64,000 nucleotides of DNA. It comes from Octopus vulgaris. Its lineage: Eukaryota. The position numbers were made by a program, and so were the translations under genes. Numbering within the stretch: the first letter of the stretch is position 1; each line of letters begins with the position of its first letter. The stretch lies in contig OX597821.1 in the NCBI GenBank assembly GCA_951406725.2, forward strand, positions 25,482,001-25,546,000, read 5' to 3'. The notes beneath the pieces were generated by a model. That model was not told the origin of the DNA and ran no database searches. It worked only from the letters and a program-made list of their open reading frames with translations. Shown piece by piece: positions 1-64,000 of the stretch.

Positions 1-2526
1 CGGCTGAAACTGGCTCTCGCTCTTTAGTACAAATGTCTTGTTTTCATGAGTTTTGAATTCAAATCTTCCACCAAACCTTAGTCACAATTTATGTTCAAAA
101 AAATAGCTTAATGATAACTAAGTTATTTTACTAAATTTTTTGTTATATTTAAAATAATTGAAAGAAACACAGAGCATCTCAAAATAAATACAGTAATGAA
201 AGGGTTTAACGCCTTCTCACTACTAAACTGCCTTTGTAACAAGGAATGGCATCGGGTCTGTCCATATTGAACAACATCCTTAACCACTACTCCTCTTTGC
301 TACTAGCCATCATTTACTCTGCTCTACATCACTCTTTCATTACATCTACTACTTACATTCGCTTAACACTCTCCATATCTGCTGCTATCCACCACCCCCT
401 TCTTACCATGTTATGCATCAATACTCTCCCTCTCGCTCTCTCTGTCACATTACTACCATTTCTGTCTCTATATAGTGTCATGTGCAACTCTCAATCACAC
501 ACACATGACTCCCTCTTGGCTCACCATTCATTCCCACTATTCATTCCCCACTTCCTCCATCATGCTTCTCCAGTTGTCTTTCTATTTCAGCCTCTTGCCA
601 ACAACCAGTGTGTAGCTGCTGTTACTGCCCTCCTTTTCCTGCTCCCATCAATAGGTTTCTCGCATCATGCTCTCTCACACTGGTTCTCTCTGACATCACC
701 TTGTTGCGCATTAATCCTCTCAGTCACATTTTCTTGATCACATGGAATTGTAATGAGTGTGTGTGGGGGGGGTAGAACCCTGTGCACTTGAAAAGTACAT
801 TCTTTAGCGGTTTCAGTTGAAGACATCTACACAGACCAACCCATAGCCTAGCCTACAACTCTCAAGAAACAACTAACTGTTCAGAGGGGAATCCATACGA
901 ATCAAACACTACGATCTATAAAGCCAAACCGATTGTGATCCCAAGAAAGTGCATAGGCTGAACAGTCAGTGACTTTGAAATAAGATTTACAAAGCACATG
1001 CATATCTATTGATGCTGGAGAGTTGAAAACTCTACATCCCTATCCTTCTTCATCAGCAGACAGAGGGATCAAGGAAATGACTTTGCCAATATCACGGGGG
1101 GCATCCTTACTCACCTGGAGCTTGTAATTGTTACTGCTGCCTTCATGAAAATCTGCATACACTCCAACAGCCTGCAGTATCCATCAACAGGGAAACTGAC
1201 CTACCAGTTTGTTGCCGTTAAGGAAACACCATGTTAATTAATTAACTTCAAACCGTTGGCCACTAACACCGCAGAAAGACTACCTTAGTGCTATGTGGCC
1301 CATAGACCAAAAACAAAAATTTTTTTTTTAAAAATAAACAACACCTGTGTGCTCATACTGAGGTAGCACTGACCACCAAAATTACCTACCATTGCTAACA
1401 CCAAGCAACAACAGCCGTCAAAACATACCAACAGGTAACTTGGCATAGCCAGACAGTTGACCAAGTAACAACGAACAGTGGCAGGTATATGTTTTCAACT
1501 GCTCTTGAGGACCTATCCACTTTAGATGTGGAAAACTAGCTGGTACAACTTGACTGTCAGTTTTCACACATGGAACAACATATAACATTTGCTATTGCTA
1601 ACCTGACACGTTGAAATACCTAAACAGAACCAACCAATATAGGCACCCATATATTCTCACCTGGAAGCCATCCTTTTCTCTCTTCATCACTGATCTGAAA
1701 GCAACTGACTAAGGCTTATGAATTGAAACTTCAAATAATGAAGGACTGAGTCAACTTTCTAAAACACACACACACACACACACATATTTATTTCACTTCA
1801 ATAACACGTTAGGTGCTTCCCAACCCCTTTCACATGTAAAACATGACACATATGTTCCTAAATGGAACAAATTGGTGAAATTAGATGAGATACAATGATC
1901 AATACACACACAACATAGCATATATACACCTATACACACACATATATAATCACCATTTTAACGTCTGCATTTTCATACTGGGGTCAGGCAGAATTCATTG
2001 AGGCAAACTTTCTATGGCCAAATGACTAGCCTGTTACCAACCCTCACTTTCAAAAAAGCATATTTCACCTTGGTCAGAGGTGTTGCTCCTGGAAGACTGG
2101 AAATGACCAACATTGCTTTAATGATAGTGACACTCATTTACAACAATCCTCGTCGATAAACGACAGATGAGGATTTATAGTGATCACATACACTCACTCC
2201 CTCCATCAAATCAATATTGCTTGTACAGGTGCTCATGTGCACCATGTGTCAGATGTCAGAGACAATTGCAGAGCGACATGAAATGAAATGTTTTTACCAA
2301 GAACACAATGCACTGCCTGGTCATATGTATATACTCACCTGCATGCACACACGCAAACACACACAACTGTGCTTGGTTTTCAGAATCTGTGTACTAAGTG
2401 CCTTGTCATAAGAGGTAACTAAAAAGGCTACCTTAAAAGCACCCATCTAACCCATGCCAGCATGGAAAGGCAAATTTATAAAATGATGATGCATGTGTGC
2501 ATATGTAAATATATATATACATAAAA

Positions 2527-2563
<37 letters not shown>

Positions 2564-3626
2564 TATACATAAACACATGCACATGTTTATACTAATAATA
2601 CACACACACACACACATCTATGTAACCACGAACATATATAAAATATATATGTCACTACACACACACATGCATTTGTACATTTGTTGGTATAAAAACTTCA
2701 TGTAGTAATTCATACATATACATATAACAAAACAGTTAACTCTAGAAATATCCCCTTCAAACATGTACTCATGGTTCTGTGTTATTGTGTGTATACTGAT
2801 TTATGTAATGTGGATCTGGTTATTGAGTTCTAATCAGGGATTTATTTAAATGTTCTTAGAAAGACAGCCCAGTCCATAAATATTTATATTAAAAGAATAA
2901 AAAAAAAATACCCTAGAGTCAATTTACTATACTGATAGTTGTAATGGCAACAAATTATTTTAACATATCATAATGATAAAAATAATTAGAAAACATTCAA
3001 TTAAGGGGAGATATTATTATATATAGTGTAGATGAAAGATGAGTGAAAGAACATGAAGACCTTAAGGGGTTAGGAGAGATGATAAGCAGATTGCTAATAC
3101 TGGTTTGTTAGCCTAGAGTGAGAGATGGTTTATTAGAGATGACAGACAGTCTACTGGTGAGCAACGTGATTGCAAAAGCAGAACTAACTACAAGCAGCCA
3201 GATGGAGCAACTACAGAAAGAACAACAAGAAATTATAGTAATAATAACAATAATAATAACAACAACAACAACAACAACTGGTAAATTAAATGAAAATTAA
3301 AAAGACAGAAGAAATAAGACAGACATGGCAGAAATAAACAAAGAAAGCGGCAGATTGCATACAAAAAAACTCAAATGTTAAAATTACAACAGGCTGTAAT
3401 AGCAATTAACACATGTACAGTTTACACACACACACACACATTTATATGCGTCAACACATACACACACATTTATATGCGTAAACACACACACACACACATG
3501 TACACACAATCCATAAGATCTGCTTTGTTGGACACATATCTTAACCTTCAGACTTCTTGCTTTGGAGTTCTTATTTCGAGTGGCTTGACAATGCTCCTCT
3601 GAACCTAGTGACTCAGTGGAAATATG

Positions 3627-3658
<32 letters not shown>

Positions 3659-3659
<1 letters not shown>

Positions 3660-3987
3660 GGCATCTTGGGCAAGTGTCTTCTGCTATAGCCCCGGGCTGA
3701 CCAATGCCTTGTGAGTGGATTCGGTAGACGGAAACTGAAAGAAGTCTGTCGTATATATGTATATATATGTGTGTGTGTGTGTCTGTGTTTGTCCCTCTAG
3801 CATTGCTTGACAACCGATGCTGGTGTGTTTACGTCCCCGTCACTTAGCGGTTCGGCAAAAGAGACCGATAGAATAAGTACTGGGCTTACAAAGAATAAGT
3901 CCTGGGGTCGAGTTGCTCGACTAAAGGCGGTGCTCCAGCATGGCCGCAGTCAAATGACTGAAACAAGTAAAAGAGTAAAGAGAGAGT
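3659..3987 (+). mobile_element. SINE family A, 5'-truncated
   Basis: Near-identical to 58673-59020; starts directly after a (CA)n(TA)n tract. Confidence 0.9.
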
Positions 3988-6100
3988 ATATATAATATGC
4001 ATACATACTCATCATAAAAGCACAGATGATGAATGTGCAGTTAAGAAGTTTACTTCAAAACCATGTGACCTCAGGTTCAGTCCTACCATGGACTAGTGTC
4101 TTGTTCAACAAAAACAACAAACAAACCACTGCCTTATACACACACACACACATATACAGATATATATATGCGCACACACACACATATATACAAATGTAAA
4201 TCTGTGTGAGTGTGTCAATGTATGTATGTTTATATAACAAACTGAAAACCATGAAATAGTACCGGATTGCCAAAAACTCTAGGGACTAAATAACCACTGA
4301 ACTTGAAGGTGGTGCTATGATATAGCTGCTGTATAGCAAGGTAGGAAAAGGATAGGTTGAGCGGGTAAGCCTGTACATACTTCGGAAAGACGAACATCCC
4401 TGCCATACATAATAAAAGAACTGCCTGGTGGTACTGACCGCTCATGGAGTCGAGGACTAAGACAAGGAGCACCAAAACAAACCACATGGCAACATTGAAG
4501 ACAATGTTCTGCTTGGGTTACACTGCATCCTTCAGCTAGACTTTGTAGGGACAACAATTAATACCCACCTTGAACTGTTCAATGCCTTTTCCCCAAGACG
4601 GTGTCTATAGTAACTTGCAAAAGCTAGCAACAGAACAAAAATTGAAAACAACTCTTGCAAGTAGCCTTTGCGATTAGACAGCTATAAAAACAGCTAGGAT
4701 AAGTAACAGCAGTGGATAGACTTATTTCATATATGTTTATGTGTATACATGCACAAACATATACTTACACATATACATGTTATATACATGTATGTTACAT
4801 GTACATGAACACTATTTATTTGTGTATATGTATGTACACACACATACACATATATATGTGTGTGTGTGTGTACACAGACACATTTGAGTGCAAATGTTTA
4901 TGATGGATGCTGGCGTGGCTATGTGGTTACAGGTTACTGTGTGGAACCTTGGTCAAGTGCGTTCTATAGCCCCAGGTAAGTCAATTTTGTAGATGAAAAT
5001 TGAAGTTAATGTACAGGTGCATGATGTGCCACAGGTCAGGTGATGAAATGATTGCAGAGCAACGTGAAATGAAGTAGTTTGCTCAAGAACACAACACAAC
5101 GCTCAGTCTGGGAATCGAAACCATGATCTCGCAAGTGTGGGTGCAAACCCCTAACCACTAAGCCATATGCCTTCACATACACACATATGTAAGCAAGTGT
5201 TTGTATAACTTTTTGTCTTGATATTGTGTAATAGCGGTAAACAAGTGTCACCATCATAAAAATGGTACCTTCAATTAAAATAAGGGTGAGCTATTTACCT
5301 TACTTGGAAACAAATGAGGGTTGGCAACAGGAAGGAGGGCATTCAACCACAGAAATCCTATCTAACCCATGTGTTAAAATAGTGATATATAATAAACACA
5401 CATATATGTAATACACATACACACATGAGTAAGTGTATTTTAAAAAACCCACAGAGAACCACAATGTAGGCTATAGTACTCAATTACATATGGTAGAGCG
5501 AACTGAGATATTTGTTCATTCATATGCCATCATCTGAATAAACAAATATATCTCATGTTATCTATGTGTAATATAAATATATATGTGATGTAAAGATGTA
5601 TATTTATATATGATGAAAACATATGTAAAATTATACACACACACACACACACACACCTAGACGCAGGTGGAGCTGAATAGTTAAGTTCATTTTACAGCCA
5701 AGAGGTCTTGGGTTTGATCCCACTTCATGGCACTATGGTTAGTACTACTACTACTATTACTATAGCTGGAAACCAAGCAGAAATTCATTGGATGGATTGT
5801 ACCTTTAATTCAAAAGTCCAACTATGTCACACTAATTTCACTTGAGAATTACATTAAGAGTATGTCTGTGGAATACACAGCCACTTTTTACACTAATTTG
5901 ATATATAGCTCGTCCACTTAATTGAACAAATGTATTAGACATGTTCATACTTGACCCACAAACATTCACACTGACACACAAGCCGCTTCTCACACACACA
6001 TATGCACTCATGCACACGTCCACACTCACACACACAGAAACAAAAACTATCACATTAGGAGGAGGAGGTGTAGGAGGAGGAGGAGTTGGTGGATACTCAC

Positions 6101-6163
6101 TTGGTTCTGTCCCATCATGGGAGTGTGAGGCTGCGGGTGGGGGGACGGCTGTGATGCTGGCGG
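6101..6163 (-). CDS. SSBP3: SSBP/Ssdp 63-nt exon, PPASQPSPHPQPHTPMMGQNQ
   Basis: cttcctccccttccacAG|CCGCCA...AACCAA|GTGAGT, 21 codons, phase 0. Matches human SSBP3 GPPGSQPSPHAQPPPHNPSSMMGPHSQ (from memory). Confidence 0.9.
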
Positions 6164-6814
6164 CTGTGGAAGGGGAGGAAGCATTTGATTGTGATGAAGA
6201 TGGTGATGCCACAATGATACAAAACCAATGATAAAAGCAGCAACTACACTAGTAGAGAATTACTGTCTTTAACAACTAAATTCTATCATTTATTTCTGAT
6301 ACCTACAACAGGAACAATAAACAACAGCAACTAAAAATCACTGTTGTTAATTAGTTTTAACCTCAACAAGCTAACTTATACACATCATTAACGTTATTAA
6401 TTATTATTATGATTAATATTATTGTTATTATTATTATTATTATTATTATCATTATTATTATTACAAAGAGTTGCATTTAGAATATTTTATTTAAATTGGA
6501 TTATTTATAAAGGACATCACATTAAAGCTAAAATATTTACAGCGTAAAACATTATTTATATGTAGTTAACACGTCCTAATACGTCTTGTCACAGTTGAAA
6601 CTATCTACAGGCACTGAATGGATGGTTGCGTGTGCTCATAGTGGCAACTTGCTCAGCAGTTTAATTACTATGCACCATGGCTCATATAGACAGAACATCA
6701 AACATCAACAGAAATAAAAGAATAAACAACATCAAAAGGTAAAAAATAACACACAAAAAGATAGCAAAATTTGGAATCTACAATAATAATAATAATAATA
6801 AAAATAATAACAAT

Positions 6815-7005
6815 CTTTCTAATTTTGACACAAGGCCAACTATTTTGAAAAGAAGGAACAAGTCGATTCAATCAATCCCTGTACTACACTGTTACTTATT
6901 TTATCGACCCCAAGAGGATGAAAGGTAAAGTTGACCTCAATAGAATTTGAACCAGAAGAAATGCTGCTGAGCACTATGTCCAATGCTCAAACAATTCTGC
7001 CAGCT
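6815..7005 (-). mobile_element. SINE family B
   Basis: TTTTATCGACCCCAAGAGGATGAAAGGTAAAGTTGACC. Confidence 0.75.
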
Positions 7006-10000
7006 TAAAGAGGAATAATAATAATAACAATATTTTTTTTAGACATGACAACACTAATTTAAAAAGAGAGAAGAGTAAAGATGAATGAATCAACACCCAG
7101 CATGCTTTGAACTCAGAACATACAAGACCAAATACTATAAAACGATAGTCTTGTGTTTTTCTACTTCTGGTAATTCACAGCCATAAAAAATTAGTGATAA
7201 AGTTTTCATACATTGGTAGAGGACCCCAACAAAATTGTACAAGTGAGGTGCCATCCTGTTGACTTGCCCTTTGTGTGTGACCAGTACTTTTCATTTTTAT
7301 CAATTTTGAAAGGACAATAGTTCAAATAATCAAGCAGAGGATATGATTTGCTACCCACTTAGGTATAAGTGGCCCTAGGACTCATAAAGGCCAAGTGTGA
7401 ACCCCAGTTTCCATAACATATAACTGACTGAGGTAACAACATTGACTCTTGAAATGGGATGCTGATCTGTAGCAGAATCAACTTCCCAGCTATAGCTGGA
7501 CCACATTTGCAACTGAGCGGACCGGAACAACATGAAATAAAGTGGTTTTGCTCAAGAATACAATGAATGGCTGGCCTAGGAATTGAATCCTCAATCTTTA
7601 CAATTGTGACAGCAACAACCCTAACAACTAGCCCACATGCATTCACATGATTTACAACAAATAAATAAATAAATAATAATATTTACATATAAATAAATAA
7701 CATGGTGAAATGAGAGTAAGTATTAAGAAGAACAATGAAATCTGATAATACAACAGTGGACAAAGACAAAACAGATGAGGATTAAGGAATGAGTAATCTT
7801 AATATTCGTAAGTCATTAATCAAAATTGTTTGGATAAACTACACTGGAATGAAATTAGAAATTCCTCATTTTGAAAGAACAAGATATAGAAATGTGCTCG
7901 AAAAATTTGTCACCAAAAATGGAGAAGATGAAATTTTTAAAATTTAGAACCAGTTTGTAGCTTTGCTGGATAGCAAGTAACAAGTTCATCAGGCAGAGAT
8001 TACAGAACAACACGGTCAGCCTGATAGAAATTACTGACCTGGAAATAATTTGTGTGTGTAATGACCCTAAAATTTACTTCTCTGAATACAATAAGAAACT
8101 GAATGTGCTAAGGTTAAAATCATCAATATTAGGTTGTTTTTTTGCCCCCACCACCACCACCACAACTCCCAATAAGTTTCCCTTCAGCTGTTGTGTATGA
8201 GAGAGAGAGAGAGGGAGAACCAACTTGCTGCAAGCTAAATCTATTTCAGTTCAATAAAATCATCAAATATCCATTAGCATTTTTTTAAAGGGAAAAAAAA
8301 AACCCTAACACTGTATAGGGAGGAGGTTTGATATTTCTGTTGTATGATGGGACTGAATGAGGTGTGAAAGACTTAGAGATTGGGAACCATTAAGTTTTTA
8401 CATGAATAAACATATTAAAAAAAGAGAGAAATGATAGCAAAACGCAAAAAAAGAAAAAAATTTTTAAAAAGTTATATTTGTCATTCCAGAGTCCCATCAT
8501 ATACAAAATGGTTGCTCTAGATCCACTTTTAAAAAGAAAAAAAAAATTTTTTTTTTTTAAATATCTACAAAACAAACCTAAATGAATACCTTGTTAATGA
8601 ATGAAGTCAGATGCTATATGATGACTGATGATTGATAAGATACCCTATGATTTGTGAAGAATCTGACCAAACAGAATTTCATTGCAAACGAAACTCCACA
8701 TGGAAAGTCTAAAAATGCTAGTTTATTGCAACTCAGTTTGAACTGATTAATGGTTTTAACATCAACAACATGACAGGTAAAACTGTCCTGGCGTGAATCC
8801 ATATGTGTACGTATGTGTATCTCTAATTATTCTTTGAGTAATACACAAAGTTTAAGGGAGAGGAAGATATTTTGTTTCAACAGATTTTATTTTTAAGTGA
8901 ATCATTAATATTCAAAGTTATAATAAAAATAAACAACCACTGCCAATTTGATCTCCACTAGATGTCAACCAATAGTTCAAACCCATGTGAAACTTAGAGA
9001 AAAGCTAATATTTATAGCTATTAGAAAAATTTCTTAAAATATTATGAATATGGTTTAAAACAGCAGCCACTAACTATGAATGTGTGGTTCAGTACACCAG
9101 TTTGTGATTGTGTGTGTGTGATAATGATATAATGAGAAGAGAATGTGTAGAAAAAGATTACAAGTGCAAGAAAATTGTTAAGATTTATAAATTTACTATA
9201 TTAATATTGCTAAAATAGGGGAAAGACATCAATTAAAGAAAAGAAACTGGGTCTCACCATCATCACCACCACCAAGTAAATTTAAAATTACTAAAAGATC
9301 TTTACATAAACAGGTGTTAGGAGATGTGGTTTTGAGAAGCCCCAATAAATTAAATTACCAAATTTATAGCAAGTGCTAATGTTAAAATGAATAAGTATTG
9401 CCAGTTAAATGCTTTATAAGTAGCCATTCAGTGAAAAATCTATGCTTTATCTCTTTAGTGGTTTTATGTGTATGTGAGGAAACAAAAATTCTTTTTTAAT
9501 AAATAACTGAAAATAAACTACTTAAACCTTTTGATTAATAACTTGCCTGAAACTGCCCCTGGTTCTATGGAACTTGTTAAAGTGATCTAAATTAAAACCT
9601 TTCATTAAAATTCCATGGTAGTTAATGTTCTAAACACCAACTTATTACAACAGAAGTTTGCTAATTAAAGGATTAAATAAAAATTCCATTAAAATAAAAA
9701 CAGTCTAATTTATGGCCTGTGTATGAGAAAAGGGAATACATTTTATACATTATAGATATTGGAATTGATACAGGTTATTCTTTATTTGTATGTGTCACCT
9801 CTACCATGAGTCCCTTCACCAAACTTAATCCTATTACATCTCATCCTCATCTAAACCAACACAACCATTATCATATGTTACTCACTCTCTCACTCCCAGA
9901 GCCCCAAACAGTACCATTCTGAAATTGCTTCCCTGAATGTAGACCTTCATTGCCCTACACTACTTGTCAGTGACCAGCAAAATTGCAAGCTGAACATTAA

Positions 10001-10189
10001 GACACCGAAAAAGGGCCTAGACAGGGAAAGGGTCATATCCCAAGAAACTCCCCCCCCCCCCTTTTTTTTAAACATAAAAAGGTACAACTGGCACTGGAGA
10101 TAATGAGTTAAATTTAACAAATTGAGGTAGATATTTAGTTAATTAAATGACATTTTTATCAAGAAAACCTGCTTACAATGTGGGTTAAA

Positions 10190-10595
10190 AAATAACTATA
10201 ATTGATGTAGGCTCAAAGTAGAACCATGATGTAAGCTAAGTATAAACCATAATGGAAGTTAATTATTACTGATTGAGACTGAAGCATGTTATTAAAGAGG
10301 TTACAGAATATAGTAAGCAAAATGTTGGCTAAGGTGTATAACTGATTCAGACCAAGCAGTTTAATGTTGGTTAAGGAGTATATTTATGATTCTGAGTATG
10401 ATATTAGTGGAAGAAATATGATATAGATTAAGGAGTATATAACCATGATGTAGGCTAGTTTGATGTACACTAAGAAATGAAAAAATAAAGTAGAGTAAGA
10501 AGTAACAATGATGTAAGAAAGGGAGTTACCTAAAATGTAAAATAATGAGTGTAAGTACGATGCTACTTAAGGAGGAAAACTAGGATGTTGGTTAT
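10190..10595. repeat. Degenerate minisatellite, unit about 25 bp, resuming at 11331-11400
   Basis: Recurrent TAAGGAGTATAAC(C/T)ATGATGT(A/T)GG-like units. Confidence 0.65.
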
Positions 10596-10601
10596 TGAAT
10601 G

Positions 10602-10857
10602 CAACTCTGCAAACTTTTTCACTATTAAAGGATCCTTTTTATCTTTCTCTTTAACCACGGATTTTTAAAAGCCTGAAAGCTGTGTAAGCTACTTTTATCA
10701 GCCAACAAATTTGTTTTCCTGGTTTGATTCCTCGCTTGAAAGGTATATGTAAATGAACAAATATAATTATAAATGCAAATACATTTTACAGTGCAATCTT
10801 TTAAAAGACTGAACACTGGACCCCCAAAGTATGTAGACCCCAGATTGGGAAGTACTG
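10602..10857. mobile_element. Decayed hAT-type MITE
   Basis: 3' end GGACCCCCAAAGTATGTAGACCCCAGATTGGGAAGTACTG resembles Charlie-like MITE ends; left end poorly defined. Confidence 0.4.
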
Positions 10858-11330
10858 ATATACTGGTCATCAAATCTAAGTAGAGATTTCAAACTTAAAA
10901 TCTTCAAATCCACAGTCGAACCAATTCTACTATATGGCTCAGAAACTTGGACGTTATCAACAAAGTTTGAGGGGCAGTTGGATGGAACCTACACTTGCCT
11001 CCTTATGAGGGCTCAAAATCTCTTGTGGAAGCGTCATCCAACCGAAGTACAAATATATGGGAAATTACCACCTGTATCATCTCTTGTGAAAGGTAGGAGA
11101 GTCCAGTTTGCTGGACATTGTTGTAGAGCTAAAAACGAGGTAGTTTCTACTCTTCTCCTCTGGAAGCCATCTGCTTGCGATACCAGAGGGCTCACACTCT
11201 CCTACCCTGATGTAATCTCCAGGGATACAGGCATCCAGCAACAGGACCTCCGTAATGCTATGATGGACCATGACGTCTGGCGTAACATAGTAAATTCCAT
11301 TGTCACGACCACGGTCGAACAATGATGGTG
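10858..11330 (+). mobile_element. RTE-clade-like LINE 3' fragment (5'-truncated)
   Basis: Reads ...KLKIFKSTVEPILLYGSETWTL...LDGTYTCLLMRAQ...RRVQFAGHC...; LLYGSETW and FAGH are motifs of the post-RT region of RTE-type ORFs; ends in a (TGA)-type tail. Confidence 0.85.
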
Positions 11331-11471
11331 AAGGAGTACAACTATGGCGTTGGTTAAGGAGCTGAGCTGTAGTAGAAATATGATGTGAACAAAACAATAG
11401 AGTGATGTATCCAGCTATGTCAAGAGTTATTCAATCCTTTGCATTATGAACTGTAATTCAAAACTCTATAC

Positions 11472-11690
11472 CAGTGCTTTTCAACCTTTTTGCTGGAGCG
11501 GAACCCCAAGAAAACATTTCACTGGCTCGAGGAACCCCTGTGCAATAATTTAATTGTCTTATGCACACATATCTGCACAGGAGAATTAAAAATTACTGTC
11601 GATTTTAGCATTTTTGTAACTTCTTGCGGAACCCCTGGACTGTACTGGCGGAACCTTAAGGTTCCGTGGAACCCTGGTTGAAAACCACTG
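11472..11690. mobile_element. hAT-type MITE (219 bp)
   Basis: 15-bp TIR CAGTGCTTTTCAACC / GGTTGAAAACCACTG (1 mismatch); perfect 8-bp TSD CTCTATAC at 11464-71 and 11691-98. Confidence 0.92.
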
Positions 11691-11781
11691 CTCTATACAC
11701 ACAGTTGGTGAGCCCCACTTTCACAAAATATTAAATTCAACCAAGTATAAGTTAACGTGGAGTACAAATTATATTGTTATA

Positions 11782-12000
11782 CAGTAATCCCTCGACTATT
11801 GTGGGTGTTACGTTCCAGAACCCCCTGCGATAGGTGAAAATCTGTGAAGTAGAAACAGTACTGTATATATTTTTTTAATCATTTTTATAATTTGTATATA
11901 TTTATTTTATTATAAATGCAAAACAACACCACAAAGGAATCGACGTAAGCTTAAATAACAAACTACAATAGGTAAACTGTGATATGGCGAGGGATTAATG
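11782..12000. mobile_element. pogo/Tigger-like MITE
   Basis: TIR CAGTAATCCCTCG / CGAGGGATTAATG; TA immediately to the left. Confidence 0.75.
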
Positions 12001-12474
12001 TGTATATATATATGCCTGAGTGATAAGCAGATATATATTTTAATATTCACATTTGTAAGGAATATGAAAAAGATATAACAGTCATGTCACTGTTACATCT
12101 TAAAAGCCAGCCATGACTATCCTGTCCTGTATTCAACCTAAGTGTGTCTAAGTCCACCTTGTATATATGTCTTCCTTTTTCAGATACTAGAGTGTCATTT
12201 GAGGGGAATTTGGATCTTTTTGCTAGCAAGTGATGTGATCACTATTGGTTCAAAGGACATTAAAATCAGGTTAGCAGTGAGAGTTGTTGTGATTTAAGAA
12301 CTAGGTAGCTTTAAATTTAGCAGATTTAACAAAGTTTACAAATATAGCACGTGTTTTCATTAAAAACACATAAAAACACACTGTAAATAATGTTTTTATT
12401 TTTATCGTAAATCCTCTCCAATTTTGTTTCTAGCATCAATATTATTATTATTATTATTATTATTGCCATTGACA

Positions 12475-13200
12475 GCAGTGGATGGACAAAATCAATAGAG
12501 CAACAAGTTACATTATTTTGTTCTCAGTTCATTTGTTCCCAAGATCAACTTTACTTCTCATTCTTCAGTGAAGTGGTAAGTCAATAAATTAAGACCTAGT
12601 GAAATACTAAGGTCAATTCGATCAACTATGCTCTTCTTGTACCTATATTAGAAATTATTATTATTTAGGTAGCAAAATACTTAACAGCAATTCTTCTAGA
12701 GCTTTATGCACTGAGTTCAAATCTCACTGAGGCTGATGTTTGCCTTTTATCCTTTCATGGTCCAATAAATTAAGTACTAGTGAAACACTGGGAGACAATG
12801 TGAGCAATTGCTCCCTTCTCCAAAATTTCAGGCCTTGTAACTTTAGTAGAAAGGATTATTATTATTATTATTATTGTTTGGAGTGGCAGAATCATTAAGG
12901 TGTTGGATGAAATGCCTTGCATTTTCCCCTCCAAAGTCAACTTTGCCTTTTCAACATTTTGGGGATCAATAAAAGTGTCAGTCAAGTATTGAGACTGATA
13001 TAACCAACTGACCCCTTTCTTCGTCTTAAATTCCAGCCATTCTACCAAAGTTAGAATCACAACAGACTTGTTAGAATGTTGGACAAAACATCATGCAGTG
13101 TTTGTCCCAGTTCTTAGCGGTCAATTTCGCCTTTCCACTGGTCAGGTAGTGTAATCCATTTTGTTTGATGAACCCCACCAAAAATTTGTGCCTATAATTT
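12475..13200 (+). mobile_element. Cluster of 3-4 head-to-tail decayed family B SINEs separated by (ATT)n
   Basis: Repeated ACTTTGCCTTT..ATAAA..AGTAC/AGT modules at about 12550, 12740, 12940 and 13125. Confidence 0.65.
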
Positions 13201-14429
13201 TTATGAGTGTCCAATATCTTGAAGTTAAATCATTCCTCCTTCCTACTATTTTCCATAATAGTTGCCTGCTGAAATTTCTCAATTAATCAAAGGTTGTTTT
13301 GTTTTTTGTTTTATTTCAATTTTTTTTTTAATTCATTTAAAACAGCCAAATTTATTGAACCTATTTTGTATGATTTAGTAATAGAGTATATGTTTATGAT
13401 TGAATATTGTCCAGTCGAAGTGGCCTGAAGACTGACAGTACATGACAAGAGACCACTGGAGCATCACCATAGGCTATTTCATTGGGCTAATTCTCTTTTA
13501 TTATTGAATATTGTTTTAGTGCACACATACAAGATGTATGTATGAGAGAGATAGAAAGAGATAGACAGACAGACAGACAGACAAACAAACAGAGACAGTA
13601 GAAGGTGAGTTCAGATCTTGATAGTGAGAAATTCATTCAGAGTATAGTACATCTTACTCAGCAATAATGTTTTATATAACCAATATAAAATGAATTATTA
13701 ATGGTTACTGTGACAAGTTAAGATGTGACTATCTCTACAAACGTCTACCAATAAATAATCTACTCAAGAAAGTCAAAAAAATATTGCACTGAATTAATAA
13801 TAAATATAAAACATCACTAAAGTTGGCTTAATACATGGAGTGATCCTCTCACCCTTTCAGTGTGAATGTCCAATCAGTCTAGGGATCTTTATACAGAAAT
13901 GCATGCAATAAAAGGAGGGAAAAACAAAATGGCAGAAAATTTTGTCACAGAACAAAGAGTTTCTAGAAAGACAAGGAGTAGGGTGGGCACACAGGGTAGA
14001 TTAAAATGGTAAAATGACTAAAATGATAAAAAAAAAGAAGAAAAAAAGTAGAGAAAATAATTTTTCAAATAAAAAATTTCAAACTAAAACCAATAATTGA
14101 AAAAACAAAAATAGTAATACTAAAGTAGCAAGTTACAGCTTATTAACAAATTAAAGAAAATTTCTTCTTTTGAATACATATTGTCAGTTCTAATGTTGAC
14201 ATAAAACTGAAGAGATCGTCAATGTTACGAGGATAATTCCAGACATACATACATATACATACATATATTTCTTCTCTCTCATATATACATACATACATAT
14301 TATATATATATATATATGTATGTATGATGTATATATAAATATACACACACAAAATAAAGAGAACTACTAAATTGGGCAGTAGGGACTATTTCTTCAGATT
14401 ATTTCTACCTTTATTCCTAAATATAATAA

Positions 14430-14633
14430 ATAGGTTTTCAATTTTGCCACAAGGGCAGCAATTTTGGGAGAGGGGATGAGTTGATTACATTCAACTGGTA
14501 CTTGTTTTATCAACCCTGAAAGGATGAAAGGCAATGTCAACCTCAGCAGAATTTGAACTCAGAATGTAAAGACGGACAAAATGCCACTAAGCATTTTGCC
14601 CGGTGTGCTAACGATTCTGCTAGCTCACTGCCA
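14430..14633 (-). mobile_element. SINE family B
   Basis: Reverse complement of the family B core (CCCTGAAAGGATGAAAGGCAA...AATTTGAACTCAGAA). Confidence 0.85.
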
Positions 14634-15303
14634 TATTCCTAAAGATAATAATAATAATACTATCATTTAGAGCTATTAGGGACACATTAAAACCAACAGC
14701 TGGTGTGTTAAGTATCACATTCCAAAACGTATTGTTATATACATGGATGCTAATGTAGTAGTGTTTGTGTCAATATCATATGTAGAGACACTGGTGCTGA
14801 CATCATGTTAACCCAACTAGTAATCAAACTATATAAACTAATCTTTTTAAAACCTTATTACTAATTGTAATGACAGAGTGTAAATGTGATGAAATTTGAC
14901 TGTCTAAGGGAGATAAGAAATACAGAGTGCAATCAGAAGCCATAGAACTGTTTGCCCCGCATTTGAACTTGGAAATATTTTTTTGTATTAAGAACTAATG
15001 TTTACCTATAACCTCTACATAATGCTTCACTTATTACCTGCATTAAGGTATTGCAAAGCACAAAACACTTTATCTCAGTTTGGTTCCAAAGTTTAAAAAT
15101 GTACACTTCTAGGTCTTACAAGTCAATTCTTCAAATATAAACCATAAAGTTGAAGCAGTTCTAGCAAAGAACTTAGGTCTCCTCTTCTGATAAAGGAACT
15201 GCAGAAACTTATTTCTAAATGTTACTAATTCCTTACAGCTTAATCGAACAAACAGAAACAAACCACAGCTCCAATATTGAAATCTTCAGAGCATTTCACT
15301 TAC

Positions 15304-15384
15304 AGTAAAAAAACCTGGCATCGGACCTCCTGGCATTCCATCTTGAGGTGGCATTTGACCTAGTGGACTTGGTGCTGCTGCATT
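15304..15384 (-). CDS. SSBP3: SSBP/Ssdp 81-nt exon, NAAAPSPLGQMPPQDGMPGGPMPGFFT
   Basis: catttcttAG|AATGCAGCA...TTTTTTACT|GTAAGT, 27 codons, phase 0. Matches human SSBP3 [30 protein letters not shown] (from memory). Confidence 0.93.
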
Positions 15385-16047
15385 CTAAGAAATGTACAAA
15401 ACAAAAAAACAGAACTATTTTTTAAGAATGTTATCAAAATAAATAAAAAAAAAAAACAATCAGCTGTCAAATAAAATAGAAGCCGTTTGTAAAATAGAAA
15501 TAGCAGCAAAGAAACAAAAATTTAAGTAAAATTAGCAACAAACAATTTAGCTTCAGCAGAGGCAAACAAAAGAAAACAAAAAGAATTAAACATAAAAAAG
15601 AAACCTATTAGAAATACAATAATTTTTATGATAGAGTGAATGTGAGGATGGATGGTGATATGCATATACATATGTTTGGGTGTAAAAGCAACATAAAATG
15701 TACTCAATACATTTAGTAGATACTATTCATTCAAAGCATATGATTCACTTTGTTGCTATACTGTTTATACAAAAGAAACTCAGGGTAGTGACAGAGTAAA
15801 TAAACAACTATAAATTAATTCATACATATATAGACCATAGCCATCACTTGCAAGCAAATACGACCTGATAGCATGTATTATTCTGTTATTGTGTCTATGT
15901 AGTCGACAAGCAGACATCCTCTCCAATATCAGTGACACGAAAAGCATCCAGCTCTAGAAAAGTTTTACGAGAACAAGTTTCATATGATCCATACAAGTAT
16001 GGAAAATTGGACATAGTAAAATAAACCAATATAGTATATACTAAATA

Positions 16048-16878
16048 TATGAGTTGTATGCAAACGATATCCGACTTTATTTTTTCCTGCCTAAACTAAT
16101 GCCATGTGGGCAAAATCCTTTGGGTGAGAGGTGACACCACCCTTCATGCACATGTATGAAGGTTTTCGCACCAATAGGCCAAGTCTGTCTCTGGCTGTTA
16201 TGCCTAGAGTTCAAATGTGTAGCGAAGTGCTTCTTAGATTTTTGTTTTCATGCAAGATGACCCAAATCCATCAAGCAGAGAGAATGCATCCAGTTTTGCC
16301 AAAAGCTTGGTGATACTCAAACTCAATCTATCCAAAAGATTCAGCAGACCCATGCTGATGATACCATGAGCAGCATCACCAAATGATCAAGGAGTGGTAC
16401 AACTGCTAAAGACTGCCGTGTAACAATCCAGGAAATTGCTCGCAAAGTAGGAATAAGTACAGGAGCAGTGCATTCCATTTTAACAGAGGAATTGTGCATG
16501 CAGGGAGTGTCGGCGAAATTCACCCCAAAGGTACTGGCAGGGCAGCAGAAGCAATTCTGCATGGAAATCGCTCAGCACATGCTGGACTGTTAAAACAACA
16601 CTTCAAACTTCAAGAATACCATCATCACTGGTGATGAGACATAGGTTTATGGTCTCTGCTCGATGCATTTGGTCATCTTGTGTAAAGACAAAAATCTGGC
16701 AAGTGTGCACTGCATGTCTGCATTCTAGGCATAACAGCTGGGAACTGATGCAGCTTATTGACATGAAAATTTTCATGCATGCAGAGGTGTCACCTGCCAC
16801 CCAAAGGATTTTATCCATGTGGCATTAATTTTTCCAGTAAAAAAAATCAAGCCGGATTCTTTTTGTATGCATTTTATA
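16048..16878 (+). mobile_element. Internally deleted mariner element with imperfect inverted ends (about 90 bp)
   Basis: Remnant DCRVTIQEIARKVGISTGAVHSILTEELCMQGVSAKFTPK...IITGDET*VYG. Ends AAAATCCTTTGGGTG..GGTGACACC / GGTGTCACC..CACCCAAAGGATTTT. Confidence 0.85.
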
Positions 16879-16926
16879 ATATGTATGTGTGTGTGTGTGT
16901 ATATTAAATATAAGGTACACATATAT

Positions 16927-16976
<50 letters not shown>

Positions 16977-17856
16977 CACGCACATGTGTGCTCAAGCATA
17001 TAAATGTTTTAGATCTTTTCATTTCTTCCTACTTGAGGAGAATGGCGATGCCATTTTTACATTCCCTGTAAATAATACATCCGGTAACAGAGTACTTTTG
17101 ATTTGTAATGATAACTGGAAAACAATATTCTAAAATACCTTAGTGACAGAGAGGACTTCTGGCAGTAAAATTGTAAAACACAGCCTGAATATATTTTCAT
17201 TCAGCCCAAGCAATCTTGGAAAGGCTGACAAAAAAATCTCTAATTGAAAAAAAAGAGGGTAAATGATGAACATTCTTATGTGAATATAACTCCAGCAAAA
17301 TTTTAGTTTAGTCGCGAATAAATGTCAAAAATCTCCTAAATTCTAATTTTAATATATTTTCATTAACACAAGGCTTTTATACAGTCTTTTTCAAAAGTGA
17401 TTTTCAACTCAGTTTGCAAAACCCAATCCCATTCAATGTGCCATCTACTTCCAGTCCCCTGCTTCAAAATTATGCATTCCTCCTTTAAGAGTCAGCATTA
17501 AAATATCGCATGTATACAAGGTAGAGGGCAGAAAAATGCACTTGTCTTTTTAAGAAGTAAAAAAGGAAAGAAAATCTTTTACAAGTAAATAAATTTGAAA
17601 TTTTTAATAATTTTATCTTTGGGCTTGTCTTAAGTGTATGTCCATGAGATTCGTGTAATTAATGATACTTTAAGGTATAATGAGTTTAAACAAATGGGTA
17701 AAGTCCTATTTTGGTGTACATTTTTGTTGGTTATGCTTCTAGCTTATTTTCTTTTTTAGTTGCATACACACACAAACACACACACACATCATAAAATCCT
17801 ATCTTCACACTGAAACTAAAATCAAATGCAAAGGTTAGAAAATATCATAATAATAC

Positions 17857-17997
17857 TGGTTCCAAATTTTGGTGCAAGGCCACAAATTTTAGGGGTGGGA
17901 GTAAGGTGATTGTATCAACCCCAGTGCTCGACTGGTACTTATTTTATCAACCTCAAAAAATGAAAGGCAAAGTTGGCCTCAGCAGAATTTGAACTCA
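17857..17997 (-). mobile_element. SINE family B, partial
   Basis: GGTACTTATTTTATCAACC...TGAAAGGCAAAGTTGGCCTCAGCAGAATTTGAACTC. Confidence 0.75.
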
Positions 17998-19499
17998 ATA
18001 ATTAATATATGTGGTGGAGACTAGCTATGCACAGATTAAATGCATAATGTGCAATGTAAATATACTTATCTGTATGTATTAACATTAAAAAAATGTAAAA
18101 CTATGTAAGAACATCTCTACTCCAGCAAATAATAATTATGCCAAGCATATTTTCATCCAAAATACGTGGCTTTTATGGTCCATTTTAACATAGCTCCCAA
18201 CTTTCTCATTAAATTGCAAAACTCGCTTTCTTTTGGTGACTACTGCCTTGTCTGCATTTTGAAATTATTCACATATTACATGTTGAATGCATGACTAACT
18301 ATTATCATTTTCTCAGTAACATTAAAAAAATCTACAACACTGAACTTTGAATCTATTCATATTGTATACACTGAAATTATACATGCATACATAATTTGAG
18401 TGTGTGTGAGAGAGAGAGAGAGAGTGTGTGTGTGTGTGTGTGCGTGCATGCGCACGCGTGGCTGCATGTGGTTTTCATATTCAAGCTTCATCTTTCTGAA
18501 CATTTTTATCACACACTAAAAATATGACTTAACTAACAAACATTGCACCCTATAAGTTTAAAAGGATGCATGCTCTTCATATTGTTAATTATAAATTATA
18601 TTGTGGCTCTTCCAATTTTAAAACAAAAATAATTGTTAATAATTTGTAGTAAATAGCAATTTACACAAGTAGCTTTTTATTTTTTATTATTAACATTCTT
18701 TCACATATATTATACATCATGTGTTCTGTGAAGGAATTAACAAGATTTTGGACATTCTTCGCTCCCCGGTCATTCTGAGATGATATAATACACACAGTGC
18801 ATACTGCTGTAGCATGGGATGCCCTCACCCCATACATTCAACTAAATCTGAACAATTTGCAACAAGAAGCATCACTGCAGAAGCAGAGAAGAGGAAAGGT
18901 CTAAAGGACTAAAGCAAATGCATTTGAACTTCAATAAAGATGAAATTGATCTGATTCTGCCTGACAGGACAGACAGACCAGAATTGGAGTAATTCTAGGT
19001 AGAGAGGAATTGGCTTGCAACTTAAACTCAAAGGTGACGATGCAGAAAACAAGGGTACGTTTCTCAAGCAAATAAAATTCAGCTTTCAACTAAGGTTCCA
19101 AAGCAAATAGAGAAGACACTCAAGTAGAGTGATTTGGGTTTTCAACAGAATCAAAGACAAGAGATATCTCTATCAAATGCGGCATTGTAGTTTAGAGCAA
19201 ACAGGAAAAATAAGATCAGAAAACTTGCTACTTTTTGCAACAAGCTCACTTTGAGCAAGTCATTTCTGAGTGAACCATAGACCCTTTTCTCTTGAAGTTC
19301 CAGGAAAGTTTTGAACATAGCTTGAACATCCATGTCAACCAGAAACATGTATTATTACTATTACACAAATTCCAAGTATTTAGAGAAGAAATAGGCTTTA
19401 AAATAGATCAACTTCAAGCAAGTGTTACTGACTTCTGTCAACAGTGAACACAGAGCAAAACACTGTCTTGATAAAGTCATTGTCGACAAACAAAAGGTG

Positions 19500-20600
19500 T
19501 AAAATTTTGTGTTTGAAAGCATGTGGAGATACAAAAAAGATCGGTCTCCAACCTCAGAGAGATTGCACATGCTATTGCTGTATATGAAATTGCAGCTATT
19601 TTGCCCCCACAAAAGGAGATCCCTTCAAATGCAAGATTCCTATTTAAATAACTACTGAATGAACTTACTGCTGACCTATCAAGTGATGAGATACTTATAG
19701 AACATAAGTAATTCTCTGATTAGGTAGAAACTTATAGAACATAAGTAATTCTCTGATTAGGTAGAAACTTATAAAATGTATGAGACTGTAACAAGCCATC
19801 AGCTGTACTGCTGTCTGGTAACTTGAAGCAAATTTTTGCCAAGTTGTTTTCCACTGTACAAGACCACAAATTGTTGAAGTAATTGTTGGGATCACGTGGA
19901 AACAATGGAGCTAAAAACCAAGCCATGACTATATGTAATCCTGATGAATGAGAATTTGCAAATTACCTTCCAGAAGTAGGGAAAGGGTAACATTTCTACT
20001 GAGCTAAAATAAGCATATTCAAAATCCTTCTCCTTAATAACCTTTGCCCTGCATATAGTAATCTCCCTGAACTATGCAATTTGAGTTGGTGAATGAATTC
20101 AAGTTGACAAGATTCCCAGATGATAGAAGATGTAAAAAACAAAATAAAAAACTCTTTAAGTCTATTACGAAGATCAATATTTCATTTCATAAAACTATTC
20201 TACTTTTTCCACCACACATTCACGAATGAAAAAAGGAAAATTGCCTCATACTTTTGAGAAGCTTAGATCCTATAAACTGGATACTCTAAAGGTACATTAC
20301 ATGCTATATCATCATCTTACATAAATAATTCTACGATTGAAGCTGAGGTGGCATCAAGGCTCAATGCTGGAACCAAGCAGTTGATTCCAAAAGATACCTC
20401 TTGTGTTCAAGAGATAGAGTTCTTTTTTCATGATTACTTGCGAACAATTTCCTGTCAATCAAGCCTTTACTTGAGATGCAACATGGCACAGAAGCAGACA
20501 ATTGAACAGATTGGAATATACATATCAGCACGATTCTTCTTACATGGTCAAATGTATATTGGAGTTTGGAAGAAAGCAGATGTAAAAGGCTGGGAGAAAT
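19500..20600 (+). mobile_element. Decayed Helitron-type PIF1 helicase region
   Basis: Collinear broken motifs: VLLSGNLKQI (GDFRQ-like), EFANYLPEVGKG, PPHI, IEAEVASRLNAGTKQLIPK, EQFPVNQAF, AQKQTIEQIGIYISARFFLHGQMYIG (QGQT..VGIYL...F.HGQLYV-like). May extend left to about 18700. Confidence 0.75.
19693..19773. repeat. Perfect 37-bp tandem duplication (2.2 copies)
   Basis: ACTTATAGAACATAAGTAATTCTCTGATTAGGTAGAA x2 + ACTTATA. Confidence 0.95.
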
Positions 20601-20839
20601 GAAAAAGATGCATTCACTGACAACTGTTTCTACTATCATAGTCTACATTTCACCCATTTTGAATGGAGTTAACAGTTTCTTTTGTTGTTAGAACAAGAAA
20701 ATACAAATATGAAGGAAAGAAATTCACTTCCCATGGGTCAGTTGGAAGAGTCACTGAATGGCAAAACAAGCATTCAGCAGAAACTGGAAGAAGTATTGCA
20801 TGGAGAGCAGTGTTTCTTTTAGAGGAGGTCCCTCATCCT

Positions 20840-21745
20840 TTGACCACTCAGTTAAGTTTCGACAAGAATCATTAAGCCTTGTGGTTAAAGCCATTCTTAA
20901 GGTGTAGTTACAAACAAATGGTTGTGTTATAAATAACAGCAATGACTGATCAGTATCACAACAACCACTGAGTTGAGCTTTCGCAATCATTATTGATCTG
21001 TCATCAAAACCATCACTGATTCTTTCACAACAATTAGCCATGAGCTGTATCATAACAATCACTCCATTACTGAACTGGGTCAGTATAAATATAAGTGGAC
21101 AACTTCAATACAGTTGACACTACATCTATAAAAGCCTTGTCATTACAGTCAACACTATATAAAAGCTATGCTGATAAAAACCACCAGAGTTGTGTCATTG
21201 AGCTGTTTCATTAAAACCAAAACTGAGCTGCTGTGTCATGCAATCCGAACACAATGTTTCGTTTGGATAAACACAGAGCTGAGCTATTATAACAACCATT
21301 AAGCTGTGTCATTACATCACAATAAATACTCAGATGAGTCATTACAACCACCACTGAGCTCACAGAACAACTAGTCATTAGTCAACACTGAGTTCACACA
21401 ACTACTGAGTTATTACAGTCAACACTGAGTTCACACTACAACTACTTGTATGCTGCACCATTTCAAATCAATGCCGTGCTATGTTATTTTCAATGGTTTT
21501 TCTGATATATTTATGATGACTGAGCTCTGTCAACATCAAAAAAACCCAAAAAACTGTTGACGTGTTTTATTACATGCATTATTGAGCTGTGTCATTCAAG
21601 CAACTGATGGTATGTCATTACAACCAGCTCTGATATGTATCATTAGAAACCAGAGAGTTGTGTCAATGCAGCCACAGCAAATCTACGTCGCTGCAACTAA
21701 TACTGACCTGGCCTGCATCATGACCACCACTACTGAGTTGCGCCC
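20840..21745. repeat. Degenerate minisatellite, unit about 25-27 bp
   Basis: Recurrent ACCACTGAG(C/T)TGTGTCATTACAAC-like units across about 900 bp. Confidence 0.75.
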
Positions 21746-21913
21746 AGTAAATCATTAAATGTTTTGAAGTGATTTCACACTGTATTCATTTCATTCATTC
21801 TTACAAATGTTTAGATGTTATTAAACTAAACTTCTTTTTTTTTTCTTTTTCATAATTCATTAATATCAATCACTTTTTAAAGTTAAGTAAAGGCACATTG
21901 AGCAATGCCATTT

Positions 21914-21956
<43 letters not shown>

Positions 21957-21974
21957 TATGGTTGATGCTGGTGC

Positions 21975-22172
21975 TGCCTGACTGGTCTCCATGCTGGTGG
22001 TACATAAAAAGCACCCACTACACTCACGGAGTGGTTGGAGTTAGGAAGGGAATCCATCTGTAGAAACTTTGCCAGACTGGAACCTGGTGCAGCCTCCTGG
22101 CTAGCCAGTCCTCAGTCAAAATGCCCAACCCATGCCAGCAAGGAAAGTGGACATTAAACAATGATGATGATG
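21975..22172 (+). mobile_element. SINE family C, truncated
   Basis: Family C body and (GAT)n tail. Confidence 0.85.
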
Positions 22173-22384
22173 GATAGATAGATAGATAGATAAACTGAAA
22201 CAAAGTTTGCCCCATGACTTTTGTGATTCTTTAGCGACATGAAACGTTAGATACAAAACAAAGTTTCGGTTTCAATAAAATTACCATATCCTCAACACAT
22301 ATTGAGCATTCCTCTCTCATTTGGCTGGCATAAACCAACATATGTATACACCTACACACACACACAAATATATATATATTTACA

Positions 22385-22790
22385 GATATAGGGTGAAATA
22401 TAATTAATTTAATAAAATCAACAAATTTCACCTAGTAGTATTTCGGTATGGAAACATCGAATATACCTTTATATCTTTCGATGTCGCTTGATCGAAAATA
22501 TAAGAGGTAAGTTTTCCTAGCATTTCTAGATTTATGGGAAATATTATGTTGATAAGGAAATGAACCTTGCGATTTTAATCCAGAAACGTATGTCCATAAT
22601 TAATCCAAAGACTGTGTGATTTCATTGTTTTTCTTCTTTTTTTGCCATATGTGAGTTACAAATATTGTTGTCTGTGGAGACTTATTTTTGTAGTAAAAGG
22701 AAATAGCAGTCTTTTGGCTGCTATTTCTAATATTTTCGGTATGTAGTTTAAGCAACTTGTTGCAAAAAACCCTTATTATTATAAATATAT
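22385..22790 (+). mobile_element. Structured non-coding insertion with a degenerate hammerhead-like motif, between TA-rich tracts
   Basis: ATTATG(22543-48)-TTGATAA-GGA...TCC-A-GAAAC-GTAT-GTC-CATAAT(22595-600). Additional hairpins GGTGAAAT/ATTTCACC, TACCTTTATAT..TTTCGAT/ATCGAAA..ATATAAGAGGTA and GAAATAGCAG/CTGCTATTTC. Confidence 0.55.
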
Positions 22791-24390
22791 ATATATAACA
22801 CAGTAACTAGCAGAAAGGGGTGTGCATATGGTGCATCTGCTAATAATAATGATTTTCTTCATACTTGAGTGGTGGGGGAAATGAACTCCAGAACGTTATG
22901 GGCCCTAGAAGGCTGAAAGGAAGAAGCAGCATTGATGGGGTCCAGAACATAAAGAGTTATACCTAAATATCCCAAGGCATTTTGTCTGACATACTAATGA
23001 TGATGATGGTGGTGATGATTTCATTTATTTGCCACCAGAGCAATGGATGCGGGGGGATTTAATAAATAACAAAATAAACCAGGTTAATTTTATATATTTA
23101 CAGTATCTATAATGGATATATTGTTGTATCATAAAGTTAGTAATATTAAAAAGAGAATTTGGAAAGTCCTGGAGGTTAGATTGAATGGGGAAGGGCACAT
23201 AAGGAGTGGGGGGACAGGCATGTTGAAAGAAAGAAGAAAAACAAAAGCCATCAGTTTATACGAGGTCATGACCTCTCTTCTGAACAAAGGGTTGTAAAAA
23301 TAGCCCATCACCTGGCTGAACTAGAGAGCAGGTCACACTAGTTTTGTAACAGCTGGGTTAAGAAAGGATAGGCAGTGGGGGTATAAAGAATATCAGTATA
23401 TTGTTGTTCTTTCCTACATCACCTGCATACACCACTCTGTCACTTCTTACTAATGCCTGCCTTATATCACTTCTTCCTGTACATGGTACAATGATTTCTA
23501 ACATTTCCACAGGGCCAATGATAAAAAGAAGTCACATGATGTATCTCTCACATATCCAACACAGTCTGTTGTTAAATTTCAATGAGCTAAGATTATCCAA
23601 AAAGTTAGTAATCGAAAACGAGGTACACACTCAAACACACCTAAAAACTCCAATAAAAGCAGTAGATAGAAAATTTAGGACAATATGTAGATTGCAGTGA
23701 ACTTCATGTTTAAAGTGAACTAGGATCTTGTTAAGTTTCCTCCAACTACTTGAAGTATTTCAAATCTTCAGATTATTTTTTTTTAAATGTAGTTTTGCAT
23801 ACTGATGAAAATCTCATTCATATATTTCTAGAAATTAATATCTAAAAGAAGTTACAAAAGTGTAGGAAATTTAAAATACTTCAAGTAGTTAGAAGAACAG
23901 GTGAAAGCAATGGATATGTTTCAGGAATTTTCAGAAGATGAAAGTTTCTAAAACTTATTGCCTTACTGTATTTATTATCAGAATTCTCTCCTGAGGTATT
24001 TTATCTCAGTTATATTATTGCTATATCAAATCTAGTACATGACTAGTGTATACTTTATCAGTTCTGGAAAGATGAGAGACAACATTAACTGAAGGAGACA
24101 AAAACCAGAGACTTATAATATGGCCCAATATTTTTTTTCCGAGGCCCCTGTACCACCGACACATAAAAGACACCCAGTACATTCCTATGGAGTGGTTGTT
24201 GTTAGGAAGGGCATTCAGCTGCAGAAACCAAGCCAAAACAGATAGGAGTCTGGTGTAGCTCTCTGGTTTTATCAGTTCCTTTCAAAATGTCTAACCCATA
24301 CCAGCATGGAAAACAGATGCTAAATGATTATGATGATGAGTAGAGAATGAGATGAAATTACAATCAGGAAAGACAATAGTATTTGTTAGT

Positions 24391-24431
<41 letters not shown>

Positions 24432-24837
24432 TATTATAAAAGCTTTTGAATTCCTGTCTGAGTTAACTTTATCTTTTCGATGGAGATACAGTGAGTCCCA
24501 GTCAAATACTGAAATCAGTCTACCCAGCAATACTCTCTTATCTCCACAAGTTGTAACCTTTGTGAAATTTTTAGTTGATGAGATTCTGCTTTAGTAGATT
24601 CTATCCATCATACAAGAAAGGAAATCAAAGTAAAACCAGCCTGATGTATAAATAGAATACAGAAGTACTAAGTGCTGTAAACAATCTAGTATGACATTTC
24701 ACTGTTCTTGCAGAGGACCACACATATTTAGAAAGAAGAAGAAAAATAGGGTGGGGCAATACTGATTACCTTTTAGAAAGGCCTCATTGGCATAAATCAA
24801 GCAGAAAGTGGGGTTAATTATTAGTTATACCTGGCAC

Positions 24838-25046
24838 TTAACCCTTTTGTGACCATATTTCTGTTGAAATACTGCCTCTATTTCAAATAATGTTGAAATG
24901 ATGAAGTTAGAATAATTTCTTCAATAATAAATTTATGTTTGGAACAAAAATTAATGAGAAATTTTACTGGAAAATTTAAATTTAGATCTCTTTAAAGCAA
25001 AAAAAAAAAAAGCCTATATCAGGCAAGTTGGTGTGGAATAGGTTAA
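24838..25046 (+). mobile_element. Second TTAA-flanked MITE, family E (relatives at 1-209, about 9525-9675, 32895-33109 and 40050-40240)
   Basis: TTAACCCTTTTGTGACCATATTTCTGTTGAAATAC...GGTTAA; reverse-complement match to 33070-33109. Confidence 0.65.
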
Positions 25047-25130
25047 ACAACAACAGTGTTACTACTTATGATTAGTTTACAAAATATTTCTCAAGTAACG
25101 CTGAATGTCAGTGAAGTTTAGACAATATTA

Positions 25131-25361
25131 TCAACTCTTTAGAATTTAAGTCGGCCAAATCTGGCCCAAATATTCATCTTGTTTCATATGTAGACTGGCC
25201 AGAACTGGCCCCTCACACCTAACTATCAATGTCATTCTGAAAAAATAAATGATCATATTATCGAAATCTTGAAGCTATGAGAAAACGCATGTTTAATTTC
25301 AAGACAATGTCAATAAATAAACATTGCCTTTGACCAAGTAATTTGAATAGTAAAGGGTTAA
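25131..25361 (+). mobile_element. MITE family D
   Basis: Same body; ends TAAAGGGTTAA. Confidence 0.75.
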
Positions 25362-25487
25362 AAGGCAAAAGGGGGAGGCGGAGTGGGAGTCAGACAGAAG
25401 ACAGGTGAATTTAGACACGATGGGACATGAGGACAGCTTTGGTAAAATAGGCTTTACAGCTGCTATGTATATGTGCATATATATATA

Positions 25488-25762
25488 GGCCGACCAAAGT
25501 CTTGTGAGTGGATTTGGTAGACGGAAACTGAAAGAAGCCCGTCGTATATATATATATGTATGTGCGTGTATGTTTGTCCCCCTAGCATTGCTTGATAATT
25601 GATGCTGGTGTGTTTATGTCCCCGTCACTTAGCGGTTCGGCAAAAGAGACCGATAGAATAAGTACTGGACTTACAAAGAATAAGTCCTGGGGTCGAGTTG
25701 CTCGATTAAAAGGCGGTGCTCCAGTATGGCCGCAGTCAAAGGACTGAAACTAGTAAAAGAGT
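25488..25762 (+). mobile_element. SINE family A, 5'-truncated
   Basis: Matches the family A body and tail. Confidence 0.9.
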
Positions 25763-25771
25763 ATGTATGTA

Positions 25772-25816
<45 letters not shown>

Positions 25817-26224
25817 CAAAGTAGAACAAGGAACCATGAAACATAGCACATCCCTTTCCACCACCATAATTACTACTACCAGTACCATGGCCACAAATCT
25901 TCCAATAAAGATCTCTGTCTCTCTCTCCCTCTACCATTCCTCTATACATTTCTGTAAATTGGTTTCAAAAGGAGCTGCACCTGCACTAGGACTGCTGGAT
26001 TAAAGTGTAGAAAGAGGGGAAAGGATTAACGTTATTACTATCACTACTACTACAAGAGGTGGTGGTAGTAGTAATGGCAGTAGCAGCAGCAGCAGAGGTG
26101 TTGGTGGTGGTGACTGATGCAGTTGAAATATAAACAGCATCAACAGTAACCCCCACTTCTTTTACAAGGCTATTGTGTACTCCCTAGTTCGCTCCCTTCC
26201 ACCATAATAAAACTGGAATTACAT

Positions 26225-26270
<46 letters not shown>

Positions 26271-26340
26271 GCGCGCATAAGCATGCACCCATCCTCTTCG
26301 TACATACATGTACAGATGTAATCGTATATTTGTGTGTGAG

Positions 26341-26391
<51 letters not shown>

Positions 26392-26909
26392 TTTGACTGT
26401 AGCCATGCTGGAGCACTCCCTTTAAGGTTTTTTTTGGGGTCTTTTGTTGAACTGTTAAGTTACAAGGAAACACACTAACATCACACACATGACAATGAAG
26501 CTCATAGGAGCTTCCTATGCATTAAGTTTAAATTCTGTTGTGGTCAACTTTGATTTCCCTCTTTTCAGAGGCAAGAAAACAAAAGTACCAGCAAGAGAAG
26601 CAGGGGGGAGGGGGGGCAATGGATTCAGCAATATTAGAGTGTTTCATCTCTGTGCATTCCCACTGAAAATTTCACCTCCGTTGACTGGGAAAACAACAGT
26701 CTTTTGGAACCTGGCAAAACAATAGTGATGAGCTTGTGAAGACCAAAAGCAAATGCTCAAGTATTCCATCAGATCACCTTCCATGCCAACACAACAGCTG
26801 AGAGGAAAGGATGCAAGGCACCCTGCGCTCAACAGATGATTGATTACATATATATATATTTTATACATATATACAGAAATAAATATATAATGGAAATAGT
26901 AGTTGTGAT

Positions 26910-27255
26910 ACCTGTGCAGGTGGCAAGTAAAAAGCACCATCCAAACGTGGCCGAAGCACCATCCAAACATAGCCAACGCCAGCGCCGCCTTGACTGGCTT
27001 CTGTGCTGGTGGCACGTAAACAGCACCAACCGATCGTAGCCGCTGCCAGCTACCCCTGGCACCTATGCCAGTGGCACGTAAAGAGCACCCACTACACTCA
27101 CGGAGTGGTTGGCGTTAGGAAGGGCATCCAGCTGTAGAAACACTGCCAGATCAGACTGGAGCCTGGTGCAGCCTCCTGGCTTCCCAGACCCCGGTCAAAC
27201 CGTCCAACCTGTGCTAGCACGGAAAACGGACGTTAAACGATGATGATGATGATGA
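26910..27255 (+). mobile_element. SINE family C with internal tandem GTGCCGGTGGCACGTAAAAAGCACC modules and (GAT)n tail
   Basis: Three modules, then CACTCACGGAGTGGTTGGCGTTAGGAAGGGCATCCAG...GGACGTTAAACGATGATGAT. Confidence 0.88.
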
Positions 27256-27589
27256 TAACATATTTATGTACACACACATACATACACACACTAAAGCATG
27301 GCTGCCAGAAAAAGTAAGCAGTTGATGATGATGGTGCCTGTGTGTGTAAGTGTGTCATCATTATCTATCTTTGCTACAACCCTGCCAGTCTGAAGAGATG
27401 ACTAAAGGGAAGAGCGTCCATCCATAAAATGCTGCCCAAAACAGGACAGCATGAAAAAGCAGATTTATAATGCTGCTGTAGATGGTGTATACACTATATA
27501 TCAATGTTTCATATCTATATCAACACACACACACACAAACATGCGCTTATATGTGTATGCATACATATATTACATGTATGTGTATATAA

Positions 27590-27815
27590 GGCGGCAAGCT
27601 GGCAGAACCGTTAGTGCGATGGGCGAAATGCGTAACCGTATTTTGTCTGCCATTACGTTCTGAGTTCAAATTCTCCTGAGGTCGACTTTGCCTTTCATCC
27701 TTTCAGGGTCGATAAATTAAGTACCAGTTACGCACTGGGGTCGATGTAATCGACTTAATTCGTTTGTCTGTCCTTTGTCCCCTCTATGTTTAGCCCCTTG
27801 TGAGTAATAAAGAAA
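27590..27815 (+). mobile_element. SINE family B (Nin/Deu-like central domain)
   Basis: GAGTTCAAAT B-box-like motif followed by GACTTTGCCTTTCATCCTTTCAGGGTCGATAAATTAAGTACCAG. Confidence 0.85.
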
Positions 27816-28945
27816 CATATATTACATGTATGTGTATGACTAGATGCATGTGAGTGCACCGATATACATTCATGCACATGTTAGCTATTTTATTTTTAAC
27901 AGAAATCATAAAAAATAAATCTACCATCTTGGGCAGAGCAAAGGGAGAGGAATGGAGTTTGATACATAGAAAGAAGAAAAAAAAAACAGAAAAGCCTGCA
28001 GGAAAACAACAGTGAGAATTCTTTTCCCTACAATTGTTGTACTGATCATTACACACATACATGTACACATACAGACACACACATACGCATCTACACATGT
28101 GTGCGGGTATATATATACTTACACACACGTATACATGCACTCATACATATTTATACACACATACCACAAATAACATTAAGAGAGTGATAGAAACAATAAG
28201 TAGGAGATAGTCAATTCTCCTCCATCACTATTGCTGCTGCTGCTGCTACTACTACTACTACTATTAGAGGGTCAAAATATCCTGCATGTCTTTGAACTGG
28301 CAGGAGAATCTGCAGTGTTCCTGGCTCACAATTGATACTAGCTGCTTTGGAGCCAAGTAGAGGTGGCAGGAATAGCTACAGAACCTCTCTAACCATTTGT
28401 CTGGCTCCATTGCTTCCACTGATGCCATTGCAGTTGGTTGTTGTCATAGGAACCAAAATACTGTTTCCATAGCAATCTGCTATAAGCTATGACATTAACT
28501 TTCAACACTCCTGATTTTTGAAGGCAAAAAGTCATGTGCAACCCACCTGGAGGGCTATTTTAGTATTTGGTACCACCCAACAGTATATACTGTAAAGTAT
28601 GGTAGGTTTCAAAGTAAATCAACTTTGTTCCACTCCTACAAATATGTGACACAGCCAATTTCAATGCATTTTTCATATTTAGTTACTTCTCTTTACATTG
28701 AAATTCTATTATAATCAGTCTAGCCTTTCATGCCTCCTTCAGAGTCAAGAAGTACCAGTAGTATATATAGGTCATCCTCTACAAAAGTTTATAAAAACAG
28801 GCCTACATAAGAAACTATTATTATCACAGCTAACGTTCAAGGATTTTATAAAGATATGAACAAATCCAGTAACAACTTATTAGTTAAAGCAAGCAGTGAT
28901 ATTTTTATTTTATGAATTAATCTAAAGAAAAAAAAAATGTACTCA

Positions 28946-29287
28946 TGCGTGGCATCTTGGGCAAGTGTCTTCTGGTATAGCCCCAGGCCGACCAAAGCCT
29001 TGTGAGTGGATTTGGTAGACGGAAAATGAAAGAAGCCTGTCGTATATATGTATGTGTGTGTATATGTTTGTGTGTCTGTGTTTGTCCCTCTAGCATTGCT
29101 TGACAACTGATGCTGGTGTGTTTACGTCCCAGTCACTTAGCGGTTCGGCGAAAGAGACCGATAGAATAAGTACTGGGCTTACAAAGAATAAGTCCCGGGG
29201 TTGATTTGCTCGACTAAAGGCAGTGCTCCAGCATGGCCGCAGTCAAATGACTGAAACAAGTAAAAGAGTAAAAGAGAGTAAAGAGTA
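28946..29287 (+). mobile_element. SINE family A, 5'-truncated
   Basis: Matches the family A body and tail. Confidence 0.9.
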
Positions 29288-29500
29288 TGGGATTTCTCTC
29301 TGAATGATTTTGCAGGTGGTGTGGCACAAGGAGAAGTAAAAAAAAAAAAAGAAAAAAAAGAACTTGACAAAGTCACTGGGTGGCAAGATGCATAGTGTGG
29401 GAAAATGACAAGGGATGGGTAACATGAATGGGTTCAGGTAGATGGTAGTGAAGCCAGGTAGTTCAGGGAAGGAGTTGCTGACACAGCTCACTGCAGTAGG

Positions 29501-29863
29501 AAAATATATGCTCTAAGAGTGTTAAGGAATGTATTTCACTAGAACAATTAATTATATGCTTACAAGGGCTAGATAGGCATCTCCAACTAGCAAGCCATAT
29601 TACTCCAGACTGAAGACGAGCAAAGACTCAGAAACTAGTCTCTGGATGCTGGCTTAACTGGGTGGGGGTGCTTGTCTCCCCCTTGTAAACATAAGGACAC
29701 AGGAAATGTGTCAAAATTGACAGGAAGCGGTGCTGCTTCCTAGGGCTAAATAGCAGTAGTATTATTCTCTTCATGAGACTGTCACATTAAGTTGACAGCA
29801 TACAACTACTTTATCGTATCACTACTGCAAATATTTCTCTAAGAGATTTAGAAATGTATTATT
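29501..29863 (+). mobile_element. Hammerhead-containing non-coding element (retrozyme-like), copy 1
   Basis: Homologous to 48248-48638. Imperfect terminal direct repeat (CTCTAAGAG at 29511 and 29837, period 326 nt). Multiple hairpins downstream of the ribozyme. Confidence 0.7.
29592..29655 (+). ncRNA. Type I hammerhead ribozyme motif (copy 1)
   Basis: Stem I TCCAGA(29604-09)/TCTGGA(29641-46); core CTGAAGA(29610-16); stem II GAG/CTC with loop CAAAGA and a C.A mismatch at its base; GAAAC-TA-GTC with predicted cleavage after C29640; TAC bulge and distal AAGCCA/TGGCTT helix. Confidence 0.85.
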
Positions 29864-29883
29864 TCTATATAAATATGTATATG

Positions 29884-29924
<41 letters not shown>

Positions 29925-32592
29925 GATGAGCTCCTTTCAATTTCCTTCTACTAAATCCACTCACAAAACTTTGGTTGGCCTGAGGCTATAATAGAAAACA
30001 TTTCCACTTCGTGCCATCCATCAAGATTGAATGTAGAACCATGCAGATGGGAAGCAAGCTTCTTACCACAGGGCCACACCTGTACTTTTTAGTAACATTT
30101 TTTTCGATACCCTCCTCACTTGCTATGATTTATCATATTTAAAGACATCAGAAAAAAAAAAATTACAGCCAACAAGTTGATTTGCTATTAAAAGACTACT
30201 TGCATTTAAATCATTTCATCAATATATGTCAAATCATCATTTCAACTACAAATACTAGCAGATGATTTGCACACAGAATGAAAACTATAAATTCTTTTTG
30301 AAAATTTAGGGGTTGCAAAGCAACAGTAACCATTTGTGAGTGAAGTATTGGTTAAAGATTTCCTAACTTTAGGAAGGAAGGCATTATTTGTGATATAATC
30401 TTGGTTAAGATATAGAGGTATGGAGACTGGAAAAAAGTGCTTTCTCAACAATATAAATAACTGGATATTTGCAAATAATATCATTCAATAGAAAGAAAAG
30501 TTGACACACTCGGCTCAGTTTGTCAGGAGACAAATGGTTTCATTTGCACTGAGTAAGTTCTCATATTTTCTCATTTGTAATATTGAATACAAGCACATTT
30601 GAAGGTAAAACTAGTCAGGAGAAATTACGCTTTTTGAACTCATCAAAATACAATGTACTCTACAGGCATTATTATGGAGTTTGAAGTACTTGTAAAGTAC
30701 TTCCAGTCTTTTCCTGGTACAATGCCAAACATCAACAAAATTAACCTAATATTCAGTGAGTCAAAGAATGACATATACCTTAAAATGAGATATTTAGTTC
30801 AACTGAAATGATTTAGAAATAAAAACCTAAGAAATATTGAAATTGATGAAAGAAAATGTGAGATCATGATATTCATGACTTACCCAATAAGAAAAACAAT
30901 ACTAGGAAAATTGAAAATAGACTACAAGGAGCTATGTTGTCTAAGGTCAGCTCTTGTTGAGCAAACTTGTGATACAGAGTTAAGACTACTCAGCCTCTTT
31001 TACCTAGCAGCATATTCTCTTGTTTCTAACATTACATATACAGTATATTATCTATAGTAGTGTTAGAAATAATTTTTTTCTAACGTAGTAAGAGCTAATT
31101 TGAAGGAAATTTGTCTGCTATTTCAAGCAGATCTAGCAATCATGTGAAGGCACCATGTTGGTTCATGCTACAAATACAAAAAACAACAATGCAAGTTATA
31201 TGCACACACTCACAAACGTGCAGGTGTGTGTGCACATATGCTTGCATGTAAAATTCCTTCGTATGTTAGGGTCTTTTTGGTGGCTTGCTTTGATGGTGGT
31301 GTCAAACAGGCCATTATGGTAGTTGCTAATCACTAATCTATGTTTTTATAAGTACCTACATCAGCCAACCAGGAACAAGCCAACATCCTCATCAATATGG
31401 TACATATACAAATTAGTGGGTAACAATAAAAACAAATATTGGAATAACACTCTTAAGCCAAAATAATTATATATTGATGTGTTTAATTAATTCAGAACAG
31501 AATTCTTGAACCATGTGCTAAATTACACAAGAAAAGAACTCCTTTCATTATTTATTCCTTCACATTTTGCTGGTTACTCATGAATACTCATGCAGCAGAT
31601 AATTAGGTTCAGTGGGACGCAGCAGAGTTAGTGATAGCTTCTATTTTAATTAGAAATATATATAACATTACTCAGCATCTGTCTTTGAAGAAGCATAAAA
31701 TGTCCATTTTTGTTCTTCAGCCGCTGAGAAGAATGAGTATGAGACTTCCAAGAATTGAAGGAGTGAAGCATGAGCTTTGAAAGTTTTCTGTTGGGGAAGG
31801 ATGGTGGGGTGCGGTGGGGTGGGGTTCATCCAGCCATGGGAACCAAGCCAAAACAGGTGGCTGGGCATGATGCAGCTCTCCAGCTTACCAGATCCAGTCC
31901 AAACTTTCTAACTCATGCCAACATGGAAAATGAATGTTAAATGAAGATGATATATATCATGTGGCCAACCAAACTATCCATATATTTTTCCAATCAGTAG
32001 AAAGCCGCAAAAATTACAAACTTCTGTGACTTTCTGCAGATTAAAAAGTAAAAAATAAATACTCATATATTGAGTTCTACTTCTGTTTCTTATATCAGCT
32101 CCACCTCTGTTTATGCATGTATATAATATAAGAGATACTCTGCATATAGTACAAGAATATTTCTCTGTGCAAGGTTTAACTAGGGGCTCACTTGTGAAAA
32201 CTAAACCATGTATGTGTAGATTGACATAAATAAATGCATATTCTATATTTTCTGTGGTCATAGTTACATGTTTCTGAAATGTGTAGATTAAAAAAATGGC
32301 AGTTACTGGTTTTATTTGCACAGTTGTTACTCCAAAATTGAGCCAGAATCTATCAAGACCAGGTGAAATGTGTAAACATTTACAGTAAAGTGCTCTACTT
32401 TCAAAGTTTATCATTAAAAATTAAAATCTCAGAAAAGGACTGTTACATTAATAGTAGGAACAAATACTTTGCAGATATAACGGAATGTTGTATTTGCAAA
32501 CAGAAATAATATAATAGAATATAAGAATGTGTGTGTGCACGCACAGAATTTCATCATTGGGTTCAATGAAATAGAAATGCTCAATTTCAAAC

Positions 32593-32800
32593 ATCATCAT
32601 CATCATCGTTTAGCGTCTGCTTTCCATGCTAGCATGGGTTGGATGGTTCAACTGGGGTCTGGGAAGCCAGAAGGCTGCACCAGGCCCAGTCTGATCAGGC
32701 AATGTTTCTACGGCTGGATGCCCTTCCTAACGCCAACCACTTCGTGAGTGTAGTGGGTGCTTTTTACATGCCACCAGCACAGGTGCCAGACAAGGCTGGC
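32593..32800 (-). mobile_element. SINE family C
   Basis: (CAT)n followed by the reverse complement of the family C body. Confidence 0.88.
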
Positions 32801-34049
32801 AAAGAGAATATATAGAACATGTATATATTCCATTTTAATGAATATATTTAATTGTAATGTACAAAAATTTGTTGATTTTTCATTTCATAAAACTTTTTTT
32901 TTAATACCAAATTGCTTAAAACTACCCATGGTCCTCATAATACAAATTTCCTGTTTTAAAGTGATCTAAATAAAAACCTACCAAAATTTCATGTCACTTG
33001 ATGTTCCAAAACTAGCTTAATAATATTTTACTAAATTTAACATTACTTCCCAAGTTACCTGAAACAAAACCAGTGTATTTCAACAGAAATATGATAACAA
33101 ATGGGTTAAGTCATCACATATACCCACCCACACTAAACAACAACTGTATTAAGAAAATGGTTATGTATCAACACACATGAGTGAATGTGTGATTACCATC
33201 TGCAGTGCTGAATATGATGGCTTTATGAAATAGAACGCAAAATCTATCTTGCAAAACTAACAAATATTAAAATGTATGCTAGATATAAGATAATTTAAGC
33301 TGGAAAATAATCTTACAGAAACATTGTGTTTTTATATGTTTTTAAGTAAAATTTTTGAATATGGTGAAAAATTTAAGTTGGATCAACTCACCAAAACACT
33401 GTATAATAATTTGAACAACTAACTGTAAAAAAACTTAGATTTTTGTCTATAGTTTATATTTCTGTTAATCTGTTTCTGATGGAAAATCATCAGCTCAGTA
33501 TCAATGAGAAAAGCATGAATGTCATACTACTTCAGTTCCCATCTCTTTGGGGAGTCAAAGGTTTTGAGGCAGTAAGCCTTTGAAAAGGGAATAAACAACA
33601 TACAAGCTAGAGTTCAACCAAACTCTGTAAAAGCTTGACATCTTCAACTTCATCAACAAATGAATTTTAAAAAGGTATGACAGCTTGTATCCTGTTGCTC
33701 ATCTTGGAAGAAATGGCAGCCAAGTTTCTTGTAAATCACACAATAACTTCTTAAAGTGGGAAGGACACACTGAATAAGTAAGCCTGATATACAAAAAGAT
33801 GAGATTAGCAATGGTATTGCCACAAAGAAAGCCTTTGATCTTGGTTTGTAGGATTAGGTTGGAACTGGGCCTTACATATCAATGTAAGATGTGTTTGTTA
33901 AAATTTTTGTTTGTAAGGACATTTAATCATCAGTGACCATATTTCTACAAATAAAAATAAAGTCTGTGTGATTCTGTTAAGTTTGAAAAGAAATAAAAAA
34001 TATTGAAAGATTTAATAAGATATCTTTCTCTCAATGCAGGCTTTGATGG

Positions 34050-34260
34050 CATTGTAATCATGCTGAACAAGCCATATTAGCTGGTTATATTCTGAAAACT
34101 TCCACATCCTAACAGAGTACAAAGACCACTCAGCTATATTGGTTTTATTGACACACAACATGAAGTTGAGGATCTATTAAAGCAAATGGGGTAAAAAGAT
34201 TCTTGGCATAGCATTGTGAGATGCATCTTGGTTGTAGTCAGTTAAAGAAAGGACATAAAA
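34050..34260 (+). mobile_element. Possible decayed Gypsy-type RNase H fragment
   Basis: Reads NFHILTEYKDHSAILVLLT...SKWG, loosely resembling F.I.TDH.AL..L......RW; short and degenerate. Confidence 0.3.
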
Positions 34261-35014
34261 GGGTTCTTACGAAAACTATGATGAAGGTCTTTATTTTAAA
34301 TACGGACACTTTAAACTGGCAGTTTTGTATGAGAACTAGAGATAGTATCAGATGGACATGTGTCAAAACGAGTCATATAATCATAACACTCAATACAGGT
34401 TTTTAACAGTTGAAGAACTATAATCCAAAATATCAGAATTTTCCCCACTTCTCACAACAACTAGATTTATTGACACTTACAAATTCTCTGGGATACTTTT
34501 ATTACCATTCTTGCTGATGCAGACTCCCACCAGTTCCTTAGATTTTGTGAGCAATATCATCATTGGTTATAGGTTTCCAATGGATCAATTACTGGTTCAC
34601 AGTGTTTTCTTATAGCAAAGAGTGACACGAGAGTTTCTGTGTAACTCAGAATAAATATGAGATATATTTTTTTCGCTAACAGCAGAGATTTATTGGCATT
34701 CTTGCAAACGTGCACATTTTCCCTCCTTATATACAAATGGAATTTGATAGACAGAAACTGTCTATCAAATTCCATTCCTAAAACATTGATCAACTTGAAA
34801 CTATGGTAACAAACACTTGCTCAAAATGCCATGAAGTGGGATTATGTTCAGAACTATGTGGTTATAGAGAAGCAAACACCTTTACTATGCAGCCATGCTG
34901 GCATCCAAACATTTCCTTAAAATACATTATTTTACATCTGCTTTTCATGCTGGAATGGATTAGAAGAGTTCAAATCAGTTCTTTTAATGCACTCTTCACG
35001 GTGCATTATATGTC

Positions 35015-35437
35015 CTGGCACTTGTGCCTGTGCTAGTAGGGTGCCAAGAGCACCATCCGAGTGTGATCGTTGCCAGAGCAGCCAACTGGCTTCCATGCCA
35101 GTGGCACGTAAAAGGGCACCATTCGAGCATGATCGTTACCAACGTCGCCTTACTGGCACCTGTGCTGGTGGCATGTGTAAAAGGACTCGAGCGAGGTTGT
35201 TGCTAGTACCACCTGACTGGCCCCTGTGCCGGTGGCACATAAAAAGCACCTACTACACTCTTGGAGTGGTTGGTGTTAGGAAGGGCATCCAGCTGTAGAA
35301 ACTCTGCCAAATCAAGATTGGAGACTGGTGCAACCATCTGGTTTGCCAGCCCTCAGTCAAAATCGTCCAACCCATGCTAGCATGGAAAGCGGATGTTAAA
35401 TGACGATGACGACGACGATGATGATGATGATGATGAT
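35015..35437 (+). mobile_element. SINE family C
   Basis: Four tandem modules plus the same body and a (GAC/GAT)n tail. Confidence 0.88.
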
Positions 35438-35818
35438 CTCACTTGAGTGTTGCATTTTTGGTTTGGTTTCCATGGTCATATAGCCTTCCTAACACCAATC
35501 CTTCTATGGAGTGTACTGAATGCATTTTATCATGACACCAGCACAGGTGAAGTTGCTCTGTAAGATTAAATGGTAATGCAAATTCTGTACATTTGCTACA
35601 TAATTGATAGCAGAGAGGACAATGCCCAAGATTGGTGGTTCAAGTGGACTAAGTTTACAATGGTAGTAACAGGATGACTAGGATACGGGGAGGGGGTTTA
35701 TAAAGAAAGGAGAAAGGGTAATGGAAACTAACAGAAGTGAACAATTCTAACAATGAGTGATGGTTTCATTTGTAAATATTCATAGAATTAAGCCAATAAG
35801 ATTAGCACTATTCTTTGC

Positions 35819-35998
35819 TTAACACTTTAGCATTTAAACTGGCCATATCTGGCCTCACACACCAACCCTACAATATCATTCTAAAATTTAACAGCTCACT
35901 ACAATCTCAAAGCTACAAGATAATGCATGGCTAATTCAAAACAATGTGAATAAATAAGCATTACATTTGACAGAATAATGTGAATGCTAAAGGGTTAA
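35819..35998 (+). mobile_element. TTAA-flanked (piggyBac-like) MITE, family D
   Basis: TTAA-CACTTTAGCATT...AATGCTAAAGGG-TTAA; six copies seen in the window. Confidence 0.8.
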
Positions 35999-36825
35999 AT
36001 ATATCATCAATGTTAATATTGTTCATTTAGGTAGTGAAAAAATAGTAAATTTTTTTTTTTTTTTAAATACAAATTTACATTTTTGAGGGGAGATTTAAAG
36101 ATAGATTTTTTATTATCCATTTTCATTTTTTAAATATAAAAATAGATTTTAACAAGAAACTAGAGAAATTGATAAAAATAGAAACATAATCTAATTTTTC
36201 CTAATCTGATAAAATAAATTTTATACTTAGTTTACAAATTAAAATAATTCTTAATCTCTGTCTAGTCTTAATCTAAGCTGACACAAGATTAGATAATAAG
36301 AGTAATTTAAGCCAGGTCATACATCTTGTCTTAAGACAATACTTAGTTCTACTACATTTCAAATTTTTTCTTAATCTTGCTCTTTACAGCATTAATGGGT
36401 CATAAACGGTCTCAATGGGAACTGTTACAGACTCATGGGCACTTCTTGCCAAGCCAATTTATTTTAATACACTACATATTGTACAATAGATCAGCAGATT
36501 TCACATTCAGGTCCTGTAGCTAAAATTGTAATCTTAAAAGAAATTCACATGATGCTACTTGCCTCAGACCACTCAGCTGTAAAGGTAGCAACATGGAGTG
36601 CATCTGGCTATAAAACATTCACGGCAGTTGTTTAGGCAAACACCTTGATTTTCCTATTTATGATCCTGAATTGATTTGTTGATGGGTAAGATGAGATTAG
36701 TCACATATCTTACCTGCATAGAAAACCATGATGTCATACATAACACTGTCCTTCTTGTAATCAGATGCAGGTGCTAATTATCTAACTATAGAGCTTATAG
36801 TCATGTTTGATCTTCAATCCCTGCT

Positions 36826-37454
36826 TAATTGTCTTCAAATATACATTGTGAACAAAAGTTGGTGCAAATTATTTACTAAATTATATAATTTAATTATTTT
36901 TCTGTATATGTTTCAGTAGTGGTAAAAAAATATTTATTCAATTCTTATATATTAACATACCCCTTATTCTGAACATCCCACCCCTATTTTTTATCTGTAT
37001 TTTTCCTTTCTCTTTATTCTGTATACTTTCACATCTGTTCATTTTGTAATCCTCCCCCCCTTTTATTTTGTATACCCTACCATACTCCCTATTCTTCATT
37101 TCATTAATATTTTTGAAGACTTCTCAAATATTAAATAGAGAATGAAAAAGAAATATGTTTAAGGGCCAAAAGCATATGGAATGAAGAATACGGAGTATGG
37201 TAGGGTATACAGAATAAAAAGAGGAAAAATTACAAAATGAGCAGGTGTGAAAGTATACAAAATAAAGAGTAAGGAAAAATACAGATAAAAAATAGGGGTG
37301 AGATGTTCAGAATAAGGAGCTATGTTAATATGTAAGAATTGAATAAATATTTTTTTACCACTATTGAAAAATATACAGAAAAATAATTAAATTGTATAAT
37401 TTAGTAAATAATTTGCACCAACTTTTGTTCACAATGTATATTTGAAGACAATTA
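36826..37454. repeat. Long inverted repeat / fold-back (possible TA-flanked MITE)
   Basis: Arms 36826-37104 and 37176-37454 (about 279 bp, roughly 90% identical by eye), 71-nt spacer; begins and ends with TA. Confidence 0.9.
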
Positions 37455-37529
37455 TCAAAGAATTTACTGGTAGCTTATAATTGAATGAAAAATATAAATT
37501 GTAAGTCACTAAATAATTTTATAAAATAG

Positions 37530-37530
<1 letters not shown>

Positions 37531-37594
<64 letters not shown>
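37531..37594. repeat. (TA)n microsatellite
   Basis: About 32 perfect TA units. Confidence 0.97.
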
Positions 37595-37598
<4 letters not shown>

Positions 37599-39029
37599 AA
37601 ATTTTCATGCCAGTTCTGTAATCAAGAGGAATTTAATGAAAGACTGCAGATCAAATAGAAAGTTTTCTTCAGTGAAAAATCTCCTTAATTGCCAAAGCAT
37701 TCCTCTTCCTCTGCTTTAAAAGTCAGTTTTAAGACTGAACATAATTTGTTGCTAAGATTAATTAGATCGACTTTCCAAATAAATACTACTTAAGCTGCAA
37801 ATAAATAGATGGGGTTCGTTTATTTTCACAACAAATGCTGTTAGAATAAATGCTAACATGTTTTTGTTTGATTCTGTCTTTTTCAAAGAATAAATTAGCC
37901 ATTTTTGTAAATTGAATTTTCTGAAACTAAAAATGTAGAGAAAATAATCAGAACAAATGAACAATAAATTGTGTTACTTATCAGCTAGACAGGACATTTA
38001 ATTCTACATTGCCTTAGTTACTGTTACTTTCTTGTTAAAGACAGTCTCTTGTGATTATTTCCCATTATATAAAACAGGAGTTAATTAAAAACCCTCTGGT
38101 TCCAAGTGATCTGTTTGGAGATTCCCCCCACCCCTCAAGCAGATGAATGTACAATAATAGTCAAGTTTGGCTTTCGTGATATTTAATGTGTGCAGGTAAC
38201 ACACCAACATGGAAATTGGCAGTCATTACACCTAAATCACAGCCTATATTTAAATTCAAAAACACCACTTGGTGCTGCTGCTGCTTGAAATTAAATTAAA
38301 TTCCTGTTTTATGGTAAATAATTTCTCCACTTCCATCCCCATCTTCAAACTAGCATGGATGGACAGGCCTGAAATTTGAACATCTTCATGAGCATCGTTG
38401 AAGCAACTGGTACCATAACTTGATGACTTAACCTAGCTGCTGCAACCTGACTAAAGAACAAATAAAATACTTAAAAAGAAAAAGCTAAATCCAGTATCAA
38501 ATGAATACCCCACAAGATGTAACAGAATTTGCACCCCTAACTTTCTATAGTAAGAATTTGACATTAATCTAACTGAACAATATTTTCATTTGGCCTAATA
38601 TGGCTTAAGGGGTTAAGCAGAACAATAATCAATATGAAAATGGGAAACCACTGACAAAGAAATTATCCAGTTTTCATTAATACTTATTGTCCTAAGGTAT
38701 GGAACATTTGAGAATAGTTTGACACCATTGTATATTTTAGTAGATGGAAAATGAACTAATTGACTGACACTATATTTTAATCTATTAAAGCAAATCACTA
38801 TTACTAGTATGAAACTATTTATTCCAAGTCATACGGTCGGACTATTTTTAGTGTCAAAATATCAGTTATGTTACTGGCTTATAACAAACACTTGATGTTG
38901 AAGTTCTAGCAGGGGCAAGAGCTACTGTTAGATCAAGCTAAATGAATAAGCCTCTACAGAGTTATACAACTTGCTAGATATGGTAGCCAAATCATCAACA
39001 AAGAAAGATACAATACATAATATAATCTT

Positions 39030-39960
39030 AACTAGAAAAGCACTCGGAGAGCGCAGACCTTTGCCAAGCAGCTCGTTCCCACCTGTATACACGCAGGCTG
39101 AAAATCGCCCAATTTCCCAAACCAACAAACACCAGCAGAAACATAACCGCCTTAGCGGGGTTTTGGAAAAATAACACAGCCATATGATTTTTTTTTTTTT
39201 TTAACTCCTTTAAAAACAGGAATCATCTGAAGCAGTTATAATACATCAATGACCAGAGCAAACTAGTTTCACCATACAACTAAAAAGAAACAACAATTAC
39301 CAAAAACTTGAGTGATACACACACAACATCATGGTCGGAAAAGTAACAGTCGGTTACAGTGACTTGTGGACACCAATCCTGGTCCACATAAACATGATCT
39401 AAGCAGGCTTCCATAGTCAATGGTTGGTTTTTGGACTAGTTGGTCGAACCCAAACTGGTTCATAGTTGTCAAGATCTCATGGTTAGGGGAATCAAGGAGA
39501 TCCACATTGAAATCACCAAGGACAATGATCAGATGATTCCTTGGCAAAAATAAAAGAGGTATCTGTCTACTTACAAAACTAAACCTACCTACCTACTTTA
39601 CATCCCTCTGTGGTCAGTATAGTATCAATCATCTCTCAAGAGACCACAGATACAAGAGTAAAATTACTAATAGAGAATCAAAAATAAAACTTTGGAAACA
39701 GCAATGCCACCATAGGTTACATGGAAACGATGTGTTTTCAAGGGTGATAATCAAAGATCGTAATATCGTAATACTTCATGTAAAGTAAAATCCTTCAAGA
39801 ATCCATAAAAATTCCCAGACCACTACCAAAATTTCATCATCTGTTCCTTGTGTCGCTGCAAGTTTCATCAAATACTGTTCACAACTTTTTGAGTTATTTT
39901 GCACACAGACGGACAAACCAACACCAATGAAAACACTACCTCCTTCCATGGCAGAGGTAA
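39030..39960 (-). mobile_element. Helentron-like (endonuclease Helitron) deletion derivative with AP-endonuclease fragment
   Basis: Minus-strand 39300-39547 reads IIVLGDFNVDLL...QLVQKPTIDYGSL/LDHVYV...TDCYFSDH (one frameshift). Sub-terminal IR ACCTTTGCCA/TGGCAGAGGT; GTTT/GTCC/GTCT-like tract near the 5' end; 3' stem-loop followed by CTAGT. Confidence 0.75.
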
Positions 39961-40899
39961 ATATATTATTTCTCAATGACAATATGGAAGAGACTGAACT
40001 AGAAACTTTTAATCATAGATCCGCTGCATTAGAACTGACCTGAGATTATCCCTTTCATTACCTTATGACAGTCTTCATTTCAATTAATTTTGAAAATAAT
40101 AAAGGATTTAGGTAAAATAGCTTGGTCATTTTTAAGATGGTGTTAGGAACAGAAATTAAAATGAAGTTTTGATTGAAGTTTTTAATCTAAATCATTTTAA
40201 AACAGGGAGTTTGTATCTTGGAACCAGGTTCAGTCTTGGGCTGGTTGATATTGGAAGGTTTCAACACCACATTACCTCTAGGCTACATTTGTCTGGTCAG
40301 AGTGTAAAATCTCTAAATCTTAACATAATTATTTTAGACACTAAAGATAGGCCAGCCTATCTTTAGTATCCCAATAGCTGCAACAGGGACTGAATATAGA
40401 AAAAGATACCCTATGGCTTTTTACATATCAGTATTTATTAGTACAGTCAAATCTTTTGTTATTTTAAATGAAGACTTTTTTTACCAGAGAATTCAAGAAT
40501 GTGTTACAAGTGAGAGGTGTCAGCTGTTTCAATCAACTGTGTTCTTAATACTATAATTGGTAAAGATTCTTCTATCCAATAATGTCATCAGCCGAACACA
40601 GGCTACAAGTTCTTTCTTTTAGAAACATTGCTTTCTATGATAACTGATTCCTAAATAAACTAACAGTATTTATAGTTCTGGCTACACTGGAGCAGCTATT
40701 CACAGTTGATATACAAAGAAGCAAAATTATTTTATCTAAACTTTTATACAAACAAAAATAAAAAGAAAGAAAATCTATTTCTATCAAATATTTTTCATCT
40801 AATCAATCAGACAGTATAGTGACAAACAAAAATAGAGTTAGATTAAATGCAGAAGAAACATTTCAATTTACCAATGAGAACCAGTTTTTATTATATATG

Positions 40900-41125
40900 T
40901 AACTCTTTTGTATCTAAACCGGCCATGTCCAGTCCCAACATTCCGAGTTTTATATTTAAATGGGCCAGATCTTGCCTCTCACCTCTACCCTTCAATGTCA
41001 TTTTAAGAAATAAACAATTACATTATCACAATCTGAAAGCTCTGAGATAATGCATGTTTAATTCAAAGCAATGTGATTGAATAAGTATTACGGTTGACAG
41101 AGTAATCTGAATGCTAGAGGGTTAA
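40900..41125 (+). mobile_element. MITE family D
   Basis: Same body; ends AATGCTAGAGGGTTAA. Confidence 0.75.
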
Positions 41126-41389
41126 TTTACACAGATTCTTACAAAAAAACTTTAATTAAAGAAAAAAGAAAGAACAAAATAAAAGCTAGTTTTGATGGCC
41201 TTGAAATTATAAAGTAAAACTTATCCGAATATTAAGGATCAAATTTCATAATTTAATTCTGTTCTGTTTTTCAGTCTCTACCAAAATGGAAAATTATAGC
41301 ATCAACTTTACATCCACCCCCTGCAGCAAGGTTATGCCTTCAATAGTATGTTTGGTGGCACAAACAGGAAAACAGAAGTCAAAATATGA

Positions 41390-41433
<44 letters not shown>

Positions 41434-41436
<3 letters not shown>

Positions 41437-41531
41437 CCTGGTGCAGCCCCTGGCTTCCCAGACTCCGGTCGAACCGTCCAACCCATGCTAGCGCGGAAAA
41501 CGGACGTTAAACGATGATGATGATGATGATG

Positions 41532-41533
<2 letters not shown>
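41434..41533 (+). mobile_element. SINE family C 3' fragment inside a (TA)n array
   Basis: 100-bp tail fragment flanked on both sides by long (TA)n runs (about 41391-41433 and 41535-41581). Confidence 0.9.
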
Positions 41534-41584
<51 letters not shown>

Positions 41585-44444
41585 GGCTACATAGTGGACT
41601 CAAGGGCTGAAAGTGTTCTGCATAGGCATTTATCAAACCAGTTTCAATTGAAAGGGATTACATGTATATATTTCAATAATAATGATGTGTCATTACGAAA
41701 TATCATTATGACCAGTTTCTAAATGTAATCTCTTTGATCTGAAACCAATCTGATAAGTAGCAATAACACAAAACTCTCGGCCCTTGAGTCACTCTGTAAT
41801 TTATGCTGATTATTGATAATAAAAAGAAAATAGTTCTCAGTATCATATATAAGTTTCTTCAGTTTATATCAATTCATATGAGTTCTTAAAAGAAGGGAAG
41901 AAAATTACATGATCTGAAGTCCCTGCCACTCTCCCTCTCCATGTCTTCCTATCCAATCTTCACATCACAGTAATAATTTGATAGTCCTATAATTGTAACA
42001 CCATAACATTCTGGCATTGCCCTACACCATGGCCAGAACTGTTTCTTTACTGTTTAGATCATTTATCCAATTCAGATCAAACAGCAGTTAGTAATTCTAA
42101 ATACTCCACATACAATGTTTTGAAAATAATTTTTTCTCTAGTCTGAAGACAACCATGATTTTGATAGAAAAACAAAACTGTTACCTAGTAGTAACTGGAT
42201 AGCTCAGGAAGATAGAAATATTCTCACAATCTCAACTCATCTAGTCCTATTTGCAAGATTTTGGATATATATAGCAGATTACTTCAGATCACTATAATGA
42301 AATGTGCATCCACTTTTCCATACTTACATGGACCAGACAGAATTTACTGAGCAAATACTCTACAACTAGATTCCTTTTCTGCCAAACCTCATGTGCTAGT
42401 AAGCAAAGTAATATTTTTCCATGGCGAGAAGTGTTTCCATGTAATATTGGAAATGACCGCCTTGCCTGTTCTTTTTTTTTTTTAAGGACAGTGACACTCA
42501 TTTACAACTATCATATGAGATTAAGACAAAGAAACACAAACATATTCTCACACACACGCACACACATATACACATTTTTTTTGTAACCAGATTCACTCAT
42601 GAGGCTGATTTGTTTAGAGTTATACAAGAAGACATTTGCCCAAGATGCCTCAGAGTGGGATTGAAACTGAAACCATGTGACTGGGAAGCAAACTTCTTAA
42701 CCACAGAGTGATGCCTGTGTGCGCACACACACACACACACACAAAAAGAAAACCCTTGAAGTTCTATCCACTTTTATTTAAAACTTCCTCACGTTATTTA
42801 GATCAATTCACCATTATCTAAATTCATTCCATGGGCATAGATTAAACAGGTTACTAATATCAGATGCCAGTATCCTTTAATCGCTTTGAAACTTGCCAGA
42901 GAAAAGTTTGCATTTTACTTTCTTTGGTTAAAAACTGATCTTACACTAAAAGATTACAATGCAATTTGAACCCATACCTTCCAAGTCTAATACATTAATC
43001 AATGATGCCACTATCTTTAAAATAGCTATTCATCACAATGAAAACATATTAAAAAAACAATCCAGAAACATGTAGATCTAACGCGCTTCCATTACAGAGT
43101 TATTTCAAATTGTGTTTTCACTGTAAAGTTCATTTCCGTTTTGCCACCTGAGAAAAGAGAAATCTCATTAATGACAGCTAGTTAAATACCTTAATTAAAT
43201 CTAATACCTGCACAACTGTAAAAATAGTTGGCAAACAATTATTTAGTGTGTCTTACACAATATTTTTCTTTTATCTTCTGCTTAATGAAGGAATCACAAC
43301 ATTAATTGACTGGGAAACTTGATGTTTATTACTTTCCATTGGTCTTGTTTAAAAAAACACCATCATATATTGAATGGGAATAAGACACATTCATTACCAT
43401 CATCGTTATTTATTAACATCGTTATCATTTTTTTATATTTATTCTTATTGTTGCTATTATCATGAAGGTGATAATGATGGTTGTGATTAGATTACTTATA
43501 AAAACAGCTTTTCATTTAGCTATTACTGATATCATTACCATCAGCAGCATCACTCTCAGAATGACAATGAGTTAATGAGCCATCAGAGTATTTACACAAA
43601 TTGTAGCAAGAACCCAGTCAAAGCTAAATGGTCACAGAAGTAAAAAAATGAATGAAAAATCATAAGCCTTAACTAAATGACGAGCAGGAATAGCTATTTT
43701 AAATGGAAGGTGTTAAATGAAGCACTATAGTATGAGTAAACTCTTGGTAACCAATTGATTATTAATTACCAGATAACAACTGTTCAGAATAAAAAGCATT
43801 GTTTGAGCCATTTGTAAATCAGTAAAGATCCTTGCAACAGATGATCAGAGTTGGATAGTTGAAATGTTATATTCAGATCATTGTTGATTGGTGGGGGAGA
43901 TCAAGCGTGAGTGTGTGAGCCTCAGTGTGAGTGTTGATTAACTCCAGATCAGCCCTGATCCAGTTGATACTATGATTGAATGATTTTAGGGAGATTTAGC
44001 TACTATTTCTAGCAGTTTGAACAGCCACCCATAATGAGGATCGCTAATTGGTGCATGTGAGTGAGGTGAATGTATATTTAGTTTACAGTTCAACATAACT
44101 GAATCAACAATGATTTGGCAATGAGATTCAGGTTGCCAGACTACTACAGACCTCATGGTCATGATTTCATGTCCAAGAGCTATTCTATTGTACTTCTGAG
44201 CAAGCTGACTACTCAGCTTGAATAAAAAAATAAAAAAAAACCTTATTCCTTATTTGATAGTGGCTAGTAAGGGTGGGGTGCAGATCAGAGTATTCAGTTT
44301 ATTTGATCCAACAATAAATACATCATCCTATACATGAACATATGGAAAATAGATATAAAACAACAGATAAGCGAAACTCCTGATTGAACAGTTCAGCACC
44401 AGGTCAGCCTGGGGTGACAAATGCCATCTTATTCCCAAGCATAG

Positions 44445-45655
44445 TATTAAGTCATCCCATAAATAATGCAGGTTTTTTTATTTTCAATTGCATAAACTAA
44501 ACTAGGGTAGTAATTTTACCTTGATCTTTTAGTGCACGCTTTGAAGAGTGCAGTTTGATTTTAACAGTTATTTTTTCAAAAAAGTGTCAAAGGAGCATAT
44601 TCGGCATATTTTGCTTTATGAGTTCAATAAAGACAACAATGCAATGGAAAGTGCGATGAATATTAATGTAGTACATGGGGATCCCACAATAAGCCTAAGC
44701 CAATGTCAACAGTGGTTCCAGAAATTCCAAGCTGGAAACTACAAACTAGAAGACAAGCCTTGTCCTAAAAGATCTGTAGAGCTCAATGAGGATGTCCTGC
44801 AAACTTTCGTGGAACAAAATCCCATTGTAACTGTTGAGGAACTAGCAGAGAAGCTTGGATTTGGTCATTCAACCATTCATTAACACCTGTGTGCCATTGG
44901 GAAAGTCAGCAAATTGGGTCAATGGGTTCCTCATAAAATTTCTGAGTCTAATCACATGTAGAGAGTGAACGTGTGCTCTTCTTTGCTGTCACATCTCACA
45001 AATGAACCTTTTTTTTGGGGACTGAATAGTGATTGGTGATGACAAATAAGTTCTCTATAAAAACGTCAAGCGCTAAAGACAGTGGGTAGGGAAAGAAGAA
45101 ACACTGGCACCCCAGGCTAAAGAAGGTCTTCACCCACGTGTTATCTGTTCGGTGGGATATGTATGAACGGTTTAGTCCACATAGAACTTTTAAACCCAAA
45201 CCCAACGATAACAAAGGAGATTGACTGTGAGCAGCTTGTGTAGCTTAGGTCAGTGCTAGAAGAAAAATGACTATCTTTGGTTTCAAGATGAAAGGTGTGC
45301 TTCCATCCGGATAATGCTTAGCCACATACAGTGAGGATGATATTAAGGCTGGACTGGAGCAGATTGAATGGAAATGATGCCTCACCCACAATATTTAGCA
45401 GACATTGCCTCACTTGATTATCCACATTCTTCAAAATCATTTGGACAGAAAAAATACAAATTCTGCAAACGAGGTCAGAACATTACTGGAGGAGTATTTT
45501 TCATCACGGTCAAGTGAATTTTAGAAGAAGGGTGTTTCAAGCCTACCAGACAGATGGAAGAGCATTATAGGAAATGAAGGAAAGTATATGTTAGATTTAA
45601 AAAAAATTTGCTTATCTTAATTATGAAAAATAAAAGAACTATAAAAATACCGCTC
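44445..45655 (+). mobile_element. Near-full-length defective mariner transposon
   Basis: ORF 44548-44883 is a mariner HTH domain (HIRHILLYEF...WFQKF...LED.P). Downstream are WVPH, IVIGDDK, FHPDNA*PHT and HPQYLADIASLDY (YSPDLAPSDY-like) motifs with stops and frameshifts. TA at 44445 precedes the left TIR. Confidence 0.92.
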
Positions 45656-46532
45656 GATATTTTTAAGACTGTATAAGCTATTGTACCCTTTCCTTTTTTT
45701 AAGATGACAGTGCATGATCAAAGTGGAGATTTTGGTTGTTGTTTCTAGCAGGTCAAGCAGTCAAATAAAGGCTTCTGCATTAAATGAAACACATAATTTG
45801 TAAATTTCTTTAAAATATCTATTTATAAGTAATGCTTCCAACCAAGAGGCAATGAAAATGTTCATGGTATCTATGCAAACCAAAATAAAATTAAACCAAG
45901 ACAAATTAATTTCTGAAACGATACTTGAAAAATTGAGTGATATATAAACATAAGCTAGAAATCATATACCCCTCGCTTTCCCAAAGACAGTATACTCTTC
46001 TAGAAGTTTATACCAAAATTGATACAGCAAAACTAATTATAATTTGGTATAAAGGAACATAGCAGTTCTAACAATGTCATTAGTAGTTTCCTATTATTCA
46101 ATATTACCTGATCAAAATAGAGAAAAAAAGAAAACGAAAAGAAAAAAACAACTAACACAGAATGTGCACAGGTAACTTTTCTGAACTGCTTGAGAATGAA
46201 ATAAAGAACTCAGCACTAAATTTTCAAGATCTTCCCTAAACCAAGTGATGCTGTGATTAGTAGTTAATATTCAGTTTGAACTGTAATAGGTTAGTTTTGG
46301 GAGAGAAAATATGAACGGTGTAGCGAATTCCTGGTGGATATAGGTGTGAGGAAGAAGGATTGAGGGAAAAAAATCGTTAGTACAATACAAATTAGGAGTT
46401 GTTTAGGGTCGGGCGAGGGATGTTGGAGGGATGCTGATATAGACTTTTGTATAAAGCTATCACTTCTCTTTTTACGAGTTCTTAAATGTAATTTGTTATG
46501 TAATCCCCAAGTCAGTCTTGACCAGTCTAAAA

Positions 46533-46762
46533 TGTGGTTGTGTGGTAAGCAGCTTGTTTCACAACCACATGGTTCTGGGTTCAGTCCCACTGCATAGTAT
46601 CTTAGGCAAGAATCTTCTAATCTCAGCCTTTAACCGACCAAAGCCTTGTAAGTGGATTTGGTAGGCGGAAACTGGGGTCGATTCATTTGACTAAAAAAAT
46701 TCTTCAGGCAGTGCCCCAGCATGGCCACAACCTAATGACTGAAACAAGTAAAAGTTAAAAGA
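46533..46762 (+). mobile_element. SINE family A relative, internally deleted
   Basis: tRNA head and CORE-like part joined at GGAAACTGGGGTCG directly to the 3' tail. Confidence 0.8.
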
Positions 46763-47075
46763 CAAATGCACCCACTCATATAAGTGACAAACATTATAAG
46801 TGAAGAGTATATTTACTGGTTTATATAAATTGAACAGCTGGTCACAGAGTACTTAACTTTAAAAGGAAAAACTAGGCTATATGTGGACACACTGATGTCA
46901 ACGTTAGACTATTCAGTCTAACATGTAAGGAGTGATATGAGTGTTAGCTGAGACTTTTTTTTTTGTGAATAAGTAATAGGATTAAACTGCTATGATACAC
47001 TCAAAAAAGAGTGGCAGGTGGGGTTGAGGGATGGTTTCACCAAATTAATGTTTCCTTTATCTCAGGACAATAGCT

Positions 47076-47301
47076 TTAACTCTTTAGCATTTAAACCAGC
47101 CATATCCATCCCCAAATTTTCTAGCTACTTTGTGCATGATCTGGCCAGATCTAGCTTCTCACACCTACCCAACAGTGTCATTGTAAAAATAAACAATCAC
47201 ATGATTGAAATCTCAAAGTTACAAAATAATGCATGATTAATTGAAATCAATGTGAGTATATAAGCTTTACATTTGAAAGAGTAATATACCATAAAGTTTA
47301 A
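47076..47301 (+). mobile_element. MITE family D
   Basis: Starts TTAACTCTTTAGCATTTAAACC; same body. Confidence 0.75.
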
Positions 47302-48247
47302 TGCTTAACATGGCATAAAGAACTCTTTATTAAAGAACAGCTGATAAAACTCAACATTCTCAGATCGGTTCAAGCTAGGGAACATTAATTAATTATGCCA
47401 GGCAGCTAGAAGCAACACCACTAGTGGACTTTTATAACATTTTAAACTATATCCACAACTTAAACAGACAATCTACATGAATTTCCTCAGTAAATCTCTG
47501 ACTGGTTCTATCTACTAAGATGTGGTCTTGCAAGGTCACAGCTATCAATCAATATAATCTAATATATTGCTTTTCATTTCCATGGTTCCACATCTGCACA
47601 GTGACAATTATGGATTTGTTCTTTTTTACAAGTATAATATCCAGAAAAACAAACTGAAAACACAAACTAATCTCTGTGAAAAATATTAACTACAATACCA
47701 CAAAACAACCACAATTATAGTTAGCTCTCTCTAGTCACAGGCACTATTAATAGTTTAACATTTAGTAATCAACAATGTTAATTTTAGTTGTTGTTTAGTA
47801 ACAGCTTGATTCTGATTGAACAGAGACCTATGATTAAAGGTGTTACATGGGTAACCATCCTGTCATCTTTAAGAGTATCTAGGTCAACATTCACCCAACG
47901 TGTTGTTTCCTTACTGTGAAGATAGCCAAATCTCTTAACTCACACCTGACTACTATTTCTGGTTGTTTGAAAGACTAGCTGGAGTCTCTCCTGTAACTTA
48001 GCACTAAAAGTAATAGCAATTAACACATATGTATAACTATAATTAACACACACTGTTAATACTACAGTAAGTGAAACAACAAATATGCTTTGTAATGGGC
48101 ATGCTATCTTATGTATGATATCATGAAATTAATGCTTCAATGAACTGGAATTACAAATCTTCATCAAATTTAAATCGTCTTTTCTCATTCTTCCACCACA
48201 AACACCTTCACAAACGAACACTACCCTTTCCTGAAATGCTTTAATAT

Positions 48248-48638
48248 TTTAGAAATTCAATATTTCTTATTTTGATAATCAGTGAATAAACTTCACTGAA
48301 TATAAATATATACAATTACAAAGTCGAGGCAAATATCACCGGCTGACCTGTGTCTGCTACTCTAGGCCGATGAAGGACAACGATCCTGAAACACGGTGTC
48401 CCTAGATGCAGTTCCGGCAGCCGGGGGTGTTTATCTCCCCTTCGTATATGTATAAAAGGACACAGGGAAAAAATGTGTCAAAGCTATCAGGAGGCGTTCG
48501 ATGCCTCCTAGGGCTATACAGCGGTGGTGTACCCCCTACTGTCACGTTCTTGTTAGATTGACAGTATACAACCATTCTATCGCCCCACCACCGTACATGT
48601 CTCTACGAGAGATTTAGAAATTCAATATTTCTTATTTT
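48248..48638 (+). mobile_element. Hammerhead-containing non-coding element (retrozyme-like), copy 2
   Basis: Identical 26-bp direct repeat TTTAGAAATTCAATATTTCTTATTTT at 48248-48273 and 48613-48638 (period 365 nt). Same order of hairpins as copy 1. Confidence 0.75.
48339..48424 (+). ncRNA. Type I hammerhead ribozyme motif (copy 2)
   Basis: Stem I TCTAGG(48361-66)/CCTAGA(48401-06); core CCGATGA (U4C variant); stem II AGGA/TCCT with loop CAACGA; GAAAC-ACGGT-GTC with predicted cleavage after C48400; TAC bulge; distal helices CTGC/GCAG and CCGGCTG/CAGCCGG. Confidence 0.85.
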
Positions 48639-50382
48639 AATATATTGCTTTTCATTTTTGTCATATATAGCAGCAATGCAACAATGTTTCAACATAACTA
48701 TATTCCATGTTCCAACAGGTCCCAACTTAAGAATGAAACTAAGAAATACTTGGAAGAAACGTTTACTGTTTATCGATTTATCCATATCTGCTGTCTACAA
48801 CACTACAATCAGTACTAATAGGCCCAAGCCACTACTAGCCAAACAGTTATTGCGATCTTACTAAATCTTCGCTTCTTTCTAAGCCAATCTTTCCTCCATG
48901 ACACTAGTTATTAAACTGCTACAAGAAACCACAATAAGAATTAGTGTATCCTGCAATTAGCCTCACAACCTCATGTCTAGCCTCACCTTTTGTATAAAAA
49001 AAAAAATAAAAAGTGTTATATTTTTCATATACTTATTTTCAGCTCACTAGCTGTGGCTATGTCAGACATTTAGAGATGAAGGCATCTTTAAAATGAAAAA
49101 TGTCCTAAATCCTTATCTAAACAACTAAATGTTTATATAATGCCTTGTAGTGTGTTCAAGTGACCTAGGTTCAGATTATGTCAGTGTAACCCAAGCACTA
49201 GAGAGAAGCAGAGCAGACAGAAAGTAGTTTTAGACTGACTACAGTAGAAACCTTAATCTTCGACTTCCACAGAATCTGGCCACAGACAGTGATATATATA
49301 TATAAAGTGATTAGAGATTTACTAAGAGCAGAATATAGCTGTTAAAACTAGTTCAAACAAGAAGACTGGTAGGGTCATGTCACTGCTATATAATGTATGT
49401 AAATACAACACACTTTATAGACAATACAGGGAAATAGAGAAAAAAAAGTCAAGCAAAACTTTAATTTTATTCTACATTATTTCTTTCTATTTCTTTGCTA
49501 AACTAACAACAATGATAATAATAATAACAACAATTAATAACCAGAATGACAGTGGCAAATACAGCTTATGGCCACAGTTTTACTAATTACCCTCCCTCCA
49601 GTATGATCTTTTCATCCTATTTTGGGTAATCTTATTTCAAAGAACTTCCCACCATCCAAATTCAACATTCTAAGGACATACAAAATGGAAAGACAGATAA
49701 TAGAGATGGTGGTAATCAGGAAAACCATACTGAGATAGATATACAAAAAGATAGGAAGGGAAAAAAAGAGACAGACAAGGTCCTTCATGTAACAGAAAAT
49801 TATAGTTGTAAAAAAATTGCTGGGATTAGAATCTAGATGGGAGAGGAGCCATGAGGGGTCAAAGTTCCAACACTAGTATTGTGCTGTATCTGGGACAAAA
49901 GGCATTTAACTCTAATAGTATTACATACATACCTACATATAGGTACACCTTGTACTTCTAAGTACAATAGAATGTTAGTGGTGAAGTACAGTGGGAGCTG
50001 GTGAAAAGACCTTAGTAACTGACTGTAGCCAGCAATGGTAAGTTCACATTCTCCCATGGATCAACCTGCAATAGACTGGTATCCTGTGCAAGAGAGATAT
50101 CTCTCAGTAGAACAGCACAGCATCTTGAAAAACTGAGATAAACTTCCTGTAACATTGGTAAATAAATGAAAGGAGAGAAAGATGATGTTGTAGGTTCATA
50201 ATCCAATAGAAGTAGCTCATTTTGTTTTATTTTCTGTAGACTATTCATATAATTTTTGCAAACTGCAGACATTGAGAGAATCCCAAGATGAGAAATCGGA
50301 AGAAAACTCTATAGAACAAGTAACAAGAATGGTAAGATTGGTAAACATTTGTTTAAGAGATAATAGTAAACTTTATACTTAC

Positions 50383-50418
50383 ATATGCTATACCATTTAC
50401 ACCTGAATTTACAAAACC
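50383..50418 (-). CDS. SSBP3: SSBP/Ssdp 36-nt microexon, GFVNSGVNGIAY
   Basis: Minus strand reads ttctc(t)nctcctttcAG|GGTTTTGTAAATTCAGGTGTAAATGGTATAGCATAT|GTAAGT: long pyrimidine tract, consensus donor, 12 codons, phase 0. Resembles the GFV(S/N)SGYGVNGI segment I recall following AFHDY in insect Ssdp. Confidence 0.85.
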
Positions 50419-52299
50419 CTGAAAGGAGAAAAAAAAAGAGAACTCAATCAATAAGATCAAAACATAATTCACCAAAAATGTAATAATAACAACAGTTAAC
50501 AATAATAATAATTTCTAACACATGTACAAGGCTTCAAATTAGGGGGGAAAAGCAATTAATTACATCAACTGCAGTATTTAACTGGTACAGAAGGATGAAA
50601 GGTAAGAAATATATAATCCCTATTATGACTATTGTTCTTACAACTCCCTAAGCAGCAAAGAAATACAACTATGGCCAATTCAGCAGAGATAGCCTTCTTA
50701 TAGTTTATATAGTGGCTATGGTCTTGCATAGTCACAACCACCTGGCTGTAACTAGTGAAAAGTAATGGTAGAAATTTTTTCACTGTCCTCAAAGTAAATC
50801 ATCTAAGAATTGCAGTTTAAGAAGTTTACTTCACAACTAACATAGTTTGGGGCTAGACCCCACTGTGTATACCACTTTGTTAACGTATTGTGCGTGTGTG
50901 TGTGTGTTTCTCTCTGTGCATCTTTGCATTGATAACCACTTGAACAGCAATGATAATGTTTGTATACCCCATAAGCAAAAAGTCCAGTAGTTCAATGGTT
51001 CGGAGTGCAAAGACATGAAATATAGCAGCCTGGGGATCCATCCATAGAATGATATATCAAGAAACCTTGACCAACCCTTGCCAGCATGGAAAGCAAAAAG
51101 ACATAAAAACGATGATCATGATAACGATGATGATACAAGGAACATGTGGAAGATTTTTATGTTAGCTTGAGATTAATCATATTGTTTACAATTAATCCTT
51201 AGTAACATAACTGAAATCTTTTCAATCTCCATTTTCATTCTTGTCTCACATCTTAATGTTTCTAATACAAGACTTGACATCTAGAACAACTTCTCTCATA
51301 ATCAAAACAAACCATTAATTATAATGATCAATAATCAATATAAGGTTTTTTATGTATATGCATTTATTAATATTTACATATACACATAATGCATGCATAC
51401 ATTAAATCATATACAAAACACATATATTCTTTCACACTGTGTGTGTGTGCACACGCACATGAGTGAGTGTGAGAGTGAAGAGAGATGTAATTAAAGAAAT
51501 TTAATTTCTGCGTGCATTTCCTTCCAATTTTACAAAACATGTTCACAAACAAATTTGACATCATTTTTGCCCTGGAAAAGAAGCCTAGGGACAAAACACA
51601 GTAACAAATCCTACTTATTGCCATAGTAGAAGTGTTCCTGCTAAACATTCAAATTTGTATGTGAGTATGTGCATCATACAAACACAGATACACATACACC
51701 TACGCAAGATAACAGAGGCTTGTGCACTCACACTTATATAAACATACATACACAAGAACAATGTACCAAAAAATAAATTGTAATACAGTGTGAAGATTGA
51801 CAGTATCTTAAGTAGCAATTTGGGGTTTTTATGTTGACAGAACAAAACAATATACAGAGAAAGTGCATGCACGCACGTGTGCACAGACACACTGGTTAAA
51901 ACATAGTTGCATACATTTACAGACAATCATACGGCAACATACAAACTCAGCACCAATATAAAGAAATGTTTCATTGTACTTGTACTTCATTCAAAAACAG
52001 ATACATTTCAACCACTAATAAAGAACTACAAGGTATCTGACTAATGTGAGATAGATGGACCAGGCCACATATGGCCAAATAGATCAACTTGGAGGTGAAT
52101 CTTATAATCTTTAATTTTGCTTGTCTCTGAGTTGAAATTTAAATTTTAAAAGGATTAGCTGATCAAAGGAATACTTTTGTACTTGTTCATGTGCGAAACC
52201 CCCCCACCACCGAAATCCCTGAATACACATGCAAGCTAAATAGACTTTGTTCTATCAGGTAATGGAATAAACAGTAGTCATGAATATATGCAACCATTC

Positions 52300-53341
52300 C
52301 ATAATGAAGAATGTACTATGTAAGCATCATAGTAAAAGGGAACCAGAGTTAAAAGACCATCTAAAGAAGAAACTGTTTTGAAGCTGAAAGATCCCTTGGT
52401 TATAACTAAGTTTTAAAAAAAACGTAGTAATTGACATGCTGAAGAGGAGAAAGAGACCCTATAATATAGAAGACAACTGAGTTTCTACGATGCTCTTTTT
52501 TTTTTGTGACACAACTTCAGAAGTTTATAAGACAACTTCAAAAGTTGAGAATACTTTGCTTTGTAGACTGGTGATTACTAATAAAACCAGGTGGAAACGA
52601 ATGGCTTGTGAGAATCATGTACAGAGTTGCTGTCAACAAAACAAAAAGTGGCAATGAACTCAGTGAGAAATTTGTGTGGAGATAGGCGCCTATCAGGACT
52701 CAGTCAACTCTCTTTTACTATACTTTTCCAGACCATACTGGCTATTATGCCTATATCCTGGTTCTCAGGTGAAAGTTGAGCTGAAATTCTAATTGTGGAA
52801 GCAAAACCTAGAATCTAAACATTTAAAAGTAAACCTAGTAAAGACAGAAGTTTTAGCTAGCAGGAAAACAAGACTAACTGCTATGTGATAAGTGACCATG
52901 CTCAATATGAAAACAGGGAATAGCTAGTAATTCTATGTAATAGACCCAAAATAAACTATAGATGCATAAGGTGCATGGAATTACTAGCAGACTGAGTAAA
53001 AAGGATTTTGTGCATAGCAGATGCAGAAAGAGTAGTTAGCAGTTAAATCAGCTATGAAATAAATTCTTTCAAATATTGAGAGAACTTTTTAGAAATAGTT
53101 GATAGCTTCCATTACTTAGGTAAATTAATAGGCAATAGAGGTGAGTGTTCAGAAGTCGTTGTAGAGAGAATAAGAATATGGTGGACAAATCCAAATGAAA
53201 GACCCAAGAAAGATACAAGAAGTGGTGTAAACTGATCTCAGGAAACTGGAAATAATGACAAGCGATGAGATCGTGTCCTGAAGTAGACCTGTCTGATCTA
53301 AGCAAGCATGGGAAGAAAAAAACACTTGAAATGATGATGAC
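52300..53341 (+). mobile_element. Heavily decayed RTE-like LINE
   Basis: Frame-broken remnants resembling GVHQGSVLSPLLF (about 52680-52720) and RPRKTW.EVV..DL (about 53195-53240); 3' end AAGCATGG...AAATGATGATGA. Confidence 0.5.
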
Positions 53342-53350
53342 ATAAATATA

Positions 53351-53678
53351 CTGTATTTGATGGCCTATAAGACATACCTTTTTACCCAAAAATGGCTTTA
53401 AAAATCCCTCTTGCATCCAATGCACTCAATGTAGGCTCAAAATGGTATGTATGCTTACAAAACATGAGCTGCCATTTATTGGTGAACAATTGCCAACGGT
53501 ATGCTTTATATCGAATGTGGATGCAATAAATTGTTTATAATTACTGGTAATAACAAAGTTATACAGGTAAGTGGAGGAATTAAAACATTATTTTAGTGGT
53601 AATTTATTTTACAAAAGAATAGCCTAGGCTAGGGTGCACTCTATGTACTCATGCGTCTTATAGGGCCATCAAATACAG
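53351..53678. mobile_element. Tc1/mariner-superfamily MITE (328 bp)
   Basis: TIR CTGTATTTGATGGCCTATAAGAC / GTCTTATAGGGCCATCAAATACAG; TA on both sides. Confidence 0.88.
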
Positions 53679-53912
53679 TAATCACTTTTATTAGGTTTCA
53701 TTCATTGGACTACAATACATCGGGGTACTACACTCAAGTGTTTGACTCACCATATCAAACCCAATACTCAATCTACTATTTATCTAAATATTTTTTTTTA
53801 AATCAAATAGCTAAGTTTTAATGTTTGTCAAAAAAGACTACAACTCCATACACCATGTTCACTGGTATACAAAAATACCAGTATGTGTGCGTGTGTGTGT
53901 AAATGAATTCTT

Positions 53913-54280
53913 CATCATCATTGTTCGACCGTGATCGAGACAATGGAATTTACCATGCTATGCCAGACTTCACGGTCCATCATAGCATTACGGAGGTCCT
54001 GTTGCTGGATGCCTGTATCCCTGGAGATTACATCAGGGTAGGAGAGTGTGCGTCCTCTGGTATTGCGAGTAGATGGCTTCCAGAGGAAAAGAGTAGAAAT
54101 TACCTCTTTTTCAGCTCTACAACAATGTCCAGCAAACTGGACTCTCCTACCTTTCACAAGAGATGACACAGGTGGTAGTTTCCCATATATTTGCATTTTG
54201 GTTGGATGGCGCTTCCACGGGAGATTTTGAGCTCTCATAAGGAGGCGAGTGTAGGTTCCATCCAACCGCCTCTCAAGCCT
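53913..54280 (-). mobile_element. RTE-clade-like LINE 3' fragment, same family as 10858-11330
   Basis: ORF 53918-54265 differs at about 19 of 114 aa from ORF 10978-11325; (TGA)n tail; 9-bp target-site duplication TGAATTCTT at 53904-53912 and 54283-54291. Confidence 0.9.
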
Positions 54281-54339
54281 AGTGAATTCTTAGTGAACCA
54301 AGCAGGTTTTCAAATATTTGAAATGCAATGTATACCCTA

Positions 54340-54524
54340 TTAAATCCTTTAGCATTCAGATTATTCTGTCAAATGTAATGTTTACTTATTCACATTGTTT
54401 TGAATTAATCATGCATCATCTTGCAGCTTTGAGATTTTCATGATAGGATTGCTTCTTTTTAAAAGGACGCTGGTTTGAGCATAAAACAGGGAGATATGGC
54501 CGATTTGAATGCTAAAGGGTTTAA
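54340..54524 (-). mobile_element. MITE family D
   Basis: CCTTTAGCATTCAGA...GAATGCTAAAGGGTTTAA; body in reverse orientation. Confidence 0.78.
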
Positions 54525-54791
54525 CATAATTTAGCTTCTAAATGCGAAAAATGAATTAAGTGGTTGTACCAACTCCTGGGAGACAACTTAAAGTCTGTGT
54601 TTATTCAAAAAGATATATCTTACATTTCAAATTACCCAAAAACTGCTGTGTAGGGCACCATTGATTAGTTCTACATCAACAGAGAACACAATTAGTTATG
54701 CAAATTAGACAAACCAGTTTAATTATGACTGAGTTTGTAAACACTATAAATAGCTATAAGCAAATAATTTCTGTGGACAGAAGATGGGTAT

Positions 54792-54868
54792 TCTTTCACT
54801 AATGAAGGTCTAACAAGTACATATAGTACACAGATCCGTGTACTTGTTAGACCTTCATCAGCAAAAGA
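54792..54868 (-). other. 77-nt hairpin with a 30-bp stem
   Basis: 54792-54821 pairs with 54839-54868: 27 Watson-Crick pairs plus 3 positions that are G.U only on the minus strand; 17-nt loop. Confidence 0.85.
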
Positions 54869-55539
54869 GACTATGTATCTAACCTAGTTAGCGATACAAA
54901 GAGATAAAAATACTATGGCATACTGTTTCTGTAAACATAGAATGAGGCTAAATCCATTGTTTATTGAAAAAAAGGTATCCCTTAATTTTCAAACTTTCCA
55001 ATAAATGTTATGTGTGTAGTACACCATTAATAATTGATAAATCATTGTCAATACAAGCATTGTTATGCAAATTAGAAAAATCAGTTCAGGTCGAGCATAT
55101 TATAAATAGCTATAAGCTAATAATTATTTTGTGGATGGGAGGTGGATATTTGGTTTTCAGATGAAGGCTAGAATCTAATAAGACTGATTGCTTTTATGTC
55201 CACAAAGTTAAAAACAAAGTTTGCAATGTAATAATTTTTATCAAGTTGCATTATTAATTCAAAGGGTACACTTTATATCACAATTTTCACTTTACACACA
55301 CACTGATGGGCTTCTGCACAATTTCAACCAACCAAATTTAACTTACAACATATTGTGCACAAGTGTGTTATGTGTGCATTTCTGTATATTGATGTAAATA
55401 TTTTGACAATTCTAAAGTGTTGGTACTCAGCTGAACTTGGCCATTCAATAAAATGACAACCAAATATAGTGCTTGACTAAGATCTCCAACATGGTCACCA
55501 CCCTAAAACTGACTCTAGTAAAATATATTAATAAAATAA

Positions 55540-55725
55540 TGGTTTCTAAATTTAAGCACAAGGCCAGCAATTTTGAAGTAAGATAGTTAATCAATTACAC
55601 TGATCCTATTATTTCCTAACACTTATTTCATCAAGATGAAAGGCCAAAGTGACCTCGGCAGAATTTGAACTCAAAACACTAAGAGCCAAAACAAATGCCA
55701 CAAGGCAGTTTTTTCTGACACACTC
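55540..55725 (-). mobile_element. SINE family B, decayed
   Basis: GCACAAGGCCAGCAATTTT...GATGAAAGGCCAAAGTGACCTCGGCAGAATTTGAACTC. Confidence 0.7.
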
Positions 55726-56615
55726 TGCAATGAAATAACATATAAAAAAACTGGGTCAGATAACTGTGGTGATAGTGGTGTGTCAGCACTGAACACTGTT
55801 TTCAAGGTGTGTTTCTTGAGGAAGTTAGCTATGATGAAATTATTTTCGTTCAAGCTATATTTCACACAAGAAGCTGAGCTCACACTGCAGCTTAACATAA
55901 CACTCATTAGCTCGCAATGATACACCACATCTTGTCTGTGGTACCTATTTACTGGGTCAACTAAAGTCGTGTGTCCTAGGCTAGACTATATAATGCTGCT
56001 AACAAGATATACAAACCACTGCAATTTTGTTGACCACACATGTGTGTGTGTGCATTCATGTTCTTAACAACACTTCTCCACAGAGAGAAAAACAAAATGC
56101 AGAAGAAAAAAAATACCTATGTTTTTCATTTATCTTAAAATGTTACAAGAGAAAAGCTTAAACTATATTTAGGTTTATAATATTTTCTTCATTGTATTCA
56201 TTACTAATATAAGTAATTATTGCTATTCATAAAGACACTGACTTCTCAGTTTTTAAACAGCAACAGTAATTCACTCAAGTAAAACTAAGTCACACTGCCA
56301 TTACTTGTATTATTACATGATCTATGGAAAAACGAAATGTATTTTAACACATCAAAAAGGTATGATTGTGAATGTGTGTGTGTATTATGTGTATATTATA
56401 AATATGTACGTTTGTGTACTAGAATATATATGTATGTGTACACATACACATTTGTATATAAATTACAAACATATATATACATATATATATAAAACTAAAA
56501 AATATATATATGCATATACACACATACATACATTTATATATATATATATATATACATATACACACATACATACATTTATATATATACATATACACACATA
56601 CATACATTTATATTG

Positions 56616-56873
56616 GCCCTCGTGCCGGTGGCACATAAAAAACACCATCCGTTCGTGGCCGTTTGCCAGCTCTGGCTGGCACCAGTGCGGGTGGCACGTA
56701 AAAAGCACCCACTACACTCACGGAGTGGTTGGCGTTAGGAAGGGCATCCAGCCGTAGAAACACTGCCAGATTTGACTGGGCCTGATGAAGCCTTCTGGCT
56801 TCACAGACCCCAGCAGAACCGTCCAACCCATGCTAGCATGGAAAACGGACGCTAAATGATGATGATGATGATG
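56616..56873 (+). mobile_element. SINE family C
   Basis: Two modules plus body and (GAT)n tail, embedded between microsatellites. Confidence 0.88.

Positions 56874-56882
<9 letters not shown>

Positions 56883-56940
<58 letters not shown>
56883..56940. repeat. (TG)n microsatellite
   Basis: About 29 perfect units; many further (CA)/(TG) tracts occur throughout the window. Confidence 0.97.
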
Positions 56941-56941
<1 letters not shown>

Positions 56942-57157
56942 ATAAATACATGTGTGTGAGGCTGCGTAAAAGGTTAATAGATTTGAGCCATTAATATAAA
57001 ATACTCATCAAGTGAAATTCTACTTGTTTATCAAACCAAATTCTTATAACAACCTTTCACCCATTTTCTATTTTCTCCAAATTTCACCTTATTTTTACCT
57101 ATCAGTGTGTATGTTATGGGGCAAATGATGAATTAAAAATTTGAGATGAAAATTGAG

Positions 57158-57188
<31 letters not shown>

Positions 57189-57409
57189 AACAGGGAGAGA
57201 GAGAGAGGGGGGAGTGTAGCTTGCTAGTGTGAAGTGAGGACATGTAAAGAAGTAGCTAGCTAGGGACATGAGGTGAAATGTTCCCAACAGAGTGAAGAAT
57301 ATCTAGACAGGTAGACACAACTCTTGATTCTTCATGTAGCAATGCTTGATAGAAATCAATAAGGAAAGCAGATCAATAATAACAAGCAGCTGAGGCCCCT
57401 GCCTACATC

Positions 57410-57412
<3 letters not shown>

Positions 57413-57466
<54 letters not shown>
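57413..57466. repeat. (GA)n microsatellite
   Basis: About 27 perfect units. Confidence 0.97.
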
Positions 57467-57469
<3 letters not shown>

Positions 57470-57574
57470 TGTATGTGTGTGTGTGTGTAGAGGCCTACCA
57501 TACACAGCAGCTACTTCACACACTCCAACAGCCAGTCAAAGCAACTTTCTAGCTGGCACACCTATTGCTGCCAC

Positions 57575-58140
57575 AACTGCCACTACTACTACTACTAATG
57601 CTGTTACCACCACTACTGCTACTACCACCACCACCACCACCACTACTGCTGCTACTACTACTACTCCTTGTGTGACATCGCTAACACCACCACCATTATT
57701 ACTACTGACATCAACACCACTTTTACTGCTATCTCTACCACTGCCCTTACTACTACTACTACAACTACCACCACCACCACCACCATTACTACTAATACTA
57801 CTACCACCACCATCAGCACTGTTAACATGACTACTACCACGTCCACCACTAATACTGCTGCTGCCATCGTCACCACAGCAACATCTAATACCACCTCTAC
57901 TTCAACCACAACTTCCACTATACATCTACTACCACCACCAGCACCACACAACTGCTGCCCCGGCTACTATCACAACCTCCACAACTGCTTTTGCTACTGC
58001 CATTAATAGCAGCTATGGCTCTCACTACTACTAATACTACTACTACAACTACTACTACTACCACCACCACCACCAGCACTGCAACCACTTTCCTCTCCAC
58101 CACTTGTTAGCAAGCTCACCTCTCTACCACCACCGCCTCC
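57575..58140. repeat. (ACC/ACT/GCT)n low-complexity trinucleotide tract
   Basis: Imperfect ACC/ACT runs producing spurious Thr-, Pro- and Val-rich ORFs. Confidence 0.9.
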
Positions 58141-58214
58141 ATTATCAGGTCAATACTATACAACCTTGTATGCCACTGGATTATTTTATAGAGCTCTGGG
58201 TGTACTTCAGTTGA

Positions 58215-58261
<47 letters not shown>

Positions 58262-58602
58262 GACGGAGAGAAGCAAGTGCAAAACAAGTGAGTGAGAAAG
58301 AAAGAGTAAGGTGAAAGCAGAACACAGCTATTTGGTGTGTTGACAGTATTAACAAGAACAGCACTAAGTAATTAACTTTCTTACTGTAGACAATAATACC
58401 TTTAAAAAAAAAACAGCCTGAGTTAATTAAAGAGTATAGAGAAATCTAGAAATGTGTAAAAAAAAATTTGCACAGTAAATTTTAAATTTTTTCAAAGATT
58501 AAAAAAATATTAAGCAAAAAATCACCACCCAAAAGAACTTGACAAAATATACTAAAAACACATGTGAATAGGGATTTAAAATTATAAAAAAATATATATA
58601 TA

Positions 58603-58767
58603 GGCGCAGGAGTGGCTGTGTGGTAAGTAGCTTGCTAACCAACCACATGGTTCCGGGTTCAGTCCCACTGCATGGCATCTTGGGCAAGTGTCTTCTGCTA
58701 TAGCCCCGGGCCGACCAATGCCTTGTGAGTGGATTTGGTAGACGGAAACTGAAAGAAGCCCGTCGTA

Positions 58768-58807
<40 letters not shown>

Positions 58808-59020
58808 TGCATTTGTGTATATGTTTGTCCCCCTAGCATTGCTTGACAACTGATGCTGGTGTGTTTACGTCCCCGTTACTTAGCGGTTCGGCAAAAGAGA
58901 CCGATAGAATAAGTACTGGGCTTACAAAGAATAAGTCCCGGGGTCGATTTCCTCGACTAAAGGCGGTGCTCCAGCATGGCCGCAGTCAAATGACTGAAAC
59001 AAGTAAAAAGAGAGTAAAAA
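58603..59020 (+). mobile_element. Full-length tRNA-headed SINE, family A (CORE-like centre, internal microsatellite)
   Basis: A box GTGGCTGTGTGG, B box GGGTTCAGTCCC, then CTTGGGCAAGT; internal (TA)n; 3' GACTGAAACAAGTAAAAGAG tail. Several near-identical copies in the window. Confidence 0.9.
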
Positions 59021-59459
59021 GAATATATATATTTTTTTTGTATTAAGTTAATCAATCCAAGTGTCTTTGATTCAAATGTATGTAATCATTGTAAGATAGG
59101 CAAGAAACTGGACATGGATCAGAAAGAAAAAATACTCTTGAGATACAACAGTTGTTTGATAAAATAGTAGCAAATTTGGTTATTATTCAGTTAGGTGAGG
59201 GCTTGTGTACATGGTAGTCAGGGTAATACTGGATCTGTGGGGTTCCTTCATTGGCGCTAGCTTGAGATTCTCCTGCATCATTCATGTGTTCACATACTTT
59301 GTATAACTATATATACTTTTATCTCATTTCACTGTCTTTTCTCTTTCTTTCTTCTCATCTTTTACATAAACTTCCACACAAATTGTAGACTGTCCCTTGT
59401 GATGTCCCCTCATCTATGCCCCTGTAGCAATTTCAAAGAAATCATTGTCGTTATTACTT

Positions 59460-59900
59460 GCAAGCTGGCAGAATCATCGTATTTTAGGGGGGGAAAAAAC
59501 TTTGAGGCATTTGTTCCAATTGTTTACATTCTTGAGTTCCAATCTCACAGAAGCCAAATTTGCCTTCTGGGGACAATAAAATAAAGTACCTATCTAAGAA
59601 CTGTCATCAATAGTATTGACTAAAGCCCTCCTATCAAAATTGTTGGCCTTGTATCTAAATCAGAAGCTATTACTATATAATAAAGGCAGTGACCTGGCAC
59701 AATCGTTAAGCATGCTGGGCAAAGTGCTTAGCAGCATTTCATCCATCTGTATGTTCTGAGTTCAAATTCTGCTGAAGTTGACTCTACTTTCCAGCCATTC
59801 AGGGTCGATAAAATAGGTACCAGTTGAAAACTGGGGCCAATATAATTGACCTGCCCTTCCCCTGAAATTGTTGGCCTTGTGCCAAAATTTGAAACCATTA
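59460..59900 (+). mobile_element. Two tandem SINE family B copies
   Basis: Two heads (AAGCTGGCAGAATC at about 59462, GACCTGGCACAATCG at about 59691), each followed by the core and a GGCCTTGT tail. Confidence 0.75.
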
Positions 59901-60127
59901 TTATTATTAATATAGTTCCATAAATCTTCCATAATCAGTCAATATCAACCCATTATTTTTCACTGTAGCCACACATTTACTCATAATCTGCAATGTGTCC
60001 AGATCAACCCTCAATTCTTGACATCTTCAAGCTAAATCTGTCTGAGATCCCAAACTAATAAACCTTAATTTACATGCCAGTTAAACTGTATCTACAATAC
60101 ATTTTAACTTTTAATCTCTCTCAGACA

Positions 60128-60440
60128 GCTGTGTAATAAGAAGGTTTGTTTCTCAACAACATGGCTTTAGGTCCAATCCTATTGCACAAGTGTCTTCCTC
60201 TATAGACCCAAGTCAGCCAAAACCTTGTAAGTGAACTTGGTAAAGAGAAATTAAATGATGTGTGTGTGTGTGGCTGTCACTTGACAATTGGTTAATTTAC
60301 TTATGTCACCCATAACATAGCAGTTCAGTAAAAGAGATCGATAGAATAAGTACCAAACTTTAAAAATAAAGTACTGGGGTCAGTTTTTTCCAACTAAAAC
60401 CCTTCATGGCACTGCCCTGAAACAAGTAAGAGCTAAAAGA
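60128..60440 (+). mobile_element. Diverged SINE family A relative
   Basis: CAAGTGTCTTC...AAAAGAGATCGATAGAATAAGTAC...GTACTGGGGTC...TGAAACAAGTAA. Confidence 0.7.
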
Positions 60441-60622
60441 TCATATTTAATTTGTGGAACTCAAGTAATATACATCTTAATCTAATTCTCAAGTTACACA
60501 ATACAATAAGCCGTGACACCCACCACCAAAGGAATCATAAACCATAATGGATTCATATATACAATTAATCTGAGATATACTCCCACAACAAAAATAAACA
60601 ACTCAAGTTAAAAAGTTGTAAA

Positions 60623-61483
60623 TACAAGTTGTCAATAGGTATCTGGACTGTTGCCATAGTAACGAAGCTAAAGCACACAGAGTGAAGCTGCTCAGCAAAG
60701 ATTGACTTTGAAATCTGCCGTGTATATGTACTAAGTTTTAATGTTCTAGCTCACTTTCGCTGTTTATGGCAGTGCTTGAAAGGAAGGTGTGTAGTGTGTG
60801 ATTGTCACAGTGACCATAACAGAGAAAGTTGTCATGGCGATACCTGCTCAGAGGCCTATGCAAAGTTGCAGAAAGTGTATGGAAAGGAGTGTATCAGCCG
60901 CACAAAAGTGTAGGAGTGGTTCAGACGTTTTCAAGATGGTCAAAAACATGTTGATATTGAGGAACGTTCTGGGAGACATGCAACCAGCAGAACTGAGAAA
61001 AACATCGCAGATGTGCATGCAGTCATGAGGGGAACTTGTCAAATCACCATCCATGAGTTATCAGAGGATGCGCAGATTATTTACGGTTCAGTTCCGTCCA
61101 TTATCACTGATGATTTGGGTACAAGATGCTTGTCTGCCAAGTTTGTGCCAAAATGCTTTCAGCTGACCAAAAGGACATTCAGGTTTCAGTTGCACAAGAT
61201 CTTGATTGTGCTGAAAACGATAAAAAATTTTCAAAACCTTGCATAGGCCTCTGAGCAGGCATCACCAAGCTTTAGGCAAAATTTGATGGAGATTCTCTGC
61301 CACGATCAATGCAACAATCACACGCTACACACCTTCCTTCAAAGCCCTGCTGTAAACAGTGGAAGTGAGCTAGAGCGTTAAAACTTGGTTTGCATACACA
61401 GCAGAGTTCAAGCAGCTTCACTCTATCTGCTTTAGCTTTGTTACTATGGCAACAATCCAGATACTTATTGATCAGACCACATG
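60623..61483 (+). mobile_element. Mariner-derived element with long (about 190 bp) inverted ends
   Basis: Remnant KLQKVYG...EWFRRFQDG...ERSGR...ITIHELSE...LSAKFVPK. Left TATCTGGACTGTTGCCATAGTAAC...GAAGGTGTGTAG matches the reverse complement of right CTACACACCTTC...GTTACTATGGCAACAATCCAGATA. Confidence 0.85.
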
Positions 61484-62196
61484 ACAGCCCAGCAACCACT
61501 CCCATGTATTGTTGGCAAAAGAGTGTACCCCAATTAAAAAACAGGTTTATTTTTAGTTAGCTCCTTAAGGAAGTGGGTTAGCCTCAAACATATTACCAGG
61601 ACAATTTTACAATCACTCACTATTCTTTCCTTAGTTTTTTAACATTTTGTCTAATCCAGTCAGTCGTCCCCACCACCACATGCATGCTCACACATTATCT
61701 GCAAATATGCAAGGAGTTGAATACAACCAGCTACTTATACTTTAAATCACTGTATATGTGTGTGGACAAGATTGAATGTTGTCAGCCCCCAAGTCAGTCC
61801 TGATCCAAAACATTCCAGCTGTGAAAATCAGGTCTTATTTTATTTTCCAGACTACTTTTATACAATCTATTGTTCAAATTGGCTACAAAGGGAGCAAGCT
61901 AAACAACCACCCAGTTACTGTCCAAATCCTGGGTCAGTAGTAATTAAAGCAGACCTACACTCAAAGGCAATCCAACTGTGATCACTCCTATTATTCATAC
62001 ATTATGTACCTGGGACTACACTATGCAATTGTTTATTTTTCAAAAATGGTACAGCATGATTTGAGAGAGATTTGCCTGCTCTTTATAGTATATTAGGAAA
62101 AACTCTTGTAAGTGCTTGAGTGTCTATGTGCAAAACTACACACATATGTATATAAGCAAGTATACACATGTATGTATATATACAGACACATATATG

Positions 62197-62228
<32 letters not shown>

Positions 62229-62928
62229 AAACTACACATACACATATCTAAGTATAAACATACACATGTATATAAGAACACATAGCACATACACATATCT
62301 CACTTCAGATGAAACATAATTATTTACTTTCATAAATATTTTATATAAACACTCAAAGCTTGCAAATATAATTGTGTGTCTGTTTGCCTTTTTCTCAATG
62401 TGATGTTATAGTGACCTCTGCTTCTCTGAAAATGCTTCCAATCAGCTCCTAGGCTCCACATCAACCAGTATTTGTTCTCCCTACATACATGCGCACATGC
62501 GTGTGCATGCACATATACTACAGCTCAAATTTAAAAGTTAGCCTTGTTAACTGCATCGTCTTATCTCTTCCCTATACTCTAGGGAACATTAAACAAGAAG
62601 TTATGGGCACTGCTCGTCTACTTCCCCTAATTATGAGAAAGTGCATATTTACAAAAGCTAGAACAGAGAGAGAGAAAGAGAGCGGAGGGACAGAGGAAAG
62701 AGAGAGAGAGAGAAGGGGAGAGAGAAAGAGAAGTTTGTGTGTGTGTGTGTGTGTAGGTGCACATTGGTTGTTTAACCCCAAGTCAATCCTGGTAGAACAG
62801 ACTTATGATGAAAAGTGTTCCATACTGTCTCTTTTTCAAGACAATGTGGTCGTAATTTGAGAAACATTTAACTGCTATTTCTACCACATCAAACCCACAC
62901 ATGAATGCAAGTTCATGTATGTATAGAT

Positions 62929-63158
62929 TTAACCCTTTAGTATTCAACCTGGTCATACCAGGCCAAAATATTCTACCTGTTTTATAATCAAAGTGGCCAG
63001 ATTTGGTTCCTCACACATACCCTCCAATATCATTCTAAAAATTAAGTTATGTCTTAAAAATTCAAAAGCCATAATATAATGATGCATGAATAATTCAAAA
63101 CAATGTGGATTGAGTAAGTATTACATTTGACAAATTGATCTAAATGCCAATGGGTTAA
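62929..63158 (+). mobile_element. MITE family D
   Basis: TTAACCCTTTAG...TGGGTTAA. Confidence 0.78.
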
Positions 63159-64000
63159 GAAGTTCATAAAACAAGATTTTTATATATTATAAAAGAAATT
63201 TGGCATTAGGTATTAACCTCAATAATAGATTCCTCTTGGTATAGACAAGGTAAAACAAGCAGGTATTTAAATGTTCTATGTCCACATCACATAAGCCACA
63301 TGTTTTTATAACTATATATTAATGATGAAAGAGAAAGATCAAATGAACTAACCAACCTCTTGCTTCACTAACATCGTTTTTCTTCTATATACACACACTC
63401 TCTTCGTTTTATCTACAGCAATTCTAACAAAATAAACGATCTCTCAAAAAATTACAAGTAGTCTGAGTAATCTGGCAAAAATTATCATGTGAACGTCGAA
63501 CATTTGGATATGTTCTTATACCGTGCAGAAAGAGTGCCACCAATTTCTCCGATGCCTTTTGCTGGACTGGAGAGAGAAAAAAGTGCTTTTCTAAAAATAT
63601 AAATTAGCTCAAAATGTCAGGATCTTTGTCTCTCACACAAAACTGGCTATTCCAAATTTATATACATCTTAAAATTAACTTTCATTTGATAATATACACA
63701 CAAAGACAATTAAATCAAGCATTAGCCTCCCTCAAAATGTCAGGATCCTTGCCTCCTACAGAATACTGTTTCAAAGATAAGAACATCTTAAAATCAACTG
63801 CCATTTGAACACACACACACACACACAATAAAATCAAGTGCTTCATTTTTGTCTGATTATTATCAACTCATAACAATTAACAACTAATTATAATAATTAA
63901 CTAAAATTACATTACTTTGGGACAATTTATAAGAATAGTAAGCAAAAAGTTTTACTTTTACAGCCTTTACCATTAAGTATTACCCCGTTAGCACTTAAAC

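Follow-up and report, generated by a model that had tools for sequence, protein, structure and literature searches.

The element designated copy 1, at positions 29527..29868 on the forward strand of the 64-kb stretch of Octopus vulgaris DNA analysed here (the window), is probably a dispersed, high-copy, non-coding retrozyme of the metazoan non-LTR type with a unit of about 355 nt, likely inserted in trans by the reverse transcriptase of a Penelope-like element (PLE). All coordinates are window positions on the forward strand. The sequence-only reading had called the element retrozyme-like, and its hammerhead, unit size, GC content, self-pairing and copy number fit this description. Sequencing depth, joints between units and loose ends define copy 1 proper as one family unit that lacks about 13 nt of AT-rich linker at its 5' end. 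It is 342 nt long with a GC content of 39%, it is non-coding, and no open reading frame (ORF) of at least 90 aa in the list for the window overlaps it. In public sequencing runs the depth leaves the single-copy level in the bin 29523-40 and drops again in the bin 29865-82, with loose ends at 29867/68. The start had formerly been placed at 29501; high-copy depth begins only at about 29527. A (TATG)n/(TA)n microsatellite follows directly 3' of the element, and inspection of the sequence at 29526/29869 shows no simple short target-site duplication.

The window is AT-rich, with 27-43% GC per 2 kb, and contains many microsatellites and dispersed SINE-like repeats, which we take to resemble octopus SINEs. 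One of these, at 28950-29290, is a young SINE-like copy, 93% alike to 3752-3979 and one of four in the window; a second SINE-like family, ending in (GAT)n, has seven forward-strand copies (22082, 24248, 27161, 31865, 35324, 41435 and 56780). A mariner transposase fragment is located at 44545-44883 (+; Pfam HTH_48, E 7e-19). A long inverted repeat at 36826-37454, with 134-nt arms that are 97% complementary and inner 102-nt arms, is MITE- or foldback-like, and another at 60708-61411 has 119-nt arms that are 80% complementary and 466 nt apart. A dispersed pair of 374-nt repeats, 10960-11333 and 53910-54283, is 91% alike on opposite strands, and a frame overlapping it gives a weak DUF6451 match.

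A second member of the family, copy 2, was found by BLAST and nhmmer at 48248..48638 (+). It consists of one unit of 365 nt to which a perfect terminal redundancy of 26 bp is added (repeat spacing 365; 1.07 units) and has a GC content of 42%. An nhmmer search of the window with both copies gave no third copy; the other matches were of the long stem to itself on the reverse strand or had E >1. No unit adjoining copy 1 was detected in that search either, and the window holds two separate copies with no array containing two ribozymes.

Four of 24 public sequencing runs were aligned to positions 29361-29885 at 80% likeness: X1 (DNA-type contigs) and X6 (probable RNA contigs) from organism A, and X10 (DNA-type contigs) and X24 (raw RNA reads) from organism D, a species related to that of the window. 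The depth of the flank is flat from 29361 through the bin 29505-22, at 64.8 in X1 and 27.7 in X10. Over the 19 bins of the element it exceeds the flank 9-7,222 fold in X1 and 16-24,040 fold in X10, and it collapses after 29868. The family is a high-copy one, with thousands of copies, the depth itself not being a copy number. At least seven head-to-tail joints lead from 29864-68 to 29527-73 with 13-35 letters between; those onto 29527 come from 29866-68 and have 13-15 letters between. The seven listed joints give unit lengths of 355, 355, 355, 351, 351, 349 and 330 nt. The family unit thus measures about 355 nt, which makes copy 1 one unit less about 13 linker bases. A unit of 326 nt had been claimed; the joints give 330-355 nt, six of the seven falling at 349-355 nt, and the spacing in copy 2 is 365.

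The letters inside the head-to-tail joints resemble the linker of copy 2, which carries the joint of unit end to unit start intact with the same linker. Such joints occur in the DNA of both organisms (X1 and X10) and in five of the 846 X24 RNA reads of the family. They are rare, with a depth in X10 of about 220 compared with about 190,000 at the 3' end, a figure in which diverged linkers would be under-counted, and the short contigs are too short to show two whole units in tandem. The motif TCAGT is conserved in 6 of 10 joint rows that have letters between and at 48280-48284 of copy 2, just before the position of the 5' junction of copy 1. It presumably resembles an initiator motif, and transcription could start there. 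An exact 20-base motif had no matches in metagenome contigs.

The main 3' end of the family, at 29861..29868 (+), is common to copies 1 and 2, as seen from loose ends, the alignment with copy 2 and the sequence itself; heterogeneous loose ends lie at 29867/68 in 136 X24 reads and 24 X1 contigs. Loose ends also define a second common 3' end at 29811..29814 (+), just after an AC-rich stretch, and copy 1 extends beyond it. At 29811/14 they are found in 37 + 43 X24 reads, 23 X1 contigs and 39 + 23 X10 contigs, with an agreement of 0.45-0.62, and the X10 depth falls there from 627,000 to 195,000. Past this point many members continue into (AT)n or A/T-rich unique DNA. The two clusters are 53-57 nt apart among the best 24 of 536 loose-end rows, and none of those 24 lies at the cleavage site. 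The end at 29811-14 may be a second priming site of the PLE type or may mark a separate short subfamily. Depth falls steeply towards the 5' end, which fits 5' truncation and in part divergence, because 72 X24 reads carry a homologous, unaligned 5' arm at 29601. A different permutation point had been proposed for copy 1; in fact both copies stop at the same 3' place and the 5' ends alone differ. The proposal that the junctions fall in the AT-rich linker and away from the cleavage site at 29640 is upheld, the 5' junction being 113 nt upstream and the 3' junction 228 nt downstream, and the near-fixed 3' end of the family agrees with the preferred priming region suggested at the same time.

The type I hammerhead of copy 1 spans 29592..29655 (+), and the same architecture is found in copy 2. 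Stem I is formed by TCCAGA (29604-09) and TCTGGA (29641-46), 6 bp, and is followed by the core CTGAAGA at 29610-16. Stem II, C-GAG-CAAAGA-CTC-A at 29617-30, has three pairs with C.A at its base. The segment GAAAC-TA-GTC (29631-40) contains the palindrome ACTAGT, and stem III is a palindromic helix of 2 bp. A TAC bulge at 29601-03, in a TAC/T internal loop, and a distal AAGCCA/TGGCTT helix complete stem I. The core, the 6-bp stem I, the C.A mismatch closing stem II, the TAC bulge and the distal helix had been named by the sequence-only reading, and all are present. The canonical metazoan hammerhead is described as having helices I, II and III of 6, 4 and 1-2 bp, the last with a palindromic loop, and dimeric cleavage is favoured in it because helix III is weak (PMC4209133); copy 1 matches this published form. 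The hammerhead is real and, judged by its motifs, of canonical type I shape, with a predicted cleavage point after C29640. Motif anatomy and covariation are the basis of this assignment, because Rfam called no hammerhead: nothing in the 64 kb matched at gathering score, and in the surroundings of copies 1 and 2 no hammerhead was called at E values up to 10.

The C.A mismatch had been regarded as the only evident lesion of copy 1. Copy 1 has a lesion of its own at 29599-29600, where it has AT and both 84-97% of the family in the public runs and copy 2 have GC. The family GC pairs with 29648-49 beside the bulge, and the AT of copy 1 weakens that helix. At 29614 the family has T in 84-98% (CTGATGA), and the A of copy 1 is a private change at a variable position. 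The base of stem II itself appears to be a family trait. G at 29617 is below 5% in X1, X6 and X10, and the textbook G-C pair is therefore not the family state. T is present at 29617 in 5-22% (79% in X6) and at 29630 in 17-25% (72% in X6), and no letter restoring the pair is found among the best 40 of 176 variant rows, those displayed appearing to be the ones that reach about 72% in some run. To judge by the displayed variant rows, C.A is probably a common pair among family members. As a control for a cleavage test, repairing the stem II pair is probably ill-chosen, since the G-C pair is not the family state. An axolotl retrozyme with U.U at the base of stem II still cleaves (PMC7229834). In copy 2, the core at 48367 is CCGATGA (U4 to C), and stem III, ACAC-G-GTGT, is a longer palindrome. 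The perfect 26-bp redundancy of this copy suggests a younger insertion in spite of the U4C change in the catalytic core.

The hammerhead is presented at the tip of a long stem, 29560..29688 (+), with arms at about 29560-29591 (5') and about 29656-29688 (3'), as predicted by RNAfold and by the consensus fold with copy 2. Three conserved structural blocks follow in the 3' half at 29696..29828 (+), supported by compensatory changes in the consensus fold: a GACACA/TGTGTC hairpin, a 9-bp hairpin at 29722-41 and a long-range helix of about 29753-60 with 29821-28. The stretch 29501-29863 folds better than its shuffles (z -6.6; 0 of 100 as good), as does copy 2 (z -7.5), while the 81-nt hammerhead stretch alone is not above shuffles (z -0.6). 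Both strands fold about equally well, and folding energy is uninformative on the strand.

Copies 1 and 2 are identical at 226 of 338 aligned columns (67%), and this divergence with its compensatory changes agrees with the earlier suggestion that they represent different subfamilies. The hammerhead architecture is common to both, with two compensatory pairs in stem I and two in stem II. For a test of covariation, pairs were predicted from one copy alone and scored on the other against a null; the sample is two sequences and the null takes sites as independent. Of the 81 pairs of copy 1, 43 are unchanged on copy 2, 8 remain paired with a change on one side, 13 are compensatory, 16 are broken and 1 falls in a gap. 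The 13 compensatory pairs compare with a null mean of 3.9 (P 0.0002) and the 16 broken pairs with 27.8 expected (P 0.003). The 100 pairs of copy 2 give 14 compensatory pairs against 5.5 (P 0.0009) and 16 broken against 31.3 (P 0.0002). A count of 18 compensatory pairs in 81 for the consensus fold was set aside, that structure having been fitted to the same two sequences. The pair 29768/29776 is a further compensatory one: copy 1 has T-A where 96-99% of the family have C-G. When 21 majority letters of the family are placed on the fold of copy 1, 5 preserve or strengthen a pair, 4 would break one if its partner stays as it is, and 12 are unpaired. A possible kissing-loop palindrome at 29715-18 (AATT in copy 1, AGCT in copy 2, often GGCC) was dropped, the family letters being too rare: C at 29718 is only 28-37% in the DNA runs and G at 29715 only 14% in X6.

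These changes bear on the possibility that the family is a satellite or other DNA-level repeat, spread through recombination or a rolling-circle DNA route, in which the hammerhead is incidental. In its favour, the present analysis gave no RNA circle, cleavage product or target duplication. However, compensatory changes, single changes of the G.U type and a catalytic core preserved across 33% divergence argue against it, as do dispersed copies with fixed 3' and variable 5' ends, and we consider this explanation very improbable.

The segment directly upstream of copy 1, 29502..29526 (+), resembles 29829-29851, and an imperfect terminal repeat had been described here, its segments being 29502-35 and 29829-60, 325-327 nt apart. 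The likeness is above chance. With the first 9 bases of the element fixed, none of 25,220 random flanks reaches the score, and for the flank alone in any register 57 of 25,220 do, these windows overlapping; pure chance is disfavoured by this test. The last 8-9 bases of the repeat segment 29502-35 belong to a repeat internal to the family linker. Over the first 24-25 bases of that segment the depth is single-copy (64.8 in X1 and 27.7 in X10) with no X24 reads, and no family read or contig with the 326-nt junction occurs among the aligned records of the four runs.

One contig of organism D, X10 record 9, has 1,358 letters and a depth of 27.7, and it aligns without gaps to 29361-29525, differing at 16 positions. 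It then continues for 401 letters that are not listed on the element, where a 340-nt piece would rank among the longest displayed. Seven of these 16 positions are not listed and could lie within 29502-29525, and there are 10 joints beyond those listed. We read this contig as an orthologous site without the element body, at which 29502-29525 was already in place; on single-copy depth and this contig, the segment probably pre-existed at the site. The repeat proposed earlier is accordingly retained as a likeness above chance, and its membership of the element is probably to be given up. An orthologous empty site carrying the repeated segment had been named as the evidence that would speak against terminal redundancy; this is found in part, the D contig carrying 29361-29525 and then leaving the window sequence. 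The same contig extends 792 letters upstream of 29361 unbroken, and organism D may also lack the SINE-like copy at 28950-29290.

The likeness could be explained in three ways: by a target duplication, long and diverged, inside an older 3' remnant, by homology-guided joining of the 5' end, or by a true redundancy followed by a slip of 30 nt and by loss of the body in D. In the last case copy 1 would have been inserted as more than one unit, 29502-29535 would be its terminal redundancy, and the spacing of 325-327 would have arisen by slippage between two AATGTATT linker motifs. The arithmetic is correct, since 355 less 30 is the observed spacing. The upstream segment is also closer to the 3' segment of copy 1 itself (score 24) than to that of copy 2 (15), and copy 1 departs from the family majority (80-99%) within 29830-29841 at 29830, 29832, 29835 and 29841, all four of which agree with the upstream segment. 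However, an empty site should leave the window sequence at about 29501, and the D contig fits through 29525. In copy 1 the two segments disagree in 6 of 34 columns, whereas copy 2 has identical ones; no other aligned record has this junction, and a second event, the loss of the body in D, would be needed. We regard this explanation as improbable, and a segment that was in place before the insertion of copy 1 is preferred.

In X24, 846 of 12.9 million reads belong to the family, of which 583 are less than 90% alike. The two mate directions are equally represented, 82% of the reads extend into sequence unlike the element, and read starts and ends do not pile up on it in this run. The family sequence is present in RNA, largely within longer or diverged molecules. 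The joint spanned by five reads is the same one found in DNA, and reads of 150 nt cannot separate a circle from a tandem transcript. Past 29867, the 136 reads have a consensus agreement of 0.6 and are not simply AT-rich; this sequence may come from a single host transcript that is well expressed or from a parent element of greater length.

As to cleavage, circles and the identity of the helper, we infer the following route. Source loci with head-to-tail units would be transcribed, and cleavage by the ribozyme would be mainly dimeric, given that the palindrome of stem III has only 2 bp; this could give unit-length linear or circular RNA. AT-rich or microsatellite DNA would serve as the target nicked by a helper enzyme, and copying would start inside the RNA at 29867-68 or 29811-14, away from the cleavage site. 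It would stop at variable points, just under one unit in the case of copy 1 and 26 nt beyond one unit in the case of copy 2. Both junctions are far from the cleavage site, and the template would therefore not be a cleaved linear monomer; a circle and an uncleaved tandem transcript have about even chances. The circular template that had been suggested is possible but not needed, as a PLE-like enzyme primes internally on uncleaved RNA in vitro (PMC11167929). Copy 1 is likely a dead-end monomer, unable to release unit RNA alone, because it has only one ribozyme.

Purified PLE protein is reported to nick AT-rich DNA and to prime at two internal sites in an AC-rich stem-loop; this priming leaves the genomic 'tail' signature and needs no hammerhead cleavage (PMC11167929). 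PLE-type priming agrees with what is seen in the family, namely a pair of fixed 3' ends, AT-rich surroundings and 5' ends that vary, although the end spacing of 53-57 nt exceeds the 30-40-bp PLE tail. O. vulgaris is reported to have 31 recently active Penelope-like families (PMC13282606). In the window, 38 of 56 ORFs, including those nearest to both copies, were scanned against Pfam and gave no reverse transcriptase or endonuclease/GIY-YIG match; the 18 left out are mostly microsatellite or SINE sequence, and decayed frames below 90 aa would be missed.

The same features raise the question of whether the copies are simply solo pseudo-LTRs (pLTRs) or 5'-truncated ends of an autonomous PLE. Traits of PLEs are seen in the fixed 3' ends, the presence of two end points, the adjoining microsatellite and the fall in depth towards the 5' end (10.1101/2021.04.23.441226, PMC11167929, PMC3846280), and the preprint of Li et al. 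derives retrozymes from such PLE termini (10.64898/2026.07.22.740005). On the other hand, the unit end joins the unit start in the DNA of two organisms, and this joint is intact in copy 2. Metazoan PLE hammerheads are described as minimal, while that of copy 1 is canonical (PMC4209133), and the scanned ORFs contain no frame with reverse transcriptase and GIY-YIG beside the repeat, as is typical of an autonomous PLE. A solo pLTR is unlikely on this evidence, and a retrozyme mobilised in trans is preferred. A more specific proposal, which we put forward tentatively and hold to be possible rather than probable, is that the family is a SINE-like, mostly dispersed retrozyme that records two-site PLE priming, with insertion sometimes guided by homology to its own older 3' remnants. 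If true, it would provide evidence from junctions across the genome that animal retrozymes are moved by PLE reverse transcriptase, and head-to-tail arrays could arise by in-register insertion, without the copying of a circle.

It is useful to compare copy 1 with the known systems. A partial literature search found no description of a hammerhead, retrozyme or Penelope family from cephalopods or octopus, though supplements may list a relative, and no description of junction features for animal retrozymes; the word 'ribozyme' is absent (0 occurrences) from the available text on repeat annotation in O. vulgaris (PMC13282606). Plant LTR retrozymes, described as carrying type III hammerheads in LTRs of about 350 bp with PBS/PPT and 4-bp duplications (PMC7761336), are likewise non-autonomous elements with a hammerhead. 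Unlike these, copy 1 has a single type I motif, and no LTR pair or LTR layout is seen. With PLEs such as Poseidon of Anolis (PMC11167929) and Penelope of Adineta (PMC3846280), the family shares the type I hammerhead and ends located off the cleavage site, and also two preferred 3' ends, one of them past an AC-rich stretch, AT-rich targets and partial tandems; 5' joining without target duplication is reported for them as well (PMC11167929, PMC3846280). However, copy 1 has no reading frame, its hammerhead is canonical and not minimal, and its ends are spaced by 53-57 nt instead of 30-40 bp.

Li, Clavereau and Pollet describe evenly dispersed 'solo' monomers as common and as offspring unable to transpose, and they tie retrozymes to PLE pLTRs and propose PLE dependence, arguing from co-occurrence and phylogeny (10.64898/2026.07.22.740005). 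Copy 1 is a dispersed monomer of this kind, for which PLE dependence is likewise proposed. With one hammerhead it falls in the monomer class, an 'active locus' being defined there by at least two consecutive units, each with a hammerhead (10.64898/2026.07.22.740005). The study differs from the present one in that its available part contains neither molluscs nor junction mapping, and no matching pLTR was identified for copy 1.

The closest likeness is to the metazoan non-LTR retrozymes of coral, mussel and axolotl (PMC7229834), whose units are reported as 150-450 bp with GC below 50%, and 350-390 bp in mussel. Copy 1 has the canonical hammerhead, unit size, GC content, non-coding character and highly self-paired RNA of this class, and the family shares its type I motif, self-paired non-coding unit and thousands of copies. 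The weak palindromic helix III is like that of axolotl HHR_Amex1, and the mismatch at the base of helix II has its counterpart in the U.U of HHR_Amex2, the axolotl form that still cleaves (PMC7229834). Unlike these retrozymes, the present family is seen here as dispersed monomers and apparently truncated copies and not as tandem arrays, and it has two fixed 3' ends, which are not described in the available part of PMC7229834; the likeness described here is one of features. The mobilising enzyme and circular template of animal retrozymes are still presented as a hypothesis (PMC7229834; 10.64898/2026.07.22.740005). Copy 1 itself is ordinary and probably inert. This mobilisation is made testable by junction mapping in its family, whose copies number thousands, are dispersed, end at fixed 3' points and differ in presence or absence between related species.

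Follow-up and report, generated by a model that had tools for sequence, protein, structure and literature searches.

A hammerhead-bearing, retrozyme-like repeat family in the Octopus vulgaris genome with an insertion footprint like that of Penelope-like elements

Described systems closest to the octopus unit

Animal non-LTR retrozymes have been described from mussel (350–390 bp) and axolotl (330–350 bp) (Cervera and de la Pena 2020, PMC7229834). How they move is an open question, and Penelope-like elements (PLEs) have been proposed as helpers from co-occurrence (PMC7229834) and from pLTR homology (Li et al. 2026, bioRxiv 10.64898/2026.07.22.740005). PLEs are described as leaving partial tandems together with a truncated copy in inverted orientation and a tail of 30–40 bp on one side (PMC8557442, including the legend to its Fig. 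2). AT-rich DNA is cleaved on both strands by the PLE protein, cDNA synthesis begins at a pair of sites inside the RNA, and these two sites delimit the tail; in that account, two fixed internal 3′ ends, one per inverted arm, constitute a PLE signature (PMC11167929).

The repeat unit analysed here was found in a 64,000-nucleotide stretch of Octopus vulgaris DNA (contig OX597821.1, positions 25,482,001–25,546,000 of assembly GCA_951406725.2; hereafter, the window). Like the retrozymes described in PMC7229834, it has a type I hammerhead, a length of ~360 nt, head-to-tail repeats, a GC content below 50%, no ORF, target duplications longer than 4 bp and coexisting PLEs. Unlike those retrozymes, which form long arrays, the octopus units mostly occur as dispersed partial tandems with inverted arms, and their young lineages, known here from DNA, have fixed U4C or U3-A8 cores. 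They also have two fixed 3′ ends, a feature that is not described in the portions of PMC7229834 drawn on here. The likeness to Neptune and Poseidon PLEs (PMC8557442 and PMC11167929) extends to the partial tandems, the inverted truncated copy, the one-sided tail located between two reverse transcriptase (RT) start sites, the AT-rich targets and the type I ribozyme, whereas the octopus unit carries no RT or GIY-YIG ORF, has a tail of 55–59 nt instead of 30–40 and possesses a ribozyme of canonical size instead of the minimal type of PLEs. Chlamys MRC1 is also a non-autonomous, head-to-tail PLE passenger, but the non-autonomous elements of Chlamys, as portrayed in the relevant part of PMC8557442, generally have 3′ sequence in common with an autonomous partner and mostly have no canonical hammerhead. 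Li et al. (2026) arrived at the same conclusion of PLE dependence for vertebrate retrozymes, arguing from co-occurrence and Xenopus pLTR homology in a set of 35 genomes that holds no mollusc; the octopus case rests instead on the insertion footprint, homology to a pLTR having been sought without success among the Neptune-like loci fetched.

The unit lies within the 150–450 bp range that, with head-to-tail repeats and a type I hammerhead, delimits animal non-LTR retrozymes. Its GC contents (44 and 39%) and longest ATG frame (57 aa) are those of a non-coding retrozyme without LTRs. Judged from sequence, the octopus family appears to be a new member of this group. A literature search, with Repbase and Dfam entries outside its scope, found no cephalopod report of such retrozymes, and ribozymes and retrozymes are unmentioned in the text and one supplement of the octopus repeat annotation PMC13282606.

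The unit in the window and its lineages

The window element occupies positions 48248–48635 and consists of a 26-nt remnant of an upstream unit and one unit, with an 8-bp target-site duplication outside (Table 1). An earlier note on this DNA had described a period of 365 nt bounded by an identical 26-bp direct repeat, which is exact at 48248–48273 and 48613–48638. The start that it gave for the element stands, and the end moves from 48638 to 48635 because the final 3 bases of the right repeat belong to the 8-bp duplication. Since this duplication is separate from the 26-bp repeat, the latter is element sequence, namely a truncated tandem remnant, and is ruled out as a target-site duplication. 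The same note had derived the repeat from slightly more than one pass along a circular RNA; the extra pass holds, and the circular template is what we infer, although an uncleaved tandem transcript also fits. The type I hammerhead layout that it had proposed was mapped throughout, with stem I at 48361–48366/48401–48406, stem II at 48374–48387, a near-palindromic stem III and a predicted cut after 48400. The fixed series of hairpins was likewise present; the unit fold is −122.5 kcal/mol (z = −6.46), and none of 100 shuffles was equally stable. A diverged homologue does exist near 29.5 kb, at 29526–29868 and not at 29501–29863 as first given. Just upstream of the start of its homology, a 9-bp sequence (29511–29519) matches the 3′ part of this copy (29837–29845), possibly as a deleted tandem remnant or by chance.

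Table 1. Features of the two window copies and positions of the intact Neptune-like PLEs
Feature	Position	Strand	Remark
Left target-site duplication, 8 bp	48240..48247	+	identical to 48636-48643
5′-truncated remnant of upstream tandem unit (unit positions 340-365)	48248..48273	+	other loci: same place, many remnant lengths
Lineage-B unit, positions 1-362, ending at distal fixed 3′ end	48274..48635	+	
Long rod prolonging stem I, hammerhead at its tip	48306..48452	+	ends approximate
Type I hammerhead with UAC bulge, stem I, core CCGAUGA (U4C; 48367-73) and CAACGA-looped stem II	48358..48406	+	activity predicted
Two conserved hairpins, GACACA/TGTGTC and AGGAGGC arm	48458..48514	+	candidate protein-binding module
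Long-range helix, 48521-29 with 48586-94, around CTGTCA/TGACAG hairpin and internal 3′ end	48521..48594	+	
Internal fixed 3′ end (unit position 307)	48573..48580	+	putative second RT start site; 28/63 ends, 16/35 in second set
55-nt tail from the internal to the distal fixed 3′ end	48581..48635	+	
Right target-site duplication, 8 bp	48636..48643	+	identical to left one
Lineage-A copy (older), 5′-truncated, ending at distal site beside (TA)n	29526..29868	+	
Lineage-A hammerhead: canonical CUGAAGA core, C-A mismatch at stem II base, ACUAGU stem III	29604..29646	+	
Intact Neptune-like PLEs	L120:1745-4087, L235:2285-4636, L233:1865-4216		

A search of the genome (2.8 Gb) with the unit yielded 1,873 first-look candidates, and the 40 that were scored were full units with 95–98% identity. 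The common hairpin pattern had 1,206 exact genome matches versus none for the control. The superfamily is dispersed genome-wide and comprises at least five lineages, about 63–80% alike, with more than 1,200 copies. We named the lineages A to E, B being that of the window copy and A that of the 29.5-kb copy; A, B and C are mutually 69–77% alike. Identity to the column majority is 98.5–98.7% in B, 98.6% in D, 95% in C, 93.5% in E and 93% in A. All lineages share the same order of features (a hammerhead-tipped rod, two hairpins, and the internal 3′ end with the tail), and the unit period is 355–365 across the family. Copies are spread over most large contigs and contain at most about three units each. 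Seven two-ribozyme tandems, which are candidate source loci, and no triples were found among the first 100 listed of 459 hammerhead matches.

Lineage B was also present in contigs of sequencing runs from three organisms, two of which share the left junction of the window insertion. In one sequencing run, which is RNA only by presumption, contigs cover the unit and its flanks alike, and no empty site was seen. At another locus (L087), older lineage-B pieces (1498–1873 and 5519–5888) are located between units of a ~4-kb tandem repeat with open frames of 413–472 aa. The window itself contains abundant interspersed repeats at 3659–3979, 25452–25764, 28950–29272 and 58673–59015 and a second abundant interspersed family at 22082–22178, 27161–27257, 41435–41531 and 56780–56876, both of which we take to be SINE-like. 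Frames at 10837–11325 (+) and 53918–54289 (−) presumably resemble the ends of RTE-type LINEs, and those at 44545–44883 (+) and 60914–61246 (+) presumably resemble mariner transposase fragments.

Hammerhead core, stem III and the fold

Rfam returned no hammerhead match in the window or in short stretches of it, and the best 30 genome matches of RF00163 all belonged to other families and none to this unit. The comparison with Rfam Hammerhead_1 proposed in the earlier note thus leaves the window hammerhead below threshold, and its identification rests on motif and structure.

The U4C change had been regarded as a sign that the window copy was crippled. Canonical CUGA was found in only 12 of the 459 hammerheads matching the exact pattern, so U4C is the amplifying state of lineage B, and its fixation throughout the lineage rules out private damage of the window copy. 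The core dinucleotide of lineage B among the first 100 matches listed was CG in 95, TG in 3 and CA in 2, a split that CpG decay would be expected to produce. U4C was found in 15/15 copies of B and U3-A8 in 14/14 copies of D, and both of these youngest lineages have therefore fixed non-canonical cores. Measured against the type I definition of CUGANGA and GAAA in the core, an NUH site and three helices open at stem I, the core is canonical in A (14/14 copies), C (12/14) and E (13/15), and the basal pair of stem II is a C-A mismatch in A (10/14) and C (12/14). Both U4C and U3-A8 are known hammerhead variants (PMC3088659 and PMC4209133), and U4C is described as lowering in vitro activity while still permitting viroid infectivity (PMC3088659). 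Hammerheads with U4C are commonly scored as damaged, and searches built on CUGA miss them; these data show that such a hammerhead can be the one that amplifies. The window copy is a dead end only through its single ribozyme, with which it is unable to release unit-length RNA by itself.

Stem III varies in length and sequence and is self-complementary in each of six variants, so that the palindromic character noticed before is kept in all lineages sampled. Its duplexes are predicted at −4.6 to −13.3 kcal/mol, and the monomer hairpins are unstable; in a natural tandem, the double-hammerhead form is predicted to be ~6 kcal/mol more stable under a rough constraint. The dimer logic of such palindromic stems III has been described (PMC4209133).

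An automated pair test on minimum-free-energy structures was not significant (102/190 versus 151/302 pairs kept; p = 0.46) because helices and alignments slip at indels. Within indel-free helices (54 pairs), pairing was kept in 42 of 50 differences between A, B and C versus 100 of 180 within-lineage changes (p = 2.4e-4, with helices picked by eye and comparisons that are not independent), and a double compensatory change was found in 13 of the 54 pairs. In a 50-copy alignment, the covariation score, which the relatedness of the copies inflates, was 0.277 versus 0.190 in shuffled alignments (0/500 reached it) and 0.06–0.10 when slid. The compensatory changes in the hammerhead stems and palindromic stem III across lineages ~63–80% alike suggest selection on the ribozyme fold. 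The pairing-preserving differences first seen between two copies accordingly reappear as covariation between lineages in these hand-picked helices. One of them, the AGGAGGC/GCCTCCT swap, is a minority variant only, most lineage-B copies having a G-U pair there. The earlier description of a structured, non-coding, retrozyme-like mobile RNA agrees with the covariation between lineages, the palindromic stem III and the absence of attachment to a PLE ORF.

Insertion footprint, template and candidate helpers

The insertion footprint was determined from lineage-B copies among the 1,206 pattern matches, restricted to the first 100 of the listing and taken in genome order with an 85% identity filter; 42 insertions passed, two of which represent one local duplicate. 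Among their 63 3′ ends, 59 are located at two fixed sites (31 at ~362 and 28 at ~307). Seventeen of the 21 two-armed inverted insertions have one end of each kind, four have one irregular end, and none ends twice at the same site; for the regular ones, 17/17 mixed corresponds to p = 8e-6. A partly overlapping set of 24 insertions has 31/35 ends at the two sites (16/35 at the internal one) and a (TA)n flank beside 23/35 ends, and in 15 of these insertions a unit end is joined head-to-tail to a unit start with no ORF between. Lineage D gave 5/7 mixed and no same-site two-armed insertions. In the best-match sets of lineages A and C, 27/35 and 30/33 ends, respectively, lie at the two sites; of the 19 two-armed insertions in these sets, three end twice at the same site, and two of these three represent one duplicated locus. 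Target duplications of 5–11 bp occur at several non-(TA)n loci and one of 8 bp at the window copy. The inverted arms are 5′-truncated, and partial tandems, a one-sided tail and an AT-rich target accompany them, as in PLE-mobilised elements.

This insertion layout specifically identifies Penelope-like machinery, and the unit family is very probably a PLE-mobilised retrozyme. A point against the PLE partnership is the 55-nt tail, which is longer than the usual 30–40 bp of PLEs. A SINE moved by LINEs would share the short, non-coding, 5′-truncated form and the variable duplications, as would a satellite or a rolling-circle DNA repeat, the hammerhead being incidental in each case; fragments that we take to be of LINEs are frequent nearby. 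Yet the unit does not itself end in poly(A) or in a simple-repeat tail, its dispersal in short runs over most large contigs does not suit such repeats, and the placement of the two fixed ends on opposite arms is described as a PLE signature, which together make this origin extremely improbable. As a separate observation, 12 of 52 arms terminate close to the rod base, at unit positions 164–186 (window about 48437–48459), in a hand count whose mild excess is confounded by the choice of loci; these stops could reflect RT stalling.

Intact Neptune-like PLEs with ORFs of 781–784 aa for RT and GIY-YIG were identified in the same genome (Table 1). They form three families that are 65–72% identical, each with a CX3CxxC linker, which is also reported from Nematis (PMC8557442). 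Pfam confirmed the RT and GIY-YIG domains on the 781-aa ORF, with the RT score just below cut-off; these sequence features point to Neptune-type elements. Each has an overlapping upstream ORF of ~320–480 aa, and the one tested had no Pfam match. Two of the three families contain clear minimal U3-A8 hammerhead-like motifs with a palindromic stem III. Family N1 inserts in (TA)n and has two ends ~40 nt apart; of the 12 scored, duplicates included, 9 have one end and 3 the other. This sample comes from the best 150 of 6,136 GIY-YIG candidates, so some PLE families were missed.

Attachment to a Penelope RT/GIY-YIG ORF, which the earlier note had named as evidence against its reading, was found at none of 173 unit loci (some overlapping) or within the window, in the sense that no unit occupies the pLTR position. 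The unit also has no detectable common sequence with the Neptune-like pLTRs of the loci fetched, in a PLE family sample that is incomplete. The copies might be ordinary solo pLTRs, i.e. 5′-truncated 3′ ends of an autonomous PLE yet to be found: their footprint is exactly PLE-like, the autonomous family may be among those missed in scoring, and one unit locus (L148) adjoins a Neptune fragment. This origin is nevertheless very unlikely considering the unit-to-unit joins without an ORF in 15/24 insertions. Moreover, a Neptune protein match lies near only 4 of the 173 loci, none of them in pLTR position: one was selected out of a PLE locus, in two the match is several hundred bases distant, and the fourth is L148. 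The unit profile matches in PLE loci are set off from the PLE by (TA)n, and the Neptune pLTRs have different, minimal ribozyme-like motifs. Same-strand motif pairs 2.5–7 kb apart were considered as pLTR-ORF-pLTR arrangements, and the four fetched lacked any Neptune match and were either local duplicates or neighbours with no relationship. At L148 (512–2210, minus strand; wider context in L304), a lineage-C tandem directly abuts an inverted fragment and a truncated Neptune 3′ half. The join sits between (TA)n runs at this single such locus, which may be either a chimera produced by template switching or a pair of insertions into one AT-rich target.

Regarding the template, 35 arms extend as far as the cut site; 31 of them continue beyond it, and the other 4 end no more than 5 nt from it, where about 2 would be expected (p = 0.15). 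The template was thus a circle or an uncleaved multimer, and these few stops do not support a cleaved linear monomer as the main template. Across 70 insertions, divergence is 2.1% between tandem units, 2.0% between opposite arms and 5.0% between separate loci. All pieces of one insertion therefore derive from one monomer variant, a single source that a circle and an uncleaved young tandem explain equally well. An apparent lack of common variants in tandem units relative to arms in a first pass (5/121 versus 18/161) was gone on full comparison (p = 0.73).

For the complete mechanism, we lean towards a non-autonomous retrozyme copied in trans from circular RNA by a Neptune-type PLE RT. Two-ribozyme loci would be transcribed and self-cleave, aided by pairing of the palindromic stems III, and the monomer would be ligated into a circle. 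The PLE protein would bind the conserved 3′ hairpins and cut both strands of an AT-rich target, and priming would start one cDNA from position 307 and its counterpart from 362. Each cDNA would run a variable distance round the template, giving truncated tandems joined as an inverted pair. With their weak cores, lineages B (U4C), D (U3-A8) and A and C (C-A at the base of stem II) would cleave more slowly, and this could shield the template. A bolder and rather doubtful extension is that the circular ribozyme RNA parasitises Neptune by shape alone. In that case, a non-homologous 3′ multi-hairpin module would recruit a PLE protein acting as a dimer, which would prime each strand of the target at a different site of the same circle, and the youngest lineages would have independently tuned down the ribozyme (U4C and U3-A8), keeping the circle intact.

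The same element and PLE mobilisation could also operate on an uncleaved linear tandem transcript, with the ribozyme attenuated or dispensable and no circle. The read-through of the cut site and the equal tandem and arm divergence fit this equally well, and non-canonical cores are fixed in both youngest lineages. In PLE insertion in vitro, ribozyme mutants are described as having no effect and uncleaved RNA as the main substrate (PMC11167929), and 8 of 9 Xenopus dimers are stated not to have cleaved (Li et al. 2026). The compensatory changes that keep the hammerhead stems and palindromic stem III oppose it, and short arrays would presumably erode by 5′ truncation unless a circle regenerates their length; we hold a linear template to be unlikely.

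Thousands of candidate copies record the footprint of the PLE reaction on a retrozyme, and intact helper candidates reside in the same genome. Footprint and helpers together yield exact predictions for in vitro work, namely RT starts at unit positions 307 and 362, and the unit offers a compact RNA for mapping the features recognised by a telomerase-like reverse transcriptase of the PLE type.

A second, unrelated hammerhead family was encountered at L189–L211 (e.g. L192:1501-1542, minus strand), with scores near or above the RF00163 cut-off. CCGA (U4C) was seen by eye in 5 of its 30 best loci, and some members are located in inverted repeats.
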